64,000 nucleotides of DNA. Origin: Balanoglossus misakiensis (taxonomy: Eukaryota > Animalia > Hemichordata). Shown in pieces: positions 1 through 64,000 of the stretch (position 1 is its first letter; each line of letters begins with the position of its first letter). A program made the translations under genes and the position numbers. Under the pieces are notes generated by a model. That model was not told the origin of the DNA, did not search any database, and saw only the letters and a program-made list of their open reading frames with translations. Where the stretch lies: positions 2,299,124-2,363,123 of the forward strand of contig CM082586.2 of the NCBI GenBank assembly GCA_040954595.2, in the 5' to 3' direction.

Positions 1-144
1 TATAAAACTGCCCATATGTGGAATAAAATATATATTTCGCTACACATGTTTCACTGTATATATACTTGCTTTCTACTTTTTTTCAACGGTACATGTACAT
101 GTATGAATGATAAAAAAAAATCAACAAATTTAAATAACACTTAC

Positions 145-3100
145 CCTCCAATGCCTGAACTCTCTGGATTAACAACTCCCAGACACAGAAGGGTTGCTAT
201 GGCAGCATCAACTGCATGGCCCCCTTGCTTGAGAACATTCACACCAACCTGAGAACACTGTTTCGCTCCACACGAAACAGCGCCGTGTGGGCTCACCTGT
301 AAGAGTGTCAAAATGTGAGGAGAAAAAATTAAATTTTCTGATAAGCATATAAAAATGTCAAAGCTTGATAAACACTGCATAAAGTTTATTTGTGGCTAGA
401 AAACTCACCTGTCTTGGACCAAAACAAATATGGAGGACGAGGGCCGTTGTTATGGAGAATGCAAATGTTATGCAGCAGATGATGATTATTTTCAGACCCT
501 TCTCTTTCTGTTGTTGCGTTGGAATCTGTTTGAATTCTTCAAGAGGTAGAAGCGATGTCTCCCCGTTGTCAAGATGAGATTCTTCCGACTCGTGCCTTTC
601 TCTTGAAAGATGATGCCGTTCTTGTAGAAGTGCACCTGGGATGAGAATGAAGGTCAAGGTTATTCACTAATACAACACTGATGATTTCACTGGACATGTC
701 AACATTCTTAAGGAGTAGAACAAGAAACTGTCGTTGATACACAGAATAAATATACTGAAATTTATATCAAAAGTTAGAGCGACTGTCCATTTAATTGTGT
801 CATCATGTTTATCTTGTCTAGTGAATATACCTCAGGTGCCGTGGGAATACATCTGACCTGACAGCAAGAATAAAAATGAATTTTTATGCTATACACATAC
901 ACTGGTGATCTATGTATGCTAACCATGGGAATCCAACAGACAGCACGTATATTCACCTAAGATGAAATCTGCAGTCTGACTACTAATAAACATTTTTCGT
1001 TACAAAGGGATTAATAGACTTGTTTTCAAGTTGAAAAATCCCATTTGTATTCATCACAGCTGACTTCAAACTGATGTGTTTCATCGAGCAAATTAGTCAG
1101 CACTTAAAAGGCACACACAAGTCATTTGTAAATTCATTTTCAGATATTTTGGGGGCTGATGGGTAAATACTGTTTAAACATCTCAAGGACAATTTCAAAT
1201 TCATGATAACACTATGAGTTCTCTACCGTCTTATTTTGATGAGAAATACAGTTTTCATTTTATTTTAACTCAGTGCATCCTCAAGATCATCATGAGTCCG
1301 CTTTGAAATCTGAAGACACAATCTTCGAGTTGGCATCTAATTTTCTTGGAAAATCACACGTCAATTTCATCGCCATTAATCATGAGAGGTTTCAATACTC
1401 TCGCTGATTCCACTGAAGGCAGTATACATCTGCCTATCTAGTTAAATTTGGTAATCACCGAGAGAATGGAATGTCTTGAGGAAATATCTGGATTTTTCCG
1501 GATCATGGGTGATTCAAAATGTATGCATAACCTGAGCAGGCCGACCTAGTTTAGAATACATTCTATGTTGGATTGACGTCCCAATGGTATTATAAATATA
1601 AATTTGCATTACATTTCTATTCAAGTCTGACTATCAAAGAAGCAGTGACATAGTGAATACACACATATAAAAAAGATAAGAGATTTAAATCGAATTATAT
1701 ATACAAATAACAAGCACTATATTAGTATGAAGCAATTGCTAATGTATTTGACAGCATTGGTATGCTTAGATATTGGAATCGAATTGCTTGGGTCCCCACA
1801 TAATATACTAAAGCAGTTAGTCACATATACAGTGACCTGCTTATTATGGATGACATTTGCAAGACATGGCTGACTGTGTTGCTAATTTTAGTCTGGCGTG
1901 ACAGCAAACATGGGACTCGAAAATGAGAGAGGGTGTTGGTTTTCAGTGTATGAAGGCAAGTGAAATCAATGAAATAGGAGAAACAAATGTGTATTGTTCA
2001 TTCTACTGATCTACTATAGCATGTATAGATTATATACAGATAATATATCAAACAGAATTGATAACAAATCTAGATTGATAGACAGATAAATAAACTCTGC
2101 CACCGAAACAATTCAACACAGCCTGCTCCTCCCCCATATTAACCCTTCCACCCCTAAAATATATTATACAGGCCCAAAATCACCACTGAAAACGAAAATT
2201 CATTAATTGGTCCCAACTGCTGTGAATTAAATGAGCTTAAACAAAATACCTAACCCGTTAGTCAAAGAGATATAATATAATGCAAGGATTTGCATAATTA
2301 AACTATCATGAAATTTTGACATTTGTATCTTTAGGCTATAAGTGTGTGATCATATCAAATTAATGTGTCCTCTAGTAGAAGCATGCAAGCAAACAAATTA
2401 ATATATTTGGAAAAAAAAATTATTATTTATTCTTTGATTTAATTAACTGATAGATGACCAGTGGTCAAAGGGTCACTATGGCCGAAAAATATGGGGTCCT
2501 AGTTGGGCTTTATATAATACATGTATACCCTATAGCTGTACTGTTTGTACCTTGACTCAGAGAAAATAATACATTTGCCTGGTCAGTGGTTTGCTGGCTG
2601 GACGTCAAAACACCGTAAACACAAGGACAAACCCTGGAGCTACTTTACGCCGGCGAATTTCTATCCGGCAACAATGGGTGCATTCACACTGTCGAGTGAC
2701 CATGGAGCTGCCACAGACAGTGAACTCATTTGTGACCCCTGTACGCTGTTTCCCCGCACCAGTTATTTCTGACTATGACCAGGTCCTTAACTGGTGTCTG
2801 TGTTTAATTGACACCCGAAAAAACATGCACACAGCGCTTTGATGCAAGCCGAAACACGACGACAAAAAGTACGACTGGTCGTCTATTTCGGGCATCGATT
2901 TCATTCTAGCGCTTGGGCCTACGCTACGTGTACATGTTACTCGTCAACGGTACGTGTTGTGCCCGAGAGACAGTCTCGTCGAAGGGAAAGTGTTTTGGAA
3001 GCACGGATCGGAGAACGCAACTTGCGATGTCTCACAAATACTACGGCCATTTATGACGAGAGCGGCCAGCTGTGGCGCGGAGTTGGTAGGAGGCGCGGCC

Positions 3101-4588
3101 GCAGCCATTAGCCGCGGCTGGGCACCCTCGTCATACTACCAATGTTTTATTTGGAAATGCTACGTCATGCCACCGATGATCTGCGGGTTTGACTTTTTTT
3201 GATGAGCTATTTTATGATCGGATCATTTTTCTTGCACATTTTGTTAAGTCTCAGCGGTTACCAGCCTCCGCGGAGCGAGTTCTCACACCCCCGTTGGTAA
3301 ACTCGAATCTTCCGACGACTCGGTACGTAGTCGTCATTCTAACGGGAACCTCCCTTCAACCGATAACAAACACATTGACACAAACTGACCCGCTGAACAA
3401 CATTCAACGGCCGTACCACTGTCCATCACGAGTATCATGATCACTGTTGTCGCTGTGGCAAAAAAACTACCCATGTCCTAAGCTAGCCCCGTCGATAACT
3501 ACAACCTACACGCGCACTATCGCCTCAGCTGAATGCCGTCTCCAACCTCCCCGTTAATTTTCAGTCGGGGGAAAGCCCTTCCTTGAGGGAACGAATGGCT
3601 TCTGTACTGACTCTCCTACTATCGCACTTCCGGTCGCACGCGTTCGTTGACAGCTCGACAGGTTAGCGTGCGCGCTGTCTTTGAAGAAGGGCTGAAATAA
3701 GACATCGCAAACATACAGACGGGAAATGTTTATTTCATGAAATCAACCATATGTACGTCTGAAGCGCGCTTATGGCTTTAAAAAAATATGGAGAAATAAT
3801 CGCGAAGTTCCCTTTTTCAGAATTGTTCGGGCACGCGATGCGAGTCTGATCATCGCGGTTGGCCAAACGGGAGTTGCACGCAAAAAAAGGGCCCTCTACC
3901 GTCTACGCTGTCGTTGGCGTTTTGACTTACGAGCTTTCGGCTATGCCCCGTCGACGTCCACCACAACACCTGGTCGATCGTGCATGGCGATTTCCGTACG
4001 TACGTACGTACGTACGCACTCCACGATACCTCTTCTTAAAATTCCCTACCTGAACGAAGCAATGCCTTCAGCCAAACATGATTTGTACAACGCAACATTG
4101 AAGTTCGCGGATCCCGCGATCGCGAGCGGTCAGGATTACAGGCGGGGCGATCGGAGCAAAACAAAATGTATTGTGAGACGCCCAGCCCAGCCCAGTTGGC
4201 TGCACAATGCATTTGTGGAGTTCGTTCGATGTCCCTTGCAGTCGTGTACCGTACGCACAAAACACATGAAAGGACACTGTATACTTGACCAAGTCCGAAG
4301 GGAGTTCCCTTCTCACCAGATGCGTGGTCACTTTTGCGTTTTGTTCTTCACGGACAAAGTCGATCGTTCTAGCTAGCCGCGGTCTGTCGCTCGCCGTCAA
4401 TCAAGGGGCGATCCTCGGATACACCCGCACACAGAGATAGTGCAGTAACAAAACGATCGTGGAGTAACAACATACTCACTCGTACTACCCAAATCAACTT
4501 CCTCCATGGAAACGGTGTCCTTCCCGTTAACCGCGACATATGGCAGGTCCTGGCCGTTATAATCCTCCTCTGGAAGGGTTCCCGACAT
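145..4588 (-). CDS. GGT7: Glutathione hydrolase 7 / gamma-glutamyltransferase 7-like, first three exons (gene continues beyond window start)
   Basis: Exons 4588-4480 (MSGTLPEEDY...), 635-409 and 296-145 join in phase (1, 0, 2) at GT-AG sites. Product has a long cytosolic N-terminus, a TM helix (GLKIIIICCITFAFSITTALVLHICFG) and the GGT motif GAVS...C...G..VL.QGGHAVDAAIATLLCLGVVNPESSGIGG, as I recall for GGT7. Confidence 0.85.
2139..2193 (-). mobile_element. Fragment of a short TTAA-ended (piggyBac-like) MITE family
   Basis: ttaacccttccacccc... terminus; its reverse complement resembles 39255-39297. Confidence 0.4.
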
Positions 4589-5064
4589 CTTTACTTATTT
4601 AAAGTTTTTTTTCTCAAAAAAGGACGGTTCCACGGCTCGGCACAGGAGCTGGAAGCAAACTTTGTCACTGCTAACGGGGAATCACTTCGTCGTCGTCTGT
4701 CGTTTACGCCTGCGCCGCTGACGGGTTCTCAGGGAAATCAATGAAAACCATTGTCTAAATATTTGAATAAACAAACTGCTTTTTATATGTAGAGTATTTA
4801 CTAACAAACGCATAATTTAGAGGTCAAATCTCTGCAAAATGATTGGCCACGTCTGTACTGGGCATGCGCTCTGGGAAAATGACCTATAATTAAAATCAGC
4901 TAGCATGTGTACAAGTTTGGGTAAGTTTTTACGACAAACTTCAAAGTAAATTGCCAAACTTTTCAAAACTTTAGGCGCCAAATTATCCAAAAAATTGTTT
5001 TAAAAAATTGGGTGAAAAAATCGAAATATTTTGAGGCAGATCGGGGTACTACTTTATTGAGAAC
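4589..5064. promoter_or_regulatory. Bidirectional promoter shared by GGT7 and UBTF, inside a CpG-rich region (~2600-6250)
   Basis: Divergent start codons are under 0.5 kb apart (4588 minus, 5065 plus). CCAAT box on the minus strand (attgg ~4842) and a YY1-like aacATGGCGG at the UBTF start. Confidence 0.6.
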
Positions 5065-8000
5065 ATGGCGGAGTTCATAGGGGACCGTGAACACCTCCTG
5101 CCTAGCGGAGTAAAACGGAAAACAGCCAAGCTCGACAAAATGTCCGCAGCACACGGTAAGTACCGTTCCCGATCACCAAACATCGGGAAATATCTCCGAT
5201 CACCGTAAAATTTTTGGAAAAATTTTATGTCGAATTTGTTCCTTATTATTCCGGTATCAAATTTTGCCCAAAATTTCCTCATTATCTTGCCAGTCGACCT
5301 GTAAAAATCGTGGACAATTTTCGGGTGAATCGTGATCGATAACAAAGGCTGTTCCTCTCGGCGCCTCGCCCGTCTGACTTCCCTGGGAAAATGCTCAGCA
5401 ATGCCGCTTCATGTGCTGGATTTTCTCGATCGTATTTTATCGACAAATCCAAATTTTTCGTGCCAATGTCTTTATTCTTCAGCGCCACTCTTTCGTGACT
5501 ACTAATGTAGCAAAATTACCTCGATTTTGCCCGGGGATATTGTTCGAAAAGGCGACAATTTTGCAACAAGGTTGCTAGTGCACTGTTGTACGGGGTCCGC
5601 AAAATGCTGGCTGCAGCGTGGCGTTGTTCTGCAGAAAGCTTAGCGTCATCGCGTGATGATGATGGCGTGTATGGCGGTGGTGGGCTGGCTGGCTGGCTGG
5701 CATGGGTGTGTGCGGAGCGTTACATTCAGCTCGGCTTTTGCGTGAACGTAGCTCCGGCACTTGAACAGTCAGGGTCGGTGTCCAATGAGCACGTCTCAAC
5801 GCGAACGGCGGGTCGCGGCTAATATCGAACCCCGGGTTTTTCTGACGCTCGCTCACGCGAAGTATTTACTGGGTGGTGTTCCCTCATTTTGTGTGGGTGA
5901 ACCAGCGACACGATACGCTTTTTCTCCCCGTCAAATTTTCCTCGTAGTCTTGTAAATCACTCAGGAAAGTTCCTGTGTGCGCGCTATCGGCTGTACATTA
6001 CTGAAATGTACAGTTTTTCTCTCGCGCTCGTTAGCAGTAAATGTAATGAGGGAGAGCCATGGTGCGTACGGGTACGGGCCCGTCGATTTAATTTTTAACC
6101 GGTGCGCGGGCTTTCACCCGGAGATTCTTAACGCTCGTATCTCACACCCTTCGTACTGGGGACGCGGGAAGAGAAAAGTAGCGGAGGTTTTGTGCGACGT
6201 AGCTACCCATTTTAGCTCGGGGGGTCTTCTCTTATTGACGGGGAGAGTTACTCAGCCTGCGGCCCAATCTCTCCCTCCCCAAAGTACATTAAAACTGATA
6301 GGATTATGTCCAGGGAAGTTATTCAAGTTTGACGCCAGTTCTTATTTCTAACCAAGGGTCTCTATGATAAACTGAAAGTTTTATAAAAAGTTTATTTTTA
6401 GATTACATGTCCATTACCAATTTATTATAAAATATTCATTTTTTTAAAATAAAATTTCTTGTGCCCGAGTTTCTACCTACCCAACTCATTTTCCAACATT
6501 TCTCAAGAAAAAAAGTAAAAGAATTTGTTTTGGTTAATAAATATTAATTCTGAACTTGACAGACTTGTCTGTTTTGTGTTGTTTTGTTTACAAGATCAAG
6601 TCAGACAGTTTATAATTCACAGGTGTTTTTAATAGCAAATTACTTTATTGCCAGTTTTTGGATTCATTCCCTACTTGACAGAAAAAAGTGAATACAACCA
6701 CTACAGATATATAATTGGCAACGCAATATGTAAATTAGAAGGGACCAAAGTACACAATCAACAATGACCCTTGGGAGTGAACTTTAGCCCTTACTGCCCT
6801 CTGTTCTCAGTTCTTGGATTGGCTCTGGTGTGAAAATGTACAAAATATAAAAATCTTGACAAAATAAATTTATGGAATATGGATCAAATGAAATCAATGA
6901 CTATGCATTAAATATCCACTTGCAGCAAATCCTAGTTGTCATAGCAACAGTGATGATGAAGATGAGTTTTTCACTTGTTACTCTCAACTTCAAATTGCGA
7001 CACAAAGTGATTGTGAGAAAAATATGGAAAGTAATGAAAAAGGTATCATGCCATCTGTTTTTAAATGTCAAAATAATTGTAAGGGATAAAAGTTTTTAAA
7101 TTATCAATTGAAATTTTATATGTTTTGTTTGTCACAAAAATAATGTCACAGTTTTGAATATATGATTATAAAGTTCTCTAACGACTTAAAAAAAAGTTTA
7201 CCTACTAACTCTATATATGTCAAAAACTTAATTATAAATATATTTCATTCATTTTTGCGGGAATACATAATGATTTGTTAAATGAGTTTTAAAACACAGT
7301 GAAAAACAACCTGTACATTATCATGTTTGTGTAATTTTGTGTCATTTATGTTGTTTAATTCTTTTTTAAGTCCGACCCACACTGTAGTAAAAATGTTTAT
7401 AAATTTAAGTGTAAAGTTTCTGATATTTTTTTTTGCATTTTATTTTTGCGGATTATTTCTGTGACCAGTGGGAGTGTTTTCTCAGACAATGTGTGTATCT
7501 ACATGTTCAGTGAAACCTATCTAAACTTCTTAAAAGACATTTCCCCTTTTGTCTCCTGCAGGAAAGAAGAGGAAGGCAGCTCCCAGCAATGAGGAACATG
7601 TCAACGGCAAGATTGATCAACCGGTCTCAGCCAAGAAGGCAAAAACTGGTGAGTTCTTGAGAGTAACAGTAGTGCAAAAAATCATATAATGCTCGCGTTA
7701 AAAATAACTTAGCTGTGCCTTAACCACTACAGTGGTAGCATTCTTTTGGCTGTACAGTATCAGTGTGCAAGGTATCTCTTCCTTGATTTGTGTCTCTTTG
7801 ATTCAGTGTTTTGCTGTTTTGAATTGACATACACACATTATCTGTACAGCCAATATTAAATTACTGAGGTTCATAGTTCTGGTGCAACATTGCTTAGTAT
7901 GTCATCAGTCTCCAAACCCTCAAACATTCACCCATTGCAGGTACGATTAATTAGTACTGGGATATCAGTAAGGCATTCATTTATCTTGACAATCGTTTCC

Positions 8001-11000
8001 TTACATTTTCATTTTAACTCTAGACGAATGGAGTGTTGAGCAGAAACTGTCACTTCTTCAGAGGGTGGAGAGTCAGATTCCATCTGACGACATCAACTCT
8101 TTCAAGACTAGGATCTCTAAACTCGACTGGGACAAAGTGAAATTCGAACGATATACGAGCGATGAGTGCAAGGAGCACTTCACCGAACTTCTGAGTGTAG
8201 TGAGTTAAATACTGCCCTCTGGTAACTGTGAAGGAATCAGTGATGTGGACTGCAGAGGGTGCTATTACTAAATAAAATTGATATTGAGCTTATCAGTACT
8301 GTTGGTGTACGATTGATTGTCCGTGGTTATGTTTGAATGTATAATGTTTCATTCCAACAGAGGGAAACATTAACTTGTTTATTTTGTAGGTGAGAAAACA
8401 CAGAACATTGCAAGAACTTTGTAAGGATGCTGAAGATTTGGTCAAGAACCCTCAAGTTAAGGGGAAAAAGGTACAGCATTTTTTCCTATTAAAAGTGTCA
8501 ACAGAATTCAAGTCAACTTTCTGAAATTATGAAGTCTGCTCTGCCACCTTAAGCATCAATGATTTTCTGATTTCCCTAAGCACAGTAACATCACTGACAA
8601 TTGTCTTTTTCCGTACCATCCCACAGCAAACTCATCCAGACATGCCTAAAAAGCCATTGACACCATACTTCAAATATTACATGGACAAACGAAAGAAAAC
8701 CATGGAGGATAATCCTGAAATGAGCGCGCCAGAAATTAGTCAACTTGTCGCCCAACAGTACAAGATACTAAGTGAAAAGAAAAAGGTATATATAACTTGT
8801 CTACATTTAGACTTCTTCAGTAACATCAAGTTGAACATCATATTATGACAATTTGATAAGGCTCTACAGTATCCGTGTGCAAGGTATCTCTTCCTTGATT
8901 TGTGTCTCTTTGATTCAGTGTTTTGCTGTTTTGAATTGACATACACACATTATCTGTACAGCCAATATTAAATCACTGAGGTTCATAGTTCTGGTGCAAC
9001 ATTGCTTAGTATGTCATCAGTCTCCAAACCCTCAAACATTCACAAAAAGGGAGTGTTTTACTGTAGGAATGATAAAGTAAAACACATTGTTTTATGCTAG
9101 TTTATTTTTCTTTCAGTCAAAGTATGTCAAAAAGTATGGTGATGAAATGAAGGACTATCAAAAACTTATCGAAAAATTCAGGTAAGTTTTATGACTTTGT
9201 GTTGGTATTGATAGTACTGAACGTATTGAGATTACTGCAAATGTTAGCATGTTCTTGACAGTACAATAAATAGTGTTTGATACAACATTATTGAATTTGC
9301 TTACAGACAAGATCACCCAGAGTTTGCTGTTGGTAATAGCTCATCCAGAAAGTCAACTGATCCTGTGAGAAAACCGACTACACCAGTACAGGCCTATCTC
9401 AACACCAAGAGAGATCATCTCATGAAAACCAATTCAGAGGTAAAAACTGATACTCCATTTTTGTCAAAAGAGGTGGAGAAACTTTCCCATCAGTTTTAGC
9501 TTAAAAATAGCCTTGAAATGAAAGATTGAAATAGTACCGGTATTATTTATTTGTGAATTCAGCTCAGCAAGAGGGAAGCAGAGGAAAGTCTGAAAGCCCA
9601 ATGGAAGGGTCTGACAGAGAAGAAGAAACTTCTGTACATCAGATCTGCCTTGGACGATTTCAAACGATATGCGGTAAGTCTATCTCTGCTGTGCTTAGCA
9701 GGCCATATGGCAAGACAACTAAGAAAATACTATTTACTACTGGTAGAAACAAGTGATTAAATAACTTTGATGATTAACTTAGTGGATTTTGTGTTGGTCC
9801 AACCAGGCAATTGTAAACATTTAACTTCTCTGTATTCCCTTCACAGAAAGAGCTTGCTGAGTATCAGAAAAGTCACGCAGACTACCAACCAAAGGTCACT
9901 AAGTCGGTGTTGACCAAAGAGGAACAGAAGATACTGGACCGAGCTCTGGGTAAACCTGAAAAACCACCAGCGTAAGTAAAGGCTGAACTCTAACTTCAAG
10001 GCACTGTGTAGACTGATATTTGTTCTGATAAGCTTATATAAGTGTTGCCCCTTTAAAAAGACAAGCTTTGATTGTTTTTTACCTGCAGGAGTGGATACAG
10101 CCTGTTCTGCAGTATTCTGATGCACAATGACCTGTCCCATATCCCAAGCCAAGAGCGAATGGCCGAATGCAGCAAGAGATGGAAAACCCTGTCGCAGCAG
10201 GAAAAGAATGCCTACCAGGAGAGGTGTATCCAGGTGATTTATAACTGCATCATTTTTAAGACCAGAGGGGTCATTGCAGAAAGTGAGAAAGTGTGGTTTG
10301 TGAGATTGTTATTTTCATCTATGAAGGATAAATAAAAATTCAATGAATGACAGAGAAGATTAATCAATGATCAGACCGGATATTCACTGTTTAACTTTGT
10401 GTTGTTCAGAAACAAAGCACATAAACGTTTGTTAGCTATTAAAAGACCTATGATATTTATTCTGCTAAAGTAATATCACTAATTATAGCTTCAGGCTGTT
10501 AAATTTATCAAGTGTATTCAAGATTTGTATACACAATTGGGTCACAAGAAGGCCAAGAATTTAATTGGGAAATTTCATTTAAGTAACGCTGTTAATGAAA
10601 TAACCCCGGGCAGATATATCAAGATTTGTACTTGCCACAACATGAGAAAATTAATAAAAGTAGCAAGTTTATGATGCAAGTGTTTCAAATCTTCTGCTGA
10701 TCGGCCTTAGGCTGTATTGAGAGAGTTTTGCATTCCATCTTGTCATTTCTCATTTTATTTCATTTGGCGGCTAATTTGAGAAATTGTTAGGAAAGGAGCG
10801 AACAAGAATAAGTTAATGAGATATGACATGATATGACGTCAATACTTGGATTCCCGGCATCCGATACAACCCACACCACTTGAGAAAGACAGGATACATT
10901 TTCTCGCTTAATGATTGTAAATGAGGTCAAATTCAACAAGTGAATAAGCAAAAAATCGTGGCAGGTGCAACTTGGTTGCTGTTTCCATGGCGACCGAACT

Positions 11001-14000
11001 CTGATGTGGTTGGACCCGAGGAGTTGTTTTTGCATTGCCTTGGTTACAATTAAAAATGGTAAATTGGAAATGAAGTCAACATTAGGATGCAATATTGACT
11101 GCTTTAGAAAAGCGCTTGTAGCTGGGTGGGCATGTTGCAATATTTAAATGTCTCTGCTGTGGAACGGTTAATTGGTTGTGAAAAGAACAGTTAGACAGCC
11201 TGATTATTGGTTAGCCGAGCTAGTAAAAGCTTTTCGTGTGCAAACATCGTTGAGTGTAGAGCTTTTTAATGGCCTGTCCTGAATTGGTTTAATCAAAGCA
11301 GTGCGGTTCAGGCAGACATACAGGCAGGAGGAGGTAGGCACAGTTCCGTTTTTATTTTATCAACGATCGCTTTACATGCAGGTTGAGGTTTCAATACATC
11401 ATTGGGTATTGAGTTTCACAACAGGCAATCGATTTGAGTTGAATAGGTGTAGAGAGGCGATCTGTGACTCCAGCGGAAATTTCTGCCATCGGATTTTTCT
11501 CAGATGTCACGATTTGATCGCTTTTAATGAATTCATTGTAGTTAGACACTTGATCGAACACCAGTGGAAAGATGTGTTGAGTACCGTACAAGGTGTTTCA
11601 CAATTTCAGTGGTGAAAAACATAAGTACAATCTCTCAATGTAAGTACTCTGTCCAGCTTTGACCAGCTTTGCTTCGAAGTAAATATCTTAACGTTCTCTG
11701 TATGTGCTCATCTTACAGAACAAACAGAAATACGCTGAAAAGTATGATCAATACTTAGAGGTGAGTCTATCTCCCTGTGTTTTTATGATATTTTTTTTTT
11801 TACATATATGAAGTAGAGGAGGCTCTATGTTGTCAGATCTACACAAGAGTGGATAGGATGTGAAATCCCAATATTTTTGCTCGTGCACATTGTAAGTGAG
11901 ACGAATTCTAAAATCTCTTATTTTCTTGTCATTGCAGAGTCTACCCGAAGAAGAACGTGAAAATCTAAAGCGAGAAGAAAAACTCAAACAGACCAAGTCG
12001 CACTCTAACGATCTTGCTAAAGCCCCGGTAAGCCTTCTGCTTGTTTTTCTGCAGTTTGGTAATTGATCACCCGATCCCAGATTCTCGCAGGACTCACTTG
12101 ACATGTTTTGAACAGCTGCTTCTGAAATAGATGTGGAATTTCCAACACCTGTGTGTAGATTTCTGACTCCTGGTAAATCATGATGTGGGGTGACGCCAGT
12201 GTTATGCCAACGATACCCTGTCGTAATCACTTAAAAAGTGGGGTCACTTTGTAAATCACCACAGATTGAACAAGCAAATTTAATTGACTATGCGGTTGGT
12301 TGTCATAACAACCTGGAGTGGAAATTTCCTCGATTTTATAAAAAGATAATTACATCTCCAACTAAATTGAGCATAATGCAAATCATTGTGCGCCTGACAG
12401 TCAACACTGATTGTTGGAAGTTGTTTCAATAAAAAAACCTCACAAAGGACTAGATCTTTCCTGGATTTGATGTAAGTGTATCATGATATTGCTACAGTGA
12501 CTGAATCCAGGCCTTGCATAATTACAAAGCAGGTATATTAATGTATTGTGACTGTTATTTTTCCCTGCAGTGTCCTGATCGTCCGAAGCGACCAATAAGT
12601 GCTCTGTTTATCTACTGCAACGAGAAGCGAGAAAAGTTCCAGAAGTCTAATCCGCAGTTGACAAGCACTGAAGTCAACAGGACTTTGGTTCAGAAATACA
12701 ACCAGTTGTCAGAGAAAAAGAAGGTAAGTTCAGCATTTCTATCTTAACTTAACCTCCCTAAAGTCTAACTTCACTAACTTTGGAGATATCATGTACAAAT
12801 CAATCGTCCAGTTATCTTGAATAAATGGAATTTAATGGTCATGGTTTCCTAAAAGATAATTATCCCTTTCTTGCTGTTGGCAGGAGAGATACAAGAAAAA
12901 AGAAGAAGAGTATAAAGCAGATTATGAAAAACAAATGCAGCAGTTTGTGTAAGTATATTGAGATAATTCATTAGGCCTAAGTTTTCGTACATTGCATTTC
13001 TTTCATTCTATAGATTACTGTATCATTTATTTACATCTCCTTTCATTCTGCAGAAAAGAACACCCTGAGTACTTGAAAGAGGCAACTTCACAGAAGAAGA
13101 AGAACCAGATCAGAAAACAATATGCAGAGACCCCGAAAACAGCCCAGGATCTCTGGATTGAAAGTAAAACTGAAGAATACATCCAGAAGAACAGAGTGAG
13201 TGAAAATTTCTTAGAATCTCCCGTATCATCTTTGATGTTTCTAGGTAATGTAAAGTACAGATCAAATATTCCCTGAATTATTGGAATTTTATTTGTTGAA
13301 CAGGTGACCATCGATGCAGCAAGACAAGCTCTGAAGTTACAATGGGAGAAACTTGATAAAGCCGACAAGATACCCTGGGACAAACAGGCAGCCAAGTTGA
13401 AGAAACAGTTTGATGTATGTACAGTCTTCATGAAAATTAGTACTCTTTACACAGTGTGACTTCAAAGCATGAGAAAGTTCAGTTTTTAAGCATGAGTTCG
13501 AACCATAATATTTTGTGTCTGATTCATGTACTTTTGTCCTGATATTTACAGAAACAAATTGAAGTTGATGAGAAGATTCTGAGTCAGGAACCAAAGAAAC
13601 CACCAGCGTAAGTAGAATACCCCAGTGATCAACTTTGTCCCATTTAAATCCACTGTAGGCATGTGATTGTCCATTATAATCACCATGGTCTTGACTAATG
13701 TATTTGTGTGTGTTTACAGCAATGGCTATGCCTTATACAGTCAGGAGATGCTACAAAGCAATGAACTCAAGCATCTGGTCAGCAAGTCTCGAGTTCAGGA
13801 GATCGGCAGGCGCTGGAAAATGATGCCGGATCAAGAGAAGAAGAAATACAAACTTAGAAGAGACAAAATGTTCAAGAAGTATGAAGACTTGAGGGAAAAG
13901 TTTCTTCAGGTGCGTGTCTAGTCTTTCAAATCCAATGCAAGAAATATGTGTTCTACAGTTGAAAATTCCCCTATGGGTTTCCCTTGCAGTATCCCAACTT

Positions 14001-14740
14001 TTACACAAATGTCTTTTTCTGTAATACAGAATTTAACAACAGAGGAGAAGAAACGCTATGATGAACTATCAGCAAACAAAGCAAACAAACGATCCAGGAA
14101 ACTTGCCACTAAAAAGTCTGCAGCAGTAAGTAATACTGTATAACTTTGAGTATTTACCCTTTCACCACCATGGTTCAGTCCAAACCCATTGTTTTCTATG
14201 GTAAGGAGTAGTTAATACTGGCATCTTATGAGATGGGTTCTAACTCTTACCTCTCCTTCTATTTTACAATTTTTTCAGGTCAAAAAAGACGATGATTCTG
14301 GTTCAGAGAGCGATTCAGAATCTGAAAGCGGTACAGAGGAGGAATCGGAGAGTGGATCAGAAAGTGAATCTGAGGAGGAATCAGCCAGCAGTAGTGGTTC
14401 TGAATCGGAAGGCGAGGCAGAGAATGCAGTAGCGGTCAAACCAAAAGGCCAAGGCCAGCAATCGGCCACACACGAGTCGGCCAGCGAATCAGAGTCGGAA
14501 TCTGAAAGCGAAGAGTCTTCTTCCGAGTCAGAATCCGAAGAAGAGGAAGAGCAACCAAAACAGACCACAACAAAATCCAAACCACAAGCCAAAGCTGTGG
14601 CTGCCCCAAAGAAGCGACAGGGAAAACAGGCGGAATCCTCCAGCGAATCTGAATCTGAAAGTTCTGGTGAAACCGAGAGCGAGAGTGACTCGGACAGTGG
14701 CTCGTCGTCTGAGTCTGACTCTTCTTCTGGTGAGGAATAG
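5065..14740 (+). CDS. UBTF: Nucleolar transcription factor 1 (upstream binding factor, UBF), about 20 exons
   Basis: Exons include 5065-5155, 7562-7648, 8024-8199 (DEWSVEQKLSLLQ...LDWDKVKF, UBF N-terminal dimerisation domain), 8390-8470, 8627-8785 and so on to 14279-14740. Six HMG-box starts: PKKPLTPYF, RKPTTPVQ, PEKPPASGYS, PKRPISALF, PKTAQDLW, PKKPPANGYAL. Ends in a Ser/Glu-rich acidic tail. A second in-frame ATG lies at 5140. Confidence 0.93.
7746..7929 (+). ncRNA. SNORA23: Box H/ACA snoRNA, SNORA23-like (copy 1), in UBTF intron 2
   Basis: Hairpin 1 closed by ggctgtacag/ctgtacagcc, H box ATATTA (7853-7858), hairpin 2 tgagg.../...cctca, ACA at 7924-7926. Pocket strands TCATAGT and CTCC are complementary to 28S helix 69 GGAG-UA-ACUAUGA, 14 nt from ACA. 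Family name is from my recollection of human SNORA23. Confidence 0.75.
8858..9041 (+). ncRNA. SNORA23: Box H/ACA snoRNA, SNORA23-like (copy 2), in UBTF intron 5
   Basis: Near-identical (~180 nt) duplicate of 7748-7931 with the same H box, guide pocket and ACA (9036-9038). The flanking intron sequence is unrelated. Confidence 0.72.
14153..14205 (+). mobile_element. Fragment of the same MITE family in a UBTF intron
   Basis: accctttcaccaccatggttcagtccaaacccattgttttctat closely matches 39218-39262. Confidence 0.5.
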
Positions 14741-17008
14741 AAAACTGACTCTAAATTATGTAGAAAGGAGGTAAATTGTTTTATATACTTTCTGAGGAGC
14801 TGATAGTTTTGTCGATGAGTGAGACTTACTAAAGAGATCCTGTAAAATATTCCATGAAAATAAAACAATATTGTACATTGATCTGTGTATGGTAGATAAG
14901 CTCAAAGCAGTCTATGGGTATCTTGTCTTTTGGAAAATCACAGATTAGTTATTCATGCGAGCTAAAAACACAAGCATTGTATTCTCAAGTTGTATGTGAT
15001 ACATTACAGTAACATTTGACACTGGAACAGCCTAGTAAAATACACCTCATTCAATCATGACTTAGTTTACATCCAATGTATATGTTGAAATACTTTGAAA
15101 TTCCATTGTTTCTATTGATCTAAGGAAAACATTTATACTGTGGTATGTATGTATGTTCAGCGTTTATTTTTTGAAACTGGCTTTCAAGACCAGTAAATCT
15201 AATATTCCTTATGATTTGAGACTTCAATTACACTTACTTTGTTGAAGGATCGTTGCATTGTTGTATGTTCTGTAGACAGCATCTTACGCACACAACCTTT
15301 GTGCTCATTTTATGAAGTATTAAATGTTTTTAGTTTATGGTGAAATATGCATTGTCTTTCTTGCCATATGAACATCTCATTAAAAAAGGAAAGTCTCATT
15401 TCTCTTTGATCTGTGTTCAGTAGACAAAACTGACTCCTTGGAGTTTGAAACCACTCTTGAAAAGTCTACATGAAATCAAGTTTACATTTGGAAAGTCCTG
15501 GAAATTTGATTCCGTAGAAAACCTTGACAGAAATAATGCACAAATCACTCCCAGAAAAAATCTGAAAGAAGGTTACATTGAACAGCTCAACCAAACATTC
15601 TGTTCAATAAGGCACACTTTTTCTTTTTGAAAAAATCTATGTTGTATAAGAATTTTAAGTTAAGAAAGCAGCAGTATAAACATTTTCAGAGAAAAGTTGC
15701 GTACTTTCAGTCAAAGCACAAATAATCAGCGTTTAATTTCAGTAAGTTAAAAAAAAATTGATAGATGTTAAAACAACACTGTTCATTACTGCATCTATGC
15801 TCGGTTATATTACTACTCCAATGTTAAAAGTTCAGAATCTTGTCACGAAATCAGCATTTTAAAGTTTTTAGTGTGTATACTAAGCATTGGCAAAATTTTA
15901 TCCACTGCCGTAGTTTTTAAATATTTCTTGATATTTTTATGATACTTAATAAAAACTTCGACTACCTTTTTGTTTGGGGAAACATAACATTCTAGAAGTG
16001 ATATCATTTGTATGGGATAATTATAATTCACATAATAAAAATAAAGAATTTAAAAATATGCCTCAATGTTCTGCTTTGGCCATGTGAATTCATAACGGCT
16101 ACTTCACTTTTGCAATGAAGATATTATATTTCCCCAAATACAGTTGAATGCAACATATTGATGCAATAAAAAGAAAGAACTAATTAATAGTACTTGTTTA
16201 GATTTTAGAGCCAATTTTTGTTTCGTTATTTGTTATAAACAATATGTTTAAGGTTGATCAGTAATTTTGTTTTAATACAAAAATAAACAAACCTTAATCC
16301 AAAAATGGTAAGCTGAATTTCTTTCAAGCTGAACCAGTCTTCAAATAGAGTTATATTGTTTATCACATACATAGCTCCGCATATACCATAGTATGACGTC
16401 AGACGTAGGTAAATTTGCACCAAGCGTTATTGTAATACCCATCCCTCTGACGTCACCAAACGGAACTATTTTAAACTTGTAAACAAAGCCCTCTTAGGGC
16501 GACAAAATTCAGTGCAATTGTTGGTTTTATTTCGATATTAAAATATAAGCAAAGATAAATAAAATGTTTCGTATGTGTAAATATGGACGATCGATGATTA
16601 GTTTTACCTGTGTACATTTTTATCGCACCAACCGGCACCAAAACTGTTGCGAGGTCGTCAGTGCTGAGCCAATGTCGTCGCGTTGTCGAACGAGCGACAG
16701 GTACAAAACTGAGTATTCGCAAAAAATTTGATGCGACGATTAGAGCAAAACGGTCTAGTCATAAAGCAAAAGGCATAAGAAAGGTTTCCTGCTCCAGTGA
16801 AACCTTAACGGACGATGAAATCCAGCTGACGCACGACAGACGGGTCATCGCCAAAACCAGAATCGTCCAGGTCGTGACCTGAGTCACCTGATAGATAGAC
16901 CGCATAACATCGATCTTCAATTTTGCACAAAATAGTTCCAAATTTTATCGCAACCACAAAGAGATTTATTTGAAAATCAAAATTAGCGGATCTATGTATG
17001 TGATAAAC

Positions 17009-17174
17009 ATATAATTCCCCCGTATTCCTCACTCGTGTACCTGCGTCGCGAACTCGTGATTCCCCGTATAGCTGTATCCCTCCTCGCCTGCGGCTCGGAA
17101 GGATACGGCCGCTATACGGGGAATCACTCGTCCGCGACGCAGGCACACTCGTTCGAAATACGGGGGAATTATAT
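17009..17174. mobile_element. ~165-bp imperfect palindrome, probably the end of a non-autonomous (Crypton-like) DNA element
   Basis: Arms atataattcccccgtatt/aatacgggggaattatat, cctgcgtcgcg/cgcgacgcagg and gtgattccccgtatagc/gctatacggggaatcac. Central ctcgcctgcggctcg. Family assignment is from recollection. Confidence 0.5.
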
Positions 17175-19221
17175 ATAATTATTTATTGTTATTCTGGGAT
17201 ATATATTCACATACCATCTTTTGATCTGGAGTTTTGCATTTATAACTCATCTAGTTGTTTTATCATTTCATTGTGGATGAAAGCAGGTTTGTGAGTTTTG
17301 AGATTTCATATTAAACTTGAAAAGGTGAAAAATAAGTGTTCTTGTTTCATTGTATTAATAATAACTTTCTCCTAGCTTTCCCTATTGAAAGAACTAATTT
17401 TATAATATATAACAAACCTCCCCAACTAGCATGGCTGTGACATTTAGTAATATCTGTGAATATGCCTGTTTCTTGAATGTTATATGCATGTTTTAAAATC
17501 AACGAGTCAAGTGATGTCAATTTACTGGCAATTTTCCATGGTTATGGTGATGGGTATTTACCTTTTGCTTGGAGACCTGCCCTAGCAAATATTATGGTCC
17601 ATTTAACTTTTCGTAGCAATGCTTTTGCAAATAATTGACACTTTCCTATAACATGCATTCAAGCTTGGAGAGTTTTAAATTGATTATAGATTTTGCGGTG
17701 TTTGGAGTTTTAGAGTTTGAAATACATGTACCTGCATACAGATGACGTAAAAACGTTTAGGTCTTAAAACCTGTAATAATTGCCGTTGAGGGCGCTGTTG
17801 GAAACCATTTTCTGTCGTATCAGCGATACAGTGGTCTGCTAAAAATTCATATGGTTAAAACTTGCTAATTCTGACATAATCTCCCTCCTTTTATAGTCAT
17901 CAGTACACAACAATTTACTACGCACTCTCACTTGGAAAACACACTATCGATGAAACGTAATGCACGTCCTATGCCTACACTGCACCGCCACATGCGCCAG
18001 GTCAAGTCACTCAACCCTAATAAAAGTGTCAACCTATAAACACCTGTTTTCCATCGAGATTTCTTCGCGAGCTGTTAATCGCCCCCACCCCCTCGAGATT
18101 CTATCTTACATGGAAGACCTTTCTGACATTGCCATCGTTCCGGCCGATCGATCTACCGATAGATTCGGTTCATCGCATTCGGCAGACCCTACACATTGTC
18201 GCTTCTCGCCGCTAAGGGGCGCACCCGCACATTCAGTTGGCAGAAAAGTTCGATTCGCAAAATAGCCTAATGTAATGGAAACGCTTTCAATGTCAAACTA
18301 TTAGTAATACAGTGTAATACTTGAATATGCATTGCAAGCGTATTTAATTATTCTAACGTGTAACATGAAATGGCTGTGCTAATTTCGTCTTGGTAGCCTT
18401 GAAATAATCTCTTTTCACAATGCACGTACGAGAAAAACCGTCACGCATTTAGCGACCTTGGTACTAGAACAGTTGTGGTTATTTTTAAAGTAGAATTAAT
18501 GTTGTTTTCCTTTAGACAAAATAAAACAAATTTCACACATAGCGGTAGGTCGTAACGTTCACAATGACGTGGTCTGTTAGCGACCTTCCATCCCTTATTT
18601 CAACCTGAAAGCTTACAAGCTTATCGTCCCAGCTTATATCGAATCGTATCGAGGAACAGGATTATTTCCGTGGGGGCAAACTACCCTTGTTCTTTAACAA
18701 CAATATCTTGGAGGGGAAAAAGTGTAATTTTGTCGACAATCCTATGACTTCCTACTTATCACGGGCTGGTGTGATGTAGGCCCACAGGGAGACTTTCTGA
18801 TAGAATTTGTTTTCGGAGTCAAGTTATATGACCGCGGGCCACTTCGGTCGACACAATACACGGTTACAATATTAAAGCACCACCAATACGGATAATGATA
18901 GATACGCATGCAAAATATATCACATAAAACCTAATACAGTATCTGTTTCTTATAAGTATCTTTTTCGACAGACACTCTCAGGGTCAAATACCTTTAACGC
19001 GATTACATGAACCAACCGCCTGTCAGTGCGTGTGGGATTTAGTTCAGGGGTTTGCGCACGCTCCGCAGATGAGCGAATGACAGTGCGAAGAAGCGGGTCT
19101 ATATTGTCGAAACATATCGCTTACTGTGTGCAGAGCTCGCTATATCTATATAAACGACCATATGCACGCCCCACCATCAGCACAGGTCTGTCAGCAAAGG
19201 GTAACTTGGAAGCGTCGGGAT

Positions 19222-22200
19222 ATGGCCAGGATAGTAACGAAATACGACGTCATTATTAGCGGCCTCGGCCCCGTCGGAGCGGTTACAGCCAATTTGTTGG
19301 CCCAGTACGGGTTACACGTTGCAGTGTTCGAAAGAGATTTAGATGTTTACAACCTCGGTCCGCGGTAAGTGATATTTTGTGAAAGTACGATTATATGTTT
19401 TCATCCGACCTAATTTTTGCGCACATCTGTCGTGAGGTTGGGCTACTGTGCAGCATAGCTTTGCCCAGAGAGGCAGTTATTATTAAACATATTGATGTCG
19501 TAAATAACTGAATTTTCCAGCAGTCGTTTTTAATGCGCACTGTTGAATCTATCAGAATTTACACAACGCAAGACAGGGGAAACACTTTTTGTACCTCCGT
19601 TGGAGACTTCCGACAGAAATCGCTTGCAGACGACACTGTATACATAGTTCACAACGTTGAAGTTCACCGCTTCGTTCAATATAGAGTTGACGATGAATGT
19701 AAAACGCGCAGACGACACGAGCAACAGGATAGTGCCTGCCTGGCCAGAAACGTGTTGAGTCTCGTGAACCAGTGATTCTTTTAAAAATATTTTGACTTTT
19801 CTTGTTTGTGGAGTATTCGCGCGAGCTGAGCCGGTTTTGTATGATTGTCGACCGAAATAGAAACAGAATCTGATAAACATTTGTGGAAAACGATAGCTCT
19901 TGTCCAACAACCCTTCGGCGGGATATAGGTTGTTGTGAACGAGAACATCGTTCAGTGAGCATGTTCGGTTTTTGAAATAGGAACGATGACGAGGCGAATC
20001 ACAAGGGTCACTCTTAACGTTTATCGACAGCGAAGCATGTTGCGGTCGTTCAAAAAGCTTGAAATCGCCACAGGAAAACGCTATCGTTATGGCATTCTAT
20101 TTTAAGAGACATTCAGAAGTACTCCGGCGTGTGTTGCAGCTGAAAGTGTCGCTGTTCATTTCTCGATTTCCTTCAATTTGCCGTTTTTTTTTCAGAGAAT
20201 TTCTTCGGGGTTGTAGATTTTTTTATCGGTATTCACATCCAATTAGTATGACGCCAGCCCACATATTAATCCTATGCGTTAGCGAGTTCTGCATTCAATC
20301 CTCACATTATAAAAAACATCACCGTCGGAGATAGAACTAATAGCCTATAAGACAGCACTTGTTTTTCATCTAGAAAGGTTTAATGTTGCAGAAAAATTGA
20401 TGAACATATTATGACATTTTATAAGATGTTCAAAAATAAAATTGTTTTACCCTGTCGTCCAATCAGCTTCTCCCTCTCGATTATTTGACAGTTATAAATA
20501 GACAATTAATAGCTTGATAATTGATTTCGGTATCCTTCGGTCGTAATTCAATGATCTTTCGATTTTTCTATTACCTAACGGCCATACTAATTTCACTCAT
20601 GCGCAAAAACTTACACAAAAAATAGACACTTCACTTTTTATCGTGTTGGAAAAATTGACGTCAGCATTCTTGTCATCTTACAACATAACGATGCTCTATC
20701 TAAACACAAAGAATATTCCAATTCGAGAAGGTTATTTTTCGTTATATTTAGATTAACATATGCTCAGTACAGAACTATTTTGGGACTATTATTCCAATCA
20801 TTATTTTAACAAATTTTATATGTTTACGTTATGGGCCTTAAGCGGCCATTCTCAGGAAACAAGAAAAAACAGCTGCATTTATAAGCGAAAAGGCACTAAA
20901 GGGCGGGCGACTTTTCATATATGGGTCAGAGAAAATGGACGGTTCGAGTGTTCTTACTGCTTTCTTAAATGCATTACAGCGACTTTCAAAGGCGTAATTA
21001 ATTATGCACAAGTTCACAATGTTCAGGAAACGACAATTTGGGATGTACCACACATATCAGAATGCCCAAAAGGCGTGACACATATATCGCATTGCGTGTA
21101 AATCGACGAAGCAGAGAACGCGTGTACTCGCGGACGTCCCCTGTGATGTTAACTGTTCACCCGCTACGCGAAGTCTTTTCTTGTTCGGTTGAAAGATTCT
21201 GTTGTACAGGCTTTTGCGTGGACATTGTCGAATGCGACACGAGACCCTTCAGAAGTGAAATCTTAATTATCATGTCAGCCACAGGCGCCCCAACATTCAT
21301 CAAACACACGCACGTACAGTCATTGTTCCTGAAGGCGGCATCAATGACACTTTTGATCTCTCCGCTCGAAGAAAAATCTCGCTGTCCCCTATCAGTTCTC
21401 GACATGTTTTTCGAACGCGAGACTGGTCCTTACTCCGTGTTTTTGCCGCTGTATTTAGTTAGTTATTCATTAACATCGAGTCGAAACTATTATATTGCAT
21501 TTTGATTACCGGAGAAAGCAGACCCGTGAGAAGGAATACAAGAGGCTTATTATGGCGCGGATTAATGATATTAAATCTCTCATGATTTCTTCATGTCGGA
21601 CAAGCTTAATCACAGAGTACAACATACGAGTTTATTGGACGAGTGAAATAAATCGGGGATTGTAGATGAATGTATATGTAATTTTCAACGCAAACTTGCC
21701 ATCGTTTTCATTGTCTTCTTTGTGTTTAATTTCAGAGCAGTTGCTATCGATGCGGAAGCAATGAGGGTCTTCGGTATGGTAAGCAAACAATCGCATTTTA
21801 AAACTTAGATGATTTTGACGCATGGTGTTCTCATGATTTACTTGCTGTGAGTGCGAGTACAGAAAGGGCCAAGGTCAACTTTACTTCTCTCGGCGTCTGG
21901 ATAACCCAGATTACGTACCCTATCTATCTTAGATGTGTTTCCCTGAGAATCATTTACTAGTAAGTAAATGCATGATCTGTTCCATTGAAATTTGATCAGA
22001 ATAACCCTAATAGCACCAAACAGTGTGTTTTGGCAAATTATTCCAACGAGATTAGTCGGTAAACAAATTAAATCCCTTTCACAAAGGCGGCCGATCAAAG
22101 ATACCCTTGCCAATCCGGATTATTGTTTATTCTAGAAGTCACCAACCTCGTTAGAATTAAGATCACGTCCACCGCTATCCTCAACTATTTCCATATATCT

Positions 22201-25200
22201 ATCAGACTGAACGTCATTAATTCAGAGCCTGGGGCGGTGATCGTGGGGATATGTTACTATTCGGATATTATATCGCTTTTCTAACTATGTTAAATCAAGT
22301 ACATATTGGATGCATACAGAAGTTTTAGAACTGTCTTAGAAGTGTGTGTGTAGCACCCTCAAGGGACCGCGTAATACAGAAAAACTGAAATGTCAGCTGC
22401 AAATTAAACAAATATCAGCACGCCCTCTGATGCTACCTGTTTGATCTCCTCGTGTCCTGACATTTCAAAAACAGTCCATCGCAGTGACTTATTGTACCAA
22501 TGGGGCGCCTGTCAACAGAGAGATCATGACGTTGCTTTACGTTTCCATTGCCTATTGCTGAGACTGCTTATAACTGTAATCGGGTTGTATGATAAACGCA
22601 GCTTCAGTCCCTTCTCGTGGGAAGTAATAAAAATCAATCACGACATCTAACGTTAGAGCAACAGGATTAGTTAAACCCCCGTATCGACATATTTTATTTA
22701 TTTCTACTGTCAAAAATATCGTTATTAATAATTAACAGTGCCCCCATCCCTGCACAATAACATCATTTTTGGATGCTCACCAATAAATTATTTACGCTAA
22801 TATTAACCAATGACTTTCTTGTACGTGTAAACACATATATTAGCATTGGGTGGAATAACATGCAATGCCATAACTTATACGTGAAGTGGCCGCGATTGAG
22901 CTTTTAAAGATCTTAGATTTATGATAAGTAGGTCGTGTGGTACGTGTTACGCTTCTGGTCGTGGAGAGTTGATGCACTTTTCTGGGAACCTGGTCGGGTG
23001 AAGTTCCGATTTAAGATTAAATGGTGTCGCGTATCGACGTAAATGGTACATTTTGGCCAAGTTGCTGCCGGCATCAAAATTACAGAAAAAACTCCGACGT
23101 AATAAAGACTCGTTAAGCCTCATATTGTAGCAGTCACCAGAACACTTACACTAACACTCTATTAGGTATAACGAAGCACGTATGCGTGTACGTTCTAGCT
23201 TGGAGCTGAGCGCTCACCTACAATATAAATGTCTATGAGTAGCCACAGGCGATGCAAAAGACAGTGTGTCATCTTGCAGCGGCTGTAAATTTCCGCTGTA
23301 GTTTTAGTTCAAGGGAAGATTAAGCACGCAACGTCTTCCCTCGGGGTATTTCATCGGGGCCATCAAATCCGAGTCCGAACAAAATGCAATTCCAACTGGA
23401 TCTTTAGCACTTGTAAATCTTAGTCCCCATGACACGTGATTCTATCCACGGAAAAGGGGACAGCTCGAATTTTAGTTGAATGAAAAGCAAACCGTCCTCT
23501 TCAGCTTGACTTGCAGAATCGTTTTATCTGTGTTGGTCGTTTAAGCTTATTCCCACGAGGAAACACACAAATAAAAATAAAGAATTGCATCGACACTCTG
23601 TTTTTTTTCTGGCTTTTACATCTAGTAATCGTAAAACAGAAGAGGTTGACTTTGAGGACAGCGAAGTTCATTACAGGTTGACACGTGTAGGCCATAAATC
23701 ATGTCCAGCAGTGACCTTGAACTACATGTCCCCGCATATTCCCGAAAGCTTTAGTGACTCTGCTCGCCTTGGTGATTGATAGGCAGAGAGCAAGTTTCTA
23801 ATAACACGTCCGATTTATCATTCAACTCTACATTTCTCATTGTCATGCCCACAGTTCTATTTTGTCAAGCGCAGCAAGAAATTCAATCTCAACATAGTGT
23901 AACGGTCCATCGATTTCCTGGTCGACTGGAAAGTCATCGTTGTATTTTAGAGTCTATCTATCTGATCAATCTATCTGTCGACCAGGCAGCCACCCGACCG
24001 AACAACCAACCGAACAACCAACAATTAAACCAACCAACAATTAAACCAACCAACCAACTAATCAATCAATCAGATCATCTTTCAGATATCGATATATGAA
24101 ATAGAAGCCCAGTAATACCTATTCATCAATTTAGACTACCGTTGTGAGCCACGTATTATATCTTACAATACAAATGATTCTAAACTCCCCTCCTCTCCCT
24201 GATCCTCCACAGATCGGCCTGGACGACTGGCTTGATTCACACGTCAATAAAGCCTCCATCGGAGTGAGGACCGGCGTACCACCTCGCGGTGTCACGCTCG
24301 TGTCAACGGATCCAGACAACTACAAACTATACGGCTATCAGCGAACCGCATTCTTCAACCAGCCATGTGTGGAGAAGATGCTGAGAGACACGCTGGAGCG
24401 GCATGACAACGTCAAAGTGAACCTTGGCTGCGAGGTATGTGTCCCTTTTGGATTCCGATATCACTGACTATACATCGCTCGCGGCCGTCACAAGCCGAGA
24501 TGAAAACAACGTGCAGTGAAACTTAGTGTGCTAGCTTCACTTTTACGAAGAGTTTTTGCTTACAATCATCGAGGCCTTTATGTCTGTCTTTTGATTCCTC
24601 CCCGGTCGCCATGACGACACGCCATCGCAAAGAAAAGCTTATAATCTGATCACTAAAAACTACTAGTAATGATGTTTCAGTTTACAGGAACCGGTCTAAG
24701 TTTGAAAGTGGGGTCATGAAAATAACGCTAAATGGCAAATATTGGGGATTTTAACTTCTTCCCTCTCTCTGCAGGTTGTTGCTGATACAACCGATGGAGA
24801 CGGCGTGTTGGTTAAGGTACGAAACGGTGTCCACAAAGCAACAGAAACCTACCGTTGTAAGTACATGCTGGTCTGTGAGGGCGGACGGAGCTCAACGCGG
24901 AAAAGACACGGTTTGAAATTTCTAGGAAGTTCATTCAGTAAGTATGAGCTCACCTGTAGCCGGCTAACGGGCATCTTCGCTTGTCAGGTCTTGCTCTCAG
25001 AGGGTCGAGTCAGCGATCCGTGCGAGTGGACAATGGCGAACGGGGACGTCTGCAGGTCATTCCGTCTTTGCAAGCATCAACAAGCGTAAGGTGTGAATAA
25101 TAAGTCGATAATTAAGTCCCACCTGTTACTCACAGACAAAGGAGGTGTGATTCTTCCTAACGTTTCGAACGTACACGACCGAGCTTCGTCAGAGGCTATT

Positions 25201-28200
25201 GGAACACAATGATAAAAGACGATGAGATAATAAAATAATTTGAGATGTTGATATCAATACTAGACATTTTAGTAACTTAGAACTGACGTTATTGGCGAGC
25301 TGTTAGAGACTTATTTTGGTCAAATTTGATGGGCACACTAGTATGGACAATATTGAATGTGGCACGTGGGGAAATTGTGTTTCTAACACGGTGAAGAGTC
25401 AGTCTGCAAATTACTAGTATGTAAAACGTTTATTACTAAAGAAAAACAAGAGAGAAACTTACAAGTTTGTGGAACACTCCAGTGAGTTTCACGGCATGTC
25501 AGTACGAACACAGAGATTTGGACACCCTAAGTTCATGTATCTGCATGTGTACTAGTACTCGACAGGACCCCTTAGGAGAAGCTATGTTTGTAGCCTCTTA
25601 TGTAAATTCGTCCATGTACGTCCATCATTTTTTGTTTCCCCACAGAACAGAAATGGCTAGTATTAGACACAGTAACATTCGATAGCGAAATAAAAGAGAC
25701 TCTGAAAGACATGTGGTACATCAGTAACAAGGATTCGACCATGTTGCTGGTGCCACTTCCGGGCGACACGCAGAGGTTCGAGTTCCTACTGAAGAAGTAA
25801 GTGGGGTTCTGATTGGTCTATACTGTCTCCACAATGATCTTTATCTCCTGTAAGCCAACCATGTCAATCGTATGGAACACCCCAGAAACTATGTCATTGA
25901 AATATATAATCATTTCGTTCTGGACAGCATGATATCCGACAACTGGGTATTATTCTGTGCGAAGATAATATAATAAGCAAATTATAAAATTTCTTGTCAC
26001 ATAAGAAGAAAATACAGTAACAACAAAGTGGTGTCAAAAGTGATAACAGAGCCCCTTTAACATACACAATAAGAAAAATTCCATGTTTGTTCTTTGTTTT
26101 CCCAGTGATACAGACAGTCACAAAATTGTTCAAATCGACGAGGCCGCTTGTTTGATCGAAGATATTGGCATTGATCCCAACAAGCTTTATTTCAAGCGAA
26201 GGATCGTCTACACGTTTCATGCGCGACAGGTAAGTTTATAACGATTTATACTATCTGGTCAGAGTACATGTATTTTAAAACAGGGAGGGTCGCTGTAAGT
26301 CAATATTTGGACACTAACTCGGTCAGTGAGATCCATAACTGTCCTTTCTGACGCCAAGATGTCGCTGTTTCACTGCATGTTGCCGACAATTAACTTTTTT
26401 AAAATTCAGCTCGCTGACAGTTGTCATCAGTCGATATGACACGAATGGTAAATTAAAAATCATCCGTCATGAAATCGAAAACATGACGCGTTTGTTGTTG
26501 ATAAAGTGCGCATTTGCTAATTCTCATAATTTGCCAAATGGACCTTCGTACACGCAAGCTGTCGTCGGCGGGTTTCATGACATATCGCAAGCTGTCAAAA
26601 CTGGGGTCAGTCAACTTTGAATTATCCGATGTGTCAATTATTAATGACCTCGTTAGCTTACATTAGTCAGGGACTATTTTAATGTAAATGCTATCGAACT
26701 TTTTAACACATTTCGTCACCAGTGGACGTGCATCCTTAATATTCACATCGATGCCAAAGGAATGTATATACGTATAGTGCGAATGACATGTCACCCAGCT
26801 GGCTTCGCGCACAACAGGAAGCAGTTTAACATGAATTACGATTGTCGTTTTTTTCTGCCATTCATGACGTCTACAAATGTTTACCACAGCGGTGACCCGA
26901 ATTCCTTTGCCGATGGTACAAAGTTAGAGTAGGCCAGTGTGAGAGAAGCACGGACACACAAATGCAGACGAAAGAAGATATTTATGATGCTGCAAGTGTT
27001 ACGACACCCCTGATTGTTGAAGTGTAACAGAAGGCATTAAAACAGCCAGTTAATCTTGTCAGGTCTCGTCTTTTCTCACAACATCGTTACCCTCGCCTAC
27101 TTAGGTGGTTAACCCTCCCACCGTAGGTTTCTGTCTCGCACGCAAGACACAATCTAATATTAACGGATCAACGAGCGACCTTGCCTCTTGCCCGCATCAA
27201 TCGATTTGTACCGGCGTTTCTTCTTCCTGTGAACGACTGCGCCATACACGGTTAAATTTAAGTAGGTTTGAAAACTCACACTTCTACTTCGACCGTTAGA
27301 CAGAAACTGGGCGATTGAAATTCCAGAGGCGGACACGGCTAACAACTAAAATGCGTCTGGGGCTAAGATGCGATGCGTGTGTCTCACGGCTTGAGAAGGG
27401 ACGCGGAAGAATTATGCCCCATTAGGCCTGATGTGGTTTGGTTAAAGTGAATTGAATACAAGCACTACTTGCACTACTTTCTTTCTTTCTTTCTTTCATT
27501 CGCAGATTGAAAACTGGTACGACGGTAACGTAGTGTTCCTTGGCGATGCTGCCCACTGCATGCCGCCGTTTGCCGGACAAGGTAGGGTCAAGTGATTCAC
27601 CCAAAAACCCGGGAACTTCGACCTAAAAATATTCCGAGGCACGAACAAATTTTGTTGGCGACATAGGAACTTTTGAGACTAATTGCTCAGCTTCCGTGAA
27701 GAGTCTCCGCCGATTACAGAATGCTTTTAACGCGTTTCCCGGTGCGATGTTTAGAGGAGAAAGATCTCATTTGATTATCTGTGCTAGCACCTGCTAATAA
27801 ATCTTTGCTGTGATGACATATGCGCCAAAGATGAGATACATTGCAAGTGTGACACATGATATACTCGCTCAAATCATGAAAGTAGGTCCGGTCTGTGGCA
27901 AGCCATGTGCCGCAATGCATGCTGGGGAAACCCGGTCGTCTCTCGTCGATGGCGCCGATATTTGCCTCGGTGGCAATGGATTATCGCGCGATAATGCTGT
28001 TGGTCACGGTTTGTATATTTGCGTCGTGGTCTGGATTTTGTCTTATCTCCTCGACCGTCAACTCCAAAACAGTCCGGCGTCCTCCCTGTTGCCGACTACG
28101 CACTACGTGCGAAAACGCGCAAGGATATCATTAACAACGTAGAGGGTGAAGGGGTCACCGTATCACACCTTAGATGGATAGGCCTATACATGTATACCTG

Positions 28201-31000
28201 TTTTCGCATTGTAAAATAAATAAATAAACAATACGATGACTCTTGAACGCTTAAGAAATTAAGTTTTCGTGTCATGTATAATTGATGACATAACACAGAA
28301 CATTTGAAAGAGTTCGGATGGACGACTTTCAAGTTGTCAATTAAAAATTAAATTGTGACCTTTTGCATGAAAGCGATTCAGATGAACGATTATTTTTTGG
28401 GGTGTGTTTTTTCAGGCCTCTGCAGCGGAATCCGTGACGCTGGCAATCTCGCCTGGAAGATATCACTCGCCATCAAGGGAAATCTGTTGAACTCGAGCCA
28501 GCCACTCGGAGCGGAACAAAATGGAAACGTTTCCAAGAAATCTAAAGAACGAACAGGACCGTCCATGGACAGCCACCAGTTGCTGAGATCCTACGAAATA
28601 GAGCGATCTACTGACGTCTATAACATGACGCAGAGGTCTATAAGTAAGCAAACTCCCTTTCCAAGTTTGCGTTTCTAAATGTTGAGAGTTCAAAAGAGTT
28701 TGCCTGTGGCCTCTTACGGGAAGACTGTGCAGGGATGCTTTACAAACCAATAAAGCACAGACCGATCTCGTCTGGTGCTCATTAGCGCGCTATTGAGTGT
28801 CTTCAAAAGCGCACCCGTAACCTCCGCGCACAGCGCAGAGTGCAACGTGCCTAAGACAGACATCTTTTAATGAATACCAAACAGTAGATATGAACAGAAG
28901 ACGAAACCGTATCCCTTGGCTTAATGATCCACCGCATTCATGTCCACTTGCCGATTAAACGGGCGCACTCATGTCTGGGTTCTCGCAGGAGTGACCGCCC
29001 TCAGCGACGTCAAGTCGGCCAGCAAAATCACCGAAAAAGACCCCGAGCGATAATATCTTCTCTTCTCGATTTCAGATATTGGCTGGTTGATGATGATCCG
29101 CAATCCGTTTGCTTTGCTAATGAGAAATCTACTGCTAATTCTCTGCCAACTGATTGGGCTGGGGCGGAGCATTTTCGAGAAACCGACGCTGCGTCTCAGG
29201 GATGGCATTTTCGATGCCTCGAGCAGCAGGTACATTTGTGTAGATCAGTGTTGAAAAGCGCTATTGAATATCGCTCATTCACCCTTTCGATCGATCCGGC
29301 ATGTCAAGTTCATCCAAAATGTAAAGAAATACTTCACATTTATCTGTGCTCTTTAGGAAGCCGAAGGCGTTAACTAATCACGAACAATCGTTATACTTAT
29401 CGCTGCCATAGCAACAGATACACAAATATGACGTCATTAGGCTAACGTTTGCAGAAACCAGTGCGACAATAATGAGTACTCCAGTAAAATCATTTGACGT
29501 TCTACTCTTTTACACCAATTACTGCTGCAACTAAGGCATTAACTATTCCTATGTTATTTTCCCAAACAGTTGTGGAACGTTTTTCATCCAGCCTCAAGTT
29601 TTTGTGGAATCCTCACAAACGACAGCTCCGTTAGACAGGGTAGGCAAGTTAATAAAGAGATTGATAAAAATCATCATCATCATCTGACATCATCATCGAT
29701 AACACTAAAACCAAACTGACAAATTATCTGCTTTTTCTTCAAGGTGCTTGGTCATGGCTTTGCTTTGCTCTGCTATGACGTCACTCCTCGCATCTCAACA
29801 GCTATGACGTCATCCGTTCTGCAGCCACTGAATTTTACCTTAATAAAAGTCCTACCGAAGAGATTTATATCGATCTGTATGGACACGCGTGACGACCAAA
29901 GTAAACATAAAATAATCCAAATAGTAGACGTCAAAGGCGATCTTCAGAAGTGGTTCAGAAGACATAGAGGCGACGTGGCAATAATCAGACCCGACAGGTG
30001 ACAAAAACTAAATTATATTATATGAACGGACCCTGCTAGGAGAAATGTCCGATAGTTGGCCAATAGATGACCAAGAACCCGCACTTCCGCTGCTAAGGAT
30101 ACGCGTCGCGTTGGTTTTTATCATTTTGACGCTTATGTGGGAATCAAATGCCCGTTTGAAATATGAATTAAAAAAAAACGCCGACACTGTTTTCGCGAGA
30201 ACAAAATGCGTGGGCATTTCCCCCAGTAATTCACCTGTTTGTGAACATCAAACGACGCGGTTGACTCCCACACAGCTGGGATTAACAGTTTGCTTCGTCA
30301 TCTTCATAAAATGCTATGAATAATATAGAGCCTGATTTGTACACATCTACATCTATGATGGATGAACGGGCAAAGAGAGTTGAGTGATGACGTAGTTGAT
30401 CTGGTCTCTTGGCGCATCTGGAGGTGCCACCGAAACCCCAACTCGCAATTTTCGAATCTTATCCATCATCATCGACGTCAGACTCAACGATTTGTTTGTC
30501 ATATTCCGCGACATACTGTGGTTCCCAGCGACTTATGAATAGCGTTGATCAGAGTTTCTGCATCTCGGATAAAAATAGAACTTGCAGTACGGTCAAACAG
30601 TTCCGATAGCATGTACCGACACGGTGGCAATCGCGCGATCGTCAATGTTTGGCTAATTTATTATAATTAGATCCCGACAATTCTGATTGGCCAATCACTA
30701 TCCGCACATCGGAAACAGGTAGACCACGGCGCTTGTGATTGGTCAATTACGCGCTGCGCTCTTATGTGCAACGTAGACGCTCCAGATTAACTATTATTTC
30801 TATACATTCCCAGGTTTGTCTACGGCTGTGGGAAGGTGGAAAACTTGGCCGCCATGTTGGAAGAACTTGGAGCCATTCTCAGTGGAAAACGACCCTTGCA
30901 AAATCAACAAATGACCAGCACGATAAAATGGCAACTAGTCAAGACACTGACGGGGTTAATTCTGGTGGGGTGTGTTTTTTACTGGTACTTCTTTACGTGA
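19222..31000 (+). CDS. FAD-dependent aromatic hydroxylase, MhpA / 3-(3-hydroxyphenyl)propionate hydroxylase-like (604 aa, 12 exons)
   Basis: Exons 19222-19364, 21736-21778, 24213-24434, 24775-24937, 25646-25796, 26106-26229, 27506-27581, 28416-28643, 29076-29229, 29570-29639, 29744-29997 and 30814-31000 join in frame. Motifs: GLGPVG...AVFER, [71 protein letters not shown]. TATA ~19148, AATAAA ~31047. Confidence 0.9.
23987..24072 (+). repeat. Degenerate (CAAC)n/(CAAT)n simple repeat
   Basis: Visible tetranucleotide tandem run in intron 2 of the monooxygenase gene. Confidence 0.7.
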
Positions 31001-32524
31001 CTTAACTTAACTGCCAAGGTGTTTTGTATTGTTGGTATGTAAATACAATAAAAAAGGTGACATTCCTGTTTTTGTGCAGTTGTATGCTTAACTTTTCACT
31101 CTGGTCCAGTCAGCAACGCGAGGAATCCACCAGGCCCAGAACAAAGCAATGAGTTAGGAATGGACTCCCCAAAGCTGAAATATAAAACGCCTTTATTCCA
31201 AAGCATGGATTTCGACTAAATAAATTGAGAGTGATGGAGTATACAGTGTTATAGTCACATGTCAAAAGAAATTAAAAATAAAATCATGTGTAGAAAGAGG
31301 TCAAACGTCAAAATCAAAACATGAATAAAGGGATGAAATTTAATTGAAGGCTGGATTCAAAGCATAATCCAATTTCAAGGCAAAATACTAATGTGTGTGG
31401 ATTATTAACAGCGCCCTCTAACACAGACAGTTATTCTTTTGTTTATATAGATCTTCAGAGAAATACAGAGTACTTGGCACTACACTACAGCTGCATCAGT
31501 GAAATCTTCCAATCACTGAAATTAGTTCACATAAAAATTTGTTTATCAATTAAACGTGGTGATAACTGTTTATTAAGGCACGATTATTGCTTGAATTTGG
31601 GGATATGATTTGAAAATATACGTGTACTTTGTATCGAGAGTTCAAAGTTTAGATATGGTTAACTCACACTTAGACAATTTGGCTAATTAAACAAGGTAAT
31701 ATTTCACAGTTAGTTCAAAATTCCTCACTGACACCTGTGTTTACTACACGTAAATACTACAAGATGAATTCTTGTGGTTGTGAAATGCCATGTGGTCACA
31801 TACCTACCCTACTTAGTTTGATTTAATTCAACTGGCATGCCAAATTTTTATCAAGGTCAAGTTGAATTCTGTCAAAAATCAGCTCATAATCAGGTTTGTC
31901 TGAGCAAACCATGACAAAAAATTCATGTACAGCATTTGATCACCGAAGTGTTCATTTGATTACATGTATGTCATAATGCAATCCTGTTATACCACACGTC
32001 ACTATATGATGGACTACAATACTCCTCCACTGTGTTAGTCCATCTGTGTTTTGACCTTTGACACGCCAAAACAAAGCCTTGGCATTCCAATCCTCAAAGC
32101 TTTGCACTGTAGGCCGATAAAGGCTGAGAGTAGTTTGAGTGAAGCAGAGAAATTCATAATGAGCACAGAACAGTGCCCCAAAGTCCTTATGTCTTCCTTC
32201 AAACAGATAATTCTGCTGTGAGTCCATATTTAACGTAGTGTGGTCATCACTACAGATATTCCTGAATTACACTGCTGCAGTTTATGCATAATTTCAAGAA
32301 AACCTTTGTGATATTTCATGGTGACTGTATTCAATTTTCAAAACTTTCAAATAAAATACTTAGTTGTTGTAAATTTCAGGTAAAATTCCACAAAATTTAT
32401 AACTTGATAACCATGGCAGCCGATTGGTCATGAGTAATCATGTGATAGTTGATAAAAGCCAATCAGCAGATCACCTGACCAGAACTGCCCAATCACATTC
32501 ACTCACTGTCTCAATATGAACCAA

Positions 32525-35500
32525 TCACAGGTCATCATCACCAATATCTTCAAAGACATCATTCTCCACCACGGCTGAGGGTCCCTTTGCCCGCACTGAC
32601 GGCTTGAAGCTGACGGACTGCAATTTATCCTGCAAGAGACATCAAAATAAACTTATTGAATGGGTGTCCGTAACCTTAAAACACAAGAAGGAAAGGATCA
32701 GATCTCAGTCAGTTATTTTGTTTGGGGCAGGTTTCATATTAGACTGTTAAAATGCATGCCATGGCAGAAGTTACGAATCATGCAGAAACCATTAGAAGAA
32801 ATGGTTATATTAAATTAACTTTGGATGCATAAATTAATCATTAAACAATGAGTTACATGAAAGACAAATGAAAACACAGAGAAACAGAGGATACAACATG
32901 AATTAAAATACACCACACCACAATTCACTGAACACAGACACTACATAAAAGTGGAACTGTAAACATGAAAGTTTTGTTGGAAAGAATGAAGTTTGGTGTA
33001 ATATTTACAGAGTGGATATGCACTTGGTGGTGTGAGGATGTTGGATGGCCCGAGGTTCCAAACGGCTTCACAGACTGAAGTTTTTCCTGCAGTGGGGAGG
33101 AGGAGGAGAAAGCTCACATCAACCTCACATGACCATTAGGAACCAATGACATGTCGCATAGTAGTCACAAGACACCGGAGGACCAATGATGATCAAGAAT
33201 GAGTGATCACACAAGATACATGTGACAGTCACATGATATGAAATGGCCAATTGTGTTTCATACTTATCATATTTTTTACTGTTGGTAATTTTTCAAGACA
33301 GATACACATACACATGATACATGTACATACATTTTGATAACTTCTTTTAACCTCATTTGATGGATAAATTATGAATTAAGCACAGCATTTTAGGTGATGC
33401 AAATTAGCAGTTAGATGCATTTATAACTTTTGAAGATTATTTTGCCATGATTATGCCATGTGCAGACCTTGAAATCAAGTTCATGATGAACAAAGAATCC
33501 AAGCATAAATGATTGCAATATGGTGCCTTGCAGAAGTTACTGAACCCCCTAAGTTCCATCCAAAACATCATTCAATAAACCCCCTAAGTTCCCCCAAAAC
33601 ATCATTTAATAAACCCTCTAAGTTCCCCCAAAACTTACTGATATCTTTTTCACAGATTCCTTCGCCTTCTGTGCTGCGCCTGCCGTCTCCTCGGATGGTG
33701 ACTAAATCAAAGAATGAAATATAAATTGATAGTTTCAAAAGAATCCATTTTTGCCGTTGAAGAACTGAATAGAAAAGTCATATTGTAGTAATGCATAACA
33801 CTCTCTCACAAAAATAATAATTTCATTTTTCATCTGGCCATCTACTTACCTCTGGACTTGACAGCGAATTATTCGTTGAAGATTTGACACTTCCATCCCT
33901 CCGTTTAAAATCTCTTCTCGTTGCACGTATTCTGTCCTGCGGCTGTAAAGTAAAACGAGAAGATGATTAGGACAGGGAAAGAATTGGACAGTTGGGTTTG
34001 TACATTAAGAGAGAGGGGTGGGAAGGGTGGGAGAGAGAGAATGCATGTATACTCACCCTCTTCATTCTACCCCCCTGTTTCTTCATAATGAGTTCATCCA
34101 CCATGCCCTGCAGACAGATACTGATCAGGATGGCTTGGTCACTCTGTATGGCAATCCACTGAAGTTTGTCCTTAGCAACCAGATACTCAAACGAAAGTTC
34201 AAGTTCGGTGCTCTTTTCGCCGGATCCACCGGCATCGCCATTCTCATCATTGACCTGTGAAGCATAGAGGAAAGTTTTGCATCGAACATTACAGTAAATA
34301 CATTTGATTGAAAAAGTCAGTGGATATCCGTCAATGACTCCAGACATTGACCAACCAGGTCAATACAGTTTATTATGACCCTCACATTACTAACAATGGA
34401 GCGACCAGGTCAAATATAACTCAATAGAAACTCCCTCCAACATTACTCACAGTGGTTGTTATCCTCCAGCACCTCATCCTTGTGACTTTAAAGCTTCCTT
34501 CTTTGAGTTGTCCGTCGTCTCCTCGAACTCGGAAGTTCAATTCCCTGTTGCCGGCGCCGACGATTACTTTTGTGTTTTTCACGGGGTAGTCCGCAGTGCA
34601 CGGTTTGAACTGGATGAAACCGTAGTACTTCAGTGTCCTAGCAAGCCTTAAATACTGGATGTGAAACACAGAGAGAGAAAGTTTCTATAAAATGTGGTGT
34701 ATGTCATTGAAATAACATTTTCACTTGTTATCACACACTCTTTAGAACAACATGTTCACGAAATCTTACTCGATATGTTTTTCTTTTCAAAATGATATTT
34801 AATGACTTTGGAAGACATGATACGCACCTCTTTCTTCGAACCTTTTCCTTTTAAAGCCTCCAGCCTTTCCAGCTGTTCTTTGGTCGGTAGGGTCCATCCA
34901 CGTTCTATGTCACTGACCGCCTGAAAATGACAAACATAGCATGATTTGCTGACAGGAAGCCATGGTGCAGTGTTGACCAATCAGAACTGATGTCATTCAA
35001 ATCCGACCAATCAAACATCGTATTACATGACTCACCTGGACATAAAGTAAATTCATTGGAACTCTCTCGTCTAAAAGATCATCATCATAAGCAGGATCCC
35101 AAAAACTAGTAACCAGAATAAAAGAATTGTTAAATTGTTATGAACACAGGTACTTTCTTCTCTCATCAGAGTGAAATTAACCAACTCTTGCACATCTCAG
35201 GTCTGACTATTCTGTTTGCCATCTAGTGTATTGAATGGCGCCCCCAAGAGTTGAAACAAACCCAGTCATACTACTATTCACACAAATTCTTACCTTTTTC
35301 GTAGAACTATTTTGTGTTTGCTCCCTGACGTTTTCAAGGAAATGTAAGGTGATTCAAAATCTTGCATTTTACGGACAACTGCAGAAGCAATAATGACAAG
35401 AAAACAAACAAATGAATAACGTTGATCCTGGTATGTACATAATGTAAGACTCAAATGCTAATTGCCAGGAACATGACTCTCTTTGATTGTGACATACTTA

Positions 35501-38500
35501 CTTGAAAATGTGCCGTCGTGGTCTTTTTTGATCAGAAATAAGGCAAAATAGTAGACAAAGTCATCTGTTAATTCGACTTGGGCTGCAACTGCCTGTAGCA
35601 AAAGACCAGAATAATTCACACATGAAAACTTGGTGACTGCAGTAAAAAAAAATTGTACATGTCTGTTTGCAATGAGACATGTGTCTATCCCTTCTGTCCC
35701 ATTTGTTGGTATCACCCTCTGGTCTTAGATGGAAACCTTGGACCACTCCACTGTGAAATGGGGAGGGCTGTGTGATTCTGAGGGACACTTACCTCAAGAA
35801 CATCATCTGTTTGATCTGTCGACATTATTTGCACGGTAATTTTGTGGCCGTTTAAAAGATAGACATCCAGTTCCACGTCTTCTGCTTCTTGTTTCTGCGT
35901 CTCTTGTTGTGCGCTGAGAAAGAAACCATTGAAGAGTGGTCCGCTGGCTATCGTGGTGTCTTGACTGACTGGAGGAGGGAGGGGGAGGGAGGAAGAGAGA
36001 GTTGTGTCAAAATCGACAGATACTCAGTACATGTAGCTCAGCTCACTGATGGAGACCAAACTACACATTACAATAACACTGCCCTCAAACAATATATTTG
36101 TAAAATTTAGATCAATGTTCACAGTTACAAGCATTAATGGTGAGCAAAACAGCCATAGAGGGCGCTGTGATTACGACACTATTTTGAAAGCATAAAAAAA
36201 TAATATTATATGCATATGTATCAGGGTTGAACCCGTGATGTTTGTCAAGAAATCTCCACTCACTGATTTGAATAAATTTCTCCAGTTTCTCCCGTCTTTC
36301 CTCCTTCTGAACCGGCGTCAGAGACAGGATCTTCTTTGGTGGGAAATTTCCCGACACGGCATTGCCATATTCCTTCTTGAGTTTCTCGTGGAAATCGTGC
36401 AGTTGGCTGTACCGAACAGCGCAGTGGAAAACACCATTGACGTGAATGTTGTAAGCCTGTGTGTGAAGAAACAGAGAACAGTCTGTGAATTTCTGTGTAG
36501 TGACTGAAGTGTTTGATTTGTACAGTCATATATCCATTATCCAACAAGTACAAATAAAATCTGTTGCCTAGCAATTTGAATCCTTCGGTAGAGCCTTGAA
36601 CAAGGCAACCCGTTCCTCCATTTTATAGTGTGACATTCCGTGTACATGTACATCACAGACATGACAGATAGATATGATACATGCATGTAGTACAGAATCT
36701 GCACATATGGTATCATTAATCATTGAATTTTTACACTAAAAATATGAATAACACACAGACCATCCATTCGTATTATATATAATGTCTCGTTGTGTGCATT
36801 CTGTCTGTTAAACTGAATTCACTTGCTGTTTATCTCTTTTTCTATTTTGAATCTGCAGGTACCGCAACCAATCAATAAAAACAGACATATGAATTGTACA
36901 CTAAGAGTGTCTGTGATGTTACTGCATCTAGAACGCCACCACATATTCCCATTATTAATGACACTTCCTGCACATGGATGAATGCATCACTGACAATAAA
37001 TATCCCTGGCCCATTTCTCTTGTGCTACATAATTTAAATAGCGACAGGAAATTTCATTTTAAAAATAGACTTTATGACGAGGGAAATATCTTTTCACTTT
37101 GCGATTGCCTTGCCAAACGTTCACAAAATATGAATCTGGATTTATCTACTTCTGGCTAACTGTGCCATTTTGCCAATATGCTCACTAGGAGGCACAAAAA
37201 AAAAAAAAAGATGTACTGTACACTCAACTGGGAATATATGTATCACAATAGTATTCATTATAAACCGAAAATATTTTAATGTCAAAAGTGGACATACTTT
37301 CTTCTTACATAAACATTTCAGAAATCAGATCTGATTGTAGTTCTAATGAGCCAGAGCATTTTACCATTGAACGATCTTTCCATCATAAAATGAGCGAGGA
37401 CTGTTCCCGATTCCTCTGTGCATGCTAGCTACTTCCATAAATTGTGCTGGTTCATTGAGTTACAAATTGTTGGATCGCTTACAACAGTACATGGGTACAT
37501 GAGTATCGCAAACCTACCACCATGTACGCACAGAACGGCGAGTCGGGTATCGTGTTACTCGCGATTACGTGTGCTTTCAAGTAGTTACTAATGTTTATTG
37601 CAAACGCTTTTCAGAGAGTATTCAACTGCCATTAGTGGTTCCAGAAAATATGCCCCAATATACAATACCACTTCCACACTAATCTATGCGCCGTCCACTT
37701 GAGAGACAACTGAAACTTTGAAAAGTGTGAAAGGTTCGACTGTACAACCGTGGCAATAAAACAACAGCGGTGAGAGGGGAGAGCTATAATTTAAAGTGAC
37801 ATCGCCTTCGTTATTTTCTTGATGCGTTCTGACATCTGTCGGACAAGCGCTGTCATGTAGTAGACACAGACTCTAACTTCTGATTGATTGCCCCTGGTTC
37901 AAGAATGATGAAACCCCTTTCAGTAGTGTGAGGTTTCATGGTAACCCACCCCGCGCCATTGGCAGGCAAAACTTTCCTGAATCGGGGAATCCCGTTGAGA
38001 ACTGAATATCAAGTTTAGTTTGTTTTCAGATTCTCTAGTTCTTAGCCAGTGAATATATTGATCACACATCACAGCTCCTTGATGCTAATGCACTTTCACG
38101 CTGTGGTACGTCTCTCAGACATCGTCATGGAGTCCTGCATTAAAACCCCCCAGCAACAAAGGTCATGTAACACTGCAGCGTGGGTCATTCCTTGGGTGTA
38201 CTATTTCACAACCTCTGCGATTCCCAACTGACCTTTAAATTTGACTACAACTTTTAAACTGACACATATACACGGGTACATCATCACTGATATCCAGTTG
38301 TGGGTGTCCACAGATGTAATTCAAAACCTTTGCAGAACTTTCCCATTCAGGAAAAATGTTATTCTGAAATGTTGATATTTTTTCTGAAGTCTCTATACAG
38401 TGTACATGAAATTCATTCTTTGCTGAAGTAAAAATCATACAAAAAACACATTAGGAACACGCAAACATTAATTTGTGTGAGATATTGATCGGACAACCAA

Positions 38501-40640
38501 ACTAATAAAGGCAATTCCCTCTGGGCACCAGGAATAATAATGGAGGAAAGTGGTTTTTTAGATTATGTCATCACATGCCTTAAAGTCAAAAGATGCTATG
38601 GCTACCATGACGATAATTTGATACGCCAATTATAGAAGACAAATGTCACGTCTCTGTCACACAAATTGGATCAAATTTTCCAAGTCAATCTTCTACTTTC
38701 CTTACATCGGGGAATATTGGATTATAGTGGAGTTTACATAATTTCCATTTTCTCCAAAGCACAGCTGATATTTTCTTGGGTTTTGACAGAATTTCTTCCA
38801 CTCTGCTCTTTTTAAACTCATCAAGAACAGGATTCGGCAAAGAGACTCAGTAAATTTCATTCTGCCGCCTTGGAAGTTTTGGCATTTTTATTGGAGGTCG
38901 CATAATTGGTGGTAATTTCAGATGTTTCGCTTGTTTGTTTGTAGGGGCGTTGTTTCTCAAGGATTCTGAGAGATCAGAGCATGGCTGCCACAGTCATATT
39001 GTTGTAAAAGGGAGGCCATGCTGCCACGACGATTCTATTTTTGTATTGAAGGCTTGCTAATAGTAATACATCAAAAGTTGTGGTCGCTGCTTTTCCTGAT
39101 CTGATTGCAATATGGCACAGATAATATCAAACAGGTGTTCATCAATGCAGACTGAGATTTGTTGCGTATTTTCATTTTCGAAAGACATCTTAACCCTATA
39201 TTTAGACATATAATATAACCCTTTCACCACCATGGTTTGGTCCAAACCTATTGTTTTCTATAGTAATACTGGACCTCTATACAGGCATATGGGGTGATTT
39301 TTGACATCCTTGCATCACATGGGTTTGAAATACCATATGAGGTTAGCAACTTATTTGCAGTGAGTTATTTCCTGTAGAAACTAGGAGTGGGGATTTTTCT
39401 GATACCAACATTACAGTCATTCTCAGTTAATTTAAATTCGGAACAAGTGATGTGAGACAAGGGCGTTCACCCCTGACCTGGGGATACTATTCCAGTTAAT
39501 GCTGCTGACGTGTATATCATTGTGTGCCAATAAGGCATTCACCCTGCGATGACATATTCCACTCTATTGTACTTCACTGACAAGGTTGCATTTACACACA
39601 AGGAAATGCCGGTATTCGGCTCAGTAACAGTGGCACAGTGACAATTTTACTCACAGTGAGTTTTTGTGATACGACTCTGGGGGACCTTGAACTTCTCACA
39701 AGGAAATTGGCAACAAATGAATCTGGATATAACTGTGTTCACTATGAAAAGTCATAATACAGTGTAGTTTTATTTTATACCAGGAATAATGTTATTTTGT
39801 CTACTCAAAAACGAGTTGTGGTTAGTCAGTCCTAGGAATTTTACGCTCCCATAGGTCACTCTCTGATCTATGGCTTCTTTGCTTAAGTCATTTACTGGTA
39901 ATGGTATTTTTCACTGACTGCAGTGCTAAGGCCATTTATAAATTGAAAGAAGATGTTTTCTGGAGCAAAGTACATGAATCAGCACAAATGTTTGACATAT
40001 CTGCGTGGTGTTTTTTGTGTCATGTATACCACTCAAATGTGGATTTCAGAGGTACCAGTCCACTCAAGTATGTTTCAATTTTTCGTAATATCGCTCATAT
40101 CACCTGTAGGACACAATTTTCGATATCTGTTCCTGCCTTATGTTTGCTTGACTATTTAAAAGTTTTTAAAGACTTGCAATTTCTAGAGGCTACGTCCTGA
40201 TGGGTAAACATCAAGTAATATACATAGACTCTGGGTGTAAATATACTGGTCGTGACCTTTGACCTCATTGGCTCGTTTTCGGGTGGAGTCAAGTCGAAGT
40301 ACACATCATTACATTTTCAGTGCGGAAGATTTTTTAAGCAAATTGGGTCTATTTGCACATGTTTTGCATTGAAACACAAGTGTTACAGTCCCCCATGAAA
40401 GCAAACTAACCCGTTATGCTGTTTACAGTCCCTGGAAACAATCTTGTGTTAGTGTCTGAGCACCCTTCCTTGCCTGGGACTCTATGGGGCTCACCATTTT
40501 TCGGTATCGCCCTTCTCACACTCCGACCCAAGAGACCACATAAACACAGAAATACTAAGATCACAGTCTGTGTCACTTACCGTATATGTAGAAGTCCCCT
40601 CCCCCTTTAAGTCCTGTGTGTCTGGTATCGAAAAATGCAT
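32525..40640 (-). CDS. SNX17: Sorting nexin-17 (PX + FERM-like)
   Basis: Exon 1 40640-40581 (MHFSIPDT...), exon 2 36456-36264 (AYNIHVNGVFHCAVRYSQL...FPPKK), FERM exons (YLRLARTLKYYGF, FKVTRMRCWRIT, LELSFEYLVAKDKLQWIAIQSDQAILISICLQGMVDEL). Last exon 32629-32525 ends FEDIGDDDL*. Confidence 0.95.
33543..33634 (-). repeat. About 2.7 copies of a ~34-bp G-tract tandem repeat just inside an SNX17 intron donor
   Basis: Unit aaaccccctaagttcccccaaaacatcatt(c/t)aat repeated. Confidence 0.7.
39216..39297 (+). mobile_element. Short MITE (TAACCCTTTCACC...GGGGTGA ends) in SNX17 intron 1
   Basis: Dispersed repeat shared with 14153-14205 and 2139-2193; partial terminal inverted repeats. Confidence 0.5.
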
Positions 40641-40699
40641 GCTTGCAGCGGTTTTACAAACGACGATCACGATGTAAACATTCGTAGATTTCGTCACGA

Positions 40700-40740
40700 T
40701 CTGTGCGCCGCCATTTTGAGGTGTGTCACGTGCTGAATAT
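40700..40740 (-). promoter_or_regulatory. SNX17 core promoter with YY1-type motif and E-box
   Basis: cgccgccattttg (AAAATGGCGG on the minus strand) and gtcacgtg about 70-90 bp upstream of the ATG. Confidence 0.5.
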
Positions 40741-41083
40741 ATACTCTTAAGCGAGAAAGAGAACTATAAATTCTGTCTGAAAACGAAAGAATAAACATAA
40801 ACGGGCGCTGTCATCAACAGTGGAAAGAAAGGACTACGACAATGTAGTTTTCAATATGGAAATATGTTTATTTAAACGCCCATAAGGGATATATTTACAA
40901 AATATATACATTAAATATCTAAAATAAGTTTGTTTTACAAAGACATGTCATTTCAAAGACATTTCACTTATCATAAAATTAGAAAAGACAACGAAAGTGC
41001 AGGTAGCTGTTCGAGTTCAACCAGTGCGATGTTGATCTTGCATGTATACAACTGAAATATATATGATTAGCGTCAAATATTGT

Positions 41084-54051: not shown

Positions 54052-54408
54052 ATTGTTGTCCTATATTTGCTAAATTCGTGAATTTCCAATGTGTGACATA
54101 GGGGGCGCTGCAACTCTAGGACCAATTCGTCTGAGGCGCATAGTTGTCTCCGTCTCTCATGTGGTTATGGGCTCGCAGAAGCCGTAAAACATAAGCGCAT
54201 TTTGGAGTTGTTTAGTTGTAAATGTGCAAACAGTCAGTGTACTGTATGTGCTATTAACCGAGCCCGAATCGGATGAATGTAAATTTTATTCTGTTGGTTA
54301 CAAAATACATTGCCTGGGAGTGGTAATAATAATAATATTGCAAGTTATCACGCTGTAATGGGCCAGGAAATTATAAAGACATAATGATTTTTTGTTAGTT
54401 CTTCAGGA

Positions 54409-54705
54409 TCACGTGCTTTCCAGGCTGGATTTCCTTCGGAACAAACTAAGAACTCCGATTGCTACCGTCAGAATTACGGCGAAGGAACCGATGAGCGACG
54501 TGACGGCCATTTCCAGTAAAAACATGATAGTGTAGTACGTCGTCGACTGGTGCGGTTCGAACTTTTTCCATGCGGTGTGAGCGACGTCGACGAGTGGTTG
54601 TGAGGCGGTCGGAAGCGCATCGATACATCTCACGAGGAATAAGTTCGTCACTTGGATGGCGACGGCTGCGTAGACCAACACAGCAGTTGCGATTTTCGGT
54701 AGCAT
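54409..54705 (-). CDS. Small single-exon type I membrane protein (98 aa)
   Basis: aacATG start, signal-peptide-like N-terminus ending IDA-LP, long hydrophobic helix, then RRK stop-transfer. GC-rich, coding-like composition. Confidence 0.5.
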   Translation of the reverse strand: MLPKIATAVLVYAAVAIQVTNLFLVRCIDALPTASQPLVDVAHTAWKKFEPHQSTTYYTIMFLLEMAVTSLIGSFAVILTVAIGVLSLFRRKSSLEST

Positions 54706-56212
54706 GTTTCCGTCGATGACTTGCTAGTTAATTCCAATCGCTTGGTTCCAGGCGAGGACAGCGTACCACGACCGTGTCCTCAGTGCTTACTACCTTCCAA
54801 ACTAGCCGCAGCTCAGCTGTAATGTCTCTGTGTGTATGACATAGGGTTACTCAGTTTTACTAGTATTTACAACAATCCTAACCTGACGCTTAATCGACGA
54901 ATCGTGTAATGCCTACAATATAAAAAAACTTCTGACAAATGATCCGCCAGGTATATGGATTCATCAACTAGAGGTGAGGGCTCCCAGCCTCTCGAAAATT
55001 CATTTTTTCGAGATGGACGGCTGTTTGTGTCCCTGTCCCTAACTATGATGAGAAAAATGTACTGACAAAGTGCCAATAGCTGCGGTCAAAGTTCATTCGT
55101 TGGAGTACGATCGATCAGACGATACATCCAAATCAGTGCAAAGATCGCGAACCGTTTAGGAGGTTTGCGTGTTGGAGGGGGAGGGGGATTCTCGGATATC
55201 CCCTCAAGAGGTTCGTCATTCCCCATTTACAAAATAGGTTGACTTCTTGTTCCCCAGAGTCAATGTCAATGCCATGAACGCGTGTCGCGGATGACCTCGG
55301 GTTAATGCGACAGCAAGTTGGAAGTTTAAAGTCCGAAAACAGGCTGAGATCGTGTTTTCACCTGGACAGAATGCTACTACAGCCACAGAATGAATGATTT
55401 TAACACTTCACAATTAAACTGCTCATCATATTACAAAACCTACCCCAAAACCAGACAGGTGAATACAGGCACGACACCAAGCGAAGGAGAACCCCTAACG
55501 CTTGCCAAAATAAGGTCTTCTCGACCCTTTTCACGCAACAATAGGCGGATAGTTGGCCTTTGACCAAGCGATATGTTTAATGATAAGAAATAATGCAGCA
55601 AACAGCACTGAATGTCCTTCACCCTACTTCTCCCAAAATCTACAGCAGCCCCCTGTCTTTCTGTACGTACGGGACTTGAATAGACGTAGATTGATGGCGC
55701 TGTTCGCGGAACCTCTCAACTTTTGACCCGACAGACAAACCTTGGACACAATCCACATGCCCTACATAGATAGTATATATAATAGTAGGCAGTGCGTGGA
55801 GGGTTATTTTGACGCATGCATATCATGAACGTTAATGTCCTTCGATGAACGGGGGTGTGTGAGTAGCCGCAATTGTGTTTGTAGCATTAAACGACTGTAT
55901 TGTCAGAACAAGGGTTTATAGTCTGTGCTGCCGTGGTGACGTAAGCTAGGTTTAAACCCCTAGGCTAGTGCCACGTTTTGCACCGTCATCTGAAATACTA
56001 AAACATATACTACACTATGTCCGCCAAGGCCAAACATTACGTATGATGTCGACCCCGATCTCCGATATTTGCATAACAACTGTCTGCGTAACCAATAAAC
56101 TACTAGTGCCAAAGGTGGTCATTACAGTGTATTCGCTCCGCCGTTTCATAGTCTCGTCTATGGTCACTGCTAACGCTCCCTGAAGCTAAGACTGACCCCA
56201 GTGCAATTGAAC

Positions 56213-56959
56213 ATGGCAGCGATCGCCACACTTTTAAACAGGGCAGTCATATGCAGACTGTCTAAGCGGTGGCTGACAGTACTGTTGACGCGGCAGAAGA
56301 GCTGTAACGTCCGAAACGTGTGCCGACCAGCCGCTGTCGTCCCACCTCGACAGTTCCCCACGTATGTCTACAGCCAGCGCAAATGGAGTTCTTCGGCAAC
56401 AAAGAGTGACGACGAAGTCGTGTCTTTCGTGCAGCAAGCTGAAAAGGTCGACCAGCAGCGGGAGCTTCGGGTGAAGTGGGGTGACGGCTTTGAAAATGCG
56501 TACCCGTACGTCTGGCTTCGCGACAACTGTTTCTGTCCATCATGCTACCAGGCCGACGCCCGGTCACGCTTGCTGACCATGGAAGACCTCGATGTGGATA
56601 TCCTGGCGTCTGATACGGCACTGTCCGAAGACGGCCAGAGCTTGACCGTCTACTGGCCGGACGGTCACCAGAGCACTTTCACCTCGGTGTTTTTGAGAGG
56701 CACTGTGTTCGAAGAGAGAAGACCCAAGAAGAACGTCCAACTTTGGGGATCAGAACTGTTGAGGGACTTGCCAACTTTCTCGTTCCAAAAAATGCTGACA
56801 GATGACCGGGTATTGCTGCAGTGTCTGGAAACGCTCAGAGATGTCGGTCTTATACTGATGAAAAATGTACCTCTGGAGACGGGCCAGGTGAAAAGGATGG
56901 CCGAGAGGATTTCTTTCCTACGTGTGACCTCTTATGGGTATGTACATTTGTGAATATTA

Positions 56960-57045
<86 letters not shown>

Positions 57046-59396
57046 TTCTCTCTCTCTCTCGCTTCCTCACTCACTCATTCACTCTCCCTCTCAGATGACA
57101 GTGAACGTGCAAAGCTATAAAATACATCACACCCTCTGTAATTTTTCCTAACCAAAACTCAACACGACTAATGCCAAGAATATTCTCGAGCAAAATGATC
57201 ATAGATCAATACTGTCCTTGGTTGTGAAGGTATGACGTGAATTATTGCACTTCTAATGAATATTAATGAAAAAGGGTATCATACATCAAAACACCCATAT
57301 CAGATATAACTCGATGGAAGGACAATAGTGTACATTGTATAGTGTAATCGCAGAGAACATGTCCAGCGAGACAAGACTGGAGCAGACCGGCCTTCACCTT
57401 AAAGACACAACATGCTGATAATATATAAGATATGACCACGTAGTGTGAAGGGGTTATTAGCACACGTTAACCCCTTAACCGATCACATGCTCTCACGTGG
57501 TGAAAGCACCTTCACCTTGCAATATACACCCATAACACCCCTCACCTGGTCACGTGCGGTATAACACCCCTCCACCTAACACCATAACAAACACATGCCA
57601 ATCTCTTCAGAAGACACGGCATATTTTCGCATTTTGAACAACATTGGTACAAGCACGCACGGGAGATGTTACTATCATTTTTGTTACTGACGTCACACTA
57701 ACACGTATTTCAGGCGAGCATCAAAAGTCTCTATGCATTCCCATATACATGTATATAGGGTGGCGAGGTCAAACTTCGACAACAAGGACCACATATCCAA
57801 GAAAATATGTAAAACATGCAGTGAAGTGTGTATAACACTGTGCCTGTAAACCTCGGAGGAGTACACCCCGAGCGTGCGGGTTCCCTCTAATTAACCTTTT
57901 TTTCTTAGGTAGGCCTAAGGTAAGTATGCAAAGTGTCGATTAAGACATTATGCATGCACGGGAGACAATCATGACGTATAGTCAATTTCAGGGACAGACT
58001 CATTTCTTCCATGGTACGTTGATGTACATGTATCCTGATTATCATAATTTGACACTCAGGTAAGTGCCAGCATTTCATGTGTCTCCATCACATGTAATCA
58101 AGTCACGCATACTGCACACATTCCAACCCAGATCCACTGTTTATTCTGACTCTACCAAACTCAGGTTTCAGAGGAGGTGGTGGAAACCTACATTCATATT
58201 GTTATTCATTTCAGGGCTGAATTTACTGTAAAAAGCAAAATTGAGCCGTCAAACCTTGCCTACACTGGAGCTAAGTTAGCACTGCATCAGGATTTGCCTT
58301 TCTACGAACACATGCCATCGGTAAGGTCAAATTCCCACTAAAATTGGTCAAGAGTTATGGATTGCTACTTATAGACAGCCCTGTTAATAACAAAGTTACA
58401 GAAACATTGTTTACTTTACCGAACGACAGGCTTTTGTGAGATATTCAAAATGGCTGCCACACGCCGGTATTCGATACCACAGCGCAGCCAACGGTGTAAT
58501 TGGGACAGGGTCACGTGCCTTTTCGACACGATCATACCGCTCAGTTATGAGAAAACAAACACACGGGCAAGTGATTCAAGTATTTAAATTCTCACGCCCC
58601 TCTTTCTCTTTCCTGAACTCAGATTCAGTTTCTTCACTGTATTTATCAGTGTGAGGGCGAAGGGGGCGACAGTGTGTTCAGTGACGGCTTCAAGTGCGCC
58701 CTCCAGCTCAAACGAGAAGATCCAGAAGCCTTCGACATTCTATCCAACACCTACATCAACTACATGGACATCGGAAATGACTACGTCCCGTTTCATACAA
58801 AAAGCGCACAAAAAGTTTTCCAGTAAGTTATAGAAAACAACTCTGAAAATTAGGTTAACTTTATTACTGTAGGCCTACCAGTAAAATAAATTGGTTTCTG
58901 CCCTGTTTAGATTCGACCAATTCGGTGAACTGTATATGGTCCGATACAACAATGCCATGCGAGACATCACTCTGCCAGTACCAAGAGAAAAAGTGTACAA
59001 GTATTACAGAGCCTTAAAGGCCTACAACAACATCCTTAACAGTCCAGAGAACAGCATCGCCTTTAATATGCAGAATGGTGAGTGATCGTATAAACATTGA
59101 GCTGTCGGACATTCGCCAGTTTCCGCGCGGTCACTCCATCATGGGGAAGGCCCTCGCTTTCATGCATAGTGACATACATGATTTCTTCATCAAAACATCA
59201 TTTTTCTCTTTCGTTTTCTCTTTAAGGAGACATGGCGGTCTTCAACAACATCAGAGTGTTACACGGCAGAACTGCTTTCATCAACAACGCTACATCCGGA
59301 GAGCGCCACCTAGAGGGAGGTTACATCGACTGGGATGACGCGCACTCCAGAATTCGAGTGCTCAGAGCAAACTTTGGATTGCCGATCCAAGATTGA
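56213..59396 (+). CDS. BBOX1: Gamma-butyrobetaine dioxygenase-like, isoform A (exon 1 + cassette A), 455 aa
   Basis: Exons 56213-56937, 58215-58320, 58623-58822, 58911-59077 and 59227-59396. Zn-domain WLRDNCFCPSC...WPDGHQS; LHQD; NIRVLHGR; RHLEGGYIDWD. AATAAA ~59730. Confidence 0.88.
56964..57060 (+). repeat. (CT)n microsatellite
   Basis: Long TC dinucleotide run just after the BBOX exon 1 donor. Confidence 0.95.
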
Positions 59397-59881
59397 ACAG
59401 GCGTCGTACAAATCCAAGAGAAATGCAAACATAGAATTCATGAACTTGATCAACTTATGAGAACTTTGACAGTTCAGCTCAAAGGGGGGTGCTGGGGGTA
59501 ACGTACGCTATTTGTGCGTGACGCCATTTGCATACGACAACTGAAAAGTTATTAACACAGACGATAACAATTTTGTGAGTTTGATGCCTAGCCATTAAAA
59601 ATTTACCAAGCTCTCTAACTTTAACCTAGTCAAGCGAAATGACACCAGGTATGTCAAGCTCTTGGGTATATTAGGAGCAGGGATACATTCCAGTACTGTA
59701 TATTGTGCATAAACTAGTATTTTTGATTTAATAAATATATTGTAAACATCTACTTCAAAGTCTGTCGTATCTTTTCCATTTTACACGCACAATCTTGGCA
59801 TGAACACATATTGGATTGATACGTACACGGTATGTTGAAAACTATGGTTAACCTATACATTTATCTGTTATTTTATTTCAG

Positions 59882-60919
59882 GCCCTCGTTTAGAGTGAGC
59901 AATAAAGTGAACCCCTCAAACCCTGCGTTCACCAGTCAGAAATTATCACTGCACACGGATTTGGCGCAGTACAATAGGTCACCATCGGTTCAGTTACTTC
60001 ACTGCATTCAACAATTTCTGGGAGAAGGTGGGTACAGTACATTTAGCGATGGTTTGAAGGCAGCTCTTCGCCTGAAAGAAGAAGATCCCGAGGCTTTTCA
60101 CATCCTGACGACAACCTTCGTCGACTACACCGACATCGGAAGTGACTTTCTGCAGTATCACACAGAGGGCGCTCATACTACCATCACGTGAGTAGGCCGT
60201 TTACTTTAATTCGTTTCCCACATGGAGCTACGGTTTCCTGTGAACGACAATGGTAGCGTTGAGCGAAATATTCCCATAAGTTTTCGGCGAACCTGGCTTC
60301 GTTGACTGTGGTATGAGCTATTGTCAACATGGCTCTCATTGGTCAATAAGTACGAGCACGCTGATTGGACGAAACCGTTTTCAATTTCTTCGTTACTTTC
60401 CCTTCGTAGACTTGGAACGTTTGGCGAGATCTCGGAGATACACTACAACAATATGAACAGAAGTATCCGCGTGAGGCTTCCCATAGACCAAGTGCATCGA
60501 TACTACAGTGCCTTAAAGGCCTTTGACAACATTGTACGTCGACCCGAGAACATGATCGAGTTCAAAATGTTTAACGGTAGGTAGAGAATGGTGTTGGCAA
60601 CAGTCTCCAGAACATCTGGCTTCTTGATAAAGTTGCAAAAGTTCAAATTACATATTTTATCGTCCTAATCTAACTTTTTCCACTGGTAACGTGTCTTGAT
60701 TCTGTTTACTTCTTTATTATTTTGGCTCCAGGTGACATGACGGTGTTCGACAACACGCGTCTCGTCCACGGCAGAACGGCCTACACCGATACGGAGACAG
60801 GACATCCAGAGCGCCACCTGGAGGGCGGTTACACAGAGTGGGATGACGTACACTCGAGAATTCGCGTGCTCCGAGCGAAATTTGGATTGCCCGCCAACGA
60901 CAGCGCAAACCGTGCATAA
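59882..60919 (+). CDS. BBOX1: Second complete BBOX catalytic-domain exon cassette (B) with no N-terminal exon of its own; in frame with exon 1 at 56213-56937 (461 aa)
   Basis: Exons 59882-60187, 60410-60576 and 60732-60919 with intact splice sites. LHTD, DNTRLVHGR, RHLEGGYTEWD. AATAAA ~61142 and ~61195. Confidence 0.8.
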
Positions 60920-61631
60920 ATTGCTTGTTTGTTGAATATTCCAAAGCATTTGAAAGTGTGTCACTCTACACAGCCAGGTCGAGTAGACAGACGTCGACAC
61001 GCATGCGTGATTTCTAAGGAATGAAACCATGGGATAAATTACAATTGCTTGCAGCCAGGTCGCTAAACGCATGACCAGACTTTGAGTTAAATTTGAAAAC
61101 AGGACCATACATCATCATCACCCGGTCGTTTTACGTATCAAAATAAAGTCAACGAATGTTGTAGGTTACTCAGCTTTGAAAAGCGCAACCAAGAAAATAA
61201 AGTGAAAATATTTACAACAGTAAGTCTGTGCTCAATAGTCTATATAACTCCATTTCCACCCCGTCACTCCATATCTTGCTATTTGCATGTACACGTCATC
61301 GGTTTATGAGCTACTCGGGGTTCTAGCACTTTTCCTTCGATGTGTATCTGCGCATGCTCAAATCTGAACTGTTTACGAGTTTAGACGTCATCATCTAAAA
61401 ATAGAGAGTTAAATTGAAGATTTTCGATACAAAGAAGGAAACCATCCTTGAGTTATGTCTTATCAGCGTGACCCCGAGTGACCCCACACAACGCGTCACC
61501 TTCTGCGGAACAGCAACACTGGTATCTTCTGCTTTAAAATACAACACTTGAGATTTCTCGAGTACACAGAACTGTATAAATTTCGCCAACGCGCGAGTGA
61601 CGTCTCAGTTTGCAGCAGAACGACCAGCAAC

Positions 61632-64000
61632 ATGTCTGACCCGAACGTCGCTTCAGAGCTGGGACGTCCGAACAACCAACAACACAAGTAAGTGATGTGC
61701 CCTTGCTTCGGCAACTTATCAGGAAATATCGAGCAAAATATATGGATTATATTTCTACAACTTGACAGTGTTAGGCATCTGTACTTTAAAACAATCACTT
61801 TGACTTGTGCCAGGCAAGTTGGCAGTTTACGAGGATAAATTTCACGGTATCGCGAATAGTTACTCATATTCACATGGGTGTCTCTCTCCACAAACACAGA
61901 AGTGTCAAAACACAGGCAAGTGGATTCACAACATGCTGTATGTACGCGTGCGAGCGCGTGCACAATACCGTCCATTTCACCACGAATTAAGTCAACTTGA
62001 CGCGAAGCGAGTTTCCTTGAACGTAAAATACAAACCATTGTTTCAGATGTGGCCATATTTGCTTTGTCACCTGTTAACGCGTGTGTTTTGTTTTTACGGC
62101 CTTAACGACTCAACGCTGGTAACCCCAACCCGCTTTTCGTATATATAGTTATATGGCTTCTGCAATAAATATTGTTTGGATTTTATGACCTCCGCACTCT
62201 TGAAACCAAGGTCGATGCTTTAGTTGTGGTTTCAATGAAGCCTAGCAACACAACATTCGACGAGTGTATGATTACAGAAAGTGACAATTCGGATAAAAAT
62301 ATTTTTTTTCGCCATTGAGACTGACCTCGAAAGATTGCTTTGTTTACTGTTTTCAAATGTCACGTGTAGCCTGCATTAAAATCCTAAAAGTTGCATGGTT
62401 AGTATAGTAAATGCGTGAAACGTCGACCACTGATAGTGCGGAGGCAAATTCCATTTTCTCTGACTAAAATGTCCGATCGGTTTTGATTAATTTGGCTTCT
62501 GTTTATCAGCGACTCGGAGATGGAGTCGGCGGACAAGCGAGAGAGAGATGAACTGTCCATCTTCTGGAAGTTTGTGACCTTGCTCTGCTGTTATCTCTCT
62601 CTGTCGCTTTGCCTGGGTTTGAACTACGGTCTTTGGCCACTCGTCGACGGTCTGCGAGAATTCTACCAGGAATACTACTATGATTCGGATGGTGTCGACC
62701 CGAAGTGGATCGTCTATATAAATATTACAATGACTGGCATTACCGGTAAGCCATGTATTGTATAAAGTATATACGTGTACGGGTGTATACGGACAAATAC
62801 GGTGACAATGCATCTATTTCAATTTTTTGAATGGGATTTCTGATATTTTGGCCAAAACACATTTCACGAAGTTCATTGGTACCATTTTAGCTGTAATATT
62901 GGCACTCATAAAATCACCACAACAAAACAAACATTGTAGTCATGGTAGCAAAACAAACACTGTGGTCATGGAAGCAAAACAAACATTATGGAAGTGTTTT
63001 CCCACGTCTCCATCATGATTTCTTTTTCAGCCTATGTGGCCGTCACGCTGGTGTACAACTTTGAAAATGGTGTCAGGATATCGGCAGTTTGTGGTGCGTG
63101 CTTGTCGACCCTGGGTTTGCTGATCTCCGGCTTCGTGAGGGGCGTAGGAACACTATGCGCCACCTACGGCTTCATTACAGGTAAGGCAACGTGATGCTGC
63201 GTGAGTTGGATTGGATTTCTGGTCCGTACCTGTCGTTTGGGACAAAATCTGATGCGAGCACTAAGGCCAAAAATTCGGGAGTATTCTCTTGGCCAGCAAC
63301 CGTACAGCGATCGAAGATGGATCGCTAATAATCTGTTCTTTTCTTGATTTGGCATTTAGGTCTCGGGTATGGATTGCTGTTAACACCCACCATAGGGCTG
63401 ATACCCATCTATTTCCCCACACGCTACACTTATTACAATGCAGTGGCCTTCTCGGGAACGAGCCTGTGCATTTTCTACGTGCCGGCGTTGTTTGATTACG
63501 TCACCGAGGTGTACGGGCTACATTCCATGTTCGTGATTCTCGGTTGCTTGAACGCTCAGTTGGTCTTCGTCGCCTTCCTCTTTCCTCCAATGAAGCATTT
63601 CTTAATGGCGTCTTCGCACGAGCGCCGCCAACGAATCACCAGAGCGTTCGCGCTACTGAAGGCCTCCCTGGCAGAGTCTGACCGTCCACTGTTCAGTACC
63701 GTCATAGCGTCCATGTTCCTGATCGGTGTCGGCTACAACATTCTGTTGTTGCATCTCCGCCAGTTCGCCGTGTACAACGGGACCAGTGCCGCGGATGCAG
63801 CGACTGTCATGACCGTGTGCGGGGTTTTCATGATCGTTGGTCAGCTTCTCCACGGATATCTGACGTTCACCAAGAGAGTCGAACGAGATGAACTGTCTTA
63901 CAGGCGTTTCTGTTATTCGATGGCTCTGATAGTGGTTGGTCTGGCTGCCTTGTTCAGCTCCGTGGCGGAATCCTTTGCAGGACACGCGGCCTTGGCTGCC
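61632..64000 (+). CDS. Monocarboxylate transporter (SLC16/MCT, MFS) family, 5' part
   Basis: Exons 61632-61687, 62510-62745, 63031-63180 and 63360 to window end. LCATYGFITGLGYGLLLTPTIGLIPIYFPTRYTYYNAVAFSG...YGLHSMFVILGCLNAQ matches the SLC16 TM4-TM6 pattern. Confidence 0.8.

What the first reader, a model, noticed from the sequence alone, without database searches (positions are those of the whole stretch)
56213..60919. One BBOX gene head, two swappable catalytic halves: tandem alternative C-terminal exon cassettes
Seen in sequence: only one N-terminal exon exists (56213-56937; Zn-binding domain, ends TAT GG|gt, phase 2). Two complete catalytic-domain exon sets follow. A has 106+200, 167 and 170 nt; B has 306, 167 and 188 nt. 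Both begin with a phase-2 acceptor at the homologous codon (G-AEFTV vs G-PSFRV), keep HxD...H and RHLEGGY, and have their own stop and AATAAA. The 485 nt between the A stop and the B acceptor cannot hold a 725-nt exon 1. The last exons differ largely at synonymous sites, suggesting both are under selection. Residues near the predicted substrate pocket differ (NLAY/HQD/NNAMRD vs NPAF/HTD/NNMNRS). Inference: alternative splicing/polyadenylation yields two 2-oxoglutarate dioxygenases with shared targeting and dimerisation domains but different specificity, a mirror image of the UGT1A or protocadherin layout, possibly allowing A/B heterodimers.
Basis: partly seen in the sequence, partly recalled or inferred. 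Interest (0 to 1): 0.78.

Follow-up and report, generated by a model that had tools for sequence, protein, structure and literature searches.

The report
Two enzyme genes sharing one head
In a genome closely related to acorn worms, one first exon of a carnitine-pathway-like enzyme gene is followed by two old, intact catalytic back halves; RNA joins it to the first half, and it likely also joins the second, so two once-separate genes have probably merged into one gene that would make two enzymes.

Summary
The layout is real: one 725-nt BBOX-like first exon (E1), then cassette A (4 exons) and cassette B (3 exons). Both are in frame with E1, 55% identical, and have their own stop and AATAAA. One run with spliced contigs shows E1->A and two other A junctions, and covers B's last exon and 3' UTR. 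E1->B was not seen, so the key junction is unproven. New here: A is sister to a Ptychodera flava gene that has its own (frameshifted) head, and an A+B clade is rejected (p=0.01). The cassettes are therefore most likely the tails of two older whole genes, one of which lost its head, and dN/dS 0.21 does not show present use of B. B still keeps 22 of 22 near-invariant residues, clean splice sites, and at most 1 change in 306 nt between haplotypes whose flanks differ. Best reading (0.6): alternative splicing and polyadenylation, A shown, B inferred. Corrections: cassettes hold about two thirds of the catalytic domain, and only 1 of 7 named pocket residues differs (Y194F). The layout is a known kind (fly pip and CG42235, MASP1/3, GNAO1).

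The parts
56213..56937 (+). Exon 1 (shared head): about 65-aa basic leader with no acidic residue (likely mitochondrial presequence), Zn domain (C106, C108, C111, H152), first third of the TauD domain, ending at the Tyr177 equivalent; phase-2 GT donor
   Evidence: (PF06155, E 5e-13); spliced to 58215 in run X3
56953..57093 (+). (CT)n microsatellite just inside intron 1; contigs are cut there
58215..58320 (+). Cassette A exon 2 (106 nt; HQD iron ligands)
   Evidence: E1->A2 joint in X3
58623..58822 (+). Cassette A exon 3 (200 nt)
   Evidence: A3->A4 joint
58911..59077 (+). Cassette A exon 4 (167 nt)
   Evidence: A3->A4 and A4->A5 joints
59227..59396 (+). Cassette A last coding exon (170 nt, third Fe ligand, 2OG arginines, TGA)
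59730..59735 (+). AATAAA of A; an X3 contig ends at 59750
59761..59881 (+). 119-nt AG-free zone plus acceptor of B exon 2
   Evidence: 5 of 782 plus-strand AG gaps of 25 nt or more reach 119
59882..60187 (+). Cassette B exon 2 (306 nt = A2+A3 without the intron; HTD iron ligands); phase-2 acceptor in frame with E1
   Evidence: no X3 cover
60310..60375 (.). High-copy repeat inside the B2-B3 intron; this intron differs strongly between haplotypes
   Evidence: very high summed depth, loose ends
60410..60576 (+). Cassette B exon 3 (167 nt)
   Evidence: no X3 cover
60732..60919 (+). Cassette B last coding exon (188 nt, TAA)
   Evidence: X3 contig 60766-60967
61142..61201 (+). Two AATAAA of B (61142, 61196); X3 contig 61004-61202

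Best explanation
One first exon is spliced to cassette A and is likely also spliced, past A, to cassette B, so that two tails that probably came from two once-separate tandem BBOX-like genes would now give two 2-oxoglutarate/iron enzymes with one shared head. Shown: anatomy and frames, E1->A splicing, RNA over B's last exon and 3' UTR, and an A/B split older than the split from Ptychodera flava. Inferred: the choice is made by competition between the near A acceptor with cleavage at about 59750, and read-through past that site with use of the B acceptor about 130 nt further on and cleavage after 61196; A would be the default because it comes first. Inferred: one gene of the pair lost promoter and head, and its tail survived because the other head, ending in the same phase, could supply leader, Zn domain and Tyr177. 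Inferred, weakly: both products hydroxylate betaine-type substrates in mitochondria and differ modestly in kinetics or preference. Hybrids that switch at A3->B3 or A4->B4 are also in frame.
For: Three GT..AG joints in run X3, including 56937->58215. X3 contigs at 60766-60967 and 61004-61202 stop at B's second AATAAA, with no cover in the bins from 61233 on. No second head in the window and no E1-like DNA between A and B. B departs from 0 of 22 columns conserved at 90% and 3 of 38 at 80% among 187 homologues (median 2), and keeps His-Asp-His, both 2OG arginines, N191, N292 and Y366 equivalents. A dead B would lose its frame or splice sites with a half-life of about 0.5-0.9% neutral divergence. 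The X2 haplotype also lacks a head before B (contig 59664-60087) and has at most 1 change in B2's 306 nt, against at least 5 in the 218 nt to its left and a replaced 111-nt stretch starting 11 nt past its donor (one-sided Fisher p=0.048 left flank, 0.002 both flanks). The B acceptor has a 119-nt AG-free zone, a trait enriched at alternative human exons (PMC1431707, section 8 read). Origin: A groups with P. flava P0162 (100/94 and 98/95), A+B clade rejected at p-AU 0.0098; P0162 has its own head, read out of frame in its model (48% over 58 aa, E 5e-7).
Against: No E1->B, B2->B3 or B3->B4 joint was found in the one run with spliced contigs (16 contigs laid). dN/dS 0.21 is expected under a recent loss of the head as well. 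The haplotype test is weak: against all listed non-coding pieces p=0.09; long unchanged non-coding stretches exist nearby (X2 contig 60554-62276 has 4 changes in 1,723 nt); 7 changes in the right flank are unplaced and some could lie in B3; only 40 of 85 difference rows were shown. B has a longer branch than A (0.43-0.47 against 0.26-0.28). The AG-free zone has about a 4% chance among 7 acceptors. No database protein with a shared head and swapped tail was found among 286 homologues. No docking/selector pairing was found. The case for different specificity rests on one conservative change.
Confidence: 0.6

Rival explanations
1. B is the recently beheaded tail of a tandem paralogue and makes no useful protein; RNA over its 3' end is read-through from the A gene.
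For: A and B descend from older whole genes, so B's intact frame and dN/dS need no present function. No junction into B was seen. Longer B branch. The P. flava sister of A carries a frameshift in its model, so these paralogues may be dispensable.
Against: No trace of a head or its DNA in the roughly 130 nt between A's RNA end and B's acceptor. Haplotypes that differ on both sides of B2 share the layout and barely differ inside B2. 0 of 22 invariant columns changed. The estimated window for staying intact is under 2-4% neutral divergence.
Confidence: 0.22
2. B is used mainly piecewise: transcripts start as E1-A and switch late (A4->B4 or A3->B3), giving hybrid enzymes with an alternative last exon, and full E1->B is rare or absent.
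For: Both switches are in frame and at homologous positions. The only B exon covered in X3 is the last. B4 has an 88-nt AG-free zone. The final 84 nt of the two last exons are 86% identical.
Against: B2, which only E1 can reach in a normal-length frame, is intact and nearly unchanged between haplotypes. No A4->B4 joint was seen. The last exon is not significantly less diverged at third positions (10 of 33 against 36 of 78, p=0.14).
Confidence: 0.1
3. B has its own head that is missing from this assembly or lies outside the window, or B starts from its own promoter.
For: The whole genome is not held. No listed contig spans the whole locus, and contigs are cut at the (CT)n tract. Two in-frame ATGs lie at 59832 and 59844.
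Against: Overlapping contigs tile A's stop to B2 (X1 59254-59586, X3 59557-59750, X1 59646-60198, X2 59664-60087). X1 contig depth is alike at E1 (43), intron 1 (39) and B (40, 44), though the tool warns that depth is no copy number. A product from the local ATGs would lack the Zn domain, a third of the TauD domain and Tyr177.
Confidence: 0.08

Closest known systems
Drosophila 3' tandem cassette genes pip, CG42235 and PGRP-LC (Pan et al. 2018, PMC6191721; abstract and 12 passages read)
   Same: Common 5' exon(s) spliced to one of several tandem multi-exon 3' cassettes, each with its own 3' end; the near cassette is favoured.
   Different: There the cassettes arose by duplication of the 3' cassette and are chosen by docking/selector RNA pairings. 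Here the tails appear to come from older whole genes, there are two cassettes, no pairing was found, and the far junction is not shown.
Human C-terminal tandem-duplicated-exon substitutions, e.g. GNAO1, ZFP64, MASP1 (PMC8373072 and PMC9741552; passages read)
   Same: Homologous C-termini swapped through alternative poly(A) use; 77 of 236 human events are C-terminal; swaps reach about 250 residues.
   Different: Those events have annotated transcripts. Here the swap cuts through one catalytic domain and carries all Fe and 2OG ligands, whereas such regions tend to avoid ligand sites (PMC9741552 passage).
MASP-1 / MASP-3 from the MASP1/3 gene (PMC3701661; passages read)
   Same: One gene, shared N-terminal dimerising part, two alternative catalytic domains.
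   Different: MASP swaps a whole protease domain and both products are proven. Here about two thirds of the domain is swapped and part of the substrate cage is shared.
Human BBOX1 (PDB 3O2G, 4BG1 and others; residues from passages of PMC13257696 and PMC12067446)
   Same: Zn-type N-domain, His-Asp-His, 2OG arginines, N191, N292, Y177 and Y366 equivalents kept in both isoforms.
   Different: W181 is F and Y205 is L in both, Y194 is F in B; there is a 65-aa basic leader; the gene sits in a ptychoderid clade of paralogues, so one-to-one orthology and substrate are open.
Ptychodera flava XP_070534063.1 (P0162) and XP_070534059.1 (P0002)
   Same: Nearest relatives; P0162 tail is sister to A (66.5%); P0002 head is nearest to E1 (61-65%) and its tail nearest to B (59%).
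   Different: Annotated as separate proteins, each with its own head (51% identical over 82 aa); P0162's head is read out of frame in its model. Their genomic order could not be read.

Membership tests
BBOX (gamma-butyrobetaine dioxygenase) | N-terminal Zn domain with CxCxxC...H | tested here: met
   PF06155, E 5e-13; C106, C108, C111, H152; the ligand pattern itself is recalled
BBOX (gamma-butyrobetaine dioxygenase) | Fe triad His202-Asp204-His347 and 2OG arginines 349/360 | tested here: met
   Present in A and B (mapped through alligator P0235; triad numbers from PMC13257696, arginine numbers recalled)
BBOX (gamma-butyrobetaine dioxygenase) | Aromatic cage Y177/W181/Y194 with Y366, and carboxylate contacts N191/N292/Y205 main chain | tested here: inconclusive
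   Y177, N191, N292, Y366 kept; W181 is F and Y205 is L in both; Y194 is Y in A and F in B. All three cage positions stay aromatic.
BBOX (gamma-butyrobetaine dioxygenase) | One-to-one orthology to vertebrate BBOX1 | tested here: inconclusive
   A and B fall in a clade of 6 ptychoderid-type rows (99/98); links between invertebrate clades and vertebrates are unresolved
BBOX (gamma-butyrobetaine dioxygenase) | Hydroxylates gamma-butyrobetaine; homodimer | not testable with these tools
   Needs assay; no complex was folded
3' tandem multi-exon cassette genes (pip / CG42235 / MASP1-3 / GNAO1 type) | Homologous tandem 3' cassettes, each in frame with a shared 5' exon and with its own stop and poly(A) signal | tested here: met
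3' tandem multi-exon cassette genes (pip / CG42235 / MASP1-3 / GNAO1 type) | Transcripts join the shared exon to each cassette | tested here: inconclusive
   Met for A; for B only the last exon and UTR are covered
3' tandem multi-exon cassette genes (pip / CG42235 / MASP1-3 / GNAO1 type) | Origin by duplication of the 3' cassette within the gene | tested here: not met
   A+B clade rejected (p-AU 0.0098); A's sister in P. flava has a distinct head of its own
Docking/selector-regulated 3' variable regions (Pan et al. 2018) | Conserved competing RNA pairings between the shared intron and each cassette | tested here: inconclusive
   Best intron-1 to pre-B pairing scored 19 against a shuffle mean of 21.8; no convincing pair among the 25 of 33 inverted repeats shown; no related DNA for a conservation test
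UGT1A / clustered protocadherin layout | Variable first exons with own promoters, constant 3' exons | tested here: not met
   One first exon, variable 3' exons; layout per PMC8373072 passages

The most novel reading that the evidence does not exclude
Two complete paralogous enzyme genes merged into one alternatively spliced gene by loss of one head. The proven product, E1+A, is a chimera of one paralogue's head and the other's tail; E1+B is the original gene; phase-matched switch points give up to four enzymes (AAA, AAB, ABB, BBB). Ptychodera flava, whose A-type gene has a frameshifted head but an intact tail, shows an intermediate step of the same merger.
Probability: 0.25. Interest if true: 0.72.

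Novelty: new variant of a known kind. Interest (0 to 1): 0.46.

Why it matters
Swappable 3' cassettes are usually explained by partial duplication inside one gene. If E1->B is confirmed, this locus shows the reverse route, in which two whole genes collapse into one splice-choice gene, with a relative that still holds the parts apart. It also gives a natural domain-swap test in the BBOX fold (same head, two tails 55% alike) for asking what the many BBOX-like paralogues of marine invertebrates act on. If B is dead, it is an ordinary paralogue remnant.

Tried and rejected
No whole genome is held, so other BBOX-like genes of this animal and the P. flava gene order could not be read. The run search listed 3 runs of one sample and no RNA holder on record; X3 is treated as RNA because it shows three GT..AG joints. 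X3 has no cover of B2 or B3; contigs drop rare forms, so this blank is not evidence either way. Homologue search with B2 against longer proteins: 0 of 256 candidates passed. Search for short relatives of P0002: 1 of 154 candidates, an unnamed 46% hit. Screen of 286 held proteins for shared head with swapped tail: none of that kind. Docking/selector pairing: none above shuffles. Gene conversion in the last exon: not significant. Which paralogue E1 came from is unresolved: 64.6% to P0002 against 54.9% to P0162, 18 against 10 sites, tree support 77/88, p-AU 0.16 for E1+P0162 and 0.09 for E1+P0002. A pooled Poisson test of haplotype differences (p=0.006) was set aside because differences are clumped. 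Leader trans-splicing onto B2 was rejected: B2 holds no Met. Rfam: 0 matches in the window. No structure or complex was folded; fit of E1 to B and heterodimers stay open. Literature: 10 searches used; none listed a BBOX cassette gene (butyrobetaine+duplication+invertebrate, 2 papers; hemichordate+butyrobetaine, 2 papers with 1 listed; Ptychodera+dioxygenase, 2 papers; tandem duplicates/gene fusion/loss of first exon, 0 papers). The library lacks most subscription journals, and no supplements were read; the supplements of PMC6191721 and PMC8373072 may list more such cases. Earlier scan notes held nothing on BBOX.
Full report
Observation. The anatomy is as described. E1 (56213-56937) ends in phase 2; cassette A (106, 200, 167, 170 nt) and cassette B (306, 167, 188 nt) both open with a phase-2 AG acceptor at the homologous codon; all splice sites are GT/AG. 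E1+A gives 455 aa and E1+B 461 aa. The tails are identical at 117 of 213 residues, with dN 0.34 and dS 1.65, and their introns do not align. One head exists in 64 kb by tblastn and by a profile search of 2,821 six-frame peptides. The 485 nt between A's stop and B's acceptor hold no E1-like DNA, and most of it is A's 3' UTR: an RNA-type contig runs to 59750, just past the AATAAA at 59730.

The cassettes are not whole catalytic domains: B2 begins at TauD profile position 86 of 267, and E1 ends at the equivalent of human Tyr177, which is part of the substrate cage (PMC13257696, passages). In the last exon 13 base differences fall in unchanged codons and 31 in changed ones; selection shows only per site. 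Of seven substrate-contact residues named for human BBOX (Y177, W181, N191, Y194, Y205, N292, Y366; PMC13257696 and PMC12067446, passages), A and B differ only at Y194 (Y against F). HTD is the form in human, P0002 and P0162, so A's HQD is the derived one.

Assembly. Three runs of one sample hold the stretch. Overlapping contigs tile from A's last exon into B2 (X1 59254-59586, X3 59557-59750, X1 59646-60198, X2 59664-60087), and X1 contig depth is similar at E1, intron 1 and B (38-44). No listed piece spans the whole locus and the tool warns that depth is no copy number, but a collapsed second head is unlikely.

RNA. Run X3, labelled 'DNA?', shows three GT..AG joints: 56937->58215, 58822->58911 and 59077->59227. 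E1->A is thus shown. X3 also covers 60766-60967 and 61004-61202, that is most of B's last exon and its UTR up to the second AATAAA, with no cover in the bins from 61233 on. No joint into or within B was listed among 16 contigs laid (8 of 20 pieces shown). Contigs give no strand and drop rare forms, so this leaves E1->B open. Besides full B, the switches A3->B3 and A4->B4 are in frame.

Relatives. The nearest proteins are Ptychodera flava BBOX-like models, which places the window among enteropneust hemichordates by inference. In trees of the tails, A is sister to P0162 (XP_070534063; 100/94 with 36 rows; 98/95 with 18 of those rows). An A+B clade is rejected (p-AU 0.0098), A+P0002 is rejected (0.006) and B+P0002 is not (0.45); site patterns run 8 to 0 for A=P0162 with B=P0002. 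P0162 lacks the Zn domain in its model, but its residues 9-66 match the window's E1 in a shifted frame (48%, E 5e-7), so that gene has its own head with a frameshift, either real or an assembly error. The two P. flava heads are 51% identical over 82 aa, less than E1 is to P0002 (65%), so two heads probably existed before the species split. The simplest history is two whole tandem genes with one head lost in this lineage. E1 leans to P0002 (65% against 55%; 18 against 10 sites), which would make E1+A a chimera, but trees do not settle this (77/88; p-AU 0.16 and 0.09), and decay of P0162's head could give the same lean. An amphioxus model that jumps from the E1 end to the A3 start (P0006) suggests that A keeps an old intron which B lost (inference).

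Is B alive? The history above means dN/dS cannot answer this. Other tests lean to yes. B departs from 0 of 22 columns conserved at 90% and 3 of 38 at 80% among 187 of 287 held proteins that cover the tail (median 2; 67 of 187 have 3 or more). A neutral B would break with a half-life of about 0.5-0.9% divergence, while listed non-coding pieces differ by 1.3% between the window and the X2 haplotype (47 in 3,490 nt). That haplotype also has no head before B and differs at no more than 1 of B2's 306 nt, against at least 5 of 218 nt to the left and a replaced stretch 11 nt past the donor (p=0.048 and 0.002). Against this: versus all listed non-coding DNA p=0.09, differences are clumped, 45 of 85 rows were hidden, 7 right-flank changes are unplaced, and B's branch is longer than A's. 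B's acceptor has a 119-nt AG-free zone, reached by 5 of 782 gaps; such zones are enriched at alternative human exons (PMC1431707, section 8), a weak hint.

Mechanism. Best reading (0.6): the E1 donor takes the near A acceptor and the RNA is cut at about 59750; in some transcripts cleavage is passed over, the donor pairs with 59882 and the RNA is cut after 61196. The head gives a basic leader (12 Arg/Lys and no acidic residue in 65 aa; mitochondrial targeting is an inference), the Zn domain and Tyr177; the tail gives all Fe and 2OG ligands. Human BBOX is a cooperative dimer (PMC12067446, passages), so mixed dimers are possible but untested. Rivals: recently beheaded remnant with read-through (0.22), late-switch hybrids only (0.10), missing head or own start (0.08).

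Comparison and novelty. Shared 5' exons with tandem multi-exon 3' cassettes are known: fly pip (10 cassettes), CG42235 and PGRP-LC (PMC6191721, abstract and passages), human GNAO1 and MASP1 among 77 C-terminal swaps (PMC8373072, PMC9741552, passages), and MASP-1/MASP-3 with two catalytic domains (PMC3701661, passages). It works like these if E1->B is confirmed. It differs in the inferred origin from whole genes and in cutting through the catalytic domain. My searches listed no BBOX case, within a library that lacks most subscription journals. A cnidarian preprint (10.1101/2024.10.30.621027, passages) shows that substrates of other invertebrate TauD-domain proteins are unknown; PMC7764450 and PMC4729200 were read in passages for background only. 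Verdict: real feature, new variant of a known kind, key junction unproven; interest 0.46.

Noticed in passing
P0162 (XP_070534063.1), residues 1-71: The start of this P. flava model is an out-of-frame reading of a BBOX Zn-domain exon, so the deposited gene has a frameshift (mutation or assembly error) while its tail keeps all 22 near-invariant residues.
   Followed up: partly
window 41079-41700 (-) and 44226-44847 (+): Two divergently oriented single-ORF RING-finger genes (PF13920), 88% identical in their 3' 620 nt, with less similar 5' parts.
   Followed up: partly
window 7748-7931 and 8860-9043: A 184-nt direct repeat, 98% identical, on both sides of an HMG-box exon in a UBF-like gene (gene name by recall); no Rfam match.
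   Followed up: partly
window 17009-17174: Imperfect palindrome of about 166 nt (79% self-complementary).
   Followed up: no
window 52025-54723 (-): Several ORFs (158, 270, 129, 109 and 104 aa) upstream of the BBOX-like gene with no Pfam match; the 104-aa one has a hydrophobic, signal-like stretch.
   Followed up: partly
window 60310-60375: Short high-copy repeat in the B2-B3 intron, also carried by unrelated X3 contigs; the intron differs strongly between haplotypes.
   Followed up: partly
window 61632-64000 (+): A multi-exon membrane-protein gene starts about 430 nt after B's poly(A) signal; it looks like a monocarboxylate-type transporter by eye (label recalled; the one 81-aa piece scanned had no Pfam hit).
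   Followed up: no
P0001 (CAH1250468.1, Branchiostoma lanceolatum): A 642-aa model with two identical copies of the BBOX N-half, a sign of tandem BBOX arrays or mis-joined models in amphioxus.
   Followed up: no
window 23898-24041 (+): Weak 30-aa match to the BBOX N-half profile (E 0.009) near FAD-monooxygenase exons; probably chance.
   Followed up: no
window 58644, 59044, 59056: Three of five listed allelic differences in cassette A exons change the residue (Y285N, P389S, I393V).
   Followed up: partly
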